In this document: piece by piece, positions 1-64,000 of the stretch
Layout: each line of letters begins with the position of its first letter
How positions within the stretch are numbered: position 1 is the stretch's first letter
Source: an uncultured Rickettsiales bacterium
GTDB taxonomy: Bacteria > Pseudomonadota > Alphaproteobacteria > Rickettsiales > 21-14-0-20-44-7
Reading direction: 5' to 3'
Length of the DNA: 64,000 bases
Assembly: GCA_964545245.1 (NCBI GenBank)
Contig: CAZJFC010000002.1
Location: 1,119-65,118, forward strand
Notes under the pieces: generated by a model
Databases searched by the model: none
Told to the model about the DNA's origin: nothing
The model's input: the letters and a program-made list of their open reading frames with translations, nothing else
Program-made: the position numbers and the translations under genes

Positions 1-507
1 GGGCTTGAAACGATCGTGCGGCTGAAAGGCGGCGACCCGTTTATTTTCGGGCGCGGCGGCGAGGAGATCGAGGCGCTTTCACAGGAAGGGATCACGTTTG
101 AGGTCATCCCCGGAGTGACGGCAGCGGCGGCTTGCGGCGCGGCTTTGGGCATCCCGCTTACGCACCGCGATTATGTTTCGGGCGTGCATTTCTTCACCGG
201 CCACGGCTGCCACGATATCGAGCCGGGGGTGGACTGGAAGATACTTGCGAGTGAGGACAAAACGCTGGCGATTTATATGGGGATAACCAATATCAGCCTC
301 ATCTGCCAAAGGCTGGTGGAACATGGGATGCAGCCCGATATGCCGGCGGTGGTGATCGAGAACGGCACGCAGGAGAACCAGCGCGAGTTCTTCGCGCCGC
401 TTTCCGCCCTGCCGGAGGTTATTGAGAAGAACGCGGTGAAATCGCCGGCGCTGATACTCATCGGCAAGGTAGTCGGTTTTGCGCTGGGTTTGAGGGGAAG
501 TCATTAG
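1..507 (+). CDS. cobA: Uroporphyrinogen-III C-methyltransferase (SUMT / CysG C-terminal type) fragment; the 5' end lies outside the window
   Basis: Frame 1 is open from base 1, so the GTG at 16 is only the ORF-caller start. The translation carries the tetrapyrrole-methylase signature RLKGGDPFIFGRGGEE and PGVTAAAACGAALGIPLTHRD. Confidence 0.8.
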   Translation, partial: GLETIVRLKGGDPFIFGRGGEEIEALSQEGITFEVIPGVTAAAACGAALGIPLTHRDYVSGVHFFTGHGCHDIEPGVDWKILASEDKTLAIYMGITNISLICQRLVEHGMQPDMPAVVIENGTQENQREFFAPLSALPEVIEKNAVKSPALILIGKVVGFALGLRGSH

Positions 508-630
508 TCGTTAGTCATTGGTCATTAGGGCCACCTCACCCCAACCCTCTCCTCATAGGAGAGGGAGCTACAATTTACCCCTGAGGGGATGGGGGAGGTG
601 GTACTCGACTCACGACTCAAGCTACTACTT
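498..630. repeat. Composite palindromic element: heptad arm + G/C-rich nested hairpins + inverted heptad arm
   Basis: Left arm is AAGTCAT TAGTCGT TAGTCAT TGGTCAT TAG; the cobA stop codon is its second TAG-containing unit. Core is CCACCTCACCCCAACCCTCTCC-TCAT-AGGAGAGGG ... CCCCTGAGGGGATGGGGGAGGTGG. Right arm is TACTCGA CTCACGA CTCAAGC TACTACT. The same core words recur at 1946, 3197 and 8793. Confidence 0.8.
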
Positions 631-1905
631 GCGAAGCAATGATTTTAACGTGAGGATGATGAACAGGAAGAAGCCGATCGCCATCAACCCGCCGCCGCCG
701 TGCATTACGTATTTGATGAGTTTTTCGGTGGAGTCGGAAAGCTGCATGTAATCAAGCCCGACGGTTTTGCGCTGTGCGCCGTGGCCGCCTAAAATGGCCA
801 TTCCGGCGATGTGCATGATCTGGCCGAGGCTGTAAAGCGCAATCTGAATTGATGCCCATTTGTTGCTGATTGCCCTGCCGCCAAGCGCAGGCAGGAGGTG
901 GTAGACGAGGCCCATCAGCGCGACGGTCACGGCGATGACCGAGCCGTGGTAATGCGCGGGGATGACGGTGGTGATTTCGCCCTGTGCCACGGCGTGCGCG
1001 GCTTTGGTGCCAAGCGTGCCGCCAAGGGTGAACAGGATGAACGAGAAAAGGAGGGCAAGGTAATATGCGTTAGTGAGTTTTTTTAGGTTGCAGGCAAGCG
1101 CAGCCAGCACCGCGAGGCCAATGGGCAGCGCGGCGAGGGAATTGCCGAAGATCATCTGTTTGGTGAAGTAGTTGATGTGCTCGGCGGATTCGACCGGAAC
1201 TGCGGTGTAGATGTAGAACGTGGTGACGAGAACGAACAGGACGGGGAGGGCGAAAATGATTTTCAGCCATTTTTCGCTGATGGCAACGCGCAAACCCGCC
1301 TGCGCGGCAATGAGCAGCCACGCGATAAGGAGGATTTGCACATAGGCGAATTGCAGGATATGCCCGCCGCCCCAGAACAGTGTTTCGTAAAACGCGTGGC
1401 TGGATGGCTGGTCGTGGATCGGGATGTATGACGCGCCGAAGGCGAGCAGCGAAAGGATGATTAGGAAGGCGACGCTGCGGGTTTTGAAGTCGATTCGCGC
1501 GCGTGCGGCGGCGATACTTTCATAACCTATCGCGGTGAGGAAAAGCGCGATTCCGGTTTTGAAGACGGGGTTGTCGAAAACCGGGATGTAGTTGTTGGAA
1601 TATGCCGCGCCGTCACCGAACGGGCTGAGCGCGACCATTGCCGTGGCGATTGCCGCTGCGATTACGGGGAGTTTGCTGCCCTCAGTGACGGCAAGGCGGA
1701 AGTAACCGGCGGTGATGGAAAGCAGCCACATCAATATGCCGAAATTCACGTGCATGATGATGGAAAGCTGGAAATAGTCTTTCAGCATGGTGCCGTCGGC
1801 GTTGCCGATGGTGCGGCCAATGATGAGCAGCGGCGCGATGATGCCCGAAAGGGCCAGCGAGATGATGCCGAGCAGGAACCAGTTGCGGGCGAGGGTGTTG
1901 TTCAT
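625..1905 (-). CDS. Polytopic membrane protein, heme-copper oxidase subunit I-like (orphan)
   Basis: 426-aa, very hydrophobic ORF. Its conserved-His pattern is reminiscent of HCO subunit I: IIMHVNFG, WGGGHILQFAY (compare WxxGHPxVY), PAHYHGS and IMHIAGMAILGGHG. No subunit II/III genes are adjacent. Confidence 0.4.
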   Translation of the reverse strand: MNNTLARNWFLLGIISLALSGIIAPLLIIGRTIGNADGTMLKDYFQLSIIMHVNFGILMWLLSITAGYFRLAVTEGSKLPVIAAAIATAMVALSPFGDGAAYSNNYIPVFDNPVFKTGIALFLTAIGYESIAAARARIDFKTRSVAFLIILSLLAFGASYIPIHDQPSSHAFYETLFWGGGHILQFAYVQILLIAWLLIAAQAGLRVAISEKWLKIIFALPVLFVLVTTFYIYTAVPVESAEHINYFTKQMIFGNSLAALPIGLAVLAALACNLKKLTNAYYLALLFSFILFTLGGTLGTKAAHAVAQGEITTVIPAHYHGSVIAVTVALMGLVYHLLPALGGRAISNKWASIQIALYSLGQIMHIAGMAILGGHGAQRKTVGLDYMQLSDSTEKLIKYVMHGGGGLMAIGFFLFIILTLKSLLRK

Positions 1906-1945
1906 TTTGCTGGTTTACTAAAATTCGGGGGAAAGGTCAAAAAAT

Positions 1946-2141
1946 GAGTCATTAGAGAGTCGTAAGTCGTATGTCGTAAGGGAAAATTCAGAATTTCTAA
2001 TGTTCCGAAGTTCCATCTTTAGCACCTCACCCCAACCCTCTCCTGATAGGAGAGGGAGCTACGGTTCACCCCTCCTATCAGGAGGGAAATATCTCTTTCA
2101 CCCCTCCTATCAGGAGGGGATGGGGGAGGTGGCCTAATGAC
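1946..2141. repeat. Composite palindromic element (heptad arm + three G/C-rich hairpins)
   Basis: Arm is GAGTCAT TAGAGAG TCGTAAG TCGTATG TCGTAAG. It is followed by CACCTCACCCCAACCCTCTCCTGATAGGAGAGGG, CCCCTCCTATCAGGAGGG and CCCCTCCTATCAGGAGGGGATGGGGGAGGTGG. The outer ends GTCATTAG...CTAATGAC are inverted. Confidence 0.8.
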
Positions 2142-3141
2142 TAAAAAGTTTCTTTGTGACAATGCCCTTCTTGTGCAGTGCCTTGATTTCCTTGTAGCCC
2201 GCGCCGGCTTTCAGCTTGCGGGTTTGTGGGGGTTTTCCGGCGGTGATTTTTTCGGAGAAGGAGTTGATGTAAATGGTGAAGCCGGTCGCGTTCAGCCCGC
2301 CGGTGGAATAGCGGCCACCGCGGCCAAGTTCGTCGCGGATGTTTTTGGCGAAAAGCGAGAAGCTGAATGTGTTGTGGTATTCAAAACCGCGGTTTTCGGC
2401 AAAATCGGCGGTGATGTTGACAGGGAGTTTGGTGGCGCGTATCTCGTCATAAACCGCGCGGAGATATTCGAGCTGTTTTTTGCATTTTGCGGGGAGTTTA
2501 ACCGCGAAGCTTTTTTCGGCGTTGCCGGAGGCTTTTGCTAGTTCGGCTAAGGTTTTTGGCAGTTTTGCAAGGTCACGCTTGGCGAGCGCGTTGCTGATCT
2601 CCGGGGTTATACCGATGCCCAGCGAACCGACGAGGCCGGGGGCGTTGAGGTCGATCGTGATGTCCTTGAGGCCGACTTCGAGGAGGGATTCGATTGCGAT
2701 GATGGCAATTTCAGCATCGGCGGAAGGGTTTGGTTTCTTGTCGAAAAGTTCCAGCCCGGCCTGGCGTAACTGGCGCTGGCCGCGGGTGTTGAGGGCGTAG
2801 GAACGCACGATGTCGCCAGCGTAGCAAAGGCGGAGCGGCAGTTCGGCTTCCTCCATGCGCGATTTGGCGAGGCGTGCAACCTGCGTGGTGATGTCGGCGC
2901 GGATGCCGACGATTTTTTGCGAGGCAGGGTCGGTGAGTTTTAACGTGCGCGGCTCAAGCGCGTTGCCAGCGCCGCTGAAAAGGGAGGTTGCGAATTCCAG
3001 CAGCGGGGTGGAAACAAGCTCATAGCCCCAGTTGCGGAAATTGCCGATGAATTTCTGCGTGCAGAAATATTCCTTCGCGGCGTCTGCGGGAAGCAGGTCG
3101 CGAAAGCCGGAGGGCAAAAGGAAATTACTCTTATCTGTCAT
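2134..3141 (-). CDS. hisZ: ATP phosphoribosyltransferase regulatory subunit HisZ (HisRS paralogue without anticodon-binding domain)
   Basis: The N-terminus LLPSGFRDLLPADA...WGYELVSTPLLEF is HisRS class II-like. The protein is short, and a full hisS is present at 47935. I prefer the start at the ATG at 3141 (MTDKSNF) over the ORF-track start at 3168. Confidence 0.75.
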   Translation of the reverse strand: MTDKSNFLLPSGFRDLLPADAAKEYFCTQKFIGNFRNWGYELVSTPLLEFATSLFSGAGNALEPRTLKLTDPASQKIVGIRADITTQVARLAKSRMEEAELPLRLCYAGDIVRSYALNTRGQRQLRQAGLELFDKKPNPSADAEIAIIAIESLLEVGLKDITIDLNAPGLVGSLGIGITPEISNALAKRDLAKLPKTLAELAKASGNAEKSFAVKLPAKCKKQLEYLRAVYDEIRATKLPVNITADFAENRGFEYHNTFSFSLFAKNIRDELGRGGRYSTGGLNATGFTIYINSFSEKITAGKPPQTRKLKAGAGYKEIKALHKKGIVTKKLFSH

Positions 3142-3196
3142 AACTTTATGGCGTTTTTCATAAAGCAAAAATGCTGTAAATTAAAGGGGAAAGTTT

Positions 3197-3332
3197 TAGT
3201 CGGTGGTCTGTGGTCGGTAGTCTGTAGCTTTTCCACCTCCCCCATCCCCTCCTGATAGGAGGGGAGAATTATAACTCCCTCTCCTATCAGGAGAGGGTTG
3301 GGGTGAGTGGGGGTAAGAAACTGACACTCATG
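3197..3332. repeat. Composite palindromic element
   Basis: Arm is TAGTCGG TGGTCTG TGGTCGG TAGTCTG TAG. It is followed by CCACCTCCCCCATCCCCTCCTGATAGGAGGGG and CCCTCTCCTATCAGGAGAGGGTTGGGGTGAG, then a GACACTCA-type tail. Confidence 0.8.
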
Positions 3333-3337
3333 AGTTT

Positions 3338-3979
3338 CTAAATAATATTTTTAGCAGTAAGGAGTTTGAAAGCTAGGGCGGTGGGGTGCTCCTTATTTTG
3401 GTTTTTGAGGTAATGGCGGGCGATGACGGTGAGGGCGGAGCGGCCTTTTGCGAGCGGGGCGGCGGCTTCGGCGAGTTGGGTGGATAAGGCTTGCTGTTCA
3501 GGTTTTTTGGCTAGTTTGTGCGCGAATTTCGCATAGGCGTAGCCAAGTGCCAGTGGCTCGGAATATGGGCGGTTTATGGCGGTGGCGACTTGTTCAATAA
3601 CTATGCAGTCGGTTTTTTTTATGAAGGAGGTAAGTTCATCCAGCGTGCGCGGCTGCCGGTTTTCGAGCAATTGCCAGTAAGCGTCCACCACTTCATGCAG
3701 CTTTGCCCAGTCCGGTGAGTGTTGGGAAAGTTCCTTCAGGATGGGGTGCGGGCGGGGTGGTTTGCCTTGGGTTATCTCGTCCAGCACATCGCGCCACCAC
3801 TGCATTTTTATCATGCCGACCATCGGTTCGGAAACCTCAAGCGGTATCGCCGCGATTTCCTGATGGAAGCAGAACAACGCAGTCACCAGCGGTTTCTTGC
3901 CCACGGGCGCAAGCGCAGCGGCGAGGTATTGCGGGTAGTCCTTTTCCTTGAGGCTGGCTGAGTTGATATCAGATCGCAT
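3338..3979 (-). CDS. Squalene/phytoene synthase family protein lacking the Asp-rich motifs (NDUFAF6-like)
   Basis: 213 aa. FCFHQEIAAIP sits where phytoene synthases have YAFCRxxDD. The KMQWWRDVLDEI motif is typical of the short alphaproteobacterial family. Confidence 0.55.
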   Translation of the reverse strand: MRSDINSASLKEKDYPQYLAAALAPVGKKPLVTALFCFHQEIAAIPLEVSEPMVGMIKMQWWRDVLDEITQGKPPRPHPILKELSQHSPDWAKLHEVVDAYWQLLENRQPRTLDELTSFIKKTDCIVIEQVATAINRPYSEPLALGYAYAKFAHKLAKKPEQQALSTQLAEAAAPLAKGRSALTVIARHYLKNQNKEHPTALAFKLLTAKNII

Positions 3980-4556
3980 CTTTTACCAGCGGGATGGTTA
4001 TGTTGCGCTTTTCGGCGAGGGAAAGCTTGTCGATGCGTTCAACTGCTTCTGCCGCTTTTTCAAAACTGCGCTCAACGCGGGAGGCGAGGAATGATAAAAC
4101 TTCGTCGGAAACCTTGAGTTGGCGTGCGTTGAAATGGCGGGCGAATAGCATATAAAACAACTGGTTGTCAGGCTCCCTGAGGGCGACAGAATTAACTGCG
4201 GCAAGGCGTGAGGTGAGGTCGGGCAGTTTAAAACCCAGTGAGTTCAGCGGGGTGGCGGAGGTGAGCAGGATGTGTTTCCCCTCCTCTTTCACCTGGTTCA
4301 GCGTGTGGAGGAGGAGTTGTTCGTCCATTTCGGCGGAGACATCTTCTATGATGACTGCGCTATCACCCGCGAGGTTGTTGAGGATGTTGGCAAGGTAGGT
4401 TTTGCCGCTGCCCTTCGGCCCGTGGATGTTGAGTGCATAGCCTGCCCACGGAAAGGCGGTGGCGGATTCATAGGCAAGGCGGTTCGACTCCGAAACGAGG
4501 AAGTTTTCGGGCGTATAATCGTGATCCGGCTCAAACTGGAAAGTTGCTTGTCCCAT
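3969..4556 (-). CDS. hdaA: DnaA regulatory inactivator HdaA
   Basis: 195 aa. It has a Walker A-like GPKGSGKTYLANI, the box DEQLLLHTLN, and a DnaA domain III-like C-terminus ending in NITIPLVKDAI. Confidence 0.75.
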   Translation of the reverse strand: MGQATFQFEPDHDYTPENFLVSESNRLAYESATAFPWAGYALNIHGPKGSGKTYLANILNNLAGDSAVIIEDVSAEMDEQLLLHTLNQVKEEGKHILLTSATPLNSLGFKLPDLTSRLAAVNSVALREPDNQLFYMLFARHFNARQLKVSDEVLSFLASRVERSFEKAAEAVERIDKLSLAEKRNITIPLVKDAI

Positions 4557-4584
4557 TACGGGAATATTCTATATAGTAAACGCC

Positions 4585-5187
4585 ATGCAAAAACCATTTG
4601 AAAAAATAACCCCGGATTCTGACCCCTTCGCAATCTTTACGGAATGGTACGGCGCGGCGCAGAAAACCGTGAAAGAGCCGACCGCCTTTAACCTTGCCAC
4701 GGTGGGGCGTGACGGCAGGCCGTCATCGCGCATTGTGCTGCTAAAAAATTTCGATCCGCGGGGGTTTGTATTTTATACCAATTCGCAAAGCAAGAAAGGT
4801 GCTGCTATCGCCAAAAACCAGAATGTGGCGCTGAACTTCTTCTGGGCTGACCTGCAAAAGCAGATACGCATTGAAGGCGTGACTGAAAAAGTGGAAGGCG
4901 CGGAGGCTGACGGATATTATAACAGCCGCGAGCTGGGTAAAAGAATCGGCGCATGGGCGAGTTTGCAGTCGGAGATCCTGCCGAAGCGGGAGGATCTGTT
5001 CAGGCGGATCCAGGACTTTATGGAAAAATTCGGCGATAACCCGCCTCGCCCGCCGCACTGGCATGGCTACCGCGTGAAGCCGGATTATTTCGAGTTCTGG
5101 CAGGAGGGCGAGTTCCGCCTTCATGAACGTGATGTTTTCGAGCGCAGGAAGGATGGTTCGTGGGCGCATTATAAGTTGTATCCATAA
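4585..5187 (+). CDS. pdxH: Pyridoxamine 5'-phosphate oxidase
   Basis: RIVLLKNFDPRGFVFYTNSQSKKG, IRIEG, and the C-terminal HWHGYRVKPDYFEFWQEGEFRLHERDVF are classical PdxH motifs. Confidence 0.9.
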   Translation: MQKPFEKITPDSDPFAIFTEWYGAAQKTVKEPTAFNLATVGRDGRPSSRIVLLKNFDPRGFVFYTNSQSKKGAAIAKNQNVALNFFWADLQKQIRIEGVTEKVEGAEADGYYNSRELGKRIGAWASLQSEILPKREDLFRRIQDFMEKFGDNPPRPPHWHGYRVKPDYFEFWQEGEFRLHERDVFERRKDGSWAHYKLYP

Positions 5188-5191
5188 AAGT

Positions 5192-5325
5192 TAGTCGCTG
5201 GTCTCTGGTCACTGGTCGCTAGCGAGTAGTCAGGTTGGAGCGAGCGAGGCAGGAGGCCGAGCCAGTCCTGAGCGTGCCGGAGGCACAGCCCATCGGAGGC
5301 GCAGGAGCGCCGCACGGGGGCAAAA
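5192..5325. repeat. Heptad arm plus multi-hairpin repeat (family copy A)
   Basis: Arm is TAGTCGC TGGTCTC TGGTCAC TGGTCGC TAGCGAG TAGTCAG. It is followed by GCGAGGCAGGAGGCCGAGCCAG and GAGCGTGCCGGAGGCACAGCCCATCGGAGGCGCAGGAGCGCCGCACGGGGGCAAAA. An inverted copy lies at 10815-10900 and a truncated copy at 63962-64000. Confidence 0.8.
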
Positions 5326-5371
5326 TAATAATTCAGTTGCCCGCAAGCGGGGGTTGCGATAAAACACCAGA

Positions 5372-6892
5372 ATGGTGGCGCATATTACAACCGTTGCGTT
5401 TGAAGGGCTTTCGGTCACGCAGATTGATGTTCAGGTACAGATTTCACCGGGTTTGCCGGCTTTCATAATTGTCGGGCTTGCCGATAAGGCCGTCGCGGAA
5501 AGCAAGGAACGCGTGCGTGCCGCGCTTTCGGCGATTGGCCTTGCGCTTCCCGCTAAACGTGTGGTGGTGAACCTTGCGCCGGCGGATATCATCAAAATCG
5601 GCAGCCATTACGATTTGCCGATCGCGATCGGCCTGCTGGTCGCCATGAAAATTATCCCGCAGGACGCGGCGGAGGAATTCTTCTGCATGGGCGAGTTGGG
5701 GCTTGATGGTAAAATCCTCCCTGTAAGCGGTGTTCTGCCCGCGAGCATTGAGGCGAAGGCAACCGGGAAAGGCATCATCTGCCCGGAAGCCTGCGGCCCG
5801 GAGGCGGCATGGGCGGGGGAGCTGGACATCCTTGCGGCGCCGGGGCTGGTTTCGCTCATCAACCATTTCAAGGGCAATGAGGTGATGAAACGCCCACAGG
5901 TCAAGGTGAGGGAGTCGGCAAAAAAACATGCCTGTTTGCGTGACATCAAGGGGCAGGAAAACGCGAAACGCGCGCTCGAAATCGCGGCGGCGGGCGGGCA
6001 TAATATCCTGATGCTTGGCCCGCCGGGCGCGGGGAAGTCAATGCTTTCATCGCGGCTTATCGGGCTGCTGCCGCCGCTTTCCGCCGAGGAAATACTGGAG
6101 GTGAGCATAATCAATTCCATCGCCGGGAAAATTTCCGATACCGGCCTCACGGCGGAGCGCCCATACCGTGACCCGCACCATTCAACCTCGATGGCGGCGC
6201 TGGTTGGTGGCGGCAAACGGGCTTATCCGGGCGAGATTTCCCTTGCCCATAAGGGAGTGCTGTTCCTCGACGAATTGCCGGAATTTAACCGTGATGTGCT
6301 GGAATCCCTCCGCCAGCCGATGGAGGCCGGGAACGTAACCATCGCCCGTGCGAACACTCATGTGACCTATCCAGCAAGGTTCCAGCTTGTTGCAGCGATG
6401 AACCCGTGCCGCTGCGGCTACCTTGACGATGCGGGCAGGGCTTGCGGCAAAGCGCCGAGATGCGGTAGTGATTACCAGTCGAAAATTTCCGGCCCGTTAT
6501 ATGACAGGATCGACTTGTTCATTGACGTACCCGCGCTCACCCCGCAGGATATGATGCGCGAAGGCAATGAAGGCGAGCCGACAAGCCTTATCGCAAAACG
6601 CGTGGCGAAAGCCCGTGAGGCGCAGAAACAAAGGTATCATAACGACAATATGAAATATTTCACCAATGCGGAAGTTGACGGGGAATATCTGGAAAAAGTC
6701 GCCACGCCGGACGGGGATGGCAAAAAACTCCTGATGCAGGCAGTGGAGAATTTCGGCATCTCCATGCGCGGATATAACCGTATCCTGCGGGTTGCACGCA
6801 CCATCGCTGACCTTGAAGGAGCCGGGCAGATTGCAAAAAAACATGTCGCCGAGGCGATTTCATACCGGCAAAAAGCCTATGGGCAGGGCTAG
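5372..6892 (+). CDS. comM: YifB/ComM family Mg-chelatase-like ATPase
   Basis: 506 aa. It has an N-terminal Lon-protease-like domain, Walker A GPPGAGKS, LFLDELPEF, and a Cys cluster NPCRCGY...CGKAPRC. Confidence 0.9.
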   Translation: MVAHITTVAFEGLSVTQIDVQVQISPGLPAFIIVGLADKAVAESKERVRAALSAIGLALPAKRVVVNLAPADIIKIGSHYDLPIAIGLLVAMKIIPQDAAEEFFCMGELGLDGKILPVSGVLPASIEAKATGKGIICPEACGPEAAWAGELDILAAPGLVSLINHFKGNEVMKRPQVKVRESAKKHACLRDIKGQENAKRALEIAAAGGHNILMLGPPGAGKSMLSSRLIGLLPPLSAEEILEVSIINSIAGKISDTGLTAERPYRDPHHSTSMAALVGGGKRAYPGEISLAHKGVLFLDELPEFNRDVLESLRQPMEAGNVTIARANTHVTYPARFQLVAAMNPCRCGYLDDAGRACGKAPRCGSDYQSKISGPLYDRIDLFIDVPALTPQDMMREGNEGEPTSLIAKRVAKAREAQKQRYHNDNMKYFTNAEVDGEYLEKVATPDGDGKKLLMQAVENFGISMRGYNRILRVARTIADLEGAGQIAKKHVAEAISYRQKAYGQG

Positions 6893-7001
6893 TGGCAAAA
6901 ATGTGGTGCAGCCATGTTACATAGAGAAAAAATTAACTATTTATGCTACATAATATAGGGCGCTAATAATTTGTTAACGATTGGGGTTATAATTCTTACG
7001 C

Positions 7002-8765
7002 ATGAACCTAGCAAAGGACCAGAAAAAAGCCTTTTCCCGCAGATTGCGGCTGGTCAGCGCTTCGATTTTGTTTATTTTCTGCGTAATCATAGTCATCCAG
7101 GCGGTGTGGACGCATGAGGTGGCGCTGAAACGCGGGAATCTAATCGCCGAGCGCCTGACCAGGATCGAGGCCGACCATATTGAACTCACGTTTAATACAA
7201 TCAGGCTCATCCTCAAGGGCGAGGCCGAGAAATATTATTATAGCTCGCTGTTCAGCAACGGCACGGAAGGCAGCACAAAGGTTAATGAGGATATTGAATC
7301 AGACCTTCAGAGGATCGTTTCCGACACGCCGCAGGTTGGCTGGCTGATGGTGGCGAACAGGGAAGGCGTGGTTGATATCTCCGCCGCCAAGAAGAAATAT
7401 GCCGGGCTGGTGGCGGAAAAGAAAACCGTCGCCGGGGAGGAGTTTTTCAAGAGCCACCGCATAACCCGCGCGAATATGGGTGGCTTCAAGGGTGAAACCG
7501 TGACTGTGCATTCCGGCAATGACGAGCTTAGTAAACGCATGATTATCGTGAGCCACCCGCTTTATAAATTCGACGGGAATTTCGACGGGGTTATCGCAAT
7601 CGCCATCGATGCGGATTATTTCTTCGGGTTCTTCAAATCAATCGAGATCGGCAACAGGATGGAAATGGCTATCGTGGTCAGTGACGGCCAGCTCATCCTT
7701 TCGGAAAACGCCGCAATGCAGAATATGAACATGCTTGAAATCATCAATTCCGATGAAAAACTGAAAAACTCCGATCTGCGTAAAGTCCAGATCAAGGATA
7801 TGGAACTGAACGGGCAGGAATATCTGGTTTCCTTCCGTAAGCTGCGTAATAACCCGATTATCCTTTCGCTGATATTCGATAAGGAAGGGCTGCTTGCAAG
7901 CTGGCGCAACGACCGCATGACGGACCTTGTATTCCTTGTGCTGTTCACGGTGTTCGGCGCGGTGCTGTTCTCGCTCATCCTTGCCATGGCAAAACAGATC
8001 CAGCGTGCCGAGGAATCGGAAAAACGGGCATTGCTCGCAAATCAGGCGAAGTCGGAATTTTTCGCGAAAATGAGCCACGAGTTGCGCACACCGCTTAACG
8101 CGATTATCGGCTTCTCGGAAATGATTGATAACGGCTATTTCGGGGAGCTTAACAACAACCGCCAGAAAGAGCGTATTCATGACATCAACCTTTGCGGCAA
8201 CCATCTCTTGCAGCTTATCAACGATATTCTCGACTATTCAAAAGGCGAGGCGGGCAAGCTTGAACTGCGCGAAGGCGAGGTGCTGGTGCCGAAAGTCATC
8301 GAGGACTCGCTGCGCATGATACGCGAACGCGCAAAACGCAAATCGCTCGATATCCAGACCATCATAACCCAAGACCTGCCGCGCCTGCTTGCCGATGAAC
8401 GCAAGATTAAGCAGATACTCCTTAACCTTATTTCCAATGCGGTGAAATTCACCCCGGAAAATGGCAAAATCACTATTTCCGCCGCGATGAATAGCAATAA
8501 TGAAATGGTTATAAGCGTGAGGGATACCGGTGTGGGCATCCCTGAAGATGAGATCCCGGTTGCGCTTTCAGTGTTCGGGCAGGTGAAGAACCGCAGCCCT
8601 GAAGATGAGGAAGGAACCGGGCTTGGCCTCCCGCTCTGTAAAATGCTGACCGAGCTTCACGGCGGGAAGTTCATTCTTGAAAGCAAGGTGGGCAAATGGA
8701 CCAAGGCAACGGTCATCCTGCCGCCTTCCCGCGTGATCGATAAGAAGATAAAGAAAGCTGTTTAG
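7002..8765 (+). CDS. Membrane sensor histidine kinase (extracytoplasmic sensor domain + HisKA + HATPase_c)
   Basis: Two TM segments bracket a sensor region of about 270 aa. H-box is SHELRTPLNAIIGFSE, N-box is LLNLISNAVKFT, and G-boxes are RDTGVGI and GTGLGL. Confidence 0.85.
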   Translation: MNLAKDQKKAFSRRLRLVSASILFIFCVIIVIQAVWTHEVALKRGNLIAERLTRIEADHIELTFNTIRLILKGEAEKYYYSSLFSNGTEGSTKVNEDIESDLQRIVSDTPQVGWLMVANREGVVDISAAKKKYAGLVAEKKTVAGEEFFKSHRITRANMGGFKGETVTVHSGNDELSKRMIIVSHPLYKFDGNFDGVIAIAIDADYFFGFFKSIEIGNRMEMAIVVSDGQLILSENAAMQNMNMLEIINSDEKLKNSDLRKVQIKDMELNGQEYLVSFRKLRNNPIILSLIFDKEGLLASWRNDRMTDLVFLVLFTVFGAVLFSLILAMAKQIQRAEESEKRALLANQAKSEFFAKMSHELRTPLNAIIGFSEMIDNGYFGELNNNRQKERIHDINLCGNHLLQLINDILDYSKGEAGKLELREGEVLVPKVIEDSLRMIRERAKRKSLDIQTIITQDLPRLLADERKIKQILLNLISNAVKFTPENGKITISAAMNSNNEMVISVRDTGVGIPEDEIPVALSVFGQVKNRSPEDEEGTGLGLPLCKMLTELHGGKFILESKVGKWTKATVILPPSRVIDKKIKKAV

Positions 8766-8792
8766 CGGATTTTTCCTTTGTCATTAATGGGC

Positions 8793-8995
8793 CGTAAGTC
8801 ATAAGTCGTATGTCGTAAGTGACCACCCCCCTTCCGTCCCCCCTGATAGGGGGGAGAATCGAGGTTCCCTCTCCTATGAGGAGAGGGTTGGGGTGAGGTG
8901 CCGGGAGAGTGGGAGTGACAGTGTCAGTGGGAGAAAAACTGACACTCACACTGCCACTACAGCGCCTCCCTTCCGTCCCCCCTGATAGGGGGAAG
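8793..8995. repeat. Composite palindromic element (largest copy)
   Basis: Arm is CGTAAGT CATAAGT CGTATGT CGTAAGT. It is followed by CCCCCCTGATAGGGGGG, CCCTCTCCTATGAGGAGAGGGTTGGGGTGAGGTG, the inverted GAGTGACAGTGTCAGTGGG/CTGACACTCACACTGCCACT pair, and a second CCCCCCTGATAGGGGG hairpin. Confidence 0.8.
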
Positions 8996-9020
8996 ACAAA
9001 ATGATGGTGGTTTAAATAAC

Positions 9021-9728
9021 TTATTCCGGCAGTTCTATGCGCTGTATCCGTTTCTGGAAAATCGCCGCCTTGATACGGAACGAAACCGCGACAAGGAAAA
9101 CGCAAGTCCATGCGAGGGACATCACCAGCAGCGGCCATAACATTGAGCTGTCAATGCTGGGGCCGTCAATGCGGAAAACGCTGGCGGGCTGGTGCAAGGT
9201 GTTCCACCATTCAACCGAATATTTGATTATCGGGATATTGATGATGCCGACAAGGGCAAGGACCGAAGCCGATTTCGCTTCGCGCTCCTCATTGTCGAAC
9301 GCACCGTCAAGAGCCATATAACCAAGATAAATGAAGAACAGGATAAGGACGGAGGTAAGGCGCGCATCCCAAGCCCACCATGTTCCCCACATCGGGTATC
9401 CCCAGATCGAACCGGTGATGAGGCACATCAGCGTGAAACATGCACCGAGCGGTGCGGCGGATTTTGCTATCAGGTAGCTTAACGGGTTGCGCCAGACAAG
9501 GTATCCGAAGCTGAACGCGGCGATGAAAGCATAAACGAAAAGCCCCATCCACGCCGAAGGGACATGGACGTACATGATGCGCACGGCTTCGCCTTGCTGG
9601 TAGTCGGAAGGGGACATGAAAAGCGCCATGATAACGCCGACAACCATGCTGATGCAGCCGGTAAGCAGCGCAACTGGGAACCCGACTGCGATGATTTTTT
9701 CCACGTTCCTGACCTTGAAAGTTTTCAT
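9021..9728 (-). CDS. ccmC: Heme exporter protein C (cytochrome c maturation)
   Basis: 235 aa with 6 TM segments. It has the WWD-type motif WGTWWAWDARLTS and conserved YVHVPSAW. Confidence 0.9.
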   Translation of the reverse strand: MKTFKVRNVEKIIAVGFPVALLTGCISMVVGVIMALFMSPSDYQQGEAVRIMYVHVPSAWMGLFVYAFIAAFSFGYLVWRNPLSYLIAKSAAPLGACFTLMCLITGSIWGYPMWGTWWAWDARLTSVLILFFIYLGYMALDGAFDNEEREAKSASVLALVGIINIPIIKYSVEWWNTLHQPASVFRIDGPSIDSSMLWPLLVMSLAWTCVFLVAVSFRIKAAIFQKRIQRIELPE

Positions 9729-9743
9729 TATTTTCCTTCCGGT

Positions 9744-10769
9744 TTATTCCTCAACCGTTACGCGGTTGCGGCCATTGGTTTTGGCAAAATATAGCGCTTT
9801 ATCCGCGCGTTCAATGATATTTTCAACGCTGTCGCGTATGGTATGCATGGCCGTTACGCCGACGGAGACGGTTATCTGGCCGAGGCTTTCGCCGGTATCC
9901 TTGCGTTTCAGCTCCCTGGTGGAGATGGCCTTGCGGATGGTTTCGGCTACAATCTCGCCACCTTTGAGCGGGGTTTCCGGCAGGATGATGGCAAACTCCT
10001 CGCCGCCGTAACGCGCAACCATATCGCGGCCTTTGATCACTTCCTTCATCGCCTGCGCGACGATTTTAAGCACCTGGTCGCCGAGCAAATGGCCGAATGA
10101 ATCGTTGAATTTCTTGAAATGGTCGACGTCAACCATCAGCAGGCAGAATTGCTTGCCTTCCTTACGCGAGATTTTCAGCGTTTCTTCAAGGCGCTCGTCA
10201 AACGCCTTGCGGTTGGAAATTCCGGTTAGCGCGTCCATGCTGGCCTGTGCCGAGGCATGTTCTAGATTGACTTTCAGGCTCTCAACCTCAAGTTTGGATT
10301 CAGAAAGTTTCTTCTGGAGGTTCTCGCCTTTCTGCTGAAGCTCAACGGTTTTGCTGACCAGTTTTGAGATAACTTTAGAAACATCGCTATTTTCAGCGGA
10401 TTCGAGGTCTTTGCTGAATTCGGCGAGGTCTTTGTTATAGCTTTGCGTATCACCGCTGGAGGATTCAATTGTTTTGAGCACATTGCTCATGATCTCCTTA
10501 ATCTTCGAGCCGGTCTCAACCACTATGCGCGAATCGGTTTCCTTCAGGATGTGGTTGGAATAGATATCGCGGCTGAGGTCATGCGTAAATTCTTTTTTCT
10601 CGCTGATGGTTTTATCAATCGTGTCCTTGAGCTTTTTATTGCCGCCGCGGACATATTCAAACCAGATGTAATAATTCTCCGGCAGCATGGAGACGTTATT
10701 CTCCTGCATCAGCTTAATCGCCGCATTGCTCCATGACTGGATGATCTTCTTTTCCGCTTCCGGGCCCAT
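9744..10769 (-). CDS. Diguanylate cyclase (GGDEF) with an N-terminal coiled-coil/sensor region
   Basis: DALTGISNRKAF, DVDHFKKFND and the active site RYGGEEFAIILPET. Confidence 0.85.
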   Translation of the reverse strand: MGPEAEKKIIQSWSNAAIKLMQENNVSMLPENYYIWFEYVRGGNKKLKDTIDKTISEKKEFTHDLSRDIYSNHILKETDSRIVVETGSKIKEIMSNVLKTIESSSGDTQSYNKDLAEFSKDLESAENSDVSKVISKLVSKTVELQQKGENLQKKLSESKLEVESLKVNLEHASAQASMDALTGISNRKAFDERLEETLKISRKEGKQFCLLMVDVDHFKKFNDSFGHLLGDQVLKIVAQAMKEVIKGRDMVARYGGEEFAIILPETPLKGGEIVAETIRKAISTRELKRKDTGESLGQITVSVGVTAMHTIRDSVENIIERADKALYFAKTNGRNRVTVEE

Positions 10770-10814
10770 GCGGCTTTTTTAACCTAAACCCCTTAAGTTT
10801 CAAGTGGGGGAATT

Positions 10815-10925
10815 GTTTTTTTGCCCCCGTGCGGCGCTACTGCGCCTCCGATGGGCTGTGCCTCCGGCACGCTCAAGGCTGGGCCGTTCTCCTGAACGGC
10901 TACTAGCCACAATCCACTAGTATGG
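10815..10925. repeat. Multi-hairpin repeat (family copy B, inverted relative to copy A) plus a short CTAGT-type arm
   Basis: The reverse complement reads GCCGTTCAGGAGAACGGCCCAGCCTTGAGCGTGCCGGAGGCACAGCCCATCGGAGGCGCAGTAGCGCCGCACGGGGGCAAAAAA. Confidence 0.8.
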
Positions 10926-10929
10926 GGTA

Positions 10930-11934
10930 TTACTTGATGAGATGGCCGGACTTTGTTGCCTTCACGCTCAGGTAGCGCTGGTTGTGTTCGTGCTTTATTA
11001 CCATTGGTACTAAACCAGTTACCTTGATGCCGTTCTTTTCCAGCGCTTTTGCTTTTTTCGGGTTGTTGGTGATGAGTTTGCCCTTTTTAATGCCGAGTTT
11101 TTTCAGCATTACCGCTGCCGGTTCAAACGCGCGTTCTTCATCGTCAAAGCCGAGGAATTCATTTGCTTCCACCGTGTCCAACCCTTCGGATTGGAGTTTG
11201 TAGGCGCGGAGCTTGTTTATAAGTCCGATGCCGCGTCCTTCCTGCATCAGGTAAAGGATGACGCCGCCGCCGTTTTTGTCCATCAATTTGATGGTTTCGC
11301 GTAGCTGGTCTCCGCAATCGCAGGAAAGGCTGCCCAGCAGATCACCCGTGTAGCATGATGAATGGATGCGGATCAGCGGTTCTTTGCCGATATCGCCGAT
11401 GATGATGGCAAGGTGCTCGGTGCTGCCGGCTTTGGGGCGGAAGGCTTTGATGCCGGCTTTTTTCGCATCGCGCAGGTTAAGTGGCGCAGAGGTGATCTCC
11501 TCAAGGCTGCCGTTCAGTTTTTCCTGATAGGTGAGGAGGGCGTTCGCCGTAGCTTTCAGCGCGGATTTAGCCGGGTTGTCGAACAATATCGCGCAGGGGA
11601 GGATTTGCGCCACGCGGGAAATTTCAACCGCGGCTTCGGCGGCTTTGGATTTGTCTTCGCGGTAGGATATTTTTTTGCCGGGGTTGCGGCCTTCGATGAA
11701 CAGATGGATAATCTCCGGCTTGTTGGCTTTAAGGCATATCGCAAGGTTGTGCTTCGGCAATTTGCCGGTCAGCGCATGGGCGCGGGAAGGGGTTATCACC
11801 AGCCGCGGGTTTTTGAGTTTTTTTATTAATTCAAGGTCGGTGAATTCCGGGTGCAGGAAACCGGTGCCGCCAATATTGATGGCGCGGCCGCAACGTAATT
11901 CGTGTATTGCCCTGTCAGTTTGAATGATGCTCAC
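10930..11934 (-). CDS. ribA: GTP cyclohydrolase II with an N-terminal extension
   Basis: IHSSCYTGDLLGSLSCDCGDQL (Zn Cys triad), ILYLMQEGRGIGLINKLRAYKLQ and DTVEANEFLGF. Confidence 0.85.
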   Translation of the reverse strand: MSIIQTDRAIHELRCGRAINIGGTGFLHPEFTDLELIKKLKNPRLVITPSRAHALTGKLPKHNLAICLKANKPEIIHLFIEGRNPGKKISYREDKSKAAEAAVEISRVAQILPCAILFDNPAKSALKATANALLTYQEKLNGSLEEITSAPLNLRDAKKAGIKAFRPKAGSTEHLAIIIGDIGKEPLIRIHSSCYTGDLLGSLSCDCGDQLRETIKLMDKNGGGVILYLMQEGRGIGLINKLRAYKLQSEGLDTVEANEFLGFDDEERAFEPAAVMLKKLGIKKGKLITNNPKKAKALEKNGIKVTGLVPMVIKHEHNQRYLSVKATKSGHLIK

Positions 11935-12583
11935 CTATCAGCCTTCCTAAATGTCCGTGGTCGTCGATGAAAAACACCTTGGCCGCGACTTCTTCGGGCA
12001 GGATGTTGTCGCCATAAAAAATCGGGGTGCAGTTGGCGTTGAGTGCGCATTCGACATCTGTCAGCGTGTCGCCGATGAACCATACTTCCGGGTTTGGGCT
12101 GATGCCGCTGCCTTCCAGCGCGAGCAAAAGCGGGGCTGGGTCCGGCTTATCTGCCGCGGCATCATTCGAGCCGACCAGCTTGCTGAAATATTTATCCCAG
12201 CCCATATGTTTTGCCTCAAGGCGCAAAGTCGGCCCCTGCTTGTTGCTGACCACCGCCGCGTAAATTGGTGATGCGGCAAGCAGTTCAAGCATTTCCAGCG
12301 CTTGTGGCAACGGATTGAGTGCGGTGAGGTGGTTTGATTTATAGGTAGTGGTATAAATCTCGCCCGCTTCTTCCCATCTGTCGCCGAACAGGGCAGGGAA
12401 GTGGTCGCGCATGGATTTCGCTACGCGGTTTTTGGTGGTGTCCAGATCCCACGGCTCAATGCCCATGCGGGTGAAGGTTTCGGTCAGCGCATGGTGGATT
12501 ACCGGCCATGTATCAACCAGCGTATTGTCCCAGTCAAACACCAGCGCGGAGGGTTTAGGCAGCTTCTTTTGCGTATTGTTCAT
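11915..12583 (-). CDS. HAD-superfamily hydrolase (phosphoglycolate phosphatase-like)
   Basis: Motif I LVFDWDNTLVDT, motif II VVSNK, motif IV WFIGDTLTDVECALNA. Confidence 0.7.
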   Translation of the reverse strand: MNNTQKKLPKPSALVFDWDNTLVDTWPVIHHALTETFTRMGIEPWDLDTTKNRVAKSMRDHFPALFGDRWEEAGEIYTTTYKSNHLTALNPLPQALEMLELLAASPIYAAVVSNKQGPTLRLEAKHMGWDKYFSKLVGSNDAAADKPDPAPLLLALEGSGISPNPEVWFIGDTLTDVECALNANCTPIFYGDNILPEEVAAKVFFIDDHGHLGRLIGEHHSN

Positions 12584-13403
12584 ATAATTCGTGTAGTTTT
12601 TTGCTTATCTCGCCCACTTTGCCGGAGCCTAGTTTCTTCCCGTCAATCTCTACAACCGGGATTGCGCCCATTGAGGTTGAGGTCATGAAAGCCTCGTCGG
12701 CCTTCAGTGCTTCATCAAGCGTGAATTTGCGTTCCTCGATTTTTATCTGCGAATCCCTTGCGAGGCGAAGGACGGTGGCGCGGGTGATGCCGCCAAGGAT
12801 GTTTTCGCCTTCCGGGTGGGTGATTATGGTTTTGTCTTTAACGATATAAACGTTGCTGGAGCTGGCTTCGGTAATGGTGCCGTCTTTCTCGACGAACCAT
12901 GCTTCCTTCACGCCGGCTTCAACCGATTTTTGTTTTGCTATAACATTCGGCAGTAACGAGATTGATTTTACATGCCGCCATGCCCAGCGGATTTCGGGGA
13001 AGGTAATTACCGCGGTGCCGTTGGTATATTCTGCTTCCGGCTGTTTCTTCCACGGCTTCACCGTAATCACAATGGAAGCTTTCACATCTTTCGGGAAGGG
13101 GTGGTAACGCTCAGATACGCCGCGGGTGATGCGTAAATAAAGCAAACCGTCTTCGATATTGTTCTGCTCAATTAGTCCTTCAATTGCCCTGGAAATATTC
13201 TCCATCGTATCCGGCGGGGTTATCTGCAACAGGGCAAGCGAGCGCTCAAGGCGCGCCATGTGTGGCGCATAGTCAATGAATTTGCGTCCCTGATAGGCAA
13301 TAACCTCATAAACACCGTCGGCAAAATCGGTTCCCCTGTCATCAATGTGGACAAAGGCCTTATCATGCGGAACGTAACTGCCATTTACATAAGAGATTCT
13401 CAT
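12555..13403 (-). CDS. Class IV aminotransferase (D-amino-acid / branched-chain type)
   Basis: 282 aa. RGTDFADGVYEV, YLRITRG, ITEASSSNVYIVKD and GITRATVL are fold-type IV PLP enzyme motifs. Confidence 0.75.
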   Translation of the reverse strand: MRISYVNGSYVPHDKAFVHIDDRGTDFADGVYEVIAYQGRKFIDYAPHMARLERSLALLQITPPDTMENISRAIEGLIEQNNIEDGLLYLRITRGVSERYHPFPKDVKASIVITVKPWKKQPEAEYTNGTAVITFPEIRWAWRHVKSISLLPNVIAKQKSVEAGVKEAWFVEKDGTITEASSSNVYIVKDKTIITHPEGENILGGITRATVLRLARDSQIKIEERKFTLDEALKADEAFMTSTSMGAIPVVEIDGKKLGSGKVGEISKKLHELYEQYAKEAA

Positions 13404-14895
13404 GCGCTATATATGGCCCATGGCCCGGAATATTACAACAGTGTTTTTAGCTGTAGCTGTTATCGTCGCTGCTGTGGCCCTAAACCTTAATACTGATCTT
13501 TACTGTGATCCCTCATGGCTGATAAGTGCCACCGGGCGCTGGCTTTCCGGCCAGAAGTTATATGTCGAGGTTATAGAAACCAACCCCCCGTTGATAATAT
13601 ATCTTACTGTTCCGCCCGTGTTGATAGCCCGATTCCTGGAAGTTGCCCCGGAGGCTGTATTTGTTATCTATGTCACCTTGCTGGGTATAGCTTCACTTAT
13701 CGCTGTAAGCCGGATTTACCCGGAAAAATGGTTCGTTATTTTTTCCGTATTGGTAATTTTCCTGTTTCCCGCCCAGCATTTCGGGCAACGGGAACATCTC
13801 GCGATCATATTATTTCTCCCTTACTTTGCCTCGCTGATGGCAGGGAAGAAAGCAAATATATTAACTGCCCTATTCGCCGGTATCGGGCTGGCTATCAAGC
13901 CATATCTTATATTTCTTGCTGTTGCCTGCGTTTTAGGCGATGTAATCACCACAAGGAATTTGCGTGCGGCATTCAGCCGGAATAATTTTATAATTTTTAC
14001 GGTCTTTGCGCTTTATACGGCGGCGGTGACTGTTTTTCATCCGGAATATTTCCGCGATGTTGTACCGCCCCTGCTGAAGTACTATGCTATTTACGGACAT
14101 GAATACAGCTATATATTAAAACGTATCTATATTATTCTTGGCGGGCTAACTGTCCCCTTATTGTCTTATATTGTTTTATGCTGGCGGAATAACTCACGCT
14201 ACGCAAGAGAGAGCATATATACGACCTTGCTGATATTAGCTGCCACCTTTACGGTCCTGGTACAGGCTAAAGGATGGGTAAACCATTTCTATGTGATGGT
14301 TGTTTTTGGATGTTATCTGTGTGTTTTCCTTATTGGCGAGGTCTTCCGCTCACGTAAAAAATTATTACAAAATATTATATATAATTGGGCGGTTGCCTTA
14401 TTGGTAATACAAATCGCTCTTGCGGTGCAATTTAACTACGAAAGGGTCAATTCCTATAATGAAAAAGAACAGCGGGAAATAGCATCGGTCCTGACGCAAT
14501 ATGCTGCCGGAAAATATGTTTATCCTGTTACATTCGGACTTTGTGAGATTTATCCTGCATTTAGCCATTCCCAAGCTGTTTCGGCTTCGCGCTATGCTCA
14601 TTTATTCGTACAACCGGGAATTTATTTTGTAGAAGGGACAGCTGGCATAACACTGAAGCATAATCCGCGCGATAAAAGAAATGCCGATGAGCAAAAAAGT
14701 ATTGACCATATACTTGAAGACCTGCGACACCATGAACCGGAATTATTGCTGGTATCCGAACACCTGTTCAGGAACAAATATAAGTTCGATTTTATAGAAT
14801 ATCTTTCCATCGAACCTGAATTCGTTAAAATATTCAACCAGTATATCATGATTAAAAAAGTCGGTAACATGACAATATACCAGCGGAAAAAATGA
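13402..14895 (+). CDS. Polytopic membrane protein, putative GT-C-type glycosyltransferase (paralogue 1 of tandem pair)
   Basis: 497 aa with about 11 TM segments. An acidic first loop (KLYVEVIETNPPL) is followed by FGQREHL and a soluble C-terminal domain of about 130 aa. It is a paralogue of the next ORF. Confidence 0.4.
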   Translation: MRYIWPMARNITTVFLAVAVIVAAVALNLNTDLYCDPSWLISATGRWLSGQKLYVEVIETNPPLIIYLTVPPVLIARFLEVAPEAVFVIYVTLLGIASLIAVSRIYPEKWFVIFSVLVIFLFPAQHFGQREHLAIILFLPYFASLMAGKKANILTALFAGIGLAIKPYLIFLAVACVLGDVITTRNLRAAFSRNNFIIFTVFALYTAAVTVFHPEYFRDVVPPLLKYYAIYGHEYSYILKRIYIILGGLTVPLLSYIVLCWRNNSRYARESIYTTLLILAATFTVLVQAKGWVNHFYVMVVFGCYLCVFLIGEVFRSRKKLLQNIIYNWAVALLVIQIALAVQFNYERVNSYNEKEQREIASVLTQYAAGKYVYPVTFGLCEIYPAFSHSQAVSASRYAHLFVQPGIYFVEGTAGITLKHNPRDKRNADEQKSIDHILEDLRHHEPELLLVSEHLFRNKYKFDFIEYLSIEPEFVKIFNQYIMIKKVGNMTIYQRKK

Positions 14896-16385
14896 GATCA
14901 GGGGCTAATATCGCACTGACAGCAGCAGGGGCATTGATTATGGCCCTGATTGCGGTCGCTAATATTAAAGGTTATTTAAACCCCGATTCCGCATGGTTGT
15001 TAAGTGCGGCGGAACGCTGGCTTTCCGGTGAGAAACTCTACGAGGAAGTGATTGAAAGCAACCCGCCGCTGGTGGTGTATATTTCTGCCTTACCGGTGCT
15101 GCTCGCGCAATATCTTGATGTTTCGCCGGTTGAGGGGTTTGTTTATTTCGTTACCGCGCTGGCGCTGGTTTCGTTTGCTGCATGTTGCCATATCACAAAA
15201 GACAATTGGCTAAGGTTCTGGGTGTTCCTGTCGTTTTTCATTATACCTGCGGTGAATTTCGGCCAGAGGGAGCATTTGTTCCTGATATTTTTCATTCCGT
15301 ATTTCCTGAATTTTGTTGAAGGGAAAAAGCAAGGTTTCCTTGTTCCGGCAGTGGCGGCGCTGGGAATAGCGCTGAAACCGTATTTCATAATTTTCTGGGC
15401 GGTGCTGGTTATAACGAAAACAATAACCACACGGAAATGGAAAACAATTTTTGAGCCGGGGAATTTCATTATCGGACTGCTATTGGTGGCATATGCCTCG
15501 TATGTATTATTTTTTGAACAGGATTATATAGCCAGAATCCTGCCCTGGATGTTGAGGTATTACGGGGCGTTTGCGCTTCCGTTAGCCGATGTGCTGGATG
15601 AATTGACAGTTTCACTCGTTGCCTTCATTCCGGCGGCAATTGTTTATATTGTGGCATGCGTAAAGGAAAAATCATGGCCATCCGCCGGGTTTTTTTACTC
15701 TATCTCCGCAATGGCCGCCGCATTCGTGGTTGCCATGATACAGCTTAAGGGCTGGCCAAACCATGTATATCCGCTGGTCTGTTTCGGGGCTATGCTCATT
15801 ATTGTTATATTCAGCCATTGCTGGAAAAAACGTAAGGAATTATGGAACGCTACCGCTGCATGGCTGTCCGGGGTTTTTCTGGCCGGGCTTATAGCTACCG
15901 CAGTTTATGGTAATTATAGTGTTTATACGCGGGAAAAGGCTGAAGACCTCACAGAAATTATACAGGTGATGGATTATTATGCGGCAGGGAATTATGTCTA
16001 TATTGCCAGTTTTAACCTTCCCGACTCGTATCCGGCATTACTTTATTCGCAGGCAAAGTCTTCATCACGTTACGCGCATTTCTGGATGCTGCCGGGGATA
16101 TATCTGGATAAAATCAAGGATGGTGGAGAAATTGAATACAACCAGCCGGGGGAAAGAAGCGATGACGAAACCCTTGTTATCGCGCAGATCCTGGGGGATA
16201 TTTCCTATAAACCGCCAATGCTTATCATTGTGACAAACCGTGAATTTGTAAACAGGGAAGGGAAAAAGTTCCGGTTTGATTTTATAAATTATCTTTCGCA
16301 GGAGCCGGAGTTTGTAAGGTTGTTCGCAAATTATGAGCGGATTAAAAAAATCGGCAACCAAGAGATTTATTTGTATAAAAACTAA
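14892..16385 (+). CDS. Polytopic membrane protein, putative GT-C-type glycosyltransferase (paralogue 2)
   Basis: Also exactly 497 aa, with an ATGA start/stop overlap onto paralogue 1. Shared blocks are RWLSG.KLY.EVIE.NPPL, FGQREHL, A.KPY, SRYAH and FDFI.YLS.EPEFV. Confidence 0.4.
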   Translation: MRSGANIALTAAGALIMALIAVANIKGYLNPDSAWLLSAAERWLSGEKLYEEVIESNPPLVVYISALPVLLAQYLDVSPVEGFVYFVTALALVSFAACCHITKDNWLRFWVFLSFFIIPAVNFGQREHLFLIFFIPYFLNFVEGKKQGFLVPAVAALGIALKPYFIIFWAVLVITKTITTRKWKTIFEPGNFIIGLLLVAYASYVLFFEQDYIARILPWMLRYYGAFALPLADVLDELTVSLVAFIPAAIVYIVACVKEKSWPSAGFFYSISAMAAAFVVAMIQLKGWPNHVYPLVCFGAMLIIVIFSHCWKKRKELWNATAAWLSGVFLAGLIATAVYGNYSVYTREKAEDLTEIIQVMDYYAAGNYVYIASFNLPDSYPALLYSQAKSSSRYAHFWMLPGIYLDKIKDGGEIEYNQPGERSDDETLVIAQILGDISYKPPMLIIVTNREFVNREGKKFRFDFINYLSQEPEFVRLFANYERIKKIGNQEIYLYKN

Positions 16386-16407
16386 TTTGCCTATATAAAA
16401 CCTTCCT

Positions 16408-17247
16408 ATGGAAAATCTGACAGAAAATTTCGGTTTCATCGCCAAGGGTGGTGTCCTGATGTATCCGCTTGTGTTGCTTTCACTTTATACAGCCACTGTG
16501 GTTATCATGAAAATAATCCAGTTCCGCAGGCTGAAACCGCTGAAAACAGATTATATCGACGGGGCGGTGAACCTTATTAAATCCGGTAATGTTGACCGCG
16601 CAGCCGAGCTTATCCGCCTCCAGCGCGGCCCCGTTGCCCGCGTGGCCGAGGCAACGATAACCCTGACCCGTGATGATACGCTCTCACGCATATTGAAAGA
16701 ATCGGAAATCGAGCGCATCGGCGCAAAAGAAGTAAGGGAGCTTGAAACGCATCTGCGCGGGCTTGAAATGACTTCAAACATCGCGCCGCTGATGGGGCTG
16801 CTGGGAACGGTTATCGGTATGGTGCGCGCCTTCGCCAAAATCGCCGAAAATAGCGCAAGGGTTGACCCTTCAATGCTTGCAGGGGGAATCTGGGAAGCGC
16901 TGATAACTACGGTTGCCGGGCTGGTTGTAGCCATTCCCGCGCTGGCGGCTTATTATATCATTGACGGGCATATAGAAAAAATCCGCAACGCGATGAAAGA
17001 TGCCGCAGTCCGGCTGCTTGTCCTTGAAGGTAGTATCAGGCAAAGGCCACACGCTAACGAGGCTGCGCCTGTAATCCCGGCGGCAGCCATTCAGGCAGCA
17101 GAGTTCCAGAACGTGCAGACAGTTGTTTATGATTCAGGGGAAGTTGCTGAAAATACGGAATTTGATGGTCAGGGACAGGTTCATGAGGAAGATGATGATC
17201 CCGAAGGGGATGACATTGCTGCACATACGGAAAAAGAGCCTGCCTGA
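16408..17247 (+). CDS. MotA/TolQ/ExbB-family proton channel protein with an acidic C-terminal tail
   Basis: Three TM segments, the signature APLMGLLGTVIGMVRAF, and the tail EEDDDPEGDD. No exbD/tolR/tonB gene follows. Confidence 0.7.
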   Translation: MENLTENFGFIAKGGVLMYPLVLLSLYTATVVIMKIIQFRRLKPLKTDYIDGAVNLIKSGNVDRAAELIRLQRGPVARVAEATITLTRDDTLSRILKESEIERIGAKEVRELETHLRGLEMTSNIAPLMGLLGTVIGMVRAFAKIAENSARVDPSMLAGGIWEALITTVAGLVVAIPALAAYYIIDGHIEKIRNAMKDAAVRLLVLEGSIRQRPHANEAAPVIPAAAIQAAEFQNVQTVVYDSGEVAENTEFDGQGQVHEEDDDPEGDDIAAHTEKEPA

Positions 17248-17334
17248 CAGAAAACTACACAAAACCACTGGACTTGACTTCACCTTATTATCTTTCTATA
17301 AGCGCAGGCAAGAGAGTTGATTGAAGGAGGCTAT

Positions 17335-17676
17335 ATGGCATATGTTGTTACGGAACAATGCATTAAGTGCAAATATAAGGACTGCGTGGAAGTCTGCCCG
17401 GTAGATTGCTTCTATGAAGGCGAGAACATGCTGGTCATCCATCCTGATGAGTGCATCGATTGCGGCGTTTGCGAACCGGAATGCCCGGCGGAAGCCATTC
17501 AGCCTGAAAGTGAGGACAACCTGAAATTCCTTGAGCTTGCGCGCGAGTATGCGACGCAATGGCCGAATATCACCTCCAAAGGTGAACATGCGCCTGACTC
17601 TGATTCATTCAAGGGTGAAGAAGGTAAATTCGAGAAATATTTCAGCCCGAACCCTGGTACAGACCACTCGTCATAG
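17335..17676 (+). CDS. fdxA: 7Fe ferredoxin (FdxA type)
   Basis: [29 protein letters not shown]...[12 protein letters not shown]. The SD GAAGGAGG lies 5 nt upstream of the ATG at 17335. The ORF-track TTG at 17317 is rejected. Confidence 0.9.
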
Positions 17677-17749
17677 ATTACTTTTTTTGCCCTTTGAGTT
17701 TCCTAACCCTCGAATCAGGTCAAAGTAAGCGCATCATCGTGAGCGATTA

Positions 17750-18469
17750 TTATTTATCCTCAGGGGAGAAATCGTGCCTGTAGTCAATATCAACGCCCGG
17801 AACGTCCGGTACGGTTGAGTTCATTTCCTCAACTGCCTTGCCGAACATGTGGTGCAGGTTATCCATGCTGAGTTCAGCGCCGTTAATGACGGCTACTATG
17901 AGGAAGTATATGGCACCGTAATAAAATGCCAGCACCAGCATTGAGACTATTATGCTGATGAAGGCAAGCGCCCCGTCATTCTCAAGCAGGGCAAGCGCCA
18001 TAAAGCAAATGCAAAGCGAAGGGATCATATTAAGGCCCGGAAGCGGGGGTACCACCAGAAGGTTCAGTAATATTATCAGCACCGCAATGAATTTTTCTCC
18101 CCGGTTCGAGGTAATGGCGGTAAAGCGCGGGCGGATGAATTTTTCAAGGAACCGCATGGTCGGCAGGATTTTTTTCAGCGCCTTGTCGACAATATTCTCA
18201 CTGAACCCGACATTGGCGATTCGCCGCGGTATCCATATCTGGTGCTGGCCAAGGAGCATCTGGATGGCAAGCGTGAATACCGGGATTGAAAAAACCAGTG
18301 AAGCTCCCGGTATGAATGCGGTAATCAGGGAGAAAATAACTATAACAATACCAAAGGCGCGGTCCGAAAGGCGGCTGACAAACTCCTGTATCGTGACTGT
18401 TTCGGAGCTTGGTTCAAGCGCGATAATGTCTTCAATAATCTCTGAGGTTCTTCTGGTTTGGTCGGTCAT
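17750..18469 (-). CDS. exoD: ExoD-family exopolysaccharide synthesis membrane protein
   Basis: 239 aa. RLSDRAFGIVIVIFSLITAFIPGAS...IWIPRRI, with 4-5 TM segments typical of ExoD. Confidence 0.6.
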   Translation of the reverse strand: MTDQTRRTSEIIEDIIALEPSSETVTIQEFVSRLSDRAFGIVIVIFSLITAFIPGASLVFSIPVFTLAIQMLLGQHQIWIPRRIANVGFSENIVDKALKKILPTMRFLEKFIRPRFTAITSNRGEKFIAVLIILLNLLVVPPLPGLNMIPSLCICFMALALLENDGALAFISIIVSMLVLAFYYGAIYFLIVAVINGAELSMDNLHHMFGKAVEEMNSTVPDVPGVDIDYRHDFSPEDK

Positions 18470-18554
18470 TCGTGAATCGGATTATGGTTTGCCGGAAAAA
18501 CATAAATATCCTGTCCCATTAAAGCAACCCTCAAATAACAGGTCAGGAAGTTTT

Positions 18555-19754
18555 TTATTCAAAAACCTTGAATTGCTTGGGGCGCAGGAATAATTCATCG
18601 GATTTTTTTATTTCAAGCATATCAATCACGCTTTTTGGCACCTCCACCTGAAGCAGCTTGCCGTTTGGCCGTTCAAGCTCCATTTTTACAAGCGAACCTG
18701 CCGGATTGATATGTATCAGCCGCGCTGTGATGTATTCATGCTTATCCTCAATTTTCTTGGCGACATACATTTCATGGGGCCGCGCGAAAATCTTGACCGG
18801 CTTGCCATCAATTTTCTGTGGTTTCACCGGGGATATAACAACAGGCTTTGAGGTGACCGGTTTTTCAGCATGCATACCCGGCACCAGCTTGCTCATCAGG
18901 CTGGTTGCAAACCCGGTATATTTTTCGAATATCCCGCGCTGCTCTTCAGGTTCATTGTTCTCAGGGCTATCAGTAATCCTGGTTTCGGCGAGGTGGATAT
19001 TTCCCTCCTTATCCTTCCAGCCGGAAAACTCATTGTAATTGCCCAGGAAGTCGTAAACAAAGCTGTTTGCCGGATTGTGGTAAACTTCTTCCGGTGTTCC
19101 TATCTGCTCAATCCGGCCATTGCTCATTACCACCACCCGGTCGGCAACTTCCATCGCTTCTTCCTGGTCATGGGTTACGAAAACGCTGGTGATATGGATA
19201 TCGTCATGGAGTTTACGCATCCATGCACGCAGTTCCTTGCGGACTTTCGCGTCAAGCGCGCCAAATGGTTCATCAAGCAAAAGTACATTTGGCTCAACCG
19301 CCAGCGAGCGGGCAAGCGCAACACGCTGCCGCTGGCCGCCGGAAAGCTGGTTCGGATAGCGGTTATAAAACGCGTCCAGATGCACCATCTTTAAAAGATG
19401 CATGACTTTTTTCTTGATCCCGGTTTCGGACAGGCGGTATTTCTTATGGCGAACCCGCAATCCGAAGGCAACGTTGTCATAAACCGTCATATGCTTGAAC
19501 AGCGCATAATGCTGGAACACGAAGCCGACATTGCGTTCTTTAACTTCCTTGTTTTGCGCGGCTTCACCGTTGAGCATGACAGAGCCGGAATCGGCAAATT
19601 CCAGTCCGGCAATGATACGGAGCAGGGTTGTCTTGCCCGAACCGGAAGGCCCAAGCAGGGCCAGCAGCTCACCGGACCGGACTTCAAGGTTGACGTTCTC
19701 AAGCGCGACGAAACTGCCAAATTTCTTGCTGATGTTTTTGAGTTCAATTCCCAT
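18555..19754 (-). CDS. cysA: Sulfate/thiosulfate ABC transporter ATP-binding protein
   Basis: Walker [10 protein letters not shown], signature [13 protein letters not shown], Walker [12 protein letters not shown]. It is the last gene after cysT-cysW. Confidence 0.85.
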
Positions 19755-19774
19755 AATTTTTACCCGGTTTATAC

Positions 19775-20617
19775 CTAATGCGATTTATGTTTGATTTTTT
19801 TAGTGCGCTTTGTTTCCAGTGTGGTTTTGAGAACCAGTGTAATCAGCGCAAGGATGGTAAGTACTGTCGCAACGGCGAAAGCAGCGACAAAGTTGTATTC
19901 GTTATAGAGTATTTCGACGTGAAGCGGGATGGTGTTTGTCTCCCCGCGTATATGGCCGGAAACTACCGAAACCGCGCCAAACTCTCCCATAGCGCGTGCA
20001 TTACAGAGCAATACGCCATAAAGCAGCCCCCATTTGATATTCGGCAGGGTGATTTTCCAGAAAGTGTAAAAACCGTTCGCGCCAAGCAGGACCGAAGCCT
20101 CTTCTTCTTCAATTCCCTGTTCCTGCATCAGCGGGATAAGTTCCCGCGCGACAAATGGGAAGGTTACAAAAATAGTCGCCAGCACAAGCCCCGGTACGGC
20201 AAAGATAATCTGGATGTCATTTTCAATCAGCCATTGGCCAAGCATGGCATGGCTGCCGAAAAGCAGGACATAGATCAACCCGGAAATGACCGGTGAAACC
20301 GAGAACGGCAGGTCAATCAGCGTAATCAGGAAATGTTTTCCCGCAAAATCGAACTTGGCAATTGCCCAACTGGCGGCTACGCCAAATATCATATTGAGTG
20401 GGACGGCAATCACTGCAACAAGAAGTGTTAATTTAATCGCGGAAATAGTATCGGGGTTGTTTATTCCTGAAATATAAGCATCAATACCTTTGCGGAAAGC
20501 TTCCGTAAAAACGGCCGCAATCGGCATAATGATAAGCAGGCCAAGGAAGGCAAGCGCCGTAAGCGTCAGTAAAACCCTGATTGCGCGAGGCTCGGTTATG
20601 GCGGTAGATTTCGTCAT
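19775..20617 (-). CDS. cysW: Sulfate ABC transporter permease CysW
   Basis: The ABC permease EAA-type loop [21 protein letters not shown]. The start is chosen at the ATG at 20617, which forms an ATGA overlap with the cysT stop. The ORF track extends to 20665. Confidence 0.8.
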
Positions 20618-21453
20618 GTCCTTGTCCTCATCCTTGTCCATTTCTGGAGATAGTTGATCATCCACAGCAGGATGAATGAGATTACCAGCATGACGATGGC
20701 AATCGCGGTCGCACCCGCGTAATCGTATTGTTCAAGCTTGGTGACGATTATCAGCGGTACAATTTCAGAGACTCCGGGAATATTTCCCGCGATAAAAATC
20801 ACCGAGCCATATTCGCCGAGCGCGCGCGCAAAAGCCATTGCGAACCCGGTGAGCAGCGCAGGCAATATATGCGGGAATATTACATAGCGGAAAGTCTGCC
20901 AGCGTGACGCACCAAGGCTGGCCGCGCCTTCCTCGATTTCCTTGTCCATATCTTCCAATACCGGCTGTACTGTCCGTACCACGAACGGCAGGCCAACAAA
21001 AATCAGTGCTATGGTTATCCCTATAGGCGTATATGCAACCTTAAGCCCGTGCGGTTCAAGATACTGGCCGATCCACCCGTCATGCGAATAAAGCGCGGTG
21101 AGCGCAATCCCTGCAACCGCTGTCGGCAATGCAAAGGGGAGGTCAACAATTGCATCGATAATCTTTTTAAACGGGAAGCTATAACGCACGAGAACCCACG
21201 CGACAATCAACCCAAAAAAAGAATTTATCAGCGCGGCTGCAAAGGATACGCCGAAAGAAATTTTATAAGAATGAACAACGCGGTCTGCAGTTACAGCCTC
21301 AATGAACTGGTCGAAAGTAAGGGTGGCTGTATAAAAAAACAGGCCGGAAAGCGGCGCAAGGACTATCAGGAACAGGTAGAACAGGGTAAAACCCATGGTA
21401 ATTTTAAACCCGGGAAGAACGCTGTGCTGCATTAATTTGAATTTCCTGCCCAT
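20614..21453 (-). CDS. cysT: Sulfate ABC transporter permease CysT
   Basis: 279 aa with 6 TM segments and the EAA loop [22 protein letters not shown]. Confidence 0.8.
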
Positions 21454-21462
21454 GAGTGTAAC

Positions 21463-21873
21463 TTATTTAGCACCCATGAATTGCTGGAGGGATTTGTTAT
21501 CAAGAACCCCGGCGATGGCATTACGGACTTCAACCATTGCTTTTCTTATCTCACAGGTTTTTTCGTCCTGGCAGTCGTCACATTTCTGGTAGGCTGTAAC
21601 GCTGGCGCAGCGTATCGGGGCGAGCGGCCCGTCAATAACGCGGATAACGTTACCAATGGTGATTTCATTCGCGTCACGGGTAAGGAAATAACCGCCGAAT
21701 ATACCACGTTTACTGCCAACATAACCGTTGTTTTTCAGGTCAAGCAGGATGGTTTCAAGGAATTTCTGGGGAACATCCGCTTCCTTCGCGATGGTTTTCG
21801 TCTGTAGCATTTTTTTGTTCCTTGTCAGAACCATAAGCGCTCTCAGCGCGTATTTCGCTTTCATCGACAGCAT
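21463..21873 (-). CDS. Rrf2-family transcriptional regulator with a C-terminal Cys cluster
   Basis: MLSMKAKYALRALMVL..., a wHTH, and the Cys cluster RCASVTAYQKCDDCQDEKTC. It lies directly upstream of cysTWA on the same strand. Confidence 0.8.
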   Translation of the reverse strand: MLSMKAKYALRALMVLTRNKKMLQTKTIAKEADVPQKFLETILLDLKNNGYVGSKRGIFGGYFLTRDANEITIGNVIRVIDGPLAPIRCASVTAYQKCDDCQDEKTCEIRKAMVEVRNAIAGVLDNKSLQQFMGAK

Positions 21874-21964
21874 AAAATTTCCAATATAGTGGACAAAATA
21901 CTATTACCTTACTAGGTTTTAATTCCTAGCAAGTCAATGTAGTACTTCATTTCAACGGAAATTT

Positions 21965-22795
21965 CTACTCAATATTTATCAGGAAGGGCGCAAAAACCGA
22001 TTTTCCATCAATGCTTACCTGCACGAAAAGCTTAATTAGCCCCTTGCTTTCAGGGCTGATATGGAAAGAAAATTCCGGTCCTCCACGCTTGTTTTGGCTG
22101 GCCGGCTCCCTGCCCATCGGGTGCGCGTGGATTACGGTTGATAAATCTTCCGTGAAGCCGACAACATGGGCAAATGCCCCCATAACCGGTTCAAGACGGG
22201 TGACGGGCCGGCCCTTTTCCGAGATTGTTACTTTGCCTGTGATGTCTCCGGGTTTCAGCGGGGTTTTGTTGAAGGAAAGCTCAAAATCATAGCCATCGAT
22301 ACTGGTTTGAAGGGATTGTATTTCATCCTTTATTTTGCCTTCCGTAACTGTGCCGATATCAACCGGCAGATATTGCTGCGTGCTTCCGACAGGTTTGATA
22401 TCGGCCCATGCCCTGAAATTTACTGAGGTTTCCGGGGTGAATTCAAAAGCGTAAACACCCGGAGTTTCTGTGGGTTTCGGATGCAGGTGGTGATATTCAC
22501 CAAGGTCTGGGTCAATCACCAGAAGGTGGAATTTTTTTGTGTGAACTTCCTCAAGCTGTTTTTCGCTTACCGGGTGGCCGTTTGGGTCTTTTAGTAAGAC
22601 AGAAAGTCTGGCTGCTTTGCCTGTTTCAAGTTTTGGCTGGTCTAAAAACTCCAGTGTAAACTTCTGAATTATATGTTTTTCATGATGTGAACCATGATTG
22701 CCATGGGTGGAATGATTTTCTAACGCAAGGCTGGGGGTTGCGCAGAGAATAAATGTAAGGAATAGGGCAAGCCGTAGCATATGTATAGGATACAT
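21965..22795 (-). CDS. Secreted His-rich protein of unknown function (possible periplasmic metal-binding, Ig-like)
   Basis: A signal peptide is followed by ENHSTHGNHGSHHEKH. Further His clusters are YHHLHPKP and IHAHPMG. Confidence 0.35.
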   Translation of the reverse strand: MYPIHMLRLALFLTFILCATPSLALENHSTHGNHGSHHEKHIIQKFTLEFLDQPKLETGKAARLSVLLKDPNGHPVSEKQLEEVHTKKFHLLVIDPDLGEYHHLHPKPTETPGVYAFEFTPETSVNFRAWADIKPVGSTQQYLPVDIGTVTEGKIKDEIQSLQTSIDGYDFELSFNKTPLKPGDITGKVTISEKGRPVTRLEPVMGAFAHVVGFTEDLSTVIHAHPMGREPASQNKRGGPEFSFHISPESKGLIKLFVQVSIDGKSVFAPFLINIE

Positions 22796-22915
22796 GGTTT
22801 ATAGTTATATTAAAGATATTTCAGGGGAGAAATTTGTGTTTCCGGCTTAAAGGAAAGCGCTGTAAACCACAAATAGCTTGAAAATTCCACCAAAAAAGTG
22901 TATTAAGCCTGCCCT

Positions 22916-23278
22916 ATGGTAAGGACATTCGCCCGATTTTTAAGCGTTCTCTCGCTGGTGAGCCACTTTTTCTGCTGCTTTTTGCCCGGCGTTATCAGCG
23001 TTCTTACGCTTATTACCCTTTCCGGTTCAATGGTTCTCACAATGGAAGATTTCGGTATCCCGGAGTATGTCCATGAGGAGATGATTTTTATATCCGCTGC
23101 GGTTCTGCTGTTTAGCGGGATCATCAATTACATAAGCTGGAAGCTGGATTGCCGCGCGGTGGGTGGTTGCTCTCATGAGCCTTGCGCTCCGAAAAAGGCT
23201 AAATATTTCAAGTTATATGCTTATTCGGTGGTGTTTTTTGTGCTGAATGCCGTTATCCATTTCAGCCTGCATGAATAA
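22916..23278 (+). CDS. Small membrane protein with a CC motif in TM1 (MerT/MerC-like topology?)
   Basis: 120 aa with 3-4 TM segments. It has SHFFCCFLPGVISVL in TM1 and a second Cys pair, DCRAVGGCSHEPC. It is divergent from the His-rich protein gene. Confidence 0.3.
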   Translation: MVRTFARFLSVLSLVSHFFCCFLPGVISVLTLITLSGSMVLTMEDFGIPEYVHEEMIFISAAVLLFSGIINYISWKLDCRAVGGCSHEPCAPKKAKYFKLYAYSVVFFVLNAVIHFSLHE

Positions 23279-23283
23279 TCCGG

Positions 23284-23721
23284 CTAAACGCCAATCCCTG
23301 CCGCTTTAAGCTCCGCCGCGATTTTTTTCACGTTCGTGTCGGTTTTTGTAATATCTTTATTATTCACGGCTATGGTCTGTAACGCCTGGTTCTGCTCGGC
23401 AGTGAGGTTAAGTTTTATGGTTGTACGGTTGATCCATTCCGGAAGCGGGCCGCTTAAACCAAAAGTATCATTAAAACTGGGCAGAAACGGGAATTTGCTG
23501 TTAACAGGCTGATATGCGGTTTGCTGGAAAATCCCGGAAACAGAATCAAGGATGTTCGATATCATGTCATCAATGAATGAGAACTGGCTTTCGCTTTTGC
23601 CGAGCAGGGCGTCAAAGCCTGCTTCTGCGGTGAGATTTCTTTTATTGGTGCTCTCACTTCCCAAAAGAACGGAAGAAGTGAATGAAACCGGTGTGTTTGC
23701 CATAAACCCTCTCTTTAGCAT
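23284..23721 (-). CDS. Hypothetical protein
   Basis: An ORF of 139-145 aa; the start is either 23721 or the ATG at 23703 (MANTPVSF). I recognise no motif. Confidence 0.4.
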   Translation of the reverse strand: MLKRGFMANTPVSFTSSVLLGSESTNKRNLTAEAGFDALLGKSESQFSFIDDMISNILDSVSGIFQQTAYQPVNSKFPFLPSFNDTFGLSGPLPEWINRTTIKLNLTAEQNQALQTIAVNNKDITKTDTNVKKIAAELKAAGIGV

Positions 23722-23777
23722 TATATAAGCAAGATTTGTGCCAAAACAGGGCGGGATAAGATATTGAATTATAATAA

Positions 23778-24005
23778 CTATGCTTTTTTAACGAAACAGG
23801 TTTTAAGCACAGTTTCGCGTTTATCGACGCGGCCTTCGATTTCTTCGTCATTGTTGGTGAGGCGGATGTTGCGGACGATGGTGCCGCGTTTCACCACGCC
23901 GGACGAGCCTTTGAGTTTGAGGTCTTTGATTACGGTGACCGAATCGCCGTCACTCAGGCGGTTGCCGTTAGAGTCTTTTACTTTGATTTCATTTTTGTCT
24001 GACAT
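23778..24005 (-). CDS. phnA: PhnA/YjdM-domain protein (C-terminal domain only)
   Basis: MSDKNEIKVKDSNGNRLSDGDSVTVIKDLKLKGSSGVVKRGTIVRNIRL...EGRV...VLKTCFVKK matches the PhnA C-terminal domain. The start is moved to the ATG at 24005. Confidence 0.75.
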   Translation of the reverse strand: MSDKNEIKVKDSNGNRLSDGDSVTVIKDLKLKGSSGVVKRGTIVRNIRLTNNDEEIEGRVDKRETVLKTCFVKKA

Positions 24006-24134
24006 AAAGTTTTTCTGAAGGTTATTTATGGGCTTTCTACAACGCCAGGATAAAAGTTTCAAGATTTAACGGGTTTTGTTTTGTAATAATTAGTAGGTAC
24101 CAGGGCAGAATAACTATTAATCCTGAGTATCCAA

Positions 24135-25109
24135 TTATACTTTAGGAAGAGAATGTTTCTCAGGAACCCATTTATAAATTCTGCATATTAGATTATGTAT
24201 TTTAGCGGTAGAAAGAAGCCACGATAGTCCCAGCGCCAATATTATGCTCACAAGAAGAGCGAGCCATGAATTACTCTGCGATAGCGCAGATAAATATGGG
24301 CGAAGAGGAATAACAAAGAAACCATGTAGTAAATATACTGAAATAGTCTTGGCTCCCCGTGATGACCAGCGGTTTTTGCTTGAAGGAATGATAGCCAGAA
24401 ACATAATGATTCCTATAGCTGCAGCCAGCAGATGACTGATACGTATAAAAAGGCCGGTAACGTTATCCACTCCCAACAAATGATAAGGCATATGCCAGCC
24501 AAAGTCTTTAATTGTCAGACTAACGGTAATTATGGCGATTAATCCTGTAATTACTATTATGGATTTTTGCCATAATGTCTTGGTGGCAAGAGAGTTCATA
24601 ATCTGGTTGCCGAAAAAGTGTCCGGCTATAAAAAATGGCAAAAATCCCAATGTCAGGGAAAGGCTTAACAAATAGCCCATATTGGGCAGCATCCCACTTA
24701 TCAAGGCAATAATTATTGATATTAGGAAAGGGTAGGGTAAATAATAAAACCAGTGCAGAATTAGTCGCCACCAAAATAGGCTTAGAACGAACCATAATAA
24801 CCAATAAGGCTGAATTAAATAAAGTATTTCCCAGGTTTCAAATACCGATACGTAGATAAATTGGAAAACAATAAGAGTGATTAGCAAGTCCCTAAGCTGT
24901 GCGCGAGAAGGGTGCCGTCGGCTTGTCATGCCCGCTAGAAAGACAAAAGCAGGTAGGCGGAAAGTACCTAAAATCCGATAAAAAGCTTCAATAGAGGCAG
25001 AATGAATTATTACCGATGCCGACAGATGCCAGAAAACTACCAGTAAAATCAGTACAAACTTTGCATTATCAAGATGGTAATTACGGTTGTTTTGCGGGTT
25101 ATAAGACAA
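24135..25109 (-). CDS. Acyltransferase family 3 membrane protein (sugar O-acyltransferase type)
   Basis: 324 aa with about 10 TM segments. The N-terminus LDNAKFVLILLVVFWH and RLPAFVFLAGM are typical of Acyl_transf_3. The gene is AT-rich. Confidence 0.7.
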   Translation of the reverse strand: MSYNPQNNRNYHLDNAKFVLILLVVFWHLSASVIIHSASIEAFYRILGTFRLPAFVFLAGMTSRRHPSRAQLRDLLITLIVFQFIYVSVFETWEILYLIQPYWLLWFVLSLFWWRLILHWFYYLPYPFLISIIIALISGMLPNMGYLLSLSLTLGFLPFFIAGHFFGNQIMNSLATKTLWQKSIIVITGLIAIITVSLTIKDFGWHMPYHLLGVDNVTGLFIRISHLLAAAIGIIMFLAIIPSSKNRWSSRGAKTISVYLLHGFFVIPLRPYLSALSQSNSWLALLVSIILALGLSWLLSTAKIHNLICRIYKWVPEKHSLPKV

Positions 25110-25130
25110 GGGAACTCACTTTATTTAATT

Positions 25131-25451
25131 CTATATATTCCTTTCCAAGATTATTTTCCAGCTAGTTACATTAGGCTTTAGTTGCTGCAGGTAATTCCAG
25201 GCTGATTCTTTTTCTGAAGCTATAACTTGTGCATTATAAGCATTCTCATTTTCTAATTTAAAACTTTCATAATTAAAACGCACAATCTTGGGATTTTCTA
25301 TACCCGCAATACTTACGGCACTTCGCTCAATAGCTTCCGATAAATGACCCTTTCCCGAACCATTTACACCTGTGAGTACAGTAAAGTTTGAAAACTCAAC
25401 AGCATTGAATTGTGATATTGAAAGATGTTTACTTTTAAACTGTAACTTCAT
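25131..25451 (-). pseudogene. N-terminal remnant (106 aa) of a P-loop AAA/ABC-like ATPase
   Basis: The Walker A context FTVLTGVNGSGKGHLSEAIE is typical of AAA_15/OLD/SMC-like ATPases of 400 aa or more. The ORF stops after 106 aa, and the acyltransferase gene follows 22 nt later. Confidence 0.45.
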
Positions 25452-25685
25452 AACCTACATCTCCTTAGATACAAAATATACTTTCCCCTTGTTACCGAAT
25501 GCTTCCAAAAACGCATAGGGGAAGGGGCGGGGTCAAATGGTTGCTCCGCTAATTGTGATATTGCCTCTTCAATTTCTACTGCGTTCAATTCACCACCCCA
25601 CTAAATAGCCTTATTTTGACTTTTATTGCATTTTTCACTTCATATCCAGCAAAAAGTTGCTAGAATGGGCTATAAAGGGAGCAAA

Positions 25686-27170
25686 ATGACTGAAAAATTG
25701 CTGCATCATATGCCGGAAGTGTTCGTGTCCACGTCGGAAACAACGGTGATGGTATCCCGCGCCGTGAAATCCGGCGAACTCCGCAAACTGGCCAGCCGCC
25801 TTTATACGAAAAATCTTACCGATGCACCAGAAGCTATTGTGAAGCGGCATATCTGGCAGATTGTCAGCGGCTATTTCCCCGGTGCGCTGGTGGCGGATAG
25901 AACGGCGCTGGAAAATGCCCCGGCGAAGGACGGCTCCATCTGCCTGATTACTGCCAAGGGTGGCGAGATTGCTTTGCCCGGTATCACGCTGCGCCCCCGT
26001 CGCGGCGTTGCGCCACTGGCAACGGATTTGCCGTTTATCAGCGGGCTGTTTATCAGTTCCACGGCACGGGCTTACCTTGAAAACATGCGCGTTTCCCGTG
26101 GGCGTGACGGTGCATTGCCGCGCACACTGACCAAGCGCGAGTTGGAAGAGCGGCTCGATACGCTCATCCGGCGCAGTGGCGAAGATGCAGTCAATAAGCT
26201 GCGCGATGACGTGCGGGACATTGCGCCTGCACTTACTCTGAAACCCGAAGCCAAGGCGTTTGACGAACTGGTAGGGACATTGCTTGGCACACGCAAGGCG
26301 GCGGTGCAGTCTTCTGCTGCTAAGGCACGAAAATCCGGTCATGCTTATGACCCGGACAGGCTGGCGCTATTTCAGGCGTTGCATGGCGAATTACGCAATT
26401 CTCCCCCGGTCACACGGTTAACCAAGAAGCGCAGCACACAGGGAGAGGCAACGCTGGCATTTTTCGAATCGTATTTCTCCAACTTCATTGAAGGCACGGA
26501 ATTTGAGGTGCGGGAAGCCGCCGAGATCGTGTTTAACGGTGTTATCCCCAATGAACGTCCCGAAGATGTGCATGATGTGCTTGGCACATGGCGGCTGGTT
26601 TCTTCTACCCATGAAATGCAGAAAATACCCAAAAATCTGGATACGCTCCTACGTTTGCTAAAATCCCGCCATGCCGCCATTATGGAGCAGCGCCCGGACA
26701 AACAACCCGGTAAGTTCAAGCAATCTGGTAACCGAGCCGGTTCTACCACGTTTGTCACGCCTGAACTGGTGGAAGGCACGCTCAAGGTAGGGTTTGAACT
26801 CTATCAAAGCCTGGAAACACCCTTCCAACGCGCCGTGTTTATGATGTTTTTGATTTCCGAAGTTCACCCCTTCGCAGATGGCAACGGGCGCACCGCCCGT
26901 ATTATGATGAACGCAGAACTTGCTGCTGCCGGGGAGGAACGCATCATTATTCCTACCGTGTATCGCAGTAATTACCTTTCCGCACTGAAGGTCCTGTCAC
27001 AAACCGGCCAACCTGAGCCGTTGATTCGTACACTGGACTATGCCCAGAAATGGGTAGCTTCTGTTGACTGGGGTGGGTTGGACACGACAGAGGAGCAGCT
27101 AATGCGGTGCAATGCCTTTTTTGATCCATCCACTGCTGACGAAGAGGGAAAACGGTTGCGGCTTATATAG
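25686..27170 (+). CDS. Fic-family (AMPylase-type) protein, class II, with an AbiEi-like N-terminal region
   Basis: Fic motif HPFADGNGRTARIMMN, with the upstream inhibitory-helix motif SNFIEG, i.e. (S/T)xxxE(G/N). The N-terminus VSRAVKSGELRKLASRLYT resembles AbiEi wHTH domains. The start at 25686 has the SD AAAGGGA. Confidence 0.8.
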   Translation: MTEKLLHHMPEVFVSTSETTVMVSRAVKSGELRKLASRLYTKNLTDAPEAIVKRHIWQIVSGYFPGALVADRTALENAPAKDGSICLITAKGGEIALPGITLRPRRGVAPLATDLPFISGLFISSTARAYLENMRVSRGRDGALPRTLTKRELEERLDTLIRRSGEDAVNKLRDDVRDIAPALTLKPEAKAFDELVGTLLGTRKAAVQSSAAKARKSGHAYDPDRLALFQALHGELRNSPPVTRLTKKRSTQGEATLAFFESYFSNFIEGTEFEVREAAEIVFNGVIPNERPEDVHDVLGTWRLVSSTHEMQKIPKNLDTLLRLLKSRHAAIMEQRPDKQPGKFKQSGNRAGSTTFVTPELVEGTLKVGFELYQSLETPFQRAVFMMFLISEVHPFADGNGRTARIMMNAELAAAGEERIIIPTVYRSNYLSALKVLSQTGQPEPLIRTLDYAQKWVASVDWGGLDTTEEQLMRCNAFFDPSTADEEGKRLRLI

Positions 27171-27223
27171 CCAACTAACTGAATACATCCTTATGGGTAT
27201 GTTGTCTGATTGCCATTTTGTAT

Positions 27224-27310
27224 TGGTGCCCTCGGTCGGACTCGAACCGACACATCATCGCTGATACTGCATTTTGAGTGCAGCGCGTCTACCAATTCCA
27301 CCACAAGGGC
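27224..27310 (-). tRNA. tRNA-Leu (anticodon CAA), type II with long variable arm, CCA encoded
   Basis: The reverse complement is GCCCTTGTGGTGGAATTGGTAGACGCGCTGCACTCAAAATGCAGTATCAGCGATGATGTGTCGGTTCGAGTCCGACCGAGGGCACCA. It folds with a 7-bp acceptor stem, anticodon stem CTGCA/TGCAG, loop CTCAAAA, variable stem ATCA/TGAT, and T arm GTCGG-TTCGAGT-CCGAC. Confidence 0.92.
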
Positions 27311-27448
27311 ACACCTTTTGCTCGTGCCGACTATGTGCCGACCAAAGCAATTTCTTCTTTTACCAGATACTATTTGCTCGCCTCAAGCATTTGTTATCTG
27401 TTAAATATTTTCTTCCCTACCGTTTCCCTCATGGCAAACTTGCAAAGT

Positions 27449-27486
27449 TTTGAGTCTAGCGCGTCTACCAATTCCACCACAGGGGC
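27449..27486 (-). pseudogene. 5'-half fragment of a second, diverged tRNA-Leu(CAA)
   Basis: The reverse complement GCCCCTGTGGTGGAATTGGTAGACGCGCTAGACTCAAAA matches tRNA positions 1-38 with 3 substitutions. Similarity ends right after the anticodon loop, and there is no 3' half. Confidence 0.8.
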
Positions 27487-27593
27487 ATTTGTTAACGTCT
27501 TACCAAAAAACCGGAGAAAGCAAATTTCCCCACGAAAATTGATAATTAAGCAGAGCGGAATATAACCGCTGCGACCTATTCTTCCAGCAAAAT

Positions 27594-28631
27594 TTATATT
27601 TTATCAATTATAGAAAAATCAGGCTCTTTATAATTCTCTTTCAACCATTCTGTGGATGGCGGGGTGATTTCGTCATTGGTAATTTGACTAAAGGTTTTAA
27701 GGATATTGCTACCTATGAAAAACTCATTGCCATATCGGTCTACAATGCCAAAATCCGCTATTGCAGCACAGTTTTTCCTGCAGCTTATGGCTTCCAGCAA
27801 CACGCCTGAACTCATGGCGACTATAAGGCTGGACGTGTTTATCAGCTCTGTTGTGGTTTTATCGGTGAGTGAAATATTGGTTATTTTTTTGTATTTCTTC
27901 TTTAGCTTGCGGAAAAGTTTTTCATAATGGAATTTGCTGTTATGCGTAGATTTCTCTCTGGGGAAACAACGTGGTTTAATGTAAACTGTGCGGTTGGGAT
28001 ATTTTCCCGCATATTCAAATAATGAGCTCATTATCAGGGCTTTATCCCTTTTCAGGCGCGGAATTTCCGTCTGCTCAAAAAAGGTGACTATGTTGCCCCC
28101 AACTTTTGAATCAGCAATTTGGAGGGGCTTAAAGCGGGCAAATCCGCCATATCCAAATGCGAATTTTTTCACTTTTGGAAATTTAAGCTCGGCCTCATAA
28201 TTTTCATATAGAGCAAGCTCTTTTTCCGTATTGAAAAGAATTGTATCTGACAGGCTGCGGCAGTAAAAACCGCGATATTTGCCATAGGAATTGATACCGG
28301 GGAAAAGTGTAACTATCTGGGGGCGTGAAGGGTCATTACTGAATATCTCCCTGATTCTGGAAGAATATTTAATAAGGTGTTCCCCGCCTGCACCAAGGAA
28401 TATGTGGGAAAACTCCTGCAGATAATGCCGGTTAAAGACCTGTTTTTCCCTTATTACTGAGTAGCCGGAAGAAACCCCTGATTCATGAATCTGCCTTGCG
28501 GAAATTTTTTCCTCTTTAATCAGGGTTATTGCTACCTTAACATTTTTTGAATTGTAATGCCCAATGATGCCCGCAAGGGTAAAAAGATATGAATCGGAAC
28601 GAATGAGGAACAGTATTTTGTCTTTACTCAT
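27594..28631 (-). CDS. Hypothetical protein, candidate glycosyl/sialyl-transferase of the glycan island
   Basis: 346 aa from the ATG at 28631 (MSKDKILFLIRSD). The longer 480-aa ORF is rejected because its first 135 codons are antisense to the ACP gene. AT-rich, and I recognise no signature. The function is guessed from context only. Confidence 0.3.
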   Translation of the reverse strand: MSKDKILFLIRSDSYLFTLAGIIGHYNSKNVKVAITLIKEEKISARQIHESGVSSGYSVIREKQVFNRHYLQEFSHIFLGAGGEHLIKYSSRIREIFSNDPSRPQIVTLFPGINSYGKYRGFYCRSLSDTILFNTEKELALYENYEAELKFPKVKKFAFGYGGFARFKPLQIADSKVGGNIVTFFEQTEIPRLKRDKALIMSSLFEYAGKYPNRTVYIKPRCFPREKSTHNSKFHYEKLFRKLKKKYKKITNISLTDKTTTELINTSSLIVAMSSGVLLEAISCRKNCAAIADFGIVDRYGNEFFIGSNILKTFSQITNDEITPPSTEWLKENYKEPDFSIIDKI

Positions 28632-28680
28632 GCTGGATAATCTAATAATTTTATGGCCTGAGGGAAGATATACTATCAAT

Positions 28681-28968
28681 ATGGCAACAAAAACAGAAGA
28701 AATAATATTCAGCGCAATTGATGAACTGAACCTGATTGTTGAAAACAGGCAAATTGAAAAATCCCTTGATGCTAAATTCATTGCTGAGGGAAGTGAGTTT
28801 GATTCGCTGAAAATCCTGACCTTTATTATGATTCTGGAAGATAAATTGAAAAATTCAGCCAACCTCAGGATTGATTTCGTTTCCGAAGTCAATAATGACG
28901 TAAACAAAGGCGGGTTCCAAACCTTCGGGGATCTGGCAGAATTTATTAATAGCCGCGCTAGGGGGTGA
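28681..28968 (+). CDS. Acyl carrier protein (stand-alone)
   Basis: 95 aa from the ATG at 28681. The phosphopantetheine-attachment context GSEFDSLKILTFIMILEDKL is a DSL motif at the start of helix 2. Confidence 0.7.
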   Translation: MATKTEEIIFSAIDELNLIVENRQIEKSLDAKFIAEGSEFDSLKILTFIMILEDKLKNSANLRIDFVSEVNNDVNKGGFQTFGDLAEFINSRARG

Positions 28969-28971
28969 ATT

Positions 28972-30657
28972 ATGTCCAGGAAGCTATTTATAACGGCAGA
29001 TTTTACGGTTGACCTTCTTAAGCCCTTGCTCAGCAAAAAATTTGGCGGTGATATAGAAATTGAAATTGCTCCCTTTGGCCAGGTTTATCAGGCACTGTCC
29101 GAAAAGGCGGCGGGCGAGAAATCTAAAGGAAACATGCTTGTTTTTAGCCGGATTGAAAATACTTTGCCGTTCTTTCGAAAGGTTATGGAGTTTGACTGGA
29201 TAGATGACAGGCAAGTTGAACAGGAAGCTGAGTTTTTTGCCGGACAAATCCTGAAGGCAGCCGAAAAATCCGGCAGTATCCTTATTTTCTCATGGTTTTT
29301 GCCGCCGGGCTTCCGCGGATATGGTATGGCAGATTATAAGCCGGGGCAGGGAGCCAGATATTTTGTAAACAAAGCTAATAACCTGTTGGCAGAAAAGCTT
29401 TCTGCTGCAAGCAATATATTTATTATCGATAGCGAAAGGCTTTTTGCAAACCTTCCTGTAAAAGCGTCTAATCCTAAATTCTGGTATGCGGGAAAAGTTC
29501 CGTTTACCATTGATTTCCTGAATTTATGCGCGGAGGAAATCCATTCTGCAATTACTGGTATTGAAGGCAAGTCCCGCAGGCTGATCGTGGTTGACCTCGA
29601 TAACACCATGTGGGGAGGGATTTTAGGCGATGTCGGCTGGGAAGGCCTGAAACTTGGCGGGCATGACCATATAGGCGAAGCTTATGCCGATTTCCAGAGG
29701 GGGCTTAAAGCGCTGAATAATCGGGGGGTTCTGCTTACCATTGCCAGCAAGAATTATGAGGAAAACGCGCTTAACGCAATCGACAAACATCCTGAGATGA
29801 TATTGAAGAAAAACAATTTTGCCTCATGGAGGATAAACTGGCAGGACAAGGCGCAGAATATTATTGAAATTGCCAGTGAGGTTAACCTTGGGCTTTCCTC
29901 GGTAGTGTTCATTGACGACAACCCCGCAGAAAGGGGAAGGGTCAAAGAAGCCCTGCCTGAAGTATTGGTTCCTGATTGGCCGGAAGACCCGGCGGATTAT
30001 CTTAGCGCATTAAATGCCCTTACCTGCTTTGATATCCCGGCGGTTAGCGAGGAAGATAAAAAACGCGCTGAAATGTTTGTTGCCGAGCGTGAGCGCAGGA
30101 ATTTGCAGAAAACTTCGATTTCTGAGGAAGACTGGCTGCGTTCAATCGGTATGACGGTGGAGATAGATTCTATTGATGAGTCCAGCAAATCGCGCGTGGC
30201 ACAGCTTTTCAACAAAACGAACCAGTTCAACCTTGCTACCAGAAGGCTGAATGAAAATGAGCTGCTCGGCTGGCTTGATGGCGGAAACCGCTATATGTGG
30301 ACTTTCCGTGTGAGTGATAAATTTGGCGATTCGGGCCTGACGGGAATAATCACCCTTGATATTGATGGTAAGGTTGCGGAAATTAAGGATTTTATCATGA
30401 GTTGCCGCATAATGGGCAGAAGGGTTGAGGAAACCATGCTCGCAACTGCATTACGGATGGCAAAAAACCAAGGGGCAATGCAGACAGTGGCAAAGTTTAT
30501 CAGGACGGAGAGAAACCAGCCCATCTATGATTTTCTGCAGCGTTCAGTGTTAAAGGAAACTTCACCGGGCCATTATTCATGGGATAATGAAAATGATTAT
30601 CCTTTACCTGACTGCATTACCATTACTGAAAAAGTAACACGGGAAAAAGCTGCCTAA
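28972..30657 (+). CDS. FkbH-like HAD-IIIC phosphatase/acyl-ACP loading enzyme
   Basis: HAD motif I VVDLDNTMWGGILGD, then LTIASKN, SWRINWQDKAQNI, VFIDDNPAERGRV, and a C-terminal GNAT-like part (FNKTNQFNLATRR...SCRIMGRRVEE). All are characteristic of the FkbH family. Confidence 0.75.
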   Translation: MSRKLFITADFTVDLLKPLLSKKFGGDIEIEIAPFGQVYQALSEKAAGEKSKGNMLVFSRIENTLPFFRKVMEFDWIDDRQVEQEAEFFAGQILKAAEKSGSILIFSWFLPPGFRGYGMADYKPGQGARYFVNKANNLLAEKLSAASNIFIIDSERLFANLPVKASNPKFWYAGKVPFTIDFLNLCAEEIHSAITGIEGKSRRLIVVDLDNTMWGGILGDVGWEGLKLGGHDHIGEAYADFQRGLKALNNRGVLLTIASKNYEENALNAIDKHPEMILKKNNFASWRINWQDKAQNIIEIASEVNLGLSSVVFIDDNPAERGRVKEALPEVLVPDWPEDPADYLSALNALTCFDIPAVSEEDKKRAEMFVAERERRNLQKTSISEEDWLRSIGMTVEIDSIDESSKSRVAQLFNKTNQFNLATRRLNENELLGWLDGGNRYMWTFRVSDKFGDSGLTGIITLDIDGKVAEIKDFIMSCRIMGRRVEETMLATALRMAKNQGAMQTVAKFIRTERNQPIYDFLQRSVLKETSPGHYSWDNENDYPLPDCITITEKVTREKAA

Positions 30658-31677
30658 ATGAGCGCCGAGATTGAACTTTGCCCTGCGGGATCTGCGCCGC
30701 AGCTTATGAAATTCCTTGATGAAAACTGGCAGAGGGGGCACGTACTTTCGCGTAGCAGAGAGTTGCTTGACTGGCAGCATTTTGACGCAGGGGCAGGATA
30801 CTATAATTATCTTCTTGCAAAGGGAAAAGACGGACAGATTGAAGCCGTACTGGGATTTATTCCAACTGACAGATATGATTCTGTAATTGCGGGTGACTGT
30901 GTTGTTTGGCTTTCTTTATGGAAGACACGCGAAAATTCAGGTAATCCCATGCTTGGATTATTGCTCCTGAAAAGTCTTGAGGTGCGGCGGGACTGGAAAG
31001 CAATCGGCACTCTTGGGGTTAGCGATGTCGCGGCAAAAATATATCGGTTATTGAAATACAAAACCGGGTTTATGAACCATTATTATATTGCAAATCCTGA
31101 TCTGGATAAGTTCAGGATAGCTGTTTTGCCTGAAAAGAAAATTCTCAAGCTGCAAGACGGGATAACTCTAAGAGAAATTACGGGTAAAATACCGGATGTT
31201 GAAATTGAATCAGGACATATTCCCGCAAAAACAAGAGAATTCATTATTAATAGGTATATTAATCATCCATTTTATAACTACTCAGCGTATCTGGCGGAAT
31301 CGGCAGGGCAGAAATTAGTCATGATTATAAGGGAAATTGAAGTGAATGGAGCCACGGTTCTTAGGGTGATTGACTGTATCGGCAATATTGAACTGCTTGC
31401 CAAAGCGGCTGGTCATCTACAGGAACTGGTGGTTGTAAATGATGCAGAATATGTGGATTTAATGGTGGCTGGTGAAGGCGTTAAGGCTGAAATTGGGGAA
31501 TGCTGGTCAGAGTTGGACCATGGTTCCGGCGAGGTAATTATCCCGAATTATTTTGAACCTTTCGTGCAGGAAAATGTTAAAGTGGGTTATGCTTTTAAGC
31601 TTCTGGATAGTGAAGAAACACGGCCATTCCTGCTTTTTAGGGGTGATGCTGATCAAGACCGGCCTAATTTTCTGTAA
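30658..31677 (+). CDS. Hypothetical protein (possible acyl/aminoacyl-transferase partner of ACP-FkbH)
   Basis: 339 aa. The start abuts the fkbH-like stop (TAAATG). I recognise no firm motif, and the function is guessed from context. Confidence 0.25.
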   Translation: MSAEIELCPAGSAPQLMKFLDENWQRGHVLSRSRELLDWQHFDAGAGYYNYLLAKGKDGQIEAVLGFIPTDRYDSVIAGDCVVWLSLWKTRENSGNPMLGLLLLKSLEVRRDWKAIGTLGVSDVAAKIYRLLKYKTGFMNHYYIANPDLDKFRIAVLPEKKILKLQDGITLREITGKIPDVEIESGHIPAKTREFIINRYINHPFYNYSAYLAESAGQKLVMIIREIEVNGATVLRVIDCIGNIELLAKAAGHLQELVVVNDAEYVDLMVAGEGVKAEIGECWSELDHGSGEVIIPNYFEPFVQENVKVGYAFKLLDSEETRPFLLFRGDADQDRPNFL

Positions 31678-31808
31678 CTAGCATTATTTTTATCATCGTC
31701 GGACGGTATTATCAGGAAGCAACATTTGCTATTTCCTGATGAAATGAGTTGGCTAAAACGTTGAGATTCTGTATAAAACCACATTAATCAACTGGCACTG
31801 GGTTACAT

Positions 31809-32849
31809 ATGAAGAGAGAGATTGAAATTGCAGGCAGGAAAATTGGTCCTGAGCATCTGCCGCTGGTTATCGCCGAGATAGGGATTAACCACGAGGGAAG
31901 CCTTGAAACCGCAAAGCAGATGGTTGATTCGGCCAAACGCGCAGGATGTGAAATAATCAAGCATCAGACCCATATCATTGAAGACGAGATGAGTAGTGCC
32001 GCAAAAAAAGTTATTCCCGGCAATGCCGATGTCTCCATTTATGAAATTATGGCAAGATGCGCCCTCAATGAGGAACAGGAGCGTGAGCTTCAGTGTTATG
32101 TGGAATCACAGGGAATGATATTTTTCAGTACCCCATTTTCCAGGGCTGCTGCTGACCGCCTGCGTGGAATGGAGGTTCCGGCATATAAAATTGGCTCTGG
32201 CGAATGTAACAACTATCCACTTCTTGAGCATATTGCCGCTTTTGGCAAACCTGTGATTCTAAGCACCGGCATGAACAGCATGGGGAATGTGCAAAAAGCC
32301 GTAGCAATCTTCCGCAAATACAAAACTCCTTTTGCGCTTATGCATTGCACAAGCATATACCCGACGCCTTATGATAAGATCAGGCTTGGCGCCATGCAGC
32401 AACTGGCCGAAGCTTTTCCGGAAGCTCCTGTCGGATTATCAGACCATTCACTCAGCAATTATCCTTGCCTTGGTGCGGTAGCTCTTGGCGCGTCAATGCT
32501 TGAAAGGCACTATACTGACCACATGCAGAGGCCGGGGCCGGATATCCCGGTTTCAATGGATGAGAAGGCATGTAAGGAGTTAATTGAAGGGGCAAGGGCG
32601 ATCTGGCAATGTCTCGGCGGCACCAAGGAGATATTACCTGAAGAACAGGTCACAATAGATTTTGCCTATGCTACCGTTGTTTCCATAAGGGATATTAAAA
32701 AAGGCGAAAAATTCACGAATGATAACTTATGGGTAAAGCGTCCCGGTACGGGCGAAATATTGGCTGAGAAGTTCAATGAATTGCTGGGCAGGACGGCTGT
32801 GCGTGATATTGCCAATGACGAGCAGATTAAATTAAGTGACGTTTCTTAG
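31809..32849 (+). CDS. neuB: N-acetylneuraminate (nonulosonate) synthase
   Basis: PLVIAEIGINHEGS, IIKHQTH, YKIGSGE, and a C-terminal SAF domain (VSIRDIKKGEKFTNDNLWVKRPGTG). Confidence 0.88.
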   Translation: MKREIEIAGRKIGPEHLPLVIAEIGINHEGSLETAKQMVDSAKRAGCEIIKHQTHIIEDEMSSAAKKVIPGNADVSIYEIMARCALNEEQERELQCYVESQGMIFFSTPFSRAAADRLRGMEVPAYKIGSGECNNYPLLEHIAAFGKPVILSTGMNSMGNVQKAVAIFRKYKTPFALMHCTSIYPTPYDKIRLGAMQQLAEAFPEAPVGLSDHSLSNYPCLGAVALGASMLERHYTDHMQRPGPDIPVSMDEKACKELIEGARAIWQCLGGTKEILPEEQVTIDFAYATVVSIRDIKKGEKFTNDNLWVKRPGTGEILAEKFNELLGRTAVRDIANDEQIKLSDVS

Positions 32850-32859
32850 GCTGGGAGTT

Positions 32860-34038
32860 ATGGGTAGAAAGAAAAAGCGGATATTATTTCTGACGGGAAC
32901 AAGGGCGGATTTTGGAAAAATAAAGTCGCTAATTAAAGCTGTGGAAAATGACGGAAATTTCGACTACAGAATTTTCGTAACAGGCATGCATAACCTGAAA
33001 CTTTACGGGCAGACTGCGGAAGAGGTAGATAAGGCGGGTTTTAAAAATGTCCACCGTCATATAAACCAATTCATCGGGGAGCCAATGGAAATGATATTGG
33101 CCAACACTATTTCCGGGTTGTCGCGTTATGTCCATGAAGAACGCCCCGATATGATAGTTGTTCACGGCGATAGGGTTGAAGCATTGGCTGGTGCGATTGT
33201 CGGCGTAATGCAGAATATTATTGTAGGGCATATTGAAGGCGGGGAACGGTCGGGTACTGTGGATGAACTTATAAGGCATTCAGTATCGAAACTTGCGCAT
33301 CTGCACTTTGTAGCTAATGAAGAAGCCGAAAAAAGGCTCCTGCAAATGGGCGAACTAAGTACGCGGATTTTTATAATCGGTTCTCCTGATATTGATATTA
33401 TGCTTTCGGCGGATTTGCCAGGTATTGATGAAGTCAAGAAGCATTATGATATCGGGTTTGAGAATTATGCAATTGCCATGTTCCATCCTGTAACCACTGA
33501 GCTGGAATCAATGGAGGAAAATGCTCATAATTTTGTGGATGCGCTTATCAAGAGCGGCAAGAAATATGTGGTAATATATCCGAATAATGATGAGGGAACC
33601 AGCTACATATTGAAAGCTTATGACAGATTGAAAGGGCATAGTAATTTTGCGGTGTTTCCTTCTATCAGGTTTGAAAATTTCCTTACCCTGATCAAGAATG
33701 CGGAATTCATGATTGGCAATTCAAGCGCCGGTGTGAGGGAGGCTCCATTTTATGGGCTTCAAAGCATTAATATCGGGACAAGGCAGAACAACCGTTATTT
33801 TGCGGAAAGCATTATAAACTGCCCGTATTCGACAGATTCAATCCTCAAGGCGATAAGAAAAATTAACACTCAACATAGAGCCATACCAGATATGTATTTT
33901 GGTAATGGCAACAGCGCCGGGGAATTCCTGAATGCAATCAAGAACCCTTCAGTGTGGCAGATGTCTATACAGAAGGAATTCTGCGATGTCATATTTGACG
34001 ATGTTGTGGTTTCCCTGAACCAAAGAAGAAAAAAATGA
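32860..34038 (+). CDS. neuC: UDP-N-acetylglucosamine 2-epimerase (hydrolysing)
   Basis: ILFLTGTRADFGKIKSLI, VHGDRVEALAGA and GHIEGGERSGTVDE. I prefer the start at the ATG at 32860, since the ORF-track start at 32836 overlaps the neuB end. Confidence 0.85.
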   Translation: MGRKKKRILFLTGTRADFGKIKSLIKAVENDGNFDYRIFVTGMHNLKLYGQTAEEVDKAGFKNVHRHINQFIGEPMEMILANTISGLSRYVHEERPDMIVVHGDRVEALAGAIVGVMQNIIVGHIEGGERSGTVDELIRHSVSKLAHLHFVANEEAEKRLLQMGELSTRIFIIGSPDIDIMLSADLPGIDEVKKHYDIGFENYAIAMFHPVTTELESMEENAHNFVDALIKSGKKYVVIYPNNDEGTSYILKAYDRLKGHSNFAVFPSIRFENFLTLIKNAEFMIGNSSAGVREAPFYGLQSINIGTRQNNRYFAESIINCPYSTDSILKAIRKINTQHRAIPDMYFGNGNSAGEFLNAIKNPSVWQMSIQKEFCDVIFDDVVVSLNQRRKK

Positions 34039-34718
34039 AATATCTTGCGATAATAACGGCGCGAGGCGGATCAAAAGGATTGCCCGGCAAGAATATTCTT
34101 GAGCTTGCAGGACGTCCGTTGATTGCGTATTCTATCGAAGCGGCAAGGTTATGTAATAGGGTTAATGGCGTATATGTTTCAAGTGATGACGACAGGATAC
34201 TTCAGGTTTCTGTTGATTACGGGGCGAAAGTTATAAAAAGGCCGGCAGAGTTTGCCAGTGATTCTGCCAGCAGTTTTGACGCTGTGGAGCATGTTTTGGA
34301 GCAGTTGCGGGAGCAGGGAATAACCCCGGAGAATATTGTTCTTCTTCAGCCAACCTCGCCGTTAAGGAACGCAGAACATGTTTCGGCGGCAATTAATTTA
34401 TATGAGGAAAGCAAGGCAGATTGCCTTATCAGCGTGTGTGAGGAAGAGCACCACCCATATAAAAGCTTTGTTCTTAGCAAGGAAAAGAAGCTTGAGCCCT
34501 TGTTTGGTGAGGAGTACCTTGCGCGGCCAAGGCAGAATCTTCCGGTAGTATACCGCCAGAACGGGGCCATATACATTATAAGGACTTCGCAATTACTGGC
34601 GGTAAAAGGGTTTTATATTCAGGGCGCTGTGCCGTTTGTTATGAGTTCCCGCGACTCGGTTGATATAGATACGTTTGATGATTTCCGCGGTTGTGAGAGG
34701 ATTTTGTTATCGCACTGA
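34035..34718 (+). CDS. neuA: Acylneuraminate cytidylyltransferase (CMP-sialic acid synthetase)
   Basis: AIITARGGSKGLPGKNI, LLQPTSPLR and YRQNGAIYI. It has an ATGA overlap with neuC. Confidence 0.88.
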   Translation: MKYLAIITARGGSKGLPGKNILELAGRPLIAYSIEAARLCNRVNGVYVSSDDDRILQVSVDYGAKVIKRPAEFASDSASSFDAVEHVLEQLREQGITPENIVLLQPTSPLRNAEHVSAAINLYEESKADCLISVCEEEHHPYKSFVLSKEKKLEPLFGEEYLARPRQNLPVVYRQNGAIYIIRTSQLLAVKGFYIQGAVPFVMSSRDSVDIDTFDDFRGCERILLSH

Positions 34719-34732
34719 ACACCGGGAGATTT

Positions 34733-35599
34733 TTAGTCAGGTCTATAACGTTCATTAAACAGCTCAATTTGTTTTATAAAGTTTTTAGTATCATTAATAA
34801 GGCTGTAAATGTGGAAGTTATAATCCTGACAGGATTGCATAGCAGAAAAATATTTATAAACGTCTTTTGGCAATTGTTTTACTACACCTTCAAACACTTC
34901 AATTTCCATCGAAGGGGATAATTTACTCCAGAATGGAAAAATAATGCTGTGGGTCCTTGCTGTAACCGGGATCAAAGTAACATTGGGTTTGTCAGTAAGA
35001 AGATTAGCCAGAATGCTTTCGCCACCACGGCTTTGCTCTGGATACAGCAGATATGTGAGGATATTCCTGTTATTAATAAGTTTATTAATTTCACCGTATG
35101 TATTGATCATCTCTTTATGAGATGGGTTATCCCAAATCTGGAACAGGGATTTGGGTAAGTAGGTAATGGAATTTGCTTCGTAGAAACTCTTATCTAAGGT
35201 GGTGTATGCAGAGAAAGCGAATACACGAAAATCTACGTCGGGGAACACGGGGGCAAGCTCATGAGAAAAGATAAATGCTCCCATGCAGGATTTGCTGGTG
35301 CCGATAAAATCAATTTGTTCGATGTCGTGTTGAATAATATATTCGGCAAGAAACATGATATTTTCATAGATATTATCTAAATACCAGTCGCCGATAAACT
35401 GCAGGTTATTATCCTTATAACCCTTAAACATATATTTGCTGAAACCCAGTATAACTACTAACTTTTTGCTGTTGGTATCACTGATATTGATTTTAATTTC
35501 TGGGGTAGGTTTATCAGATTTATATACTGATTTTGCTGCAAGGTTGCGCTCAAGACTTATGAAAATATCATTACTGGATTTCTGTGCGGATGATTCCAT
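34733..35599 (-). CDS. Hypothetical protein of the glycan island
   Basis: 288 aa and AT-rich. It is convergent with neuA and overlaps the upstream gene by 1 nt. I recognise no firm motif. Confidence 0.3.
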   Translation of the reverse strand: MESSAQKSSNDIFISLERNLAAKSVYKSDKPTPEIKINISDTNSKKLVVILGFSKYMFKGYKDNNLQFIGDWYLDNIYENIMFLAEYIIQHDIEQIDFIGTSKSCMGAFIFSHELAPVFPDVDFRVFAFSAYTTLDKSFYEANSITYLPKSLFQIWDNPSHKEMINTYGEINKLINNRNILTYLLYPEQSRGGESILANLLTDKPNVTLIPVTARTHSIIFPFWSKLSPSMEIEVFEGVVKQLPKDVYKYFSAMQSCQDYNFHIYSLINDTKNFIKQIELFNERYRPD

Positions 35600-36747
35600 T
35601 ATTTAATACCTGAAAGCATTTCCTTTTTGTTCTTTTTGGTAATTTGCCATAAACGGTCACGTTCTTCATGTATATGTTTCCTGAGTTTATCCTCATGCTT
35701 GATGAAATAATCAAGTCTTTCAATCATTCCATCCACCAGCCTGTCAAGGTTAACGCTCCCGGTCCAGCAAACAGGCGCGCCGAAAACAGGGTGGTTAAAA
35801 TACTCGATCGGCATCGGTTGCCTTATATCATTTGCTGAAAGGAACAGGGTTGGCGTATTGTAAGCCATAAACGGCAGGAATGAGTGCAGCCTTGCGCCGA
35901 AGGCAAATCTGTAGCCATTATACCTGCCGGGCAGGTTGGAGAAATTCTCCCAAATATCGTGGAACAATTTATTGTATTTCTGGTCTGTGGAGAACTCATC
36001 AGATGTGATTATATTGAGGCCATTTTCATCATGGGTTGTACCGTCAAACATATCAATCACATATTTATTGGTATCCATTGGGTGGTTATCAAGAAAATAT
36101 ACTTTTAGCCCCAGGGAGTTAGCATATTCCTTGAACCTGATAAGGGGATGGTTCTTATAGTTGTTTTCAGTCACGGTTTGCGCAAGGGGGAAATTTACCG
36201 CAATCTTATCTTCATAAGATGGCTTTATATCAAACAGGCGGTCAAGAAAAACGGAAGGGCAGGGCTGGAATGCGAATTTATGCACGTCATCGCTGTGGCA
36301 GAACGCCGCAAGCCTTAATATATCCCGCGAACCGCGAAGATAAATTTTCTTTGTCGCGGAAGCAAGTTCGGCAATTATTTTTTCACTGTTTCTGGAGAAA
36401 GGTTTTGAATGCTTGTTGGCATTGAATGGGGTATTGGTTCCGCTTCCAAAACAGAATAAATTTTTTCCTGATTCTTTCCAGCTCTGGATCTTGCTAACCG
36501 TGAGGTGTTTTACAACCAGTTCATCGGGAGTAGTATCGGGTTTATATGAGCCGGATAAAATACCTCCGGGGCCAAGAATGACATTCCTGCTTTTACAGTT
36601 TAGTTTATCTTGCCTTATATGCTGGTGGATTGTTGCCAGCTCTTTCTCAAACAGTTTTTTGAATGTCTGATAAATTAAAACATCACCCGCATTTGAACAG
36701 TTGCCATATACAAGCAGATCCGCCTTTCTTTTTCCTACCAATTTCAT
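35599..36747 (-). CDS. Polysaccharide pyruvyl transferase-like protein
   Basis: 382 aa. The N-terminus LLVYGNCSNAGDVLIYQTFKKLF resembles the PS_pyruv_trans N-terminal GN.GD motif. This is a weak call. Confidence 0.35.
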   Translation of the reverse strand: MKLVGKRKADLLVYGNCSNAGDVLIYQTFKKLFEKELATIHQHIRQDKLNCKSRNVILGPGGILSGSYKPDTTPDELVVKHLTVSKIQSWKESGKNLFCFGSGTNTPFNANKHSKPFSRNSEKIIAELASATKKIYLRGSRDILRLAAFCHSDDVHKFAFQPCPSVFLDRLFDIKPSYEDKIAVNFPLAQTVTENNYKNHPLIRFKEYANSLGLKVYFLDNHPMDTNKYVIDMFDGTTHDENGLNIITSDEFSTDQKYNKLFHDIWENFSNLPGRYNGYRFAFGARLHSFLPFMAYNTPTLFLSANDIRQPMPIEYFNHPVFGAPVCWTGSVNLDRLVDGMIERLDYFIKHEDKLRKHIHEERDRLWQITKKNKKEMLSGIK

Positions 36748-38339
36748 TTTTTCTTTTTCTTTTTTGGTTTACCAAGAAGTTTTGTTAAAACTTCTTTTGT
36801 GTTAATTTGTGAGATACAGCTGATTTTAGGCTCCCTGTCCCAGTTTTCCAGTTGCTCCATAATTTGCGGGAATTCTTCTGCATGCTCAAGACTGAAAACC
36901 TTGCCTTCCTCGATAAGTTCGGCGTAATTTTCCACTCCTGTGCTGTCCCATACGATGCTGGGGACGCCAAAATAGTCAGCTTCAAGCACGACGGTTGACC
37001 CAGCGGTCAGATGGACATCTATTTCTGGAAGGAGGTAGCTTAGCAGGGCATTGTCAATTTCCTGCGATATAAGTACGTTTTTCCTGTTTAGTGGACCCTT
37101 CTTGCGTATTGGCAGGCCTTTTGGGTGTTTTCGTAGCAGCCATAAATAGTCTTCCGGGCTTTGGCTGATAATTTTTTGTAAAATCTGTGGGAAATGTTCC
37201 TGATGCTGTAAGCTCACCAGAATTACTTTTTGATAATCCTTTAATTTCCTCTGCAAGTTTATGCTTAAGGGGTTGCCAAAATCCTTTTGTCTTTCAATCC
37301 AGGGATATCCCCCAATTATTGGCCGATGTTTTTTACCTCGTATGTTTTCTTTTATATGCTGGTAGTCCCTTTTCCCCCAGACCCAGAAATAATCAGGCAG
37401 GCAATTATACCCAGTTGGAGGCATTTCGTCCCACCACTTATACAATGGGCCCCATCCGGTTTGATTGCCGTGTTGCAGGTCAACTGTCTTAATACGTAAT
37501 TGATGTGCGGCCGCGCATAAAGGGAGATGGAACTCAAAGCCGATGAAGAACACAACCTTGGGGCGCAATTTTTCAAGTATGGATTTATAAATATCGCGGG
37601 AATGATAATGCCATTCGATGCAATTATTCAGATCCTTATTCTCAAAATTAATACTTGGAATGTGGTAACGGATATCATTACACAAGCTTACCGGGGAGGA
37701 CAACTCGTTCACATAACCGACTGTGCGTTTAAGGGGTGGGATGATGAACAAAGGTTTGTGGTGACGTGTAGTATTAACGAAGCCAGAACTTTTCAGGATT
37801 TCAACCTTCATCGCCTTTCCAATCTTGGAGGCTTGCTCAAAAACCGGGTCGGTAATTCTGTTATAGATTTTGCCGTTCAGTGTAGTTTGCTCCACACCAC
37901 GCTGATTGACAAAAAAAAGAAAATCCAGGCTCTGTTTTTTTTCAATTTCGTGGATTTCAAGTGCGCCATATTTATTCTTAAATTCTGACATCCATTGTTT
38001 GCTTAATTGCATTCGCAGTGGATTAACCGTAACATTCTTTTTTCCTTCCCAGGTTGCTCTTAAGGCACGCCATAGCGCAAACCTTATGGTTGGCCACACC
38101 AGATCGCTACCTAGTTTGATTTTATTAACGGGATAGCTATTGGCGAATCTAATTAATTCATTGCGGTATAGTTCTATATGTTTTCTTTCGGGTGCAGAAT
38201 AATAGAGCATATATGCTTTTCTCTGCGCAAAAGATTGCCGGATCCTGATAACATTCCTTTTAATCTTTTTAAGCGCGAGCCTGTATAAAGGAGTTGGAAA
38301 ATCCGGCTTGTTTATTGGTTCGATCACTGCTTTCCTCAT
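36744..38339 (-). CDS. Hypothetical large transferase-like protein (GT-B/capsule-polymerase-like?) with a poly-Lys C-terminus
   Basis: 531 aa. The K-H-P context (WLLRKHPKG) is seen in several GT-B sugar/phosphosugar transferases. The C-terminus is GKPKKKKKK. It contains A8 and T8 runs. Confidence 0.25.
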   Translation of the reverse strand: MRKAVIEPINKPDFPTPLYRLALKKIKRNVIRIRQSFAQRKAYMLYYSAPERKHIELYRNELIRFANSYPVNKIKLGSDLVWPTIRFALWRALRATWEGKKNVTVNPLRMQLSKQWMSEFKNKYGALEIHEIEKKQSLDFLFFVNQRGVEQTTLNGKIYNRITDPVFEQASKIGKAMKVEILKSSGFVNTTRHHKPLFIIPPLKRTVGYVNELSSPVSLCNDIRYHIPSINFENKDLNNCIEWHYHSRDIYKSILEKLRPKVVFFIGFEFHLPLCAAAHQLRIKTVDLQHGNQTGWGPLYKWWDEMPPTGYNCLPDYFWVWGKRDYQHIKENIRGKKHRPIIGGYPWIERQKDFGNPLSINLQRKLKDYQKVILVSLQHQEHFPQILQKIISQSPEDYLWLLRKHPKGLPIRKKGPLNRKNVLISQEIDNALLSYLLPEIDVHLTAGSTVVLEADYFGVPSIVWDSTGVENYAELIEEGKVFSLEHAEEFPQIMEQLENWDREPKISCISQINTKEVLTKLLGKPKKKKKK

Positions 38340-38479
38340 TCTACTTTTTTACAGAAATTCGCTGCTATATCCACTATGAATAAAGTACAGGCAAATAATA
38401 CAATTTCTAATTGTTATGTAAATTGCCTTTATAAAGGCAAGGTGACGAATTTTTAAGGTAGTTTCACCTGTGCCTAAAG

Positions 38480-38623
38480 TTATGTTTGATACATGGAATA
38501 AATAAGAAGCAGAACCATAGCTGAACAGATAAGCAGGACTTGTCCTGAAAGCGAACGGTCACGGGTCAGGGAGCCATGTTCCCCGAATAAATCTTCCCCA
38601 AGATATTTATATATCTTCTTCAT
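38480..38623 (-). CDS. Possible small membrane protein (47 aa) trailing the Mrp-like genes
   Basis: Hand-translated as MKKIYKYLGEDLFGEHGSLTRDRSLSGQVLLICSAMVLLLIYSMYQT. The ATG lies 1 nt after the stop of the upstream gene. It falls below the ORF-track length cutoff. Confidence 0.3.
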   Translation of the reverse strand: MKKIYKYLGEDLFGEHGSLTRDRSLSGQVLLICSAMVLLLIYSMYQT

Positions 38624-38624
38624 T

Positions 38625-40067
38625 CTATAACCTTTTCGTGAATTCAAGTATTATACCGCTGTAATAGCTGAAACCAAGGGTTAATGCTGTAGTAATAAAA
38701 ACTGCAAGGCTGGTTGTCCATGAAAAACCGGCAGACAGACTGGTTGCAGGTTTCATGAAAAAAGCCCTGATTGTTATGGGCAGGAAATAAAGCAGGTTCA
38801 ATATCATGCTTGCATAAACAACATAAAACACCCAGTTTACTCCTGCTGCTTTAGCTCCGGCCAGCATCATTTCCTTCACCTCATTCCCTGCGGAATAGGG
38901 CACTCCCGCGACTGATAGCGAACACAGGAAGAAGCATATCATCATGAAAGGCATTTTGCGGCCAATTCCGTTAACTTCACTTACTTTATGGATTCCGGCA
39001 AAGATAATTAGCACGCCAACTACGAAGAACAGTGTAATTTTGGCGGAAGCATGGGCGGCAATCTGTAATGCTGCTGCATTAAGTGCCAGCGGGCTGGTTA
39101 TTGAAACGGCAAGTATGGCATATGAAAGCTGGGCGATTGTGGAATAGGCAAGTATGGCTTTAATATTTGTTTGCCTTAATGCGATGAGTGAAGCGGTAAT
39201 GATAGTGAACGATGCTATATAGGCGACATATTGCGTGGTGCCGAAGTCCAGATGTTCGTTACCAAATATATAAATGACAATTTTGATAAAGCAGAAAATG
39301 CCAGCATTTACTACGGCTACGGCATGCAGCAATGCGCTGACGGGAGTTGGTGCAACCATGGCTGCGGGAAGCCAGCGATGCAGTGGCATGACCGCGGATT
39401 TTCCTATTCCATATAGGAAAGCAAGCAATAATAATATTTGTGTTATCGCGCTTGTGCCTGGGGGAAGGATACCACCATCAGTGAAATCCGTACTGCCGGA
39501 AAGCTGGAAAACCATTATTATGGCAGGCAGGAATAACGCTACGGAAGTTCCAACCAAATATATCAGGTATTTCCTGCCGGCGCTGACTGCTTTAAAATCT
39601 GCTTTGTGGGCCACCAGGGGGAGTGTGAGCAAAGTCAGGGCTTCATATAATATGAACATGGTTAGCAAGTTTGCTGAAAAAGCAATGCCCAGCGCTGCAA
39701 AAATCGAAAGACTGAGCCATATGAAGAAACGGGTTTGCTTCTGGTCATTCAATTTCCTTAAATAACCGGTTGAATAAATTACCGTTACTACCCATAGCAG
39801 GGAAGCGACTGAAGCATAAATTATACCCAGTGCTTCAATTCTGAACGCGATATTGATATTTGGCAGCAATTTAAAAAGTTTTATATCAATGCTTTCACCA
39901 AGATAATATCTGCGCGCAAGGATATATACCACTATGCAAAGTATAGTTCCCGTGATTATCCCGATAATATCGCGTAAGTTTTTGTAACTGCCAAAAAGAT
40001 TTGCTAAAGAGGCGTTGACCAACGGCAGGAACAGGGCGATAACAAGCAGTATTGAGGATTCAATCAT
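38625..40067 (-). CDS. Proton-conducting membrane transporter, MrpD/NuoN-like (copy 2)
   Basis: 480 aa with about 14 TM segments. Motifs of the Proton_antipo_M family: GIGKSAVMPLHRWLPAAMVAPTPVSALLHA. It has an ATGA overlap with the upstream gene. Confidence 0.75.
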   Translation of the reverse strand: MIESSILLVIALFLPLVNASLANLFGSYKNLRDIIGIITGTILCIVVYILARRYYLGESIDIKLFKLLPNINIAFRIEALGIIYASVASLLWVVTVIYSTGYLRKLNDQKQTRFFIWLSLSIFAALGIAFSANLLTMFILYEALTLLTLPLVAHKADFKAVSAGRKYLIYLVGTSVALFLPAIIMVFQLSGSTDFTDGGILPPGTSAITQILLLLAFLYGIGKSAVMPLHRWLPAAMVAPTPVSALLHAVAVVNAGIFCFIKIVIYIFGNEHLDFGTTQYVAYIASFTIITASLIALRQTNIKAILAYSTIAQLSYAILAVSITSPLALNAAALQIAAHASAKITLFFVVGVLIIFAGIHKVSEVNGIGRKMPFMMICFFLCSLSVAGVPYSAGNEVKEMMLAGAKAAGVNWVFYVVYASMILNLLYFLPITIRAFFMKPATSLSAGFSWTTSLAVFITTALTLGFSYYSGIILEFTKRL

Positions 40068-41551
40068 AATAGCCCCGATGCGATTGTATTAAAGAAGTTA
40101 AGCATGGGAGTAGCCCTGATACCGAAATATATACTCAACAATGCGAAGAAAAATACGCAGAACCCGTCGACAGGAATAGCGGGTTTTTCGCTGGTGGGTT
40201 CATGAAAATATATCACTTCAATCATTTTAAACAGATAGATAATTGCGCAGATTGCTCCTGCTATGACACCCGCCAGGGAGATAATGGCCATAGTTGTGCC
40301 ATTTTCTATTAGGGCACTGATAAGCAACCATTTGCTGAAAAACCCAACGGTTAGCGGCATCCCGAAAAGGCTCAGTGCCAGAATCACGAATGAAGCTGAA
40401 AGGAGAGGGCGGTTTCCCCCCATTCCTGCAAGGTTTTCCAGCTTTCCGGCTCCGTAATATGTTATTACAATGCCGATGAATATGAACATTCCGCCGGTGG
40501 CAAGTGCATGGCTGAGAAAGGCTGTCATTGTGGAAGTCAGCCCTTCTTCGCTTACAAGGGCTATGCCCAGCACCATATAGCCGATATTGGCTATTGATGA
40601 GAAGGCAAGTATTCTGCGTAAATCATTTTGAAAGCATGCCGCAATTGACCCGTAAATAATTGCCAGCACCGCTATTACTGATAGGGGCAAACCAAATTCC
40701 AGCGTGCTGAAAATAAATTCGCTGCCAAATAATTCATATATGATTTTTATCAGCACAAATAATGTGATTTTGGTGGAAACCGCGGCAAAAAGCGCGGAAA
40801 TTATGGTGGGAGCAAAGCTATATGCACGCGGTAACCATGAAGAAAATGGAAAAATTGCTGATTTGATAGCAAGTCCGGCGAACATAAATATGAACCCTGC
40901 CGAACTGAGCTTTGTAAAACCCTGATGTTCGATTATGCCTGATATATAAGAAATATTGAGGCTGCCGGTCTGGGCATAAACAAGCCCTATTCCCAGAAGG
41001 AATAATGTCCCGCCTATAGTGCCGATCACGAGGTAATTAAATGCGGCTGTGAGCGCACGTTTGTTCTTTCCCAGTGATATAAGCGCATATGTGGTTATGG
41101 AAGAAATCTCAAGAAAAACAAATATGTTAAAGATATCACTGCTGGCCGCCATCCCCATAAGTCCGGAAAGGCATAGGAGAAGGCAGGCATAAAATAAGGC
41201 GATGCGCTGGCGGGGAATCTCATGCCTGATATTAACAGAAGCATATGATAGCATGGTAAAGCTTATCGCGCTGACCATTAACATCATGAATGCACTAAAT
41301 CTGGTGATTTTGTATTCAATACCAATGGATGGCGGCCAGCTACCCATATTATATATAACGGCATTGTTATTAATTGACTGAAATAACAAAACAAGGCTGC
41401 CCAGTGCCATAAAGCCAATAACAAAATAAGTTATCAGCCAGCATATATTTTTCCATATTCCTTTACTGGGCAGAAGTGCCAGTAATGGAGCAAATATTAT
41501 TGGCATTGCTATAACGAGTACGGGAAGTTGCCTGATTAAGGTTTCACTCAT
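40064..41551 (-). CDS. Proton-conducting membrane transporter, MrpD/NuoM-like (copy 1)
   Basis: It has GLAIKSAIFPFSSWLPRAYSFAPTIISALFAA. The start is chosen at the ATG at 41551, which has the SD GAGGAGGA and an 8-nt overlap with the mrpC-like stop. Confidence 0.75.
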   Translation of the reverse strand: MSETLIRQLPVLVIAMPIIFAPLLALLPSKGIWKNICWLITYFVIGFMALGSLVLLFQSINNNAVIYNMGSWPPSIGIEYKITRFSAFMMLMVSAISFTMLSYASVNIRHEIPRQRIALFYACLLLCLSGLMGMAASSDIFNIFVFLEISSITTYALISLGKNKRALTAAFNYLVIGTIGGTLFLLGIGLVYAQTGSLNISYISGIIEHQGFTKLSSAGFIFMFAGLAIKSAIFPFSSWLPRAYSFAPTIISALFAAVSTKITLFVLIKIIYELFGSEFIFSTLEFGLPLSVIAVLAIIYGSIAACFQNDLRRILAFSSIANIGYMVLGIALVSEEGLTSTMTAFLSHALATGGMFIFIGIVITYYGAGKLENLAGMGGNRPLLSASFVILALSLFGMPLTVGFFSKWLLISALIENGTTMAIISLAGVIAGAICAIIYLFKMIEVIYFHEPTSEKPAIPVDGFCVFFFALLSIYFGIRATPMLNFFNTIASGLL

Positions 41552-41906
41552 TGAGTGCATCCTCCTCGGCTTTTCCGAATTCACGCTTTATTCGAACCGC
41601 AAGTGCTAAACCAACTGCAAGGCAAGCAAGGCTTACCACAATAGCGGTTAGAATTAACACTTGCGGCAACGGGTTGGAGTAAGCTTCAGTGGGGATGGTT
41701 CCGTTCAGGATGGGGGGAGCGGCATTTTTTACATTTCCGGCAGCAATGAAAATTATCATGACGGAACTCTGAAGCATGGAAAGGCCGAAAAGCTTCTTAA
41801 TAAGGTTGTTTGATGTGATTATAACATACAAGCCTGTACAAAACAGGACAGTGGCTGCGTAGTAAATAAAGCTGCCAGAAAGAAAAGCATCATGGGAATA
41901 AACCAT
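41544..41906 (-). CDS. MrpC/NuoK-like small antiporter subunit
   Basis: 120 aa with 3 TM segments. NLIKKLFGLSMLQSSVMIIFIAAG and LPQVLILTAIVVSLA are typical of MnhC/NuoK. Confidence 0.7.
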   Translation of the reverse strand: MVYSHDAFLSGSFIYYAATVLFCTGLYVIITSNNLIKKLFGLSMLQSSVMIIFIAAGNVKNAAPPILNGTIPTEAYSNPLPQVLILTAIVVSLACLAVGLALAVRIKREFGKAEEDALNE

Positions 41907-41967
41907 ACATATGGTTATAGCTCCGGTTTTCTCATTTTGAAAGAGAAACAGTGCTATTAGCAGGCAT

Positions 41968-41999
41968 AAAAAAAGCCGGGCGAAATACCCGGCTTTTTG
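41968..41999 (-). terminator. Rho-independent terminator downstream of flp
   Basis: The minus strand reads AAGCCGGGTATTTCGCCCGGCTTTTTTTAT: a 7-8 bp GC stem followed by a T7 run, 12 nt after the flp stop. Confidence 0.8.
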
Positions 42000-42011
42000 A
42001 CTTTGTACAAC

Positions 42012-42185
42012 TTAAGATGCTACCGTTGACATTTTGCTTCCGAGGCTGCTGAATGTATTGTTAAGATTCTTACCAAGCATACCCGCGCCCGCAATAATAG
42101 CAATAGAAATAAGTGATGCAATCAAACCATATTCGATTGCGGTTGCACCATCTTCATTTTTGATGAAATTTTTAATAGTTTTCAT
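42012..42185 (-). CDS. flp: Flp-family type IVb pilin
   Basis: Hand-translated 57 aa: MKTIKNFIKNEDGATAIEYGLIASLISIAIIAGAGMLGKNLNNTFSSLGSKMSTVAS. It carries the Flp motif G/ATAIEYGLI. It is missed by the ORF track because it is under 60 aa. Confidence 0.85.
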   Translation of the reverse strand: MKTIKNFIKNEDGATAIEYGLIASLISIAIIAGAGMLGKNLNNTFSSLGSKMSTVAS

Positions 42186-42444
42186 AGTTACTAGTCCTTT
42201 GTTTTATGTTTCGCAGTTTGTTCAAAATTCTGTACTTCATTTTCTGAAGTTCATGATTACATTCTACATTTTACGGCAAATGCTATCAAGAAGTATATTT
42301 TGAACCTTTCGTGACAAAACTAGCCAATTTTAGCTAAAAAAGCGTTAAAACTATCTAAAATCTTTTTTTGAACTTGTACAAGCGAATAAGGTTTTCTGCC
42401 ATTTCACTGAGAATGAGCCATGGCTTAACAAAAATGTAATATAA

Positions 42445-42476
42445 TAAAAAGCCCCGTACGAAATAGTACAGGGCTT
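42445..42476 (-). terminator. Rho-independent terminator downstream of carD
   Basis: The minus strand reads AAGCCCTGTACTATTTCGTACGGGGCTTTTTATTAT: a 9-bp stem (with one wobble pair) followed by a T-run. Confidence 0.75.
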
Positions 42477-42542
42477 TATGCTTGTTATGCGGATATTATA
42501 GCAATATTAGCACATATTCACATCTTTTGCATGTAAAAAGAT

Positions 42543-43238
42543 TTATGCTGCTTTTTTATTCAATGCCTTTAGCAGCATATCTTCTGCTTGTTTGGTATCA
42601 AATTTATTAACCGCAGCAAATTCACCTGCCAGACGTCCGAAGGCAGATTCATAAATAACCCTTTCAGAGTATGAACGGTCTGGATCTTCAACGTTTTTGT
42701 GCAGGTCGCGGACAACTTCGGCGATTGATTGAATGTTGCCGGAATTGATTTTCTGGCCATATTCAGTTGCCCGGCGGCTCCACATACCACGCGCTGATTT
42801 AGGTTTGCCTTTCAGGATAACAACTGCTTTGCCGATTTGGTCCTGATTTGAAAGCTTACGAAGGCCAACAGCCTGCGCGCGCGTTACCGGAACACGCAAA
42901 ATCATCTTTTCACGTTCAAAGTTAAGGACATAAAGGGTTACTTTAATGCCTGCAATTTCTGAAGTTTCAATATCTGTCACCTTGCCCACTCCGTGAGTAG
43001 GGTAAACGAGGTAATCGCCCACTTTAAAATCATATAGGCTTGCAGCCTCGGTTTTTGGTTTAAGTTTAGTCACGGTTGCTTTCGGTTGTGCCTTAGCTGT
43101 ATTAAGCTTGGCGGTGCCCGCTTTCTTGATTGTTGTTTTCGGTGCCACAACCTGAACTTTTTTATTTATAATTTTAGCTTGAACCAATTTTTTAGATTGA
43201 GACTTCTTATCTGCTACTTTAACAGCTGTCTTTGCCAT
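42543..43238 (-). CDS. carD: CarD/CdnL-family transcription factor with a Lys/Ala/Thr-rich N-terminal extension of about 65 aa
   Basis: The core FKVGDYLVYPTHGVGKVTDIE...MILRVPV is the RNAP-interacting CarD domain. The N-terminus MAKTAVKVADKKSQSKKLVQAKIINKK...KLKPKTE is histone-H1-like and low in complexity. The ATG has the SD AGGA 7 nt upstream. Confidence 0.8.
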   Translation of the reverse strand: MAKTAVKVADKKSQSKKLVQAKIINKKVQVVAPKTTIKKAGTAKLNTAKAQPKATVTKLKPKTEAASLYDFKVGDYLVYPTHGVGKVTDIETSEIAGIKVTLYVLNFEREKMILRVPVTRAQAVGLRKLSNQDQIGKAVVILKGKPKSARGMWSRRATEYGQKINSGNIQSIAEVVRDLHKNVEDPDRSYSERVIYESAFGRLAGEFAAVNKFDTKQAEDMLLKALNKKAA

Positions 43239-43419
43239 GATTATGTCCTGTTGATAAAATTACACTGAAGAACCTGCGAAACCCGCAGATTTCCTTGATT
43301 AGGCGAAGATTATAGCACAAATTAGCCCCAAAATAAAGATAAAAATCTAAATAATTTTCATTAATTGTTAACCATTGAGAAAACATAATTTTCTCAAATT
43401 GAGAATATGATTCATGTAA

Positions 43420-45732
43420 TTACTGACGAAGCACAGCCCCGAATTTGGCGGCTACTGAATCAACTATCTTTTTGGAGATGGCCTCAATTCCGGAATCTGT
43501 GAGGGTTTTATCCTTTGGCTGGATATTGACCGAAAGCGCTATTGATTTTTTTCCTGCTTCTATCTTATCGCCGGAATACACGTCAAAAATATGTACTTCT
43601 GTGATGAGTGGGTCGGCCTTTTTAATATTGGAGGCAAGGTCGTCGGCACGGACATCGTTGCCTAGAAGGAAGGCGAAATCACGGTTAACTGCCTGCAGGT
43701 CAGAGGCTTCAAATTTCTTGTATTTCTTTCGGCTTTCCGGAAGGTTATCGAGGAATATCTCAAACCCGGCAACCGGAAAATCGACATCAAGCCGTTTCAA
43801 GATGGAAGGGTGTAGTTCACCAAAGTAACCAAGTATATTTTTACCAAGCGCGAAAGTTCCGCTTCTGCCCGGATGCATATAAGAAGGTGCTTCAATTTTT
43901 ATCTGCGGGTCTTTCACGCCAAGCGATTCAAGAATGGCCAGAGCATCGGCTTTTGCGTCAAAAACATCGACATTACGGCCTTTGCCATAAACGTTTTTCG
44001 GGGTGTCAGAGCCGGTGCGGATGCCGCCGATGGCCGACTTTTCTGTAGCCACCTCAAATACAGGGCCGGTTTCAAACAGGGCAAGGGAAGCTGCACCACG
44101 GTTAGCATTATTTACGGCGGCTTTAATCAATCCCGGCAGGATAGAAGGGCGCATCTCAGACAAATCAGCGGAGATTGGGTTGATAAGCTGCACTGTATTA
44201 CCAAAGATATTTGCAGTTTTTGGCTCAATGAATGAGTAATTCACGGTTTCGGCAAATCCGCGGGCGCTTAAAACGTCACGTGCAATATTGCGGTTCTGTG
44301 CAAAGCCCGGCAGGGTTTTTCGCCCTGAATAAGGAAGTGGTTGCAGCGCTGCGTTGTCATAGCCGAAAACGCGCAGAATTTCTTCTGCAAGGTCGGCCGG
44401 GCCTTCAACATCGGTTCTCCATGACGGTGTCGTGACCTTATCACCACTCACTTGAAACCCAAGGTTCGTCAGGATTTTCTCGGCTTCTGCTTTTGTAACT
44501 TCTACTCCGGCAAAGAGTTTTATCGTCTCGAAATCGAATTTAATTTCGCGTGAAGCCTGCGGTTTTTTACCGGCGATAACCAGCTTGCTTGCTTCCCCGC
44601 CGCAGATTTTTGTGATTAATGCAATTGCGTTATGAGTGCCGGTTTCCATGAAATCCGGGTCGATGAACCTTTCAAAACGATGGCGCGCGTCAGAATCAAT
44701 CTGGTGTTTGCGTCCGGTTTTGGCTACTTCAAGCGGGTCAAAATATCCAACTTCGAGAAACACATTTTTTGTGTTTTCATCAACCGAGGTTTCAATTCCG
44801 CCAATTACACCCGCCAATGCAACTACGCCACTATCATCGGCAATTACCAACTCGCCATCAAGCTCATAAGTCTTGTTGTTGAGCGCATTTATTTTTTCGC
44901 CTTTCTTGGCATAACGTACGGTGAGATTGCCTTTTAGCTTGTCTGCATCAAACACGTGGAGCGGACGCGCAAGGTCAATTGTTGAATAATTCGTGATGTC
45001 CACCAGCGCGGAAATAGGTTCCTGCCCAATAGCTTTTAGTTTAGCGGCAAGAGCTTCCGGCGCAGCGCCATTCTTAACGTTTTTGATACAGCAGCCGATA
45101 TAATAGCTTTCGGAATTCACTTTAATTGGTGACTCAAACTCCGAATCACGATTTTCTAATTTCAGTTCTTTCAAAGTGCCTAATCCGCTTGTTGCAAGGT
45201 CACGGGCAATGCCGCGAACGCCAAGGCAGTCAGCGCGGTTGGGGGTGACGGCAATTTCAAAAAGGGTATCATTCAGTTTTGCATATTCGGCATATTTGCT
45301 GCCCACCGGAGCGTCAGTAGCGAGTTCAACAATACCTGCCGAATCAGTGCCAAGTTCAAGTTCTTCAGCAGAGCATAACATTCCATTTGATTCCACATCA
45401 CGGATTTTGGATTTTTTGATCTGGAAACCGCCATTCGGGATGAGTGCGCCAACCGGGGCAAGAATAACTTTAATCCCCGCACGTGCGTTCGGTGCGCCGC
45501 AGACGATTTGCATTGTTTCAGTGCCGTTATTCACTTTGCAAACGCGAAGTTTATCTGCATTAGGGTGTTTCTCTGCCTCAACGATTTCAGCCACCAGGAA
45601 CGGCTCATATTTCTTGCCAAGGTCGGTGTAATCCTCAACCTCAAGGCCAAGCGAAGTGAGCTTGTCAGCGATTTCCTCAGCCTTTGCCGAGGTTTCAAGA
45701 TGTTCCTTAAGCCATGAGAGTGTGAATTTCAT
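43420..45732 (-). CDS. pheT: Phenylalanine--tRNA ligase beta subunit
   Basis: 770 aa. MKFTLSWLKEHL, the tRNA-binding domain HPNADKLRVCKV, and B3/4, B5 and FDX-ACB-like regions. Confidence 0.92.
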   Translation of the reverse strand: MKFTLSWLKEHLETSAKAEEIADKLTSLGLEVEDYTDLGKKYEPFLVAEIVEAEKHPNADKLRVCKVNNGTETMQIVCGAPNARAGIKVILAPVGALIPNGGFQIKKSKIRDVESNGMLCSAEELELGTDSAGIVELATDAPVGSKYAEYAKLNDTLFEIAVTPNRADCLGVRGIARDLATSGLGTLKELKLENRDSEFESPIKVNSESYYIGCCIKNVKNGAAPEALAAKLKAIGQEPISALVDITNYSTIDLARPLHVFDADKLKGNLTVRYAKKGEKINALNNKTYELDGELVIADDSGVVALAGVIGGIETSVDENTKNVFLEVGYFDPLEVAKTGRKHQIDSDARHRFERFIDPDFMETGTHNAIALITKICGGEASKLVIAGKKPQASREIKFDFETIKLFAGVEVTKAEAEKILTNLGFQVSGDKVTTPSWRTDVEGPADLAEEILRVFGYDNAALQPLPYSGRKTLPGFAQNRNIARDVLSARGFAETVNYSFIEPKTANIFGNTVQLINPISADLSEMRPSILPGLIKAAVNNANRGAASLALFETGPVFEVATEKSAIGGIRTGSDTPKNVYGKGRNVDVFDAKADALAILESLGVKDPQIKIEAPSYMHPGRSGTFALGKNILGYFGELHPSILKRLDVDFPVAGFEIFLDNLPESRKKYKKFEASDLQAVNRDFAFLLGNDVRADDLASNIKKADPLITEVHIFDVYSGDKIEAGKKSIALSVNIQPKDKTLTDSGIEAISKKIVDSVAAKFGAVLRQ

Positions 45733-45734
45733 AA

Positions 45735-46058
45735 TTAAAACTCTAAAGCGGAGATTTTTTTACAGTGAATTTCTATTTTACCAATGTAAAAACTTTTAAT
45801 ATTTAAAGTATAATGCGTTTCATCATTAGCAAAGTCCCATTCAGTGCTAAGCTGGTCTTTAAATTTATCAAGCTCCATCAAATCAAATTTAATAAAATCT
45901 TGAAGCCTGACTTGTAATCCTGCGGTCTCGCCATCACTATCGGCAAATTTTAATATTAAATGCGTACCCGCAATTTTGTACTCTTTAAGAACCGCTGTAA
46001 ATGTAACAGGTTCACTGGCATTTAATTCATTCGCAATTTCTTCAAACTCTTCTGACAT
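45735..46058 (-). CDS. Small acidic hypothetical protein inserted between pheS and pheT
   Basis: 107 aa from the ATG at 46058 (MSEEFEEIANEL...). It is AT-rich, and both junctions read TAATTATG. Confidence 0.5.
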   Translation of the reverse strand: MSEEFEEIANELNASEPVTFTAVLKEYKIAGTHLILKFADSDGETAGLQVRLQDFIKFDLMELDKFKDQLSTEWDFANDETHYTLNIKSFYIGKIEIHCKKISALEF

Positions 46059-46060
46059 AA

Positions 46061-47098
46061 TTAAAACCCATAATGTTCTAGCCAACGCACGTCACTTTCG
46101 AAAAACTGGCGTAAGTCAGGGATGTTATATTTCAACATTGCCATGCGTTCGATGCCTGCGCCGAATGCAAAACCTGAATATTCTTCCGGGTCGATTCCCA
46201 CGTTTTTAAGCACGTTAGGGTGAACCATTCCCGCGCCCATGATTTCCAGCCACTTGCTATTCTCCCACTCAATATCAACCTCCGCGGAAGGTTCGGTGAA
46301 CGGGAAGTAAGAAGGGCGCAGGCGCATCTTGCGCTCGCCGAAGAACTGGGTGATGAATTCGTTGAGAGTCCATTTCAAATGGCCGAAATTCACGTTCTTA
46401 TCGATATAAAGCGCCTCAACCTGATGGAACATCGGGGTGTGCGTCATGTCGGAATCGGAACGGTAGGTGCGCCCCATCGAGAAAATACGGAATGGAGGTT
46501 TACCGTTTTCCATAGTGCGGATCTGCACCGGCGAAGTATGCGTACGCAGGACGCGGAGTACGCCTGCACCCCCCTCTTTCCCCCCTATTAGGGGGGATGA
46601 AAGGGGGGTGGCCGGCGGCAGATAAAACGTATCATGCATCTGGCGGGCAGGGTGGCTTTCCGGGATGTTCAGCGCAGTGAAGTTGTGGTAATCATCCTCG
46701 ATATTCGGGCCATCCTTGAATTCAAATCCAAGGCTGCCCAGAATTTCCGCGATCTCACTCTGAACCTGTGATATCGGGTGGATAGAGCCTTTGCGCTCCG
46801 GGCGTACGGGAAGGGTGACGTCCACCTTCTCATTCACCAGTTTTGCATTGATTTCGGCAATTTCCAGTTCGGCTTTCTTTGACTCGATAACAGATTCAAG
46901 CGCCTGCTTCACCTCATTCACCTCTGCGCCAAAGGCTTTTTTTTCTTCCGGCGGGAGCAAGCCTATTTTGGACATTTCGGCGGTGAGCAAACCTTTCTTG
47001 CCAAGATATTTCACGCGCAGATCATCAAGCACGCGCAGATTACCAGCTTTGCTGATCTCGTTATTCGCTTCGGTTTTTATATTTGCAAGTGCGCTCAT
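46061..47098 (-). CDS. pheS: Phenylalanine--tRNA ligase alpha subunit (carries an in-frame repeat insertion)
   Basis: HPARQMHDTFY...LRTHTSPVQIRTM, FRIFSMGRTYRSD and GAGMVHPNVL. Confidence 0.92.
   Translation of the reverse strand: MSALANIKTEANNEISKAGNLRVLDDLRVKYLGKKGLLTAEMSKIGLLPPEEKKAFGAEVNEVKQALESVIESKKAELEIAEINAKLVNEKVDVTLPVRPERKGSIHPISQVQSEIAEILGSLGFEFKDGPNIEDDYHNFTALNIPESHPARQMHDTFYLPPATPLSSPLIGGKEGGAGVLRVLRTHTSPVQIRTMENGKPPFRIFSMGRTYRSDSDMTHTPMFHQVEALYIDKNVNFGHLKWTLNEFITQFFGERKMRLRPSYFPFTEPSAEVDIEWENSKWLEIMGAGMVHPNVLKNVGIDPEEYSGFAFGAGIERMAMLKYNIPDLRQFFESDVRWLEHYGF
46560..46620. repeat. G/C-rich palindromic element inside the pheS coding sequence
   Basis: CACCCCCCTCTTTCCCCCCTATTAGGGGGGATGAAAGGGGGGTG. 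It is translated as ATPLSSPLIGGKEGGAG between the conserved DTFY and LRTHTSP blocks. Confidence 0.75.
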
Positions 47099-47100
47099 TT

Positions 47101-47156
47101 CTAGTCCCTGGTCTCTAGTCGCTAGCTAGCAGCCAGTGACTAGCGACTATTGACTC
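47101..47156. repeat. Stand-alone heptad-arm dyad (no G/C core) between rplT and pheS
   Basis: CTAGTCC CTGGTCT CTAGTCG CTAGCTA | GCAGCCA GTGACTA GCGACTA TTGACTC. The two halves are imperfect inverted repeats around GCTAGCTAGC. Confidence 0.75.
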
Positions 47157-47161
47157 ATAAA

Positions 47162-47530
47162 CTATGCAGCTTTTTTGGCAAGCGCAGCTTTTGCCTGTTC
47201 GCAGATCGCCTTGAATGCGGCAGGCTCTGTGATTGCAATGTCGCTAAGGACTTTGCGGTCAAGCGTGATGCCGGCTTTGTTCAGGCCATCAATGAACTGT
47301 GAGTAAACCAGCCCGTTCTCACGCACTGCGGCGTTGATGCGCTGGATCCAAAGCTTGCGGAAATCACGTTTGCGGCGTTTGCGGTCGCGGTATGAATATT
47401 GCATACCTTTTTCGACCTTCTCAATCGCTACGCGGTAGCAATTCTTGGCGCGGCCATAATAGCCTTTTGCTTTTTTAAGAACTTTTTTGTGGCGGGCTTT
47501 AGCGCGAACCGCTCTTGTTGCATGTGTCAT
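47162..47530 (-). CDS. rplT: 50S ribosomal protein L20
   Basis: [35 protein letters not shown]...[21 protein letters not shown]. Confidence 0.95.
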
Positions 47531-47555
47531 GATATATCTCCTTTAAATGTATGGC

Positions 47556-47753
47556 TTAGCCGTTTGGCAGCATCTTGATAACGCGTTTAGTTTCCGCTTC
47601 GGAAAGGATGGTGGTTCCACGCTGGCGGCGCAGGGTTTCCTTTGAACGGTTACGCATTCTGTGTTTTTTGTTTGCTTGCGTGGCTTTAACTTTGCCGGTA
47701 GCAGTGAAGGAGAAGCGCTTTGCAGCGGCTTTTTTGGTTTTTAGTTTAGGCAT
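47556..47753 (-). CDS. rpmI: 50S ribosomal protein L35
   Basis: [23 protein letters not shown]...[10 protein letters not shown]. Confidence 0.95.
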
Positions 47754-47764
47754 ATTTTTTCCAG

Positions 47765-47806
47765 TAGTTAGAGTTTAGAATCCGGAGTTTAGCCTCTGGA
47801 CCAGCT
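47765..47806. repeat. Heptad arm (AGTTTAG type), left member of an inverted pair
   Basis: TAGTTAG AGTTTAG AATCCGG AGTTTAG CCTCTGG ACCAGCT. Confidence 0.65.
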
Positions 47807-47899
47807 AGCGGCAATACCATGGGCCGGTTCGCGTGAGGGCGGTTTTCTATACGAAGTTGATTGAAATAGCAAGTATATTCTGAAATTAATAATTGCATA

Positions 47900-47927
47900 C
47901 TAAACGCTAAACTCTAAACTCTCGCCA
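47900..47927. repeat. Heptad arm (CTAAACN type), right member of the inverted pair, directly upstream of hisS
   Basis: CTAAACG CTAAACT CTAAACT CTCGCCA, the complement of the AGTTTAG units at 47765. Confidence 0.65.
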
Positions 47928-47934
47928 CTTAATT

Positions 47935-49161
47935 ATGAGCAAGCTGCAACCAGTCCGCGGAACGCATGACCTTTTGCCGGAGGAATTCGAGAAATTCTGG
48001 CAGGTGCAGAGCCTTGCGCGCGAAATTGCCGGGTTATACGGCTTCCGCGAGACACAAACACCGATTTTTGAATTCACCGAGGTTTTCGCACGCGGAATGG
48101 GCGAAACTTCCGACGTTGTTTCCAAGGAAATGTATACTTTTGAGGACAGGGGGGGCGAGAAAATCACCTTACGCCCGGAGTTCACGGCGGGTTTGGTGCG
48201 CAGCTTCATCAGCAACGGTTTACAGCAGCATTTACCTTTGAAACTATTCTCTACCGGGCCGGTTTTCCGCTATGAGCGTCCGCAAAAGGGACGTCAACGC
48301 CAGTTCCATCAGGTGAATTTCGAGCAGTTCGGCGGGCGTTCCAGCCTGATCGATTTTGAAATGATCGAGATGGCCGACCGCTTCCTGAAAATGCTTGGCA
48401 TTAAAGCGGAACTGCAAATCAACAGCTTGGGTGATATGAACTCGCGCCTGAAATACCGTGATGCGCTGGTGGAATATTTAAAAAAATTTGAGGGCGACTT
48501 GAGCGCGGATTCCAAAACCCGCCTTGTGAAAAACCCAATGCGCATTCTTGATTCCAAGGATGAAGGCGACCACAAGATACTCGAAAACGCGCCGCAGATG
48601 AACAATTATCTTACCACTGATTCGCTTACATATTACATTCAGATCAAAGACAAACTCGCAAAGCATAATGTGGCTTTCACTGAGAACCAGAAGCTGGTGC
48701 GCGGGCTGGATTATTACACCGATATTGTGTTCGAGTTCGTTTCCGGCGACTTAGGCGCGCAAAATACCATTCTGGCCGGTGGCCGTTATGATGGGCTGGT
48801 GAAGCAGATGGGCGGAGCGGATACCCCGGCGGTCGGCTGGGCAGCGGGTATGGAGCGGTTGATTCTTGCGGCAAAGCTGGAACCAACAGAAGAGGAAAAA
48901 TATGTGGTTATCGGCAATTCAGAAGAATATCAGAATGATTTGCTCGATATCGCCAAAACCCTTCGTGATGCCGGAAAGCGGGTGGTTATCGCTCATCAGT
49001 TCAATATCGGCAAAGCGCTCAAATTCGCGAATAAGGAAAATGCCACCCATGTTGTTATCCTCGGTGAGGAGGAAAAAGCCAAAGGCGTGGTGCAGCTTAA
49101 AAATTTCGTCAGCGGCGGGCAGAAAGAAATTAAAGTTGAAGAATTGGGCAAAAATCTATAG
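47935..49161 (+). CDS. hisS: Histidine--tRNA ligase
   Basis: The class II motifs VRGTHDLLP, LRPEFTAGLVR and FRYERPQKGRQRQFHQ, GGRYDGL, and a C-terminal anticodon-binding domain. Confidence 0.92.
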   Translation: MSKLQPVRGTHDLLPEEFEKFWQVQSLAREIAGLYGFRETQTPIFEFTEVFARGMGETSDVVSKEMYTFEDRGGEKITLRPEFTAGLVRSFISNGLQQHLPLKLFSTGPVFRYERPQKGRQRQFHQVNFEQFGGRSSLIDFEMIEMADRFLKMLGIKAELQINSLGDMNSRLKYRDALVEYLKKFEGDLSADSKTRLVKNPMRILDSKDEGDHKILENAPQMNNYLTTDSLTYYIQIKDKLAKHNVAFTENQKLVRGLDYYTDIVFEFVSGDLGAQNTILAGGRYDGLVKQMGGADTPAVGWAAGMERLILAAKLEPTEEEKYVVIGNSEEYQNDLLDIAKTLRDAGKRVVIAHQFNIGKALKFANKENATHVVILGEEEKAKGVVQLKNFVSGGQKEIKVEELGKNL

Positions 49162-49170
49162 TAACACGTC

Positions 49171-49197
49171 ACCCCGCATTTGTTGTGGGGTCTGGTT
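49171..49197 (+). terminator. Possible weak intrinsic terminator / repeat hairpin after hisS
   Basis: ACCCCGCA-TTTGT-TGTGGGGT (one G-U pair) followed by CTGGTTT. The T-tract is poor. Confidence 0.3.
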
Positions 49198-49267
49198 TAA
49201 GAGGCAACTAACCGGATTGCTTCGCTAACCGGATGCCGTGATGAACACGGTATGACGAAGGAGAAAT

Positions 49268-50335
49268 ATGTCAATCGAAACCAAATTAGACGGTATCCTT
49301 AAAAGGTTCGATGAGCTGAATAACAAGATTCTTCAGCCCGGAATCGACCCTAAGGAATACGTCGCCGCAAATAAGGAGATCGCTTCCATGCAGGGTGCGG
49401 TAGCGGTTATACGTGAGTTCAAGGCCATCAAGGCCGATATTGCGGCTGCCGAAGAAATGATGAAAGACCCGGAGATGAAAGTATTCGCCGAGGAGGAATA
49501 TCAGGCCGCGAAAGACAAATTGCCGGAAGTTGAACGCAGGATGAAACTTGCCCTGCTACCCAAAGACGAAGCCGATGAAAAGAACGCAATCCTTGAGGTT
49601 CGCCCTGCTGCGGGTGGCGATGAGGCGGGGCTTTTCGCCGCCGAGCTGTTCCGTATGTATGGCCGCTATGCCGAGCAGGTGGGCTGGAAATTTGAAGTAA
49701 TGAGCATAACCGACACCGGGCTTGGCGGATATAAAGAGGCTTCGGCCACGATTACCGGCAATAACGTGTTCGCGAAACTGAAATTTGAATCCGGCGTCCA
49801 CCGCGTGCAGCGCGTGCCGAAAACCGAGGCAGGAGGTCGTGTTCACACATCAACTGCAACCGTTGCCGTTCTCCCTGAGGCCGAAGAAGTTGATATCAAA
49901 ATCAATGAAAATGACCTTCGTATTGACGTTTACCGTTCGTCAGGCCCCGGCGGGCAGTCGGTTAACACAACCGATTCCGCAGTGCGCATCACCCACTTGC
50001 CGACAGGTGTTGCGGTGGCGATTCAGGACGAAAAATCACAGCTCAAAAATAAGGCTAAAGCGCTGAAAATCCTCCGTTCACGCCTTTATGAAGCGGAGCG
50101 CCAGCGCAAAGCTGATGAATATGCCGCGCACCGCAAAGGGCAGGTTGGAACGGGTGACCGTTCGGAGCGCATACGCACCTATAATTTCCCCCAGAGCCGC
50201 GTGACAGACCACCGCATCAACCAGTCCACCAATGATATTACCGGGTTCATGGAAGGCGCAAAGCCTCTCCAGCAGATGATTGACGGGCTTATCCAGAACG
50301 ACGAAGCCGAGAAACTCGCAATGGCGGGGGATTAG
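49268..50335 (+). CDS. prfA: Peptide chain release factor 1
   Basis: GGQ motif [23 protein letters not shown] and an RF1-type recognition loop [21 protein letters not shown] (the PxT motif reads PKT here). Confidence 0.92.
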
Positions 50336-51648
50336 CGGCTATGCACTGGCTCATTTCCTCGTTCTGCTCTCCGGATATCTGTTTTACTGACAAAACTGTA
50401 TGGCGGTTTAGGCGGTTTTTCACGTGTTCTGGAGAAATCCATTCTTTCAACGGTAATTAACCCTGATTCTTTTTTTGAAAGTTCCAGCTGTGCAGCGAAT
50501 AGCTCAGGCATGGGGAATGCAACTGTTGTAACCGGGCTGCCGCAATTGGTGAAGTAGAGTCGTTCGTGTACTGGTTCGGTTCTTTTCTCAAACAATGTTT
50601 CATCATATAGCACCAGCAATCTGATATTTTCATCGCGCGCAAAAGCGTGAAGTGTTAGCGGGTTAATGTGTGCAGGTTGGATAACATATTCGCTCTTTTT
50701 ACGAATTGGCCGATTAACATTAAGTTCATGTCTGATTGTCACATTATATTTTTCACGGAGTAGCTGATTTAATTCGGCTATCGGCATAAGGTTCCTGTCG
50801 CCCGGCAGGTTGAAAGAAACAAGAATTTGCCTGCCGTCTGCATCTACCGAGTCATACACCCTTGTTTTTAACTCCCGGCTGGGTGGTACGCCAAGCCGTG
50901 CCGTATATTCACCAACGTAATGATGCGAAGGAAAAATGTACATGCGGGAGGCAGCCGCACGTTCACATAATGAACTGAAGCTGTTAACCCGCTTCAACAT
51001 CATTTCGAGATATTTCTGGGTGCGAAATATGTTATCTTTTTGTTCTTGTGTATATTTTTCTTTCTCGCTCATGTCGCCCCAAGCTTTTTGATGTCCGCTT
51101 TTCTGCGCATTGGCATTTTTTTCTGCCAGTCTTTCCTCAATAATATTTCTTATAGGGTCAAATGACTGTTCGTTGTTAAACCGCGCTAAAAAAGCATCAC
51201 GCAACTCTGCCTGGTACTCGTCAGTGATTCCTGATTTCTGCGGTTTTTCGGTAAGGAGGAATTTTAATTTGGGGGCCAGGTCTTTGCAAATGTCGGCGTA
51301 TTGGAAATCTTCTATATCTTCTGGTAAATTTTTGGAGAAGCCGGACAGATTTGAACTGGCCAGATAGCCTGTCAGGAAAGTGAATATTTTAGCTAGTTCT
51401 GCGCCTTCCGCAGGGTAAGGGCTGCGTGAGTCTGGTCTTATGCAGATATAATATCCGTCCAGCGCGTTATATTCAATAAGCTTGCCAAGCAGGTTTATTG
51501 TGCGTTCGGTCGTATGCCTGAATTTAGGGTTATCACTTAATCCCGGCGAATTAAGAATAGCTTCAAATATATTCTCTACCTTTCCGGAAGATAACTCCTC
51601 TGACAGTTCCACGGCTGTTCCTTCTACCATTTCATCAAGAAGTTTCAT
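50332..51648 (-). CDS. Hypothetical protein (438 aa)
   Basis: A long ORF with no motif I recognise. It is convergent with prfA, and the 3' ends overlap by 4 nt. Confidence 0.45.
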
Positions 51649-51758
51649 GCGCGATATAATAACACAGTCGGCCAGTGGAAAAAAAGTAAAAAAGGTGCAA
51701 GTAAGTTGAAAAATCTATATTTATCAATTATTTATATAAAGATTTTCTACTTTAGAGA

Positions 51759-53255
51759 TTAAACTCCTAATTTCACAAGTAATTCATCAATTTTTTTCTC
51801 TATCGTTTCGTCCATCTTAATAAGTTTCCCCCATTCACGGGTGGTTTCGCCATCAATTTTATTAGTGGCATCCAGCCCCATTTTTCCGCCGAGGCCGGAT
51901 ACCGGGGAGGCGAAATCGAGGTAATCGATCGGTGTGTTTTCAACCAGCAGCGTATCGCGCACTGGGTCCATACGGGTGGAAATCGCCCAGATAACGTCCT
52001 TCCAGTTGCGGATATTGATATCATCATCCACCACGATGAGGAACTTGGTATAGACGAACTGGCGCAGGAAACTCCAGACTCCCATCATCACGCGGCGGGC
52101 TTGCCCGGCATAGGTTTTTTTAATGGAAATCACACCCACACGGTAGCTGCATCCCTCCGGCGGCAACCAGAAATCCTGAATTTCCGGGAATTGCTGCTTG
52201 AGCAGCGGCACGAAAAGCTCATTCAATGCTTCACCCAGCACACTGCATTCATCGGGCGGTCGGCCAGTGTAGGTGCTGTGATAGATCGGCTTTTCCTTCA
52301 TTGTGATGGCGGAAATGGTGAAAACCGGAAACTGTTCAACGCTGTTATAATAGCCCGTATGGTCGCCATAGGGGCCTTCATCGCGGTAATCATCAAAACT
52401 GACATGGCCTTCCAGCACAATTTCAGCAGAGGCGGGGACTTCAAGGTCAATGGTTTTGCATTTCACCAGTTCAGTTTTCGCATCACGCAGCAGCCCCGCG
52501 AAATGGTATTCGCTTAGAGTATCCGGCACCGGCGTAACAGCGGCAAGAATGGTCGCCGGGTCAGCGCCGATAACCGCTGCGCAGGGCATTGGTTCCTTAT
52601 ATTGGCGGTGGTGGGCAGCTCCGCCACGATGTTTCAGCCAGCGCATAAGTGTCTGATTTTTATTAAGAACCTGCATCCTGTAAATGCCGAGGTTATAATC
52701 ATCGGTTTTGCTGCCGGAATTACCTTTGGTGACAACCAGCGGCCATGTGATGAGCGGCGCAGGCTCGTTCGGCCAGCAGATCTGGATAGGGAGTTTATTC
52801 AGGTCAATATCATCCCCGGTAAGCACAATTTCCTGACATTCCGCCTTTTTTACCTGTTTCGGGCGCATGTTCATCGCTTTTTTGACGATTGGCAGCATTT
52901 CCCATGCCCCACGCAGGCCAGCAGGTGGCTCCGGTTGTTTCAGGAAGGCGAGGAGTTCACCTAACTCTTTGAGTTCTCCCGGTTTTCTGCTCAAACCTGC
53001 GGCAATGCGCTCAACCGTTCCGAACAGGTTGATTAGTACGGGGATAGGAGAAATTGAGCCATCCGGCAGGACAGGCTTTTCAATAATGACTGCGGGGCCG
53101 TTCTTTTCAACCATGCGCCTGCCGATCTCGGTCATTTCGAGGCTGGTCGAAACCAGTTCGCTGATGCGCACAAGCTGGCCGTTTTCCTCAAGTATTTGGA
53201 TAAAATTTGGCAGGCTTTCTATCATTCTGTCATAAAACCTTAACGTTGGGTTCAC
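51759..53255 (-). CDS. ubiD: UbiD-family decarboxylase (4-hydroxy-3-polyprenylbenzoate decarboxylase)
   Basis: 498 aa with [21 protein letters not shown] and [10 protein letters not shown] blocks typical of UbiD. Confidence 0.88.
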
Positions 53256-53324
53256 AATAGTTTCACAGTTTTATTGTATATTACAAGATAAGGCAAATCC
53301 TGCATTTTTCTTTAGGGGCGAAAG

Positions 53325-53561
53325 ATGACATTATCTCTGGGAAACGAAGAAACTTTAAGATACATGAATGATGTCGGTCAGGACGCACTCCAGGCTGGTA
53401 AATCAGTTCAGGATGCACGAAACCTGATGAGTTGTGTTGGTGATATTCATCATCGTGGCGGTTTCCATAATCCGAATATCTCTAATGACGCTTCACGCAG
53501 TGTTCCGCCTTCAATGGCAAGAGCGGAAGTTGCTCTTGGTAATGAGGGGAGGTCGGTATGA
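53325..53561 (+). CDS. Hypothetical small protein (78 aa)
   Basis: The ORF has an ATGA overlap with the next ORF. I recognise no motif. Confidence 0.35.
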   Translation: MTLSLGNEETLRYMNDVGQDALQAGKSVQDARNLMSCVGDIHHRGGFHNPNISNDASRSVPPSMARAEVALGNEGRSV

Positions 53562-53938
53562 ACAAAGATCTCAACCATTTACCAGCAAACCTTCCGGCAT
53601 GGTTCTGTGTCGATAAGGATAACGGCATGAGCGACGCGGAGCTTCAGGATAAGATACGCCTTGAGATTTTCCGCGAAGTGACCAACCATGGCTATGACAT
53701 GCGCCTGTGGACGGAAGACTTCATTGAGGAAGTGGCGTTCATGTATTTCAGGAATTTCGAGCGCAGCTATAACGAGTTCTGCATGAAAGAGCTGAACCAT
53801 TACCTTGCGACCAACAGGCTGATGAACGCGTTTGAAGCGGGCATTACTTCAGGCCGCTCTTACCTTGATAACTTCCCGCAGCAAAGCCTGCAATTACCCA
53901 TGCTGCAGCCATATCCGCCGCATAAGCCGGGTTGTTAA
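53558..53938 (+). CDS. Hypothetical protein (126 aa)
   Basis: It is translationally coupled to the preceding ORF. I recognise no motif. Confidence 0.4.
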   Translation: MNKDLNHLPANLPAWFCVDKDNGMSDAELQDKIRLEIFREVTNHGYDMRLWTEDFIEEVAFMYFRNFERSYNEFCMKELNHYLATNRLMNAFEAGITSGRSYLDNFPQQSLQLPMLQPYPPHKPGC

Positions 53939-53992
53939 AGTTCTTTACATCGATAGTTAATTCCTGTATACCTTTCTCGTTTTAGGAAAAAG

Positions 53993-54850
53993 ATGGCGGA
54001 GATCCCACATAAGGTTTTGAAAATGCTGCGTAAGGACAGCGCTGCAAAAGCTGCCTTCATTGCGGATATGTACCTTGTCGCCAATCCTGATATTCCTTAT
54101 CCAAAATTTCTTTGCGAAGCGGTGCTCAGTTATTTTCATAGCGGTCGTCACCCTCTGGCTTTTAAAATTCTGCAAAGCGCTATAGAAAAGTTCCCGGATA
54201 ATAAAGTTGCGCCGAATATGCTGGCGCAGTTACTGGCCAAGGTGGGCAGGAATGAAGAGGCGATTGTGCAGCTACGTGAGAACCTGTGCAAGTTCCCGGA
54301 TGATGAAGTTGCGCCGACTATGCTGGCGCAGTTGCTTTTCAATAAGGGAGAAAGGGAAGAGGCGAAAGGAATTCTGGAAAAGCGGTTGCATGATAAGGTA
54401 GCTAAAACCATGTACGCTTCGCAAATAGCGCGGGAAGGGGATTTCCGTAATTGTCTGGATTTACTTATGGAAGTTTTTCAGCAGGAATTTAGTTTTCATG
54501 CGCTTGGCGTTTTAACTACTCTGGCCAGGCATGGAATCGGCGTGAAAGAACATCGTAATATTATGCAAATGGCGCGGTTAGGGATGGAGGATGAAGAAAG
54601 CCTTAAGCCGTATATCATAACGGATTATCCTCTTGTGGCTGATCTGGGCAGGTACATGCTCCCTGCTACTGCGCTAGAAGAAATAGATGAGATATTCACC
54701 CGCCATTCCCGCTCGGCGCTGATGGTAAGCGATGTAGAAATCAACTGGCAACCGATCAATAAGTTAGCGGCGACGGTAGTTCATAAGCCACTACCGCAGC
54801 ATGAGCGCAGGGATGATGTTTCACCGCAGGAAATGGTATCGGCCAGATAG
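53993..54850 (+). CDS. TPR-like repeat protein
   Basis: An internal tandem repeat of about 34 aa: FPDNKVAPNMLAQLLAKVGRNEEAIVQL / FPDDEVAPTMLAQLLFNKGEREEAKGIL. Confidence 0.5.
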   Translation: MAEIPHKVLKMLRKDSAAKAAFIADMYLVANPDIPYPKFLCEAVLSYFHSGRHPLAFKILQSAIEKFPDNKVAPNMLAQLLAKVGRNEEAIVQLRENLCKFPDDEVAPTMLAQLLFNKGEREEAKGILEKRLHDKVAKTMYASQIAREGDFRNCLDLLMEVFQQEFSFHALGVLTTLARHGIGVKEHRNIMQMARLGMEDEESLKPYIITDYPLVADLGRYMLPATALEEIDEIFTRHSRSALMVSDVEINWQPINKLAATVVHKPLPQHERRDDVSPQEMVSAR

Positions 54851-54854
54851 GCTA

Positions 54855-56612
54855 CTAAACCTGGTTCTTCGCTTCTTCTTCGTCCACTTCCGGTGTTTTG
54901 TCTTCCGGCGAAAGGATGACTTCATTATGGCCTGCACCGGCAGGGATCATCGGATAAACATTCTCCTTGTCATCAACAATAACATCGCAGACGACCGGGC
55001 CGTCGTGCTTTATCATCGCCTCAATGCCCTTATCAAGCTCTTTCACGTTATTGATGCGCATACCCTTGATGCCGAAGCTTTCCGCAAGGTCAACAAAATC
55101 GGGCAGGGCGTCCATATAGCTTTCTGAGTAGCGGTTGCCGTGGAACATCTGCTGCCACTGGCGCACCATGCCCATGTAGTGGTTATTGAGAATGAAAACC
55201 TTTACCGGCAGGCGGTATTGCTTAATCGTCGAAAGCTCCTGAATGCACATCATGATTGAAGCTTCTCCGGTAACACAAACGGTGAGTTCATCCGGGTGCG
55301 CGACCTGAACGCCGAGCGCGGATGGCAGGCCATAGCCCATTGTACCGAGCCCGCCGGAGGTCATCCAGCGGTTAGGATGGTTGAACTTCAGGTGTTGCGC
55401 CGCCCACATCTGGTGCTGGCCGACATCGGTGGTGACATAGAAATCCTTGCGCAGCTTGCCAGCAAAATGGTTGAGGCGTTGCAGAGCGTATTGCGGTTTT
55501 ATGATTTTTGCGCCCTGATTGAAGCGGAAGGAATCCTCCCCGCGCCATTCCTCGATTTTCTTCCACCACGGTTTGATATCCGGCTTTTTGACCTTCTGCG
55601 CTTTCCATTCGGCGATTATCTGGTCGATAACCAGCCCCGCATCACCAACGATAGGCAGATCAACGCGGATGGCCTTGTTGATGCTTGAACGGTCGATATC
55701 GATATGGATTTTCTTGGAATTCGGCGAGAATTTGTCCAGCTTGCCGGTCACGCGGTCATCGAACCTCGCGCCGATATTGAGCATAACATCACAGCCATGC
55801 ATGCACATATTCGCCTCAAGCGAGCCGTGCATGCCGAGCATTCCCAAAAATTCAGGCTCATTTGCCGGGTAAGCGCCAAGCCCCATAAGCGTGCTGGTGA
55901 TTGGAAAACCGGTGAGCTTAACCAGTTTCTTGAGTGATTTCGCTGCCTCTGGCCCGGCGTTGATAACCCCGCCGCCTGAATAAATGATCGGGCGTTTGGC
56001 TTTCGCAAGGAGTTTTACCGCTTCCTTGATAGCTTTCGGGTCGCCTTTAGTCGGGATTTTATATGATTTCCGCGCCTCGAACTTCACTTCCTTATAAGGG
56101 GTGGGGGTGTTGAGGACGTCTTTCGGCAGATCCACCACCACCGGGCCGGGGCGGCCAGTGCGGGCGATGTGGATGGCTTCGTGCATAACCGCGGCGAGCT
56201 TTGTAACGTCTTTTACGAGATAGTTATGCTTGGTGCATGGGCGGGTGATGCCGACAGTATCGGCTTCCTGGAACGCATCATAGCCAATTGAACCGGTCGG
56301 GACCTGCCCAGTGATGCAGATGATAGGGATGGAGTCCAGCAGCGCGTCGGCAAGGCCGGTAACGGTGTTGGTCGCGCCGGGGCCGGAAGTCACCAGGACC
56401 GCGCCGATCTTGCCGGTGGAGCGCGCATAGCCCTCCGCCGCATGGATTGCGCCCTGTTCGTGCCGCACAAGGATGTGCCGCAGGCGGTTTTGCTTGAACA
56501 ACGCGTCATAGATAGGCAGCACCGCGCCGCCGGGATAGCCGAATATAGTGTCCACGCCCGCGTCAAGCAGTGATTTGATAACGATTTCAGAGCCGGTGAG
56601 TTGTTTTGTCAT
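54855..56612 (-). CDS. ilvB: Acetolactate synthase (biosynthetic type) large subunit
   Basis: 585 aa. [14 protein letters not shown], the ThDP motif [15 protein letters not shown]...NN, and an FAD-binding middle domain. No small-subunit gene is adjacent. Confidence 0.88.
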
Positions 56613-56872
56613 AATCTTTTCTCTAGGGGGCGGAATATATACAAATTTTCCCGAAAAACAAGAATTTCCAGCAAGCGCCCCTTTGGGTGGATTGATAGAT
56701 AAAACCTATCAATATTCAAAAATCGATAAGTTTTACTTATGGATATTGTTTCACGCTCATGACCTTATTCTGCCGGGTAATGGTTTAAAATACACAAAAA
56801 GTCAGCATTTTAATAAAACCGCAACATGAGTATGTTACTAAATATTAGCGCTATATTTTTTTAGGGGTAATT

Positions 56873-57574
56873 ATGAAGTTGAAAGATTTGCTTAATGATA
56901 AAATCGAGATAACTCCGTCCGATATGGAGATTTTTAACTTATACGACCACACGCCCGCAGATGGGGACAAGTTAACTTTTCGTGATGTCATTGATTCGTT
57001 GTATAAGCACGAAGAATTCATGTCCCGTTCCAGTGTGGGGGAATTTGCAGATGCTGTAATCAAAAGGGCTTTAAAGGAGCGTCAAGGGGATGAAGCCTTT
57101 AAGGAAGAGGCGGCACAGGCGGCGGCGGGAGAACAGTTTGAGCAAAAACTTACCCGCGCAGCGTCACTTTTAGGGATGTTGGATAGAATTGATAAGGATA
57201 AAGAAGAGTTTGGGCGATTAGATAAGTTGAGGTTGCAGGAAGGGCTGTCCGCGCTGGAGGGAATAATCACCGATAAGCGGGATTTTTATGCAAAAAGCGC
57301 AGAAAGCAGGAAAGAGCGCTACACGCCGGAGTTTATAGAAAAACGGGCAGAAAAAATGATGCAGGGTTTTGATTGTGACAATCCGGGAGCGACCGCTGAG
57401 CAAAAAGACGCGTATTACCGCGAAGTGCTGCAGAAGCTGACAGACGCTCCCCAAAAAGACGCGAATATGGCTGTGCGGTGCAAAGAGCTTATCGGGAAAG
57501 TTAATGAAATCGCCGCTGATTTGGGAATCAACCTGCATGGCCGTGGTGAGCCGGACAGGGGAAAAGGCGGCTAA
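56873..57574 (+). CDS. Hypothetical charged/coiled-coil protein (233 aa)
   Basis: An ORF with no recognisable motif. It converges on murB, and the 3' ends overlap by 4 nt. Confidence 0.4.
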   Translation: MKLKDLLNDKIEITPSDMEIFNLYDHTPADGDKLTFRDVIDSLYKHEEFMSRSSVGEFADAVIKRALKERQGDEAFKEEAAQAAAGEQFEQKLTRAASLLGMLDRIDKDKEEFGRLDKLRLQEGLSALEGIITDKRDFYAKSAESRKERYTPEFIEKRAEKMMQGFDCDNPGATAEQKDAYYREVLQKLTDAPQKDANMAVRCKELIGKVNEIAADLGINLHGRGEPDRGKGG

Positions 57575-58617
57575 GCTTTGCCGATAACCTTGATTTCCGG
57601 CTCAAGTTTTATACCTGACCTTTCAAATACACGTTTCTGAATTTCAAGGATAAGGTTCTCAAGGTCGGAAGCTGTTGCAGTGCCGGTATTGATAATAAAA
57701 TTGCAGTGCTTTTCGGAAACCTGCGCGCCGCCGATTGTAAACCCACGCAATCCTGCTGCATCTATGAGCTGCCAGGCTTTTAACCCTCCCCCATCCCCTC
57801 CCTCAGGGAGGGGAGAAGAAAGGGATTTCACTCCCTCAGGGAGGGGGAAGTTTAAGCCTCCCACCGCTTGCGGGGGGAGGTTGGAGGGGGGGGCGGGGTT
57901 TTTGAACGTGCTGCCCCCGGTGCGGGTGCGAATTGGCTGTGACTCCTCCCGCGCGGTTTTGATCTCATTCATTTTTGCATAAATCGCGGTAGGTTCCCCC
58001 GGTTCACCGCGCAGCACCGCTCCGGTCACGATGTAATCATCCCCCGCAAGGAGAGCGGATTTGCGGTAAGAGAATTTGAGGTCATCATTGCTTAGGGTTT
58101 TAACATTGCCGCTAAAGTCAACCACCGTAGCTTCCACCAGAACATCCTTGGTTTCCTTGCCATACGCGCCGCCGTTCATCTTCACTGCGCCGCCGATCGT
58201 GCCGGGAATCCCCACCAGGAATTCCAGCCCGGCAATTCCGTTTTCCGCGGCGAAAGTTGCAACATTTACGTCAAGCGCGGCGGCGCCCACTTTAATAGTT
58301 GCCGGGTTTAAAGACTCCGAAACTCCGAAACTCCGAAACTCCGAAACTTCTACCTTGGCAAATTCCCTCCCCAGCTTGATTACCACGCCCTCAATCCCGC
58401 CATCGCGGATGATGATATTCGAGCCGACGCCAAGCACCGTAACCGGGATATCCTCCGGTTTATTTTTCAAAAAATGCACAAGGTCATCAATATCGGCGGG
58501 CTTGAACAGCACCTCGGCAGGGCCGCCCACGCGGAACCAGTTGGTTTTGCTGAGGTCGGCGTTTTCAGTATAACGCCCACGGATTTGTGGGAGGTTATTA
58601 AGCAACTTTATTACCAA
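57571..58617 (-). CDS. murB: UDP-N-acetylenolpyruvoylglucosamine reductase (carries two in-frame repeat insertions)
   Basis: [44 protein letters not shown] and [11 protein letters not shown]. The start is uncertain: TTG at 58617 or 58605, overlapping the murC end. The ORF-track ATG at 58824 lies deep inside murC. Confidence 0.85.
57783..57897. repeat. G/C-rich multi-hairpin element inside the murB coding sequence
   Basis: CCCCTCCCTCAGGGAGGGG, CTCCCTCAGGGAGGGGG and CCTCCCACCGCTTGCGGGGGGAGG. It is translated as [38 protein letters not shown] between the conserved FKNP and AWQLID blocks. Confidence 0.75.
58314..58349. repeat. Octanucleotide tandem repeat ACTCCGAA x4.5 inside the murB coding sequence
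   Basis: Perfect copies lie at 58314, 58322, 58330 and 58338, with a partial copy at 58346. The minus strand GAGTTTCG x4 encodes [13 protein letters not shown]. Confidence 0.9.
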
Positions 58618-60016
58618 GTTTCTCAAGTCCCTCAGGAAGTTTGGCCGCCATATAGGTAATTGACCCCGCGCCAAGGCATACCACAATATCCCCCGGTTTT
58701 GTATTCTCGGAAACCAGCTTCGGCAAATCCGCCTCATTCTCCAGCCCGGTTGCCCATTTATGGCCGTGCTGTTTGATTCCGGCCACCAGCGAATCGCGGC
58801 TGATGCCTTCGATCGGCTCCTCACCAGCGGTATAAATATCGGTCACGATAACCTTGTCGGCATCGTTGAAGCATTTGCAGAATTCCTCGAACAGATCGCG
58901 CACGCGGGTGAAGCGGTGCGGCTGGATGACGGCCACCACGCTGCCTTTGGTCACGCTGCGCGCGGCCTGCAATGTCGCCATGATCTCGGTCGGGTGGTGG
59001 GCGTAATCATCAATGATGCTTACCCCGTTCACCTCGGCGATTTTGGTGAAGCGGCGCTTAACCCCCTCAAACCCGGCAAAAGCCTTCTTGATGATCTTAT
59101 CGCGGATTTTAAGCTCATGCCCAACCGCAACCACCGCCAACGAATTAAGGATATTATGGTTACCCGGCATCGGCACATGGATATCGGCAATGGTGGTGTC
59201 GCCAATCACCGCATCATAGGTGGAGCCGTTCGCGTCGGTGCGGATATTCACCGCTTTCACATCTGCCTGCGGGTTAATGCCATAGGTAATGATGCGCCTG
59301 TCCTGGATCTGCCCGATGAGGTTCTGCACTTCCTTATGGTCAATGCACATAACCGCGAAGCCATAGAACGGGATATTGCTCACGAAGCTTTTGAATGCTT
59401 CCTTCGCCTTTTCAAAGCTGCCGTAATAATCAAGGTGTTCCGGCTCGATATTCGTAACCACCGCCACACTCGCCGGGATTTTGTTGAATGTCCCGTCAGA
59501 TTCATCCGCCTCCACCACCATCCATTCACTTTCGCCGACATGGGCGTTGGTGCCGAGCGCGTTGATGATGCCGCCATTGATGATGGTAGGGTCAAGGTTC
59601 GCCTCTTTCAAAAGCGTTGCCATCATGGTTGTGGTTGTGGTTTTGCCGTGCGTGCCAGCAATCGCAATTGCAATTTTAAGGCGCATCAGCTCGGCTAACA
59701 TCTCCGAGCGTCGCACAACCGGGATGTGGGCTTCACGCGCCGCGACAACCTCCGGGTTGTCTGCCTTAACCGCTGAGGAAATCACCACCACGCTTGCGCC
59801 TTCGATATTTTCGGCTTTTTGCCCCTGCATCACTTTAAGCCCAAGTTTTTGCAGGCGCTCAGTGTTGTAATTGCTGGAAAGGTCGGAGCCTTGCACGGTG
59901 AATTTGAGGTTATGCAGCACTTCGGCGATACCGCTCATCCCGATGCCGCCGATGCCGACAAAATGGATAGTGCCGACTTCGAGCGAGAGCTTGCTGGTGA
60001 GGGGGAGGATTTTCAT
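58598..60016 (-). CDS. murC: UDP-N-acetylmuramate--L-alanine ligase
   Basis: [30 protein letters not shown], and Mur ligase middle and C-terminal domains. Confidence 0.92.
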
Positions 60017-60019
60017 GAT

Positions 60020-60442
60020 TCAGTCAATGTAATATTTTATGGCGAAGTTTTGAAGCGCTTTAGTTATTATCGGGTCAGATTTGTATTTTTCCAGAAGATG
60101 TTTCTCCTGTTCCGGTACGGTTGTCCTGCAACCTTCTTTCCTTATTTCCTCTCCCACTATTTTCTCATCGCCATCCATTATCTCAAGATATCCAAAGCAT
60201 GTTTGGGCTTTAGGCAGGAAATCCCTGACGTCTTTGGGGTAGGAATTCAGCTCCAGGCAATGGGCCAGAGCGGAAAAACCCATTGCGATACCATCCATCC
60301 CGCTGTTATAGTCAGGGGTGGTGTGCCTATAGCTTTCCTCAATGTAATATTTGCATTCCTCAAGGAGTTTGCGGTTTCCCAATTCTTCGGAATACCCGGC
60401 GTAGGGGAGCGAGATGAGAGCTATGAACAGCAGGGTTCTCAT
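60020..60442 (-). CDS. Small secreted Cys-containing hypothetical protein
   Basis: 140 aa, a signal peptide MRTLLFIALISLPYAGYS, and 4 Cys. Its ATG overlaps the hepT stop (ATGA), and its stop lies 3 nt before the murC ATG. Confidence 0.45.
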   Translation of the reverse strand: MRTLLFIALISLPYAGYSEELGNRKLLEECKYYIEESYRHTTPDYNSGMDGIAMGFSALAHCLELNSYPKDVRDFLPKAQTCFGYLEIMDGDEKIVGEEIRKEGCRTTVPEQEKHLLEKYKSDPIITKALQNFAIKYYID

Positions 60443-60774
60443 GGGTTAAATGATATAATGATGTTTTGGAGTTGTTGCTTTAAAAAAGGGATGTCATTCT
60501 TCACTGTATTTTCCACAATGTTGATGTCGATTTTATCATATTCATGTGCGATAAAATTTCTCATGGAAATAATCTCCCTCCAGCCGATCTCAGGAAATTG
60601 GGTTTTTGTTTCTTCGGAGATTTTATTGGCTGCCTCGCCAATGATTTGTATCAGGTAGATTGTGGAATAATAGGTTTTTTTGTCTTCTATACTTCCTTCG
60701 GAAATTGACTCGATATCACTTATGGCGGACAGAATATGGGTTAGCCGCTGCAAATCCCTTTCTTTACTGCTCAT
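60439..60774 (-). CDS. hepT: HEPN-domain (DUF86/HepT) toxin
   Basis: 111 aa with the R-x4-H-x-Y motif MRNFIAHEYDKID. Confidence 0.8.
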   Translation of the reverse strand: MSSKERDLQRLTHILSAISDIESISEGSIEDKKTYYSTIYLIQIIGEAANKISEETKTQFPEIGWREIISMRNFIAHEYDKIDINIVENTVKNDIPFLKQQLQNIIISFNP

Positions 60775-61061
60775 AACGGGACACCGCTATCTTTAAATGA
60801 ATCAAACACTGAAGGGGAAACCCTGTTCCCGTCGGTCACGATGTCCACTTTGCAGTGAAGAAGGTCTTCAAGGGAATTCTGGAATTGCGCCAGTTTCAGC
60901 AATGAGGACTGTGGTGCGCTGACCATAAAATCAATATCGCTGGTTTCCGTTTCTTTGCCATGTGCGACTGAGCCGAATACGCGGATATTGGAAACGCCAT
61001 ATTGCGAGGCAAGTTCAACTATGCTGTTTTTATAATTTTGCCTTAAGGTCTGTAGGTTCAT
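60771..61061 (-). CDS. mntA: Minimal nucleotidyltransferase (MntA) antitoxin
   Basis: 96 aa with the motif RVFGSVAHGKETETSDIDFMV, i.e. GS-x9-11-(D/E)xD. It has an ATGA overlap with hepT. Confidence 0.8.
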   Translation of the reverse strand: MNLQTLRQNYKNSIVELASQYGVSNIRVFGSVAHGKETETSDIDFMVSAPQSSLLKLAQFQNSLEDLLHCKVDIVTDGNRVSPSVFDSFKDSGVPL

Positions 61062-61107
61062 ACATAATCCAGATATAGCTCGAATCTAGCATAATATGCT
61101 ATTCCAA

Positions 61108-61386
61108 TCAAGGTATTGGTGGAATATTCGCATATTGCAGCTTCTTCTTCTTCCTCCAGATACCAAAAACGCTTATGCTTATCCAGAAAATTTCAATGAT
61201 GAAAGAGGCAAGGTTGAAGGTGAAACACAGCGAAAACAGGATAAAAATCGCTGCAAAAGCGTTCATGTATAGATATATCCAGTCATCGCTTTTGAGCTTT
61301 TCCGCCTGCAAAAGGAAATAGGCGACGATAAGCAATATCGTTCCCGTAACCCCGATGATATCGGGCATTTTTGCAAGTGTTTCCAT
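61108..61386 (-). CDS. Small 3-TM membrane protein
   Basis: 92 aa with three hydrophobic segments and the C-terminus WRKKKKL. Its start overlaps the upstream methyltransferase stop (TAATG). Confidence 0.4.
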   Translation of the reverse strand: METLAKMPDIIGVTGTILLIVAYFLLQAEKLKSDDWIYLYMNAFAAIFILFSLCFTFNLASFIIEIFWISISVFGIWRKKKKLQYANIPPIP

Positions 61387-62393
61387 TATTTTTTCTCCGC
61401 GATATAAAGCACGTCACTGCCAAGGTTTTCGGTGGGGACTTCCTGCGAATGGAAGAGTTTGAACCCTTGTTTTTCCAGCACCGATTTGACATAGGAATCA
61501 GAATGGCCGAAAACCATCGTGCCGGGGATGAAATGCCATTCCGCCGTATTCAGCGGTTTCACGTTGAAGGCAAAAGTGCCGCCATCGTTGAGTACGTTTT
61601 TAACCTGCGCGAATAGCGGGTTCAGGTCGCCCACATTGTCCAGATAAAAAGTGCAGATGACCAGATCGAACTTATTGCTGGTTTCCTTAAGATAATCTTC
61701 GGGGAATCTGGTAACGAGGGTGTTATAGACCAGCACGTCTTCTTCGCGGCGGTTACGGGAAAGGGCTGTCATCTTGAGCGAAGGGTCAACCCCCACGATA
61801 GAATTTGCAATTTTGCGGACAGTCAGTGCAGATTCCCCGCCATTGGTTCCCAGCGTGAGGACATTGAAGCCGAGCCTTTCATCCCCATAATAACGGGCGA
61901 GTTCCCCGGTGAGGATTTGGTGGAAAGGTTTTGAAACATTATTTGAGAAATCCTCAAAAACGCTGGGCAGGGCGAGGGTATCGGCCTTTTCAATGATATA
62001 TGAGCGCGGAATGCTTGTAACCGGCGGCAGCGCCCCGCAGACTGAAAGGAGAAAACGCGCCTCATCCATTTCAGGCTTCAGGGTGAGCGCGGCCTGTAGG
62101 GGTGGAACGGCTTTTTCAAACTTGGTCTGGAAAACCAGCGCTTTGCCGAGCAGATAGTTTGCGATCGCGTTATTTTTATTGAAGAACAGGACGATTTTAA
62201 ACCTAAGCCCCGCATCGTAAAAATTCCCCGCCCGCATATGGTGGATGCCAAGCTCCATATTGGATTTTTCGATATTCTTGAGCTTGTTCAGCCAGATATC
62301 GAATTGTTGCGGGATTTTATTGATGAAAGCAATAAAGCTGTCCATTGCAGATTGCTGTGGTTTTTCCCGATTATTCTGGTTATTTTCAGCCAT
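61386..62393 (-). CDS. TPR + class I SAM-dependent methyltransferase-like protein
   Basis: The N-terminal region is TPR-like (AGNFYDAGLRFKIVLFFNKNNAIANYLLGKAL). The C-terminal half is Rossmann-like (VLTLGTNGGESA...VGVDPS...DLVICTFYL). Confidence 0.5.
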   Translation of the reverse strand: MAENNQNNREKPQQSAMDSFIAFINKIPQQFDIWLNKLKNIEKSNMELGIHHMRAGNFYDAGLRFKIVLFFNKNNAIANYLLGKALVFQTKFEKAVPPLQAALTLKPEMDEARFLLSVCGALPPVTSIPRSYIIEKADTLALPSVFEDFSNNVSKPFHQILTGELARYYGDERLGFNVLTLGTNGGESALTVRKIANSIVGVDPSLKMTALSRNRREEDVLVYNTLVTRFPEDYLKETSNKFDLVICTFYLDNVGDLNPLFAQVKNVLNDGGTFAFNVKPLNTAEWHFIPGTMVFGHSDSYVKSVLEKQGFKLFHSQEVPTENLGSDVLYIAEKK

Positions 62394-62415
62394 GTGGGCA
62401 GACTAGATTAATTTT

Positions 62416-63717
62416 ATGGAATTGGAAACAATATTTGGCGTGGCAACGCCGATTGGCAAATCCGGCGTTGCGGTCATCAGGATTTCGGGCAACGCCGTGC
62501 CGGAAGTTGCGGCGCTGCTCGGCTTAAAAAACCTGCGCCCGCGCTATGCGGAATATACTAAGCTGCGCTATAAGGGCGAAATAATCGATGAGGCTGTCGC
62601 GTTATATTTCAAGGCTCCGGCCAGTTTTACGGGTGAGGATGTTCTTGAGCTTCAGGTGCATGGCAGCCGCGCGGTGATAAAAACCCTGCTTGAAATCCTT
62701 GGTGCAATTCCCGGCGTGCGCATGGCGGAGCCGGGCGAGTTTTCACGCCGTGCGTTTGAAAACGGCAGGATGGATTTAACTGCGGCGGAAGGCCTGGCGG
62801 ATTTGATCGATGCCGAAACTTCGGCGCAGGCAAAGCAGGCAATGCGCCAGATGCAGGGCGAACTTGGCCGTATCTATGATTCATGGCGCGACGAGATGGT
62901 GAATTTGCTGGCGCTCATTGAGGCTTATATAGACTTCCCTGACGAGGATTTGCCGCCGGAATTAAAACAGCGCGCGCTGGATGAGATTGAGAAATTCCGT
63001 GCAGGGATAAAGGCACATATGGATGACAACCGCCGTGGCGAAAAAATCCGCGAAGGGCTTTATGTTGCAATTCTCGGCGCGCCGAATGTGGGCAAATCGA
63101 GCCTGCTGAACTATCTTGTGAAGCGCGAAGCAGCGATAGTTTCCGAAACGGCGGGAACCACGCGCGATGTGATCGAGGTGAATATGGAAATCGCCGGGTT
63201 GCCTGTCACATTCGCCGATACTGCGGGCCTGCGTGAAACCTCCGACGCGGTTGAGAGCGAGGGGATAAAACGCGCATTGCAAAGGGCGGAGCAGGCGGAT
63301 TTTAAAATCGTCATGTTTGAAGCGGGCAGGCTGGACGCAAAAACATCCGAACTGATTGATAGCGATTCGATTGTTCTGGTAAACAAAACAGATAAGCTTG
63401 GTGGCCAGTTCCGCGATGATGCCCTGCATGTTTCGGTTGCGAATGATGTCGGGATGGATAATTTCCTGGCTGCGCTTCAGGCAAAGATAATTGAAAGATA
63501 TTCGCTGACCGAGTCACCCCTCATCACCCGCGCCCGCCACCGTGATGCACTGGCTGATGCCCTTAACGCGCTGGAACAGTTCTCGCTGGAAAAACCAATT
63601 GAGCTAATAGCGGAAGATTTACGCTATGCCGCCCGCGCCCTTGGCCGCATTACCGGCAAGATCGATGTTGAGGAAGTTCTGGGAAAAATCTTTTCCAGCT
63701 TTTGTATCGGTAAGTGA
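62416..63717 (+). CDS. mnmE: tRNA modification GTPase MnmE
   Basis: The N-terminus GVAVIRISG, G1 GAPNVGKSSLLN, G3 DTAGLR, NKTD, and the C-terminal FCIGK tetrapeptide. Confidence 0.92.
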   Translation: MELETIFGVATPIGKSGVAVIRISGNAVPEVAALLGLKNLRPRYAEYTKLRYKGEIIDEAVALYFKAPASFTGEDVLELQVHGSRAVIKTLLEILGAIPGVRMAEPGEFSRRAFENGRMDLTAAEGLADLIDAETSAQAKQAMRQMQGELGRIYDSWRDEMVNLLALIEAYIDFPDEDLPPELKQRALDEIEKFRAGIKAHMDDNRRGEKIREGLYVAILGAPNVGKSSLLNYLVKREAAIVSETAGTTRDVIEVNMEIAGLPVTFADTAGLRETSDAVESEGIKRALQRAEQADFKIVMFEAGRLDAKTSELIDSDSIVLVNKTDKLGGQFRDDALHVSVANDVGMDNFLAALQAKIIERYSLTESPLITRARHRDALADALNALEQFSLEKPIELIAEDLRYAARALGRITGKIDVEEVLGKIFSSFCIGK

Positions 63718-63734
63718 GCTATCCCTTGTCAGAG

Positions 63735-64000
63735 ATTCATTGCGAGGCAGGGGCCGAGCCAGCTCTCAACCCAATTTATGTCATTCCGGAATTTTTACCA
63801 GCAGGGAAAAATATCCGGAATCCACAACATTGGGGTTTCGGCAAAAAGTCAGGAGACTTTTTGCGTAATAAAATATCTCCTGACATTTTATTACTGGATC
63901 CCCGTGCAAAAAATTCTTCTGAATTTTTTCACGAGGATGACGATGGGGGGAAAATTGAGAAGCTGTTCAGGAGAACGGCTCAGCCCTGAGCGTGCCGGAG
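63735..64000. repeat. Cluster of repeat modules, truncated by the window end
   Basis: GCGAGGCAGGGGCCGAGCCAG (compare 5244), the hairpin TCATTCCGGAAT...ATATCCGGAATCC, and from 63962 GCTGTTCAGGAGAACGGCTCAGCCCTGAGCGTGCCGGAG, which is the start of the copy A/B family. Confidence 0.65.

Follow-up and report, generated by a model that had tools for sequence, protein, structure and literature searches.

Intergenic arrays of degenerate heptanucleotides have been described in several bacterial groups. Heptanucleotide STRRs are known from the heterocystous cyanobacteria Calothrix and Nostoc (Mazel 1990, as cited in PMC4692102), and in Nostoc 7120 eight copies of GAC(C/T)AAT lie upstream of recO (bioRxiv 10.1101/2022.06.06.494920). 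Xanthomonas carries approximately 185 (GGGANTN)n arrays, with 70-75 cases in which two of them are paired convergently (Rehm et al. 2015, PMC4692102), and TAACTGA repeats, for which a horizontal origin is suspected, were found in marine Beggiatoaceae, cyanobacteria and Bacteroidetes (MacGregor 2015, PMC4679880). The latter study already discussed all-frame stops and the overlap of heptamers with gene ends, and it cites heptanucleotides as more frequent in many bacteria than any other long simple-sequence repeat (Mrazek 2007, via PMC4679880). What bacterial heptamer repeats do and where they come from has been an open question since 1990; recent papers still invoke a heptamer-binding protein, whose identity is left open, or a transfer mechanism, which is likewise not named (PMC4679880; bioRxiv 10.1101/2022.06.06.494920).

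The stretch analysed here, referred to as the window, comprises 64 kb of an alphaproteobacterial MAG. It encodes, among other proteins, an Hda-lid protein, CcmC and ExoD, and the best named relatives of its ComM are MAGs of Rickettsiales, Rhodospirillaceae and Alphaproteobacteria. A previous sequence-only reading of this DNA had not recognised its heptad architecture among described REP/MITE/RPE families; the view that it is new fails in light of the systems listed above. The window arrays are STRR-type heptanucleotide tandem repeats or heptameric SSRs and thus members of a known intergenic repeat class. The array at 498-528 (AGTCATT/GGTCATT) even matches the Nostoc 7120 recO repeat, T(A/G)GTCAT being the complement of GAC(C/T)AAT, and AATGACT/AATGACC arrays were also found in Nostoc and Nodularia loci. 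The other window arrays (GTCGTAA, CTAAACT) are variants for which no published description was found. Their occurrence in an uncultured alphaproteobacterial lineage extends a known but unexplained class, which is a modest gain.

The periodicity is statistically well founded. Six strong period-7 arrays and several weaker ones are present in the window, all of them intergenic, and Tandem Repeats Finder reports period 7 at 499-528, 1958-1980, 3197-3227, 5194-5217, 8793-8820 and 47900-47922. GTC recurs at an exact spacing of 7 nt over at least three units in seven places, compared with none for spacings of 6, 8 and 9 nt. At a threshold of 16 matches in 21 positions at lag 7, six regions were observed versus a mean of 0.06 and a maximum of 2 in 200 dinucleotide-preserving shuffles, which bears out the expected enrichment over shuffled sequence. 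The proposed autocorrelation analysis of the 6.1 kb of intergenic DNA likewise yielded lag 7 as the sole peak past lags 1-3 (z = 5.0), and coding DNA displayed 3-periodicity only. Overlaps between arrays and ORFs are confined to stop codons, and the ORFs flanking the spacers are supported by Pfam. The repeats and associated features of the window are as follows.

498-528, plus strand: heptad array, near arm, about 4.3 units AGTCATT/AGTCGTT/GGTCATT; contains the TAG (505-507) of the TP_methylase (cobA-like) ORF
531-602, unstranded: REPIN-like doublet of the G/C-rich units A and B with a 9-nt spacer
531-568: unit A, forward, CCACCTCACCCCAACC followed by the hairpin CTCTCCT-CAT-AGGAGAG
578-602: unit B, reverse
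603-629, minus strand: degenerate complementary arm, about two clear units (GAGTCGT, GAGTCGA) and remnants
625-627: stop codon of the convergent COX1-like gene, within the arm 603-629
1955-1981, plus strand: heptad array GTCGTAA/GTCGTAT, about 3.3 units; far arm of the composite after the minus-strand hisZ
2023-2132, unstranded: G/C-rich units (unit A forward 2023-2059, extra hairpin 2069-2087, unit B reverse 2101-2132)
2133-2148, minus strand: single heptad unit AGTCATTAGG adjoining unit B; hisZ takes its final codons and stop (FSH, stop) from it
3197-3227, plus strand: heptad array TAGTCGG TGGTCTG TGGTCGG TAGTCTG with a 14-nt super-period, adjoining unit B
3233-3310, unstranded: G/C-rich doublet (unit B forward 3233-3267, unit A reverse 3275-3310)
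5190-5233, plus strand: heptad array of about six units (TAGTCGC TGGTCTC TGGTCAC TGGTCGC TAGCGAG TAGTCAG), beginning 3 nt past the pdxH stop
5240-5335, plus strand: third repeat family, G/C-rich and structured, about 95 nt, downstream of the 5190-5233 heptads
8793-8820, plus strand: heptad array CGTAAGT CATAAGT CGTATGT CGTAAGT, 28 nt past the histidine-kinase stop and adjoining a G/C-rich unit
8822-8901, unstranded: G/C-rich doublet (variant unit forward, unit A reverse 8866-8901)
8908-8958, unstranded: inverted pair with hexamer period, AGTGNN x4 and its complement
8965-8995, plus strand: solo variant of the G/C-rich unit, CCTCCCTTCCGTCCCCCCTGATAGGGGG
10810-10900, minus strand: second copy of the third repeat family, preceded by the heptads 10903-10925
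10903-10925, minus strand: degenerate heptads ACTAGTG GATTGTG GCTAGTA past the GTP-cyclohydrolase-II stop
47101-47156, unstranded: cargo-free heptad dyad between rplT (stop 47162-47164) and pheS (start 47098), both on the minus strand
47763-47792, minus strand: CTAAACN arm directly upstream of the rpmI start codon (47753)
47900-47929, plus strand: CTAAACN arm of 3.3 units, ending 6 nt upstream of the hisS start (47935) and inverted relative to 47763-47792

The sequence-only reading had postulated a strict T(A/G)GTCNN motif at nine or more loci. The period is real, but the consensus was overstated, as it fits only 498-528, 3197-3227, 5190-5233 and 47101-47156. The arrays 1955-1981 and 8793-8820 consist of (A/T)GTC(G/A)TA, which has only the GTC core in common with that motif, and CTAAACN, present at 47763-47792 and 47900-47929, constitutes a separate family. 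Two of the loci listed originally are poor (602-629 with about two recognisable units, 47765-47806 weak), and the degenerate array 10903-10925 was missing from the list. Moreover, the inverted pair at 8908-8958 has a period of 6, so that the arms are not strictly heptadic. The heptad units are composed of a conserved 5-nt core and two free positions, with usually 3-6 units per array; the variable positions are homogenised within each array and the GTC core is found in the same phase in six of eight window arrays.

These properties can be compared with the simplest explanation, according to which the arrays are plain microsatellites that arise neutrally by in-situ replication slippage with a preference for 7 nt and have no identity as elements, the inverted pairs stemming from palindromes that template switching creates locally. 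Homogenisation inside each array is consistent with such an origin, as are the many unrelated heptad sequences within one genome (L121, see below) and the general abundance of heptanucleotides noted by Mrazek and recovered in 884 kb from diverse genomes, where 41 period-7 tandem arrays were counted versus at most 12 for any other period. Slippage explains neither the common phase of the GTC core nor the one-polarity placement just past stop codons.

Most window arrays begin at or a few nucleotides past a stop codon, in agreement with the initial observation on several of them. The cobA-like TAG indeed lies within a heptad unit, and further stops inside heptads are those of the COX1-like gene and of hisZ (2134-2136). 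The TAGs at 5192, 5220 and 5227 occupy three different frames, as stated earlier. With a TAG every 7 nt, each of the three frames meets a stop within 21 nt, and the insertion of an arm at the 3' end of a gene, or within that end, therefore shortens the gene without harm. The suggested role in all-frame termination is thus correct as a property, which we interpret as rendering insertion at gene ends tolerable rather than as a dedicated function. Several genes now end in arm-encoded codons. Housekeeping genes thus obtain new stop codons and C-terminal residues from short repeats, and one such repeat even inserts 18 residues in frame into PheS; both are relevant to gene calling in MAGs.

Arms on opposite sides of a core had been described as mutually inverted. 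This applies to 498/602, to 1955/2133, where the far side is one single unit, to 47101-47156 and to 47763/47900, but not to 3197 and 8793, whose opposite sides are not heptadic, or to 5190, which has no partner. The segment 47101-47156 is a true dyad with a predicted RNA hairpin of -27 kcal/mol (z about -4 to -4.6). Folding calculations, as recommended in the sequence-only reading, predict stable RNA structures for the elements (z = -4 to -9 versus shuffles) and show that two arms can pair in the model into a long imperfect stem. Direct inspection of the sequence revealed no U-runs after the hairpins on the sense strand, and the hairpins are therefore not canonical intrinsic terminators.

The content of the arms is variable. 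They enclose nothing at 47101-47156, nested G/C-rich units at 498-630, 1955-2148, 3197-3310 and 8793-8901, and the third structured repeat at 5190-5335 and 10810-10925. To treat the heptads together with the G/C-rich palindromes as a single composite, as was done originally, is misleading; the two are independent classes of repeat, which in this window occur nested. The G/C-rich units, with heads of the type CCACCTC(A/C)CCC(A/C)A and cores formed by 35-nt imperfect palindromes, are intergenic, multi-copy and arranged in inverted doublets folding into long hairpins. A 17-mer of the unit occurs in many phyla, in no fewer than 119 species representatives, and inverted units flank DUF559 genes, which are endonuclease-like, in the loci L030, L052, L060, L082 and L121. 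An assignment of the heptads to the G/C-rich unit was considered and rejected, as the unit occurs without heptads in other phyla; outside this clade, G/C-rich units near heptads are only about 2.7-fold enriched. Rfam searches at gathering thresholds returned one tRNA only for the window, and at E <= 1 no match for the region 5150-5400.

Relatives were located via ComM homologs. No database strain is more than 78% identical to the window in ComM, L121 and L122 do not differ from each other and probably represent the same data, and a HisZ-based scan of genome contigs for orthologous loci gave no relative. In the syntenic relative L001 the pdxH-comM gap measures 38 bp versus 184 bp in the window, and the histidine-kinase gene and ccmC overlap versus a distance of 255 bp in the window, which points to insertions specific to the lineage. 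Period-7 arrays are few or absent in L001, L123, L124 and L206. The syntenic relative L121, by comparison, harbours 10 arrays in 21 kb, which belong to several sequence families and are mostly organised as inverted pairs, including one perfect 25-bp stem built from AGTCATT/AGTCTCA units and an empty dyad at 16284-16337. L121 also contains a 23S_rRNA_IVP (PF05635) gene (E = 1e-33), and the inverted heptad arms on its two sides match each other at 27/27 nt. Gene and arms are missing from the window and from L206, and their junction is located two codons before the comM stop.

The diversity of the enclosed material might also be explained if the heptad dyads were pre-existing host hairpins into or beside which unrelated small elements preferentially insert, the arms thus being targets and not ends. 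Three different cargos reside inside or beside heptad arms in the window and L121, and the cargo-free dyads of both could be regarded as vacant sites. At two doublets the junction of GTCATTAGG with CCACCTC resembles the apex of the empty L121 dyad, and heptads and G/C-rich units share four spacers (of 31 spacers, 8 carry heptads and 5 carry G/C-rich units; hypergeometric p ~0.01). Three points argue against such landing pads. L206, the closest empty-site relative, has neither dyad nor gene at three sites filled in L121; IVP ORFs are tightly bounded by arms, and at 23 of 40 loci their stop codon falls within the far arm or directly borders it; and the arm period co-varies with the IVP protein, as outlined below. 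We consider this explanation unlikely.

The arrangement in L121 is not an isolated case. Inverted tandem-repeat arms flank IVP genes across many bacteria, which constitutes a new lead. Inverted flanks were detected at 50 of 70 metagenomic IVP loci (71%), compared with 13% for mismatched flanks and 1.1% for 735 size-matched ORFs; about 30% of IVP loci are devoid of strong arms. A stricter, ORF-anchored pass identified strong arms in 40 of 69 loci; 37 of these 40 arm pairs are tandem arrays, 15 of them with period 7 and 22 with period 8. The stop codon of a co-directional host ORF lies inside the near arm or up to 30 nt before it in 32 of 47 loci. The nearest IVP protein neighbour has the same arm period in 37 of 42 loci, and none of 2000 permutations reached the observed difference, although host phylogeny could be an alternative source of this correlation. 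The arms of L178 (TAGTTGT TAGTCGT TAGACGT) correspond to the heptad of the window. Direct-repeat flanks, as expected for an integration-type arrangement, were considered and found to be rare (5/70), L178 showing one such arrangement. A literature search for IVP or DUF559 in relation to flanking repeats found no link, which may still be published. A microsatellite origin leaves both the 71% of IVP genes, versus 1.1% of control ORFs, between inverted arms and the tracking of the IVP protein subfamily by the arm period unexplained, and as an account of the window it appears improbable.

XCC0516 of Xanthomonas campestris is an IVP homolog (PDB 2gsc), and its start codon is overlapped by a four-unit GGGAATC array (authors' table, PMC4692102). 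This case is independent and stems from the very Xanthomonas strain known for heptamers.

On the basis of these findings the window arms are probably gene-less versions of an IVP-type hairpin cassette, with G/C-rich units nested inside and with arrays of the STRR type as arms. The link to IVP genes is suggested by architecture, polarity, position, one shared heptad family and one relative. In this lineage the heptads would make up both inverted arms of an intergenic cassette that forms a hairpin and would be located directly after a stop codon and co-directional with the upstream gene, with TAG/TGG-type units on the sense strand in the near arm and their complement in the far arm. The same arm architecture surrounds 23S_rRNA_IVP/Avd-like four-helix-bundle (PF05635) genes in L121 and widely in metagenomes. 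The arrays might grow, shrink and homogenise locally via slipped-strand mispairing, and the stem might, in analogy to 23S rRNA intervening sequences, be processed as double-stranded RNA, which would free the host transcript from the cassette.

Compatible with the hairpin cassette, and not exclusive of it, is the possibility that an oligomeric protein with affinity for RNA or DNA contacts the arrays with one subunit per 7-8-nt unit and that the arrays regulate translation or transcript fate of the adjacent genes. Candidates are the Avd-like IVP protein or a HutP-like factor reading UAG-N4 repeats. bAvd is a pentameric nucleic-acid-binding protein with a positive charge, and the site recognised by HutP is (UAG N4)x3. 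The PDB entries of two IVP homologs contain five chains each, and the HutP-type pattern is partly present in the window, where TAG alternates with TGG. A conserved 5-nt core with two free positions, the usual number of 3-6 units immediately beside start or stop codons and the placement of IVP genes between such arrays would suit binding sites, as would the published speculation on a heptamer-binding protein quoted at the outset. However, several unrelated heptad families per genome would need several specificities, and the window contains neither a HutP-like Pfam match nor an IVP gene or remnant (tblastn with 26 IVP proteins gave noise only). As an explanation of the arrays, we judge periodic binding sites to be unlikely.

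A broader scenario, to which we attach limited confidence and which we advance tentatively, joins these observations. Heptamer and octamer repeats, including the STRRs, the Xanthomonas GGGAATC arrays and those of the window, might all be arms of a widespread, undescribed cassette consisting of an Avd-like IVP gene between inverted tandem-repeat arms and inserted just past host stops. Gene-less arrays and dyads might then be non-autonomous copies or trans binding sites of a pentameric IVP protein, which in turn might be the long-sought heptamer-binding factor, and the G/C-rich hairpin unit, found across many phyla, might analogously delimit a DUF559 endonuclease cassette as its terminal repeat. 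The flank data on IVP genes, the tracking of the arm period and the Xanthomonas case together offer a concrete candidate partner and a testable cassette model.

Among the known systems, cyanobacterial STRRs share with the window a 7-nt tandem unit, an intergenic position beside start or stop codons, several sequence families per genome and the T(A/G)GTCAT heptad itself. In contrast to them, the window arrays are short with 3-6 units, mostly form inverted arms, have G/C-rich palindromes nested between these arms and reside in an alphaproteobacterial MAG, so that the window host falls outside the heterocystous cyanobacteria to which the narrow STRR definition (Mazel 1990) refers. The Xanthomonas repeats are likewise degenerate heptads of typically about four units, biased towards or overlapping stop codons, with array lengths varying between relatives and an inverted, convergent pairing as in the window (PMC4692102). 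Their unit, however, is G-rich and interpreted as a G-quadruplex former, whereas the window units are not G-tracts. TAACTGA repeats are intergenic heptamers with stops in three frames, so that overlap is limited to gene ends, and as in the window they are found inside ribosomal-protein operons and have relatives with shorter, repeat-free spacers. They differ in sequence, in being almost always direct (169 direct sets versus one inverted) and in lying mostly just upstream of start codons. Nesting of small repeats in other repeats is reportedly known from the SDR elements of Nostoc (Elhai et al., 2008).

REP/REPIN sequences resemble the G/C-rich cores in forming imperfect palindromes in inverted doublets with long hairpins in intergenic DNA. 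The G/C-rich units nevertheless lack a GTAG or CGTC head, span many phyla and flank DUF559 genes instead of Y1 transposases; the heptads are not palindromes, and heptad arms have no counterpart in REPINs. With MITEs the window elements share terminal inverted repeats (498/603, 47101-47156, 47763/47900), but the searches suggested by the sequence-only reading detected no target-site duplications at the junctions read and no transposase or RAYT (Y1) gene among the 66 ORFs of the 64-kb window. Its proposal of terminal repeats of a non-autonomous mobile element is still the best supported of the three roles it considered. Inverted heptad or octad arms border IVP genes in L121 and at the 50 metagenomic loci, and polarity and position are the same in the window; set against this are the two negative searches, the differences between the arms of different loci and the lack of an enclosed gene.

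The 23S rRNA intervening sequences of the Leptospira and Coxiella type are said to carry an IVP ORF (Ralph and McClelland, 1993). Both they and the cassettes of L121 and the 50 metagenomic loci contain a small PF05635 ORF between stem-pairing inverted repeats. The cassettes differ by their location between protein-coding genes and by arms built as tandem 7-8-nt arrays, and the window arms carry no ORF. Compared with the IVP cassettes, the window has no PF05635 ORF between its arms, whereas the other attributes agree: the arms are composed of tandem 7-8-nt units, the near arm is of the TAG/AGG type on the sense strand and placed at or just past a co-directional stop, and the far arm is its complement.

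The periodicity of the spacer arrays is real and intergenic, because Tandem Repeats Finder, the spacing of GTC, the shuffle control and autocorrelation all returned it. Tandem Repeats Finder reported period-7 arrays at 499-528, 1958-1980, 3197-3227, 5194-5217, 8793-8820 and 47900-47922; the sequence at 498-528, for example, reads GAAGTCA TTAGTCG TTAGTCA TTGGTCA TTAGG. Runs of at least three GTC units at 7-nt spacing occur seven times in the window and never at spacings of 6, 8 or 9, and six lag-7 regions with 16/21 matches were found, compared with a mean of 0.06 and a maximum of 2 in 200 dinucleotide-preserving shuffles. In the intergenic DNA (6.1 kb of the window) the sole autocorrelation peak past lags 1-3 is lag 7 (z = 5.0); the coding DNA shows a 3-nt period only. 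The heptads located by the sequence-only reading, and their intergenic period, are thereby borne out. A rival explanation takes the arrays as periodic binding sites for a protein.

The unit had been described as a strict T(A/G)GTCNN, which holds for four loci of the window; elsewhere the consensus is looser, with other cores and in one case a 6-nt period. Two loci follow (A/T)GTC(G/A)TA, and the following arrays are also present:

47763-47792 and 47900-47929, pair of CTAAACN arrays
602-629, weak arm with about two recognisable units
10903-10925, additional degenerate heptad array, absent from the earlier list
8908-8958, inverted arm pair of 6-nt units, AGTGGG AGTGAC AGTGTC AGTGGG and their complement

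The hexamer arms at 8908-8958 lie between G/C-rich units in a spacer shared with a heptad array. In the divergent rpmI/hisS spacer (47754-47934), the CTAAACN heptads immediately precede each start codon, at distances of 10 nt and 6 nt, and are symmetric about 107 nt of unique sequence.

The host is an uncultured alphaproteobacterium whose genes include those for an Hda-type protein, HisZ, PdxH, ComM, CcmC and ExoD as well as rpmI-rplT-pheS-pheT, and whose closest named ComM relatives (62-63% identity) come from Rickettsiales, Rhodospirillaceae and Alphaproteobacteria MAGs. In this lineage the arrays sit past stop codons with a single polarity, the TAG/TGG-type strand being the sense strand of the upstream gene and the array starting at or shortly past the stop codon of that gene:

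505-507, stop of the TP_methylase gene, inside a heptad
625-627, stop of the COX1-like gene, array at the gene end
2134-2136, stop of hisZ, array at the gene end
pdxH, array beginning 3 nt past the stop
histidine kinase gene, array 28 nt past the stop
GTP cyclohydrolase II gene and rplT, further genes with an array at or after the stop

The hisZ stop lies inside a heptad, so that the HisZ protein ends ...FSH* on AGT CAT TAG. Where a spacer has a far-side arm, this is the complement of the near arm; the arrays thus often form inverted arms able to pair, and the arms do pair in predicted RNA folds. The dyad at 47101-47156 has a predicted fold of -27 kcal/mol (z about -4), and at 492-636 the arms lengthen the stem of a G/C-rich doublet (predicted fold -60.5 kcal/mol, z = -4.1). 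An origin of the arrays from slippage alone is another rival explanation. No target-site duplication was seen at the window elements, no transposase- or RAYT-like ORF was found in the 64-kb window, and an Rfam search of the window returned one tRNA and nothing else.

Comparison of syntenic ComM-homolog loci shows the repeat-bearing spacers to be lineage-specific. In L001 (ComM 78% identical) the pdxH-comM gap measures 38 bp versus 184 bp in the window, and the histidine kinase gene and ccmC overlap versus 255 bp between them in the window; arrays are few or absent in L001, L123, L124/125 and L206. The locus L121 (GCA_043757405.1, ComM 72% identical) carries ten period-7 arrays in 21 kb, which comprise several unrelated sequence families, are mostly arranged as inverted pairs and include one perfect 25-bp stem of AGTCATT/AGTCTCA units. 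Its comM-kinase spacer contains a 23S_rRNA_IVP (Avd-like) gene of 117 codons (PF05635, E = 1e-33), flanked by inverted heptad arms identical at 27/27 nt; comM has its stop codon inside the near arm, the IVP gene inside the far one. At this position no gene is present in the window, L001 or L206; L206, whose ComM is 82% identical to that of L121, has neither IVP gene nor arms at the site, and the two loci diverge two codons ahead of the comM stop.

IVP genes enclosed by arms of this type are widespread. A Flammeovirgaceae MAG has a second, distant IVP homolog, also between inverted short-period arrays; outside the metagenomic set, the coordinates of IVP genes with arms are:

L071, 3700-4270
L121, 11504-11933

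Eighty metagenomic IVP loci (L126-L205) were fetched with coding-sequence patterns as the sole query, 70 of them with enough flank for an inverted-repeat test. The up- and downstream flanks share a strong inverted repeat in 50 of the 70 and a direct repeat in 5; the inverted-flank rate was 13% in mismatched-flank controls and 1.1% in size-matched ORFs (n=735), the best scorers among the latter being IVP and DUF559 genes. A stricter ORF-anchored pass retained strong arms in 40 of 69 loci, 37 of them with arms that are tandem arrays (period 7 in 15, period 8 in 22); in 23 of the 40 the IVP gene ends within the far arm or right against it. Of 47 armed loci, 32 show a co-directional host ORF whose stop codon falls in the near arm or no more than 30 nt ahead of it. 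The arm period tracks IVP protein similarity or subfamily, since 37 of 42 loci match their nearest protein neighbour in period and none of 2000 permutations reached the observed difference. The arms of L178, TAGTTGT TAGTCGT TAGACGT, are the heptad of the window. The link between IVP genes and heptads has an independent case in Xanthomonas campestris, whose XCC0516 (PDB 2gsc) is a match of the L121 IVP protein; the start codon of XCC0516 is overlapped by a 4-unit GGGAATC array (Rehm et al., PMC4692102, supplementary table). An incomplete literature search, by which novelty is not proven, found no paper joining IVP genes to heptad arms.

The G/C-rich cores between the arms are a separate element, built from a 35-nt unit (CCACCTCACCCCAACC, then the hairpin CTCTCCT-NAT-AGGAGAG) that is arranged in inverted doublets and is independent of the heptads. 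The single composite proposed by the sequence-only reading thus resolves into two repeat classes, each occurring without the other: heptad-free units lie at 8965-8995, at 57790-57850 and inside pheS, and unit-free heptads at 5190, 47101 and 47763/47900. Among the 31 window spacers, 8 have heptads, 5 have units and 4 have both (hypergeometric p ~0.01, our own arithmetic), and we read this co-occurrence as one class nested within the other. A rival explanation regards the heptad dyads as landing pads. A 17-mer of the unit, by which alone the 119 unit loci were picked, is found in at least 119 species representatives (including Nostoc, Bacteroidota, Patescibacteria, Methylobacterium, Serratia and Nitrospirota), and in most of them heptads are absent near it; period-7 arrays are ~2.7-fold enriched near the unit at these 17-mer loci, a level to be expected merely from both lying between genes. 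A DUF559 (Vsr/PD-(D/E)XK-like) gene adjoins the unit in seven loci of different phyla (L027, L030, L050, L052, L054, L060, L082). Inverted units with ACCTCACCCC heads toward the gene flank it in L030, L052, L060, L082 and L121 (14611-15144), which suggests a DUF559 cassette with the unit as its terminal repeat; a literature search found nothing on DUF559 genes flanked by this unit.

The G/C-rich palindromic unit within pheS (46061-47098, minus strand) lies at 46567-46610 and leaves the reading frame open; relative to E. coli-type PheS (3pco_A), 18 residues, PPATPLSSPLIGGKEGGAG, are inserted at precisely this point. As with the Rickettsia RPEs, a repeat has here entered an essential gene in frame. 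The unit cluster at 57790-57900 has CCCTCCCTCAGGGAGGG twice followed by G-runs, inside a 100-codon ORF (57680-57982, no Pfam match) that is probably a spurious gene call made by the repeats. In seven Nostoc loci (L022, L024, L025, L037, L041, L042, L107) a larger element, MITE-like and with GGGAGCATCTCA...TGAGATGCTCCC as its terminal inverted repeats, has the unit nested inside it.

A third G/C-rich repeat family of ~95 nt has the form GCCGTTCAGGAGAACGGC...TGAGCGTGCCGGAGGCACAGCCCATCGGAGG-hairpin-GCACGGGGGCAAAA, with the copies:

5240-5335, plus strand, following heptads
10810-10900, minus strand, following heptads
63955-64000, plus strand, truncated at the edge of the window
L121 5660-5740, minus strand

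The two full copies in the window share 95% identity across 66 nt, that of L121 shows a compensatory hairpin change (GGCGC/GCGCC to GGGGC/GCCCC), and the family has no match in Rfam. Elsewhere, a perfect 8-nt tandem repeat, ACTCCGAA x4.4, lies at 58314-58348 within a 165-codon ORF, which may be spurious because it has no Pfam match. At 27171-28563 a tRNA gene (27227-27310, minus strand) adjoins a Fic-domain gene, followed by ~1 kb without an ORF of at least 80 codons. The G+C content is 40-45% from ~24 kb to 44 kb, a stretch of NeuB/epimerase/cytidylyltransferase sugar genes, versus 50-57% in the first 13 kb.

We infer that the window arms are gene-less IVP-type cassettes, or hairpins of the same origin, with G/C-rich units nested in them; neither an IVP gene nor a remnant was found within the 64-kb window. 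The arrays probably change by slippage, the paired arms would be processed as double-stranded RNA by analogy with 23S rRNA intervening sequences, and insertion at gene 3' ends would be tolerated owing to the all-frame stops. The landing-pad and protein-binding explanations overlap with the cassette reading. The heptads are a genuine feature, of moderate interest alone; the more interesting and directly testable lead is the role of heptad/octad arms as IVP-cassette flanks and, as its second part, that of the G/C-rich hairpin units as DUF559-gene flanks.

The window arrays belong to a described class of heptamer repeats. Three tandem heptanucleotides were reported from Calothrix in 1990 (Mazel 1990, as cited in PMC4692102), and in many bacteria, according to a citing paper (Mrazek 2007), no long simple repeat is more over-represented than the heptamer. 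The degenerate (GGGANTN)n arrays of Xanthomonas number ~185 and usually have 4 units; they are biased to positions at or overlapping stop codons, and in 70-75 cases two arrays form a convergent inverted pair (PMC4692102). The TAACTGA arrays of Beggiatoaceae, cyanobacteria and Bacteroidetes overlap with gene ends only and provide three-frame stops, as their author already pointed out, together with their occurrence within ribosomal-protein operons and the existence of relatives whose spacers are shorter and repeat-free (PMC4679880). In 884 kb from diverse genomes, 7 was by far the commonest tandem period (41 arrays versus at most 12 for any other). Nostoc 7120 carries GAC(C/T)AAT x8 upstream of recO (bioRxiv 10.1101/2022.06.06.494920), the complement of which is the T(A/G)GTCAT of the window, and this heptad family also occurs in the fetched Nostoc and Nodularia loci. 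With these described classes and the matching Nostoc unit, the earlier view of an unrecognised architecture fails, and the novelty of the heptads themselves is their host lineage.

Follow-up and report, generated by a model that had tools for sequence, protein, structure and literature searches.

In-frame copies of a short palindromic repeat family in pheS and murB of an uncultured alphaproteobacterium

Small palindromic repeats and their occurrence in coding regions

Rickettsia palindromic elements (RPEs) are AT-rich repeats. They comprise 100-150 bp, are confined to Rickettsia and Wolbachia and were detected in frame within Rickettsia genes, including those for PheT and IleRS (RPE-7), at positions that are thought to be compatible with the protein fold (PMC1779305, PMC3767692). 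Additionally, REPs have occasionally been reported inside the coding regions of known proteins (PMC3733652). Bacterial MITEs are 70-300 bp long, have terminal inverted repeats that match a parent IS, and are flanked by direct repeats. The cyanobacterial small dispersed repeats SDR1-8 (Elhai et al. 2008, Genome Res 18:1484) are reportedly 21-27 nt in length and often embedded in tandem heptamer repeats. They are also reported to be confined to Nostocaceae.

The repeat family described here was identified in a stretch of 64,000 nt from an uncultured alphaproteobacterium (hereafter the window), which contains seven loci of the family, including five intergenic ones and one each within murB and pheS (Table 1). 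Like RPE-1 to RPE-10 (Ogata et al. 2000) and the Wolbachia elements, these repeats are dispersed palindromes that are present both in intergenic regions and in frame within essential alphaproteobacterial genes, leave the ORF unbroken and include aminoacyl-tRNA synthetases among their hosts. Judged by the descriptions, they are set apart from RPEs by their length of 44 nt (reaching about 115 nt where several hairpins are combined), by their C6/G6 runs and by the occurrence of the mini-form in contigs of 35-70% GC, including HIP1-rich ones. The genes of the window include those for GGDEF proteins, a histidine kinase and an ABC transporter, and the organism looks free-living by gene content.

With the REP/BIME/REPIN class the family shares short (20-40 nt) GC-rich imperfect palindromes, the formation of inverted doublets, as in the copy at 3233-3310, and a high copy number, which amounts to about one copy per 9 kb in the window. 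It differs from classic REPs in the nested two-stem form with conserved non-pairing linkers and in the genic share, which looks much higher, with two of the seven window copies and about 20 of 41 metagenomic contexts. The conserved GTAG/CGTC tag of REPs was found flanking neither the seven window copies nor the 41 metagenomic contexts. No RAYT/Y1 transposase (PF01797) was detected among the window ORFs of at least 90 aa, and essentially all of these ORFs lacked Pfam matches to any transposase, RAYT, Y1 or integrase. The repeats resemble MITEs (ERIC, Correia/NEMIS, BOX, RUP, SPRITE) in being non-autonomous and able to fuse in frame with host ORFs. The outer arms of the pheS element act as terminal inverted repeats; the pheS copy comprises only 44 nt, and neither a target-site duplication nor a parent IS was seen. 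SDRs are very small (tens of nt), hairpin-forming dispersed elements with diverse insertion contexts, whereas the present family measures at least 44 nt and resides in an alphaproteobacterium. Four intergenic copies of the window adjoin heptamer arrays, the one listed in Table 1 and similar ones at 1958-1980, 3197-3227 and 8793-8820, and some metagenomic copies are located on HIP1-rich contigs that are probably cyanobacterial.

Table 1. Coordinates of the pheS and murB features and of the repeat copies in the window
Feature	Position	Strand	Basis
pheS CDS (phenylalanine--tRNA ligase alpha subunit, 345 aa)	46061..47098	minus	ORF, Pfam, HMMER, AlphaFold2
44-nt nested palindromic mini-element in pheS	46567..46610	minus	sequence, folding, 30/33 nt vs 8823-8855
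14 element-encoded codons T164-G177 (TPLSSPLIGGKEGG)	46568..46609	minus	codon comparison with uninserted alleles L084, L085, L004
Three-hairpin family copy in frame in murB	57783..57897	minus	sequence and Pfam (MurB_C, FAD_binding_4)
murB ORF as listed	57571..58824	minus	Pfam domains
Intergenic two-hairpin family copy	531..602		pattern/hairpin scans
Intergenic three-hairpin family copy	2022..2135		pattern/hairpin scans
Intergenic two-hairpin copy, REPIN-like inverted doublet	3233..3310		sequence, folding
Intergenic two-hairpin copy	8822..8900		left unit 8823-8855 closest in the window to the pheS copy
Intergenic half copy, left unit only	8965..8996		motif scan
Tandem heptamer array AGTCATT x4.3, adjoining the copy at 531	499..528		Tandem Repeats Finder

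The pheS gene and its 44-nt palindrome

The pheS product has the class II core PF01409, the N-terminal coiled-coil PF02912, the HPAR..DTF and LRTHTS signatures and motif 3 of this protein class; both domains are assigned in precomputed Pfam data to P0001, a protein identical to the window PheS. A HMMER comparison with the E. coli PheS protein (PDB 3pco) yielded an E-value of 3.9e-114, and the AlphaFold2 model returned PDB PheS chains as Foldseek matches. The invariant columns of an alignment of 29 PheS sequences are present, comprising L184 R185 T186 H187 T188 S189 and FPFTEPSAE. As judged from the deduced protein, the gene is intact and its catalytic motifs are conserved, and a pseudogene reading was rejected, since the ORF is unbroken and all invariant PheS residues are kept. 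The exact PheS sequence is on record from one contig only, which is metagenome-assembled.

A preliminary description of this DNA had placed a palindrome in pheS at 46560-46620, and a nested palindrome of 44 nt was indeed located within this interval. Its plus-strand sequence is CACCCCCCTCTTTCCCCCCTATTAGGGGGGATGAAAGGGGGGTG. In the coding sense the element reads CACCCCCC-TTTCA-TCCCCCCT-AAT-AGGGGGGA-AAGA-GGGGGGTG, with a perfect outer stem (CACCCCCC/GGGGGGTG), a perfect inner stem (TCCCCCCT/AGGGGGGA) and non-complementary linkers between the stems. The DNA folds with -24 kcal/mol (z = -5.0 to -5.5), a value that was equalled by none of 200 shuffled sequences, and the mRNA folds with -45.4 kcal/mol (z = -5.7). 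The element is of low complexity owing to its C6/G6 runs, and each strand contains only two G-runs. No direct repeat flanking the pheS copy was found by eye.

The element is read in frame between DTFY and LRTHTS, as the preliminary description had proposed, giving ...DTFYLPPA-TPLSSPLIGGKEGG-AGVLRVLRTHTS. Ribosomal bypass or another form of recoding was rejected, as plain in-frame reading restores the LRTHTS frame and skipping of 44 nt would not. The HMMER alignment with E. coli PheS opened an 18-residue gap exactly at the insert. With respect to the nearest relatives the net insertion amounts to 13 codons (39 nt), instead of the 16-18 extra residues estimated before; the conversion of the ancestral HDG to AG, with loss of the His codon and replacement of Asp by Ala, makes the net gain 13 and not 14 codons. 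The expectation of a normally short spacer held for E. coli (6 aa) but not for most Alphaproteobacteria, with 11 aa, or for the solved structure of T. thermophilus PheS, with 21 aa. Among 120 PheS homologues the spacer between DTFY and LRTHTS comprises 6 to 34 aa, most often 11, and the insertion site is, on this alignment, a loop of naturally variable length.

In the AlphaFold2 model of the window PheS, residues 164-180 form a coil with pLDDT values below 50, whereas the catalytic core is modelled with confidence. The element-encoded segment is probably a disordered extension of the loop, which is presumably surface-exposed, and the insert-carrying enzyme is presumably active. The loop is anchored seven residues from His187/Ser189. 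These residues are the counterparts of T. thermophilus H178/S180, which have a role in substrate binding.

Distribution of the repeat family

The family consists of nested C-run/G-run palindromes with repeat units of about 33-36 nt, and the window copies other than that in pheS span 72-115 nt. In a MAFFT alignment of 15 repeat units the C/G runs forced the units out of register, and the family was therefore traced by explicit pattern and hairpin scans. The motif CCCCCCTNNNNGGGGGG was found with at most one mismatch in six strand-matches at three sites of the window, compared with 0.02 expected. The left 33 nt of the pheS copy share 30 identical positions with the intergenic sequence 8823-8855, with 0.00 such matches expected from dinucleotide shuffles, and on this nucleotide similarity the pheS palindrome is shown to be a member of the C-run/G-run family. 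For the intergenic copy at 3233-3310, folding yields one long hairpin (-30 kcal/mol, z = -6.4). None of the repeats matched Rfam, the sole match in the window being a tRNA at 27227-27310.

The murB copy adds about 38 residues between FKNP and LKAWQLID. In the listed murB ORF the Pfam domains do not start before residue 104, and the true start is therefore probably located downstream of the GTG given there. In the coding sense the first 28 nt of the murB copy exactly match the pheS element of the relative L001. The last hairpin unit of the murB copy and the pheS copy of the window share one reading frame, with 13 residues aligned with LSSPLIGGKEGGAG. The preliminary description had taken this shared frame to argue for a systematic mode of insertion; the frame is indeed shared by pheS and murB but is no property of the family, since the genic metagenomic copies use at least five combinations of frame and orientation. 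About four of the six frames of a family copy are free of stop codons. Given the many frames in use and the frequency of stop-free ones, survivorship by itself would lead to the two in-frame copies seen in essential genes.

P0002 and P0003, the PheS proteins closest to that of the window (about 80% identity), lack the insert and read LPPAHDGxLRV, as do P0009, P0010 and P0016-18, and most of the clade is uninserted; the uninserted allele has the DNA sequence CTG CCC CCC GCG CAT GAT GGC. Comparison of these alleles shows LPPAHDG as the ancestral state and the pheS insertion as derived. Among the matches listed, the nearest named genomes are two assemblies designated 'Alphaproteobacteria bacterium', with a PheS identity of 73-74%. 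Elements of the same family are present at the same PheS loop in four other alphaproteobacterial lineages. P0013 (L001/L002) and P0012 (L003) carry two-hairpin copies, the insertion of the former being represented in two assemblies of one relative, and single-hairpin copies with the same architecture are found in the more distant proteins P0067 (L086) and P0085 (L087), which are only 57-58% identical to the window PheS. P0013 is nested among uninserted sequences with a bootstrap value of 95 in a neighbour-joining tree from which the loop columns were left out, and these comparisons show at least one independent gain at the PheS loop. The L003 element is read in another frame, which argues for a separate insertion event. 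In L036 (Virgifigura deserti) and in L088 this loop contains palindromes that are unrelated to the family.

In a scan of metagenomes the mini-element turned up in 41 different contexts with a GC content of 35-70%, about 20 of which lie inside long ORFs. Eight of the copies were checked with Pfam and are located in confirmed genes, encoding Maf, a metallophosphatase, an Asn synthase, two TnpB proteins, URO-D, Uma2 and a PEP-utilising enzyme. The metagenomic copy L110 is identical to the pheS copy at 41 of 42 nt, and both contain the non-palindromic linkers TTTCAT/AAAGA. No flanking direct repeats were seen among the metagenomic copies inspected by eye.

Two findings had been named beforehand as speaking against an origin of the pheS insert from the element, namely its presence in close relatives lacking the repeat and the lack of significant nucleotide similarity to the intergenic copies. 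Both were checked, and the outcomes favour an element origin: the closest relatives and most of the clade lack the insert, those relatives that have extra residues there possess recognisable family copies, and the similarity to 8823-8855 is significant. Accordingly, of the earlier proposal of a tolerated or selected insertion rather than an artefact, the tolerated, element-derived insertion stands, whereas selection is not needed, as survivorship suffices.

Origin of the genic copies and implications

The data are explained best, and with high probability, by a non-autonomous, REP/RPE-like element that persists within genes only as in-frame, stop-free copies in permissive loops. A short C-run/G-run repeat would have entered pheS after the lineage had split from its nearest sequenced relatives, landing just past the conserved Leu-Pro-Pro-Ala codons that follow DTFY, where it would have replaced the His codon, altered the next codon and added a net 39 nt. 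The translated segment, rich in Pro, Ser, Leu, Gly, Lys and Glu, would lengthen a loop that already varies among functional PheS enzymes, and insertions elsewhere in pheS or in other frames would have been lost, as the gene is essential. Such a filter would account for the in-frame position of both genic window copies, for the repeated hits at the same PheS loop in other lineages and for the unrelated palindromes that also gather there. As for the mechanism, our leading guess is that an enzyme recognising hairpins mobilises the element in trans, for instance a REP-associated Y1 transposase whose gene lies in another part of the genome. Neither a target-site duplication nor a pair of filled and empty sites within one population was seen, so that the mobility of the family is deduced from its distribution.

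The five same-family insertions at one site could reflect sequence-directed targeting rather than pure survivorship. A preference of the family for this DNA site, with survivorship as a secondary factor, partly overlaps with the explanation given above and is a possible, though doubtful, alternative; microhomology-mediated recombination, template switching or a site-specific enzyme acting at the C-run (CTG CCC CCC GCG) may tentatively be considered as the route. The C-run of the uninserted alleles resembles the C-run terminus of the element itself, the left C-run of the element starts at the Pro codons after DTFY-L/F in five lineages, and the murB copy likewise begins directly after a Pro codon (AAC CCC | GCC CCC CCC). 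However, the palindromes without C-runs in the same loop (L036, L088) point to tolerance at the protein level, the genic metagenomic copies generally lack a preceding Pro codon, as in L098 (...SYGSDR|TPLTSPLVGG), and a target-site duplication is not evident.

A broader reading, which we hold only tentatively, regards the repeat as a distinct and currently mobile mini-element that crosses phyla, inserts in a directed manner and has struck the PheS loop independently in at least 3-5 lineages. Its hosts might comprise Alphaproteobacteria as well as the organisms behind cyanobacteria-like and high-GC contigs, a speculative range that draws on near-identical copies such as those of L110 and pheS. 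That either an enzyme specific for hairpins or microhomology at C-runs directs the insertion is a similarly uncertain part of this reading.

It is improbable that the insertion is adaptive and kept by selection, either as an mRNA hairpin affecting translational pausing or mRNA stability in the pheST operon or as a new interaction loop of PheRS. Both stems of the palindrome are perfectly complementary, with a strong RNA hairpin and no visible decay, and the peptide frame SSPLxGGxxGG recurs in pheS and murB of the window, in L001, L086 and L087 and in the L098 metallophosphatase; but a recent insertion accounts equally well for an intact palindrome, most close relatives are without the insertion, the host genes are unrelated and include the decaying-prone TnpB, many frames are in use across the family, and the insert is modelled as disordered. 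That the segment is no insertion at all, but an ancestral loop or one that arose locally, for example through template switching at the native C-run, and resembles the repeats merely by its low complexity, or else an assembly artefact or part of a pseudogene, is highly improbable: the C6/G6 runs inflate the apparent similarity and the protein is known from a single metagenome-assembled record, but the matches to L110 and 8823-8855 run through the non-palindromic linkers, LPPAHDG marks the ancestral state in many relatives, the ORF with all invariant residues is intact, a comparable insert is present in the assemblies L001 and L002, and preservation of the frame is unexpected from an artefact. 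The uninserted relatives together with the nucleotide similarity to intergenic copies thus argue for an element-derived, tolerated insertion.

Most documented cases of in-frame 'selfish DNA' in essential genes concern the RPEs of Rickettsia, and REPs are mentioned sporadically in this context. The present data extend this known kind of event to a much smaller, GC-rich element of 44 nt in an uncultured alphaproteobacterium that looks free-living by its genes. Here one PheS loop, a few residues upstream of LRTHTS, has been struck repeatedly by the family and by unrelated palindromes. The loop provides replicated natural insertions for distinguishing between targeting and tolerance, and the same insertions may bear on aminoacylation, or on translation via the mRNA hairpin of -45 kcal/mol. 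For the guanylate kinase of R. conorii, which contains an RPE, forms with and without the element have reportedly been compared biochemically. In conserved marker genes of metagenome-assembled genomes, annotators and pipelines for alignment or phylogeny have to reckon with Pro/Ser/Gly segments derived from repeats and should take them neither for assembly errors nor for homologous characters. If the cross-phylum, directed reading were true, such elements would represent an unrecognised general route to Pro/Ser/Gly-rich surface loops in essential enzymes, and the PheS loop would serve as a replicated experiment of nature on the tolerance of such insertions.

The palindromic element in pheS

The 44-nt palindrome noticed in the preliminary description was located within an ORF that sequence and structure comparisons identify unambiguously as pheS (Table). 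The deduced protein is identical to the database protein P0001, bears PF01409 and PF02912, and matches E. coli PheS (PDB 3pco) with an E-value of 3.9e-114; PheS chains in the PDB were also retrieved with its AlphaFold2 model. The coding-sense sequence of the element is CACCCCCC-TTTCA-TCCCCCCT-AAT-AGGGGGGA-AAGA-GGGGGGTG; both of its nested stems are perfect, and its two linkers are not complementary. Its DNA fold (-24 kcal/mol, z about -5) and its mRNA fold (-45.4 kcal/mol, z = -5.7) are far better than those of shuffled controls. As originally described, the element is translated in frame, yielding residues T164 to G177 (TPLSSPLIGGKEGG) flanked by DTFY159 and L184RTHTS189, and HMMER opened a gap of 18 residues exactly at this position in the comparison with E. 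coli PheS.

The polarity of the insertion was deduced from 29 aligned PheS homologues. The closest of them, P0002 and P0003 (about 80% identical) plus P0009, P0010 and P0016-18, are devoid of it and all contain LPPAHDGxLRV at the insertion site. The uninserted allele CTG CCC CCC GCG CAT GAT GGC AGC CTG CGC GTT corresponds to CTG CCG CCG GCC [ACC ... GGT] GCA GGC GTA CTC CGC GTC in the window, which contains 14 additional element codons, has no His codon and encodes Ala in place of Asp, giving a net increase of 39 nt. With the nearest relatives uninserted, this comparison of alleles indicates that the insertion is derived, and the 16-18 extra residues initially proposed are replaced by a net gain of 13 residues versus these relatives.

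The spacer that separates DTF(Y/W) from LRT(H/Q)TS comprises 6-34 residues in the best 120 homologues, with a mode of 11. Since the spacers in solved structures span 6 residues in E. coli to 21 residues in T. thermophilus (positions 154-174, 1b70_A), functional enzymes tolerate a long segment at this loop; the earlier view of a normally short spacer applies to E. coli but not universally. In the AlphaFold2 model, residues 164-180 form a coil with pLDDT below 50 and the catalytic core is confident. The loop is probably surface-exposed. The insert is anchored near His187 and Ser189, the equivalents of T. thermophilus H178 and S180, which make substrate contact.

Two further features adjoin the gene. 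A palindrome of 48 nt, composed of the inverted heptamer-like units TAGTCCCTGGTCTCTAGTCGCTAGC / GCTAGCAGCCAGTGACTAGCGACTA, is located between rplT and pheS directly upstream of the pheS start codon. Additionally, pheS and pheT have a small ORF between them, at a location conserved in the window and the external loci L001 and L084, with variable content: 116 aa without a Pfam match in the window, 149 aa with a Pfam match to WapI (immunity protein) in L001 (4262-4711) and 93 aa in L084 (3798-4079).

Recurrent insertions at the PheS loop

Two-hairpin copies of the same family occupy the same site in two clade members, namely P0013 (L001/L002, two assemblies of one relative), which reads as a segment of 31 aa, and P0012 (L003), which reads LPPPTPSLKGGESITTPSLREGAGGGFL. 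Over its first 28 nt, the pheS copy of L001 agrees at every position with the beginning of the window's murB copy; therefore, one subfamily is common to different organisms and genes. In a neighbour-joining PheS tree built with the loop columns removed, P0013 is surrounded by uninserted sequences in one clade (bootstrap 95), and window PheS and P0012 are placed on separate branches near the uninserted P0003. The L003 element is also read in a different frame. The parsimonious reading of these sequences would be at least two, probably three, independent gains at the loop.

Single-hairpin C7...G7 elements of the same architecture were also detected at this site in P0067 (L086) and P0085 (L087), which are only 57-58% identical to window PheS. 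Moreover, other Alphaproteobacteria have palindromes of unrelated sequence in this loop, namely Virgifigura deserti (L036, 10409-10474; perfect 14-nt inverted repeat) and L088 (1080-1154; GTCAGGT/ACCTGAA heptamer-like arms, z = -5.3), with L089 (10475-10561) as a weaker case. Judged by these homologues, the PheS loop is a general sink for palindromic insertions.

The repeat family inside and outside the window

The same units make up seven loci in the window, five intergenic and one each in pheS and murB. In a typical unit, a short linker joins the outer arm CCACC(T/C)C(C/A)CCC to the hairpin CCC(C/T)(T/C)CC-loop-GG(A/G)(G/A)GGG; full copies comprise inverted doublets or triplets closed by a complementary outer arm, and the pheS copy represents the version with a single hairpin. 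Its left 33 nt agree with 8823-8855 at 30 of 33 positions, a stringency at which 100 dinucleotide-preserving shuffles yielded no match, so that similarity to the intergenic copies was indeed found. The murB copy is read as FKNP[37 aa]LKAWQLID in an ORF with the Pfam domains MurB_C and FAD_binding_4. Because its last unit (13 aa) uses the reading frame of the pheS copy (LSSPLIGGKEGGAG), the claim that murB is another gene with an element peptide in this frame holds.

Coordinates of pheS, the repeat copies and further features in the window
Feature	Position	Strand	Remark
pheS	46061-47098	minus	345-codon ORF enclosing the 44-nt element
pheS family copy	46567-46610	plus	44-mer as quoted
murB family copy	57783-57897		three hairpins; in frame
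Intergenic family copy	531-602
Intergenic family copy	2022-2135
Intergenic family copy	3233-3310		one long hairpin when folded
Intergenic family copy	8822-8900
Intergenic family copy	8965-8996
Palindrome upstream of pheS	47102-47149
Small ORF between pheS and pheT	45735-46085		overlaps pheS 3' end
Octamer array in murB ORF	58314-58348		35 nt, 100% matches
Heptamer arrays near intergenic copies	499-528, 1958-1980, 3197-3227, 8793-8820		abutting or within about 40 nt
Other heptamer arrays	5194-5217, 47900-47922
Different palindrome	8901-8964		between two copies of 8822-8996
Core of this palindrome	3311-3335		adjoins copy 3233-3310
Repeat of about 85 nt	5250-5334, 10810-10894, 63958-64000		89-91% identity
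tRNA gene	27227-27310		Rfam, 54 bits
Fic-domain gene	25626-27170		adjoins tRNA gene
tRNA 3' duplication	27272-27311 / 27448-27487		40 nt, 93% identity, 176 nt away

The murB ORF also contains the perfect tandem octamer ACTCCGAA (4.4 copies), read as 12 aa within the coding sequence; such an 8-nt period makes a coding sequence prone to slippage, and the array looks like a second insertion in murB. The heptamer arrays (AGTCATT, AGTCGTA, TAGTCGG and CGTAAGT; 3-4 copies each) resemble the STRR heptamers and SDR contexts of cyanobacteria. The palindrome at 8901-8964 is of another kind, GAGTGACAGTGTCAGTGGGAG...ACTGACACTCACACTGCCACT, and its core AAACTGACACTCA reappears beside the copy at 3233-3310; like BIMEs, such intergenic stretches appear to be assembled from several types of repeat. 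The 85-nt repeat (approximate length) has no relation to the C/G-run family and occurs in both orientations, all three copies at or near gene boundaries. The duplicated 3' part of the tRNA gene may be what is left of the attachment site of an integrated element.

A metagenome scan with the query CCCCCCTNNNNNCCCCCCTNNTAGGGGGG resulted in 47 loci representing 41 distinct contexts, 22 of which contain the complete nested form. Their GC content spans 35-70%, the HIP1 octamer of cyanobacteria is abundant on several of the contigs, and one copy (L110) differs from the pheS copy by 1 mismatch over 42 positions. About 20 copies lie within long ORFs, and in eight Pfam-confirmed genes the element is inside the domain (Maf, metallophosphatase, asparagine synthase, two TnpB, URO-D, Uma2 and a PEP-utilising enzyme); the metallophosphatase peptide TPLTSPLVGGKEGG is nearly the PheS insert peptide. 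The genic copies show at least five combinations of frame and orientation, and the frame common to pheS and murB, though real, is consequently no rule of the family.

Three genic mini-element copies (L119, L129 and L133) reside in TnpB-like genes on low-GC contigs, assigned to the IS605 OrfB family by Pfam for L119 and L129 and by similarity only for L133; L129 and L133 contain HIP1. Such copies may reflect abundant tolerant targets or a link to the IS200/IS605 machinery. A long ORF resembling a xanthine-dehydrogenase-type enzyme (L107) and one for a putative large membrane protein (L100) each contain, in addition to the scanned element, a second Pro/Gly-rich segment in its style (PPPSQGGAGGGW; PPQIGGEEG), which suggests several in-frame insertions per gene.

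Placement of the element and relation to known repeats

The best-supported account combines a non-autonomous REP/RPE-like element with a survivorship filter: the element would insert, and an essential gene would keep only copies that are in frame, stop-free and in permissive loops. Such a filter would explain both the in-frame state of the two genic window copies and the recurrence at the PheS loop. In-frame survival is easy for the composition of the family because about four of six frames per copy are stop-free, and we estimate that an ORF would stay open after about one in five random insertions. Sequence targeting may contribute to the placement at the PheS loop, as C-runs like the element end occur in the uninserted pheS allele and at the murB junction; however, the unrelated palindromes in this loop and metagenome junctions without Pro codons argue for tolerance as the main factor. 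The initial observation is confirmed and the interpretation given with it is supported, but of the tolerated or selected insertion that it suggested, the data support tolerance and not selection.

None of the window ORFs with at least 90 aa gave a Pfam match to a transposase or Y1 domain, a target-site duplication could not be seen at the pheS copy or the metagenomic copies inspected by eye, and no Rfam family matched the repeats in a search of the window. In-frame palindromic repeats are a hallmark of the Rickettsia RPEs, including RPE-7 in PheT and IleRS (PMC1779305, PMC3767692), REPs have been noted within coding regions (PMC3733652), and in-frame repeat fusions have been reviewed in the literature. 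The 44-nt pheS copy is shorter than RPEs, which measure about 100-150 bp, and its host is outside the groups with reported RPEs; the element is without the GTAG/CGTC tags of classified REPs, and no duplication of the MITE type was seen at the copies inspected. Lying next to heptamer arrays, it is reminiscent of cyanobacterial SDR elements.

In-frame palindromic repeats are an established phenomenon; in the searched literature, we found no apparent description of the element family, its small size, its breadth or the PheS hot spot. That several repeat families have repeatedly used a single loop of an essential synthetase, along with a mini-element that crosses phyla, deserves focused follow-up.

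Follow-up and report, generated by a model that had tools for sequence, protein, structure and literature searches.

An in-frame insert in murB belonging to a dispersed G/C-rich palindromic repeat family with potential intrastrand triplex motifs

The murB gene in the 64-kb stretch of DNA analyzed here (the window) carries, in frame, a complete copy of a dispersed G/C-rich palindromic repeat. Members of this family have a pair of "arm + hairpin" modules in inverted orientation, which in some of them enclose a third hairpin. Judged by their sequence, the modules of the window are potential intrastrand triplex motifs of the BoxC/PIT/TMECO class and probably not relatives of the Rickettsia palindromic elements (RPEs). 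We consider it likely that a copy of the repeat was placed in a native murB gene and persists there as a tolerated loop, having arrived by copying and not by means of a transposase.

RESULTS

The insert and its boundaries

The first-pass annotation had described the segment as a set of palindromes, CCCCTCCCTCAGGGAGGGG and related words, lying in an ORF that remains open and adding about 35 to 38 residues, and this description was borne out. The 17-mer CCCTCCCTCAGGGAGGG of the murB element had two matches per strand at ≤2 mismatches, versus 0.00 in 100 shuffles. The ORF translated from the minus strand continues through the element, and only one of the three coding-strand frames stays open along the insert, which fits a selection filter. 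Comparison with the MurB protein of Brucella ovis (9dtk), in which the sequence FKNPE|GTSAWKEID is unbroken, revealed 35 extra residues (226 to 260 of the query used in the phmmer search), and the spacer between NP and KAW is 38 amino acids (aa) long. The insert is located between FKNPA and GLKAW (Table 1), with boundaries that are uncertain by ~3 nt because of the C and G runs. Its G+C content is 65%, versus 54% for the murB coding sequence, and the encoded peptide is of low complexity, 24 of its 35 residues being P, G, L, or S.

The region from 57776 to 57905 was predicted to fold into three hairpins closed by degenerate terminal arms (DNA, z = -2.7; RNA, -65 kcal/mol, z = -4.1), and the hairpin of triplex motif 1 has a perfect 9-bp stem. 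An antisense terminator on the plus strand, composed of a murB hairpin and the native T5 run, was also considered and was dropped, as the consensus scan called none.

Table 1. Coordinates of murB, its insert, and the related repeat elements in the window
Feature	Position	Strand	Description
murB (UDP-N-acetylenolpyruvoylglucosamine reductase)	57571..58605	minus	344 aa; same sequence as database protein P0001
Whole repeat element in murB	~57783-57897	minus	
In-frame murB insert	57787..57891	minus	105 nt, 35 residues, residues 239-273 of P0001
Potential intrastrand triplex motif 1	57784..57814	minus	TCCCCTCCC tga GGGAGGGGA t GGGGGAGGG; ITxF-like scan
Central hairpin of murB insert	57829..57845		CACTCCC TCA GGGAGGG; corresponds to the second of the three hairpins in intergenic copy B
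Potential intrastrand triplex motif 2	57857..57891	plus	CCTCCCACC gcttgc GGGGGGAGG tt GGAGGGGGG; inverted relative to motif 1; ITxF-like scan
Intergenic copy A	532..612		Two inverted triplex-motif modules
Intergenic copy B	2022..2135		Three hairpins, collinear with murB insert
Intergenic copy C	3233..3310		Two inverted modules
Intergenic copy D	8823-8901		Plus solo module at 8965-8996 (together 8823..8996)
pheS sibling element	46565..46613	minus	In frame inside pheS coding sequence 46061..47098 (minus); encodes TPLSSPLIGGKEGGAG

Integrity of murB

Protein P0001 contains the Pfam domains FAD_binding_4 and MurB_C, and the best match of the murB product in the PDB (phmmer) is B. ovis MurB (9dtk; E = 5e-76). 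The AF2 model of the product has a pLDDT of 89.7 and low confidence solely at two repeat-derived loops, and the top 18 Foldseek matches obtained with it are all MurB proteins. A surface loop had been anticipated at first pass, and in the model the insert indeed lies in a loop (pLDDT, 46 to 61), the rest of MurB being modeled confidently. Residues R181, S232, and E337 are invariant in an alignment of the 120 closest homologues and align to R159, S229, and E325 of Escherichia coli MurB, which we take to be the catalytic Arg, Ser, and Glu. Domains, fold, and catalytic residues identify the product as MurB.

The gene order mnmE-methyltransferase-murC-murB-ilvB-ubiD-prfA-hisS is common to the window and its relatives. 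The closest named relatives of the MurB protein are those of Algihabitans and Fodinicurvata (~55% identity), and Rickettsia is absent from the matches. The open frame, the murC-murB-ilvB synteny, the conserved R/S/E residues, and the confident AF2 fold outside the insert suggest that murB is intact, and it looks functional; the evidence on this gene comes from one metagenome-derived contig of ~65 kb. A pseudogene accompanied by a second murB elsewhere, a refuting condition named at first pass, is disfavored by the synteny and the catalytic residues.

The insertion site in MurB homologues

When the 120 closest MurB homologues were compared, the spacer from NP to KAW measured 3 aa in 88 proteins and 8 aa in 23, and a length of 38 aa was seen in the window protein only; 117 of the 120 lack the repeat insert. 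This alignment delimited the insertion as given in Table 1. The alternative of an ancestral, conserved MurB loop lacking similarity to the intergenic copies is refuted. The statement in the first-pass annotation that the two conserved blocks are only a few residues apart holds for window-type MurB but not for E. coli-type (type I) MurB, where 27 to 29 residues are naturally present at the insert position. This E. coli segment occupies the same position in the fold and is similar in length to the 35-residue insert, but it is ordinary, structured, and conserved, is without repeat origin, and has no sequence similarity to the window insert. Nearly all of the best 150 matches from a search of 1.84 billion representatives break the alignment at query residue 237 to 242, and unrelated inserts of 11 to 33 aa are found at the same site in other lineages. 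The insert site is a permissive, naturally variable surface loop and not a short linker under unusual constraint.

The repeat family in the window

Using a module HMM and the repeat families D1 to D3, we identified the repeat family at six places within the window, four of them intergenic, one in murB, and one in pheS. Family elements are 78 to 115 nt long, have a G+C content of 58% to 67%, and carry the terminal inverted arms CCACCTC[A/C]CCCA ... TGGGG[G/T]GAGGTGG; the intergenic copies are flanked by heptamer tandem runs. The resemblance between the murB segment and the intergenic palindromes, which had been noted at first pass, is real. The overall identity of the insert to the intergenic copies is moderate (55% to 63%), and its left module is 81% identical over 42 nt to the copy C region 3227 to 3268. 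In addition, the murB element aligns collinearly with 2016 to 2140 (minus strand) with a global score of 30, versus -18.6 ± 5.4 for shuffles (~9 standard deviations), and the insert and copy B share the order arm, hairpin 1, spacer, hairpin 2, spacer, hairpin 3, arm. In an Rfam scan of the whole window, one tRNA alone passed the gathering score, and the region from 5180 to 5400 had no match.

The pheS element, correctly recognized at first pass as a sibling of the murB insert read in the same element frame, is a single hairpin with the arms CACCCCCCT and AGGGGGGTG, which form two overlapping triplex motifs. The window PheS protein is 18 aa longer at the element than PheS of E. coli, Pseudomonas aeruginosa, and Acinetobacter, and the reading frames of the murB and pheS inserts are identical relative to the hairpin center.

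Comparison with BoxC/PIT/TMECO elements

As defined by Holder et al. (2015), an ITxF consists of a Y-stem, a complementary R-stem, and a mirror R third strand, with stems of 6 to 15 nt, ≤1 mismatch, and loops of 1 to 6 nt. Our ITxF-like scan, a re-implementation with stems of ≥7 nt, detected 11 class II triplex motifs in the window, whereas 30 block shuffles averaged 0.2. All of them are inside repeat copies, two in the murB insert and two in pheS, and the window modules conform to the ITxF definition. They share with BoxC/PIT/TMECO elements the layout C-stem, loop, G-stem, short loop, and mirror G-stem, and the alpha module is nearly the same in the window (CCCTCTCC-tatga-GGAGAGGG-ttg-GGGTGAGG) and in E. 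coli TMECO (CCCTCTCCC-ttga-GGGAGAGGG-tta-GGGTGAGGG; published table). Inverted pairs of ~80 nt are formed by both TMECO and the window elements, here by copies A, B, C, D, and F, and E. coli has five inverted TMECO pairs (PMC4666352). The two groups are also alike in that their abundance differs strongly among lineages and that they lack an associated mobility gene.

There are also differences. The window stems are 7 to 9 nt, mostly 8 nt, whereas the published TMECO pattern has 9-nt stems, and because of this the strict TMECO/BoxC pattern (CCCTCNCCC N3-6 GGGNGAGGG N3 GGGNGAGGG, applied as a regular expression) had no matches in the window. A variant with 8-nt stems matched three of the intergenic copies (A, B, and D) and neither of the genic ones in murB and pheS. 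Unlike TMECO, the window family has the module subtypes CCCCTCC and TCCCCCC and the flanking heptamer runs. For E. coli K-12, Holder et al. (2015, PMC4666352) reported TMECO elements as "always" lying between genes; of the six window loci, by contrast, two are in coding sequence, in frame inside essential genes. The arm + hairpin word recurs across many phyla with its architecture unchanged, and those matches, from a genome collection, fit the strict TMECO form; a BLASTN search of E. coli genomes with copy B gave no match, the query probably being too short or masked.

The BoxC/PIT/TMECO class is pan-bacterial and without demonstrated transposition machinery, and Holder et al. saw no link between TMECO and transposons, phages, or plasmids (PMC4666352, where earlier work on BoxC/PIT by Bachellier and by Hoyne/Maher is cited). 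The same authors observed a triplex in the isolated single strand alone and no stable triplex in duplex DNA or in vivo (PMC4666352), and "triplex motif" is therefore used here for a sequence architecture and not for a proven structure.

Comparison with Rickettsia palindromic elements

As outlined in PMC10969869 and PMC1779305, RPEs (Ogata et al. 2000, 2002) are dispersed palindromic repeats of ~100 to 150 bp that are found between genes and in frame within genes, RPE-7 being located in Rickettsia pheT. The window family, with four intergenic and two genic loci, likewise consists of palindromes dispersed between genes and in frame in housekeeping genes, the added peptide segment being compatible with the fold of the host protein, and both families are found in aminoacyl-tRNA synthetase genes (pheT for RPE-7; pheS and metagenomic pheT for the window family). 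However, the host of the window element is not Rickettsia, and the element has 58% to 67% G+C and C/G-tract, triplex-type modules, whereas RPEs have a definition based on separate HMM families (RPE-1 to RPE-10); judged from composition, a match to these families is unlikely. Single-hairpin versions of the window-type repeat are also only ~39 to 49 nt long, shorter than RPEs. The parallel with RPEs that had been drawn at first pass stands for the in-frame coding outcome but probably not for family membership.

Recurrence in other genomes

Two other murB genes (L001 and L122), from two independent assemblies of other samples, carry 39-nt single-hairpin triplex motifs at exactly the codon position of the window insert. 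They belong to different clades and have closer relatives without an insert (neighbor-joining tree, no support values). The loop was filled in at least two lineages, and probably in a third; for the pair P0001/P0005, a single old insertion with later partial deletion and loss is also conceivable. Comparison of the three filled murB sites with empty ones showed no target-site duplication. The abundance of triplex motifs also differed, with 11 in the 64 kb of the window versus 0 in ~20 kb for each of two relatives.

Related modules are present in frame in metagenomic PheT, UreC, and TnpB genes, and orthologous in-frame copies are kept in an alpha-2-macroglobulin-like gene on four related metagenomic contigs. 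The element brings a net gain of 5 aa in UreC and no net gain in AroC, and we rejected these two as clean insertions on net length; the elements there occupy variable loops instead. ORFs spanning elements in high-G+C contigs were not counted, since chance alone gives long open frames in such DNA. Several of the metagenomic in-frame matches look cyanobacterial, being on low-G+C contigs with TnpB genes, one of them with a HIP1 site.

DISCUSSION

According to the explanation that we prefer, one copy of the family would have been placed in murB directly after the GGSTFKNP strand, which bears the catalytic serine. A copy elsewhere in the genome may have served as its template, during repair or during replication template switching at non-B DNA, possibly aided by the native C-run/GG sequence of murB (AAC CCN ... 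GGN). No donor copy or target-site duplication was seen for the murB insert, and a Pfam scan of 20 neighboring genes found no transposase. Copying is favored over transposase-mediated movement as the probable route of arrival. The murB copy would persist because its length is a multiple of three (105 nt), because it is open in the frame that is read, and because it lies in a surface loop that has tolerated length changes across MurB evolution. It is most likely translated, and the enzyme, normal in other respects, would then bear a disordered loop of 35 residues rich in Pro, Gly, Leu, and Ser. The insert would appear to be a neutral passenger that is tolerated, and not a newly gained functional domain.

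An active, selfish miniature element of the MITE, REPIN, or RPE kind, mobilized in trans by a transposase whose gene lies elsewhere in the genome and preferring a target such as murB FKNP, is an unlikely source of the insert. Such an element would account for the terminal inverted arms and multiple dispersed copies, for one murB codon position being filled in three lineages, and for the lineage-specific motif abundance, and it has a precedent in RPEs. Of the features of a MITE, inverted arms are present in the 64 kb of the window. Against such an element, no target-site duplication is visible at the three filled murB sites, the 20 scanned neighbors include no transposase, and no link of TMECO to transposons, phages, or plasmids was found by Holder et al. 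(PMC4666352). The unrelated inserts at the murB site in many lineages also fit a tolerance filter as well as they fit targeting. A still bolder possibility, which we regard as quite improbable, is that BoxC/triplex C/G-tract modules are pan-bacterial, tiny elements, mobile or propagated by templated copying, that home repeatedly to sequence or structure contexts like the AAC-CCN...GGN codons behind the MurB catalytic serine and so are a general, recurrent source of loop insertions in essential enzymes (MurB, PheS, PheT, urease, and TnpB) and not just passive intergenic repeats.

Co-option of the insert, either as a loop near the catalytic serine that modulates substrate access or partner binding or through mRNA hairpins that tune murB translation, is very unlikely. 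In favor of co-option, type I MurB naturally has extra residues at the site of the insert, the hairpin stems are well preserved and the predicted RNA fold is stable, and in-frame copies have been kept on the four contigs with the alpha-2-macroglobulin-like gene; against this, AF2 gives the insert no confident structure, the peptide is of low complexity, and most close relatives manage without it. An origin in place, in which the C-run/G-run native to the NP-x-G codons grew by slippage or template switching and the likeness to intergenic repeats is convergence on C/G-tract hairpins, is highly improbable. The empty site in L244 (AAC CCA CCC GGT) does resemble a miniature C-run/G start, and C/G-tract hairpins with similar arms in unrelated phyla make convergence or a common mutational process conceivable. 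However, the insert is collinear with copy B over its whole length and one module closely matches copy C, and local expansion is disfavored because it is not expected to produce the element order shared with copy B. Most improbable of all is that murB is a pseudogene or that the insert is an artefact of a metagenome-assembled genome: the contig is metagenome derived and repeats can cause misassembly, but murB is contiguous on both flanks in one frame, the insert is exactly 3n and stop free, the catalytic residues are invariant, the synteny is native, and two independent assemblies of other samples have the same type of insert at the same codon.

With placement by copying and subsequent tolerance as the preferred reading, the murB element extends "protein-coding palindromes," best known from Rickettsia, to the far more widespread BoxC/intrastrand-triplex class. 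The filling of one loop of an essential drug-target enzyme in at least two, and probably three, lineages amounts to a natural experiment, and such recurrent insertion into MurB makes it possible to distinguish insertion targeting from selective tolerance and to study how non-B DNA motifs spread. For annotation, such inserts lengthen proteins, make low-complexity loops, and could pass for frameshifts or pseudogenes.

Cyanobacterial small dispersed repeats (SDRs) and MITEs, which Elhai and coworkers are said to have described in 2008, reportedly occur inside genes. By that description, they are like the window repeat in being very short hairpin repeats that are nested and found inside coding regions.

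A G/C-rich repeat inserted in frame in murB

Repeat finding, direct reading, and a module HMM placed a G/C-rich palindromic repeat family at six loci, copies A to F, to which it is confined in the window. In each copy, an arm (CCACCTC[A/C]CCCA or CACCCCCCT) precedes a C-rich hairpin, and after a spacer come one or two more hairpins and then an inverted arm. Copy F, the one in murB, reads GC TTTTAACCCTCCCCCAT CCCCTCCC TCA GGGAGGGG AGAAGAAAGGGATTTCA CTCCC TCA GGGAG GGGGAAGTTTAAG CCTCCC ACCGCTTGCGG GGGGAGG TTGGAGGGGGGGGCGGGG. Its kinship with the intergenic palindromes, proposed in the first-pass annotation, is borne out by end-to-end collinearity with copy B (global score, 30, versus -18.6 +/- 5.4 with a maximum of -1 for 500 shuffles) and by a left module that is 81% identical to copy C over 42 nt. 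The palindromic 17-mer CCCTCCCTCAGGGAGGG was matched twice per strand with two mismatches at most, versus no match in 100 shuffles. Single-strand folding of copy F yields three hairpins closed by degenerate arms (DNA z-score, -2.7; RNA, -65 kcal/mol and z = -4.1).

Repeat copies in the window and triplex motifs of the murB insert
Feature	Position	Strand	Location	Remark
Copy A	532-612		Intergenic
Copy B	2022-2135		Intergenic	Three hairpins
Copy C	3233-3310		Intergenic
Copy D	8823-8901		Intergenic	Solo module at 8965-8996
Copy E	46565-46613		Within pheS
Copy F	57783-57897		Within murB
Triplex motif	57784-57814	Minus	murB insert
Triplex motif	57857-57891	Plus	murB insert	Inverted relative to the 57784-57814 motif

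The insert proper (57787 to 57891; 105 nt, residues 239 to 273) has a G+C content of 65% versus 54% for the murB gene. As the same annotation had claimed, the minus-strand ORF reads through the repeat. Alignment to orthologues delimits the insertion: window MurB has 35 additional residues relative to its best solved relative, Brucella ovis MurB (9dtk; E = 5e-76), in which FKNPE and GTSAWKEID are continuous. Only one of the three coding-strand frames is open across the insert, so that placement in either other phase would cut MurB short. Of the 35 residues, 24 are P, G, L, or S. At its element site, window PheS exceeds the Escherichia coli, P. aeruginosa, and Acinetobacter enzymes by 18 amino acids, and Thermus PheS has a loop of comparable length there.

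Relationship to intrastrand triplex motifs

The BoxC/PIT/TMECO repeat is a G/C-rich potential intrastrand triplex with the pattern CCCTCNCCC N3-6 GGGNGAGGG N3 GGGNGAGGG and is known in 3610 copies over 262 proteobacterial genomes (Holder et al. 2015, PMC4666352). The 23 copies in E. coli K-12, which include five inverted pairs, are always intergenic; TMECO has no tie to transposons, phages, or plasmids and neither promoter nor terminator activity, is associated with local genomic instability, and forms a triplex that is stable solely in an isolated strand (PMC4666352). A re-implemented class-II triplex search (minimum stem, 7 nt; up to one mismatch; loops, 1 to 6 nt) found 11 motifs in the window versus 0.2 per shuffle, all 11 within copies A to F, including two overlapping motifs in the pheS copy. 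Between the window's alpha module and the E. coli type-A TMECO, essentially a single stem pair and a single loop base differ, and because of these changes the strict published TMECO pattern has no match in the window. On sequence grounds, we place the murB element in the broader triplex-motif class and not in TMECO in the strict sense.

Across 185,579 species genomes, the arm word CTCACCCCAACCCTCTCC was found at at least 120 loci; the matches listed represent Proteobacteria, Bacteroidota, Planctomycetota, Chloroflexota, Cyanobacteria, Myxococcota, the candidate phyla radiation, and other groups. Almost all of the listed matches are shaped CCCTCACCCCAA-CCCTCTCCC-loop-GGGAGAGGG. Among them (L002 to L121), the 18-mer and its downstream hairpin are nearly letter-perfect from Enterobacteria to Parcubacteria and Dehalococcoidia, a spread far wider than the 262 proteobacterial genomes given for TMECO in 2015 (PMC4666352).

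Conservation of the MurB enzyme

The 344-residue window MurB is identical to a protein in a public collection (P0001), encoded on a 65-kb NCBI contig, with FAD_binding_4 and MurB_C domains. Its residues R181, S232, and E337 show no variation across the 120 closest homologues (no more than 75% identical in conserved columns) and align with R159, S229, and E325 of E. coli MurB, which we take to be the catalytic residues. The order mnmE, methyltransferase, murC, murB, ilvB-like TPP enzyme, ubiD, prfA, hisS is common to the relatives GCA_013288575.1 and GCA_043757405.1. An AlphaFold2 model based on the 120-sequence alignment had a mean pLDDT of 89.7 and a pTM of 0.85, and its top 18 Foldseek matches were all MurB structures. 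Just two stretches were weak, residues 91 to 100 (pLDDT, 56) and residues 241 to 270 (61, 55, and 46 by consecutive 10-residue blocks). The gene therefore looks like a functional, native copy, conserved apart from the insert, which we infer to be translated as a disordered loop and to be a tolerated passenger.

The insertion site and its recurrent use

The spacer between the NP and KAW motifs is 3 residues long in 88 of the 120 homologues, 8 in 23, and 16 in 2; the 38-residue spacer occurs in window MurB only. When 1.84 billion representatives were searched exhaustively with HMMER, almost all of the best 150 matches were in two parts, the first stopping at query residue 237 to 242. At the equivalent alignment position, a segment of 27 to 29 residues is native to E. 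coli MurB, and about 14 of 72 diverse representatives with a parsable motif carry unrelated inserts of 11 to 33 amino acids. To judge from these alignments, the site is a permissive, naturally length-variable loop. There, murB holds a member of the repeat family with a length divisible by three, in the sole open coding-strand frame.

Two relatives carry a repeat of this kind at precisely the same codon position: AAAAACCCCGCG-AGCACAACC TCCCCCC TATCA GGGGGGA TTGAGGGGGGTGCT-CTCAAAGCC in L001 (protein P0005) and AAAAATCCC-ACCCCCCTCAATC TCCCCCC TAATA GGGGGGA TGTAAGGGGGGTG-CAAAAAGCG in L122 (protein P0027). Both score as triplex motifs and lengthen MurB by 13 residues apiece. In a neighbor-joining tree of insert-free columns, which carries no support values, P0001, P0005, and P0027 fall into three clades, each with nearer insert-free relatives, which argues for at least two independent insertions at this site and probably a third. 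For P0001 and P0005, a single old insertion with subsequent losses and internal deletion is possible. Triplex motifs were absent from about 20 kb of each of the two syntenic relatives, indicating that the family has expanded in the lineage of the window.

Comparison of the filled sites with the empty sites AACCCACCCGGTGAAAAAGCC (L244) and AATCCTGATGGGCTTAAAGCA (L246) revealed no evident target duplication, and no transposase was detected among 20 neighbor genes scanned. As none is known for BoxC either (PMC4666352), we favor arrival by copying from another genomic copy, which would occur at non-B DNA in the course of repair or template switching, perhaps with the native C-run/GG sequence at the site as a seed. 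Mobilization by a transposase acting in trans from elsewhere in the genome is a less likely alternative.

A second repeat-derived insert in frame in murB, a perfect tandem (ACTCCGAA) x 4.4 at 58314 to 58348 (minus-strand residues about 87 to 98), lengthens the loop following KLGREFA by about 12 residues (pLDDT, 56). Among the 120 closest relatives, 28 also have inserts in this loop (at least 13 amino acids, whereas 12 is usual), and several of the inserts look palindromic or heptamer-like. In L001 (positions 795 to 842), the same loop of P0005 contains a perfect 48-nt palindrome, GTCATCTTGAGCGCAAGCGAAAGATCTTTCGCTTGCGCTCAAGATGAC, in frame and encoding VILSASERSFACAQDD; it is of another repeat class than the triplex-type insert of that gene.

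In-frame copies in other genes

The single-hairpin module CACCCCCCT N3-5 TCCCCCCT NNN AGGGGGGA was found at at least 120 metagenome loci, on contigs of 34 to 68% G+C among the matches listed. Where a spanning ORF was identifiable, in-frame copies were seen in two TnpB genes, where one copy lies between OrfB_IS605 and TNB; in PheT, where the flanking domains are B3_4 and B5; and in a purple-acid-type metallophosphatase, an RRXRR-HNH protein, urease alpha, and chorismate synthase. The elements sit in variable loops, and net insertion is not seen in every case: UreC exceeds Klebsiella urease by just 5 amino acids there, and AroC has no net gain. Depending on frame and orientation, the element peptide is SPLxGGxEGG or PPxxPPxRG(D/E). 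The former type occurs in window pheS (SPLIGGKEGG), window murB, and L001 (SPLSGGIEGG), which confirms the earlier proposal that the murB and pheS inserts share one element frame.

Four related metagenome contigs (L161, L193, L200, and L226) carry this single-hairpin element, both arms included, at one shared position in an alpha-2-macroglobulin-like gene (peptide SPPSVPPxRGEERG), with variation chiefly in the loop, which suggests that this in-frame copy was kept through speciation. A large GAF/PP2C-type ORF in metagenome contig L152 apparently has three element peptides (LPPRRGEPEGG, SPLPPPRGEPEGGG, and LLSPLEGGGGGEP), although the high G+C content (0.63) makes the ORF call less certain.

Comparison with known repeats

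PMC10969869 and PMC1779305 describe Rickettsia palindromic elements (RPEs) as 100- to 150-bp palindromic repeats in intergenic and, in frame, coding regions, pheT included. The suggested likeness of the murB element to RPEs holds for the outcome, a palindromic repeat in frame in a coding gene, but probably not for membership, the element being BoxC/PIT/TMECO-like in sequence class. Whereas the TMECO copies of E. coli K-12 are always intergenic (PMC4666352), the window family is also in frame in murB and pheS. That in-frame palindromic repeats are tolerated in surface loops is already established as a general principle; the literature searched yielded no in-frame coding copy from the BoxC/PIT/TMECO class. 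Cyanobacterial small dispersed repeats have been recorded within genes. The in-frame triplex-type repeat in murB is genuine and clear-cut, and it carries a Rickettsia-centered phenomenon over to a pan-bacterial repeat class, with one loop of an essential enzyme used recurrently.

Other repeats in the window

Tandem heptamer runs (units AGTCATT, AGTCGTA, TAGTCGG, GTCACTG, CGTAAGT, and CTAAACT) at 499 to 528, 1958 to 1980, 3197 to 3227, 5194 to 5217, 8793 to 8820, and 47900 to 47922 directly adjoin intergenic triplex-motif pairs. Copy A has such runs on both sides, inverted, so that the full composite repeat exceeds the G/C-rich core. The runs resemble the cyanobacterial STRR heptamer repeats. 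Directly upstream of the pheS start, 47102 to 47149 form an imperfect 48-nt palindrome, TAGTCCCTGGTCTCTAGTCGCTAGCTAGCAGCCAGTGACTAGCGACTA, with heptamer-like units.

An unrelated repeat of ~85 nt, without a match in Rfam, lies at 5250 to 5334 (plus), 10810 to 10894 (minus), and 63958 to 64000 (plus; cut by the window end), its copies being 89 to 91% identical. Two copies are located just upstream of same-strand genes, for a ComM-like Mg-chelatase ATPase (5372 to 6892) and a GGDEF protein (9744 to 10769). The repeat may represent a common leader or regulatory RNA, or one more dispersed repeat.
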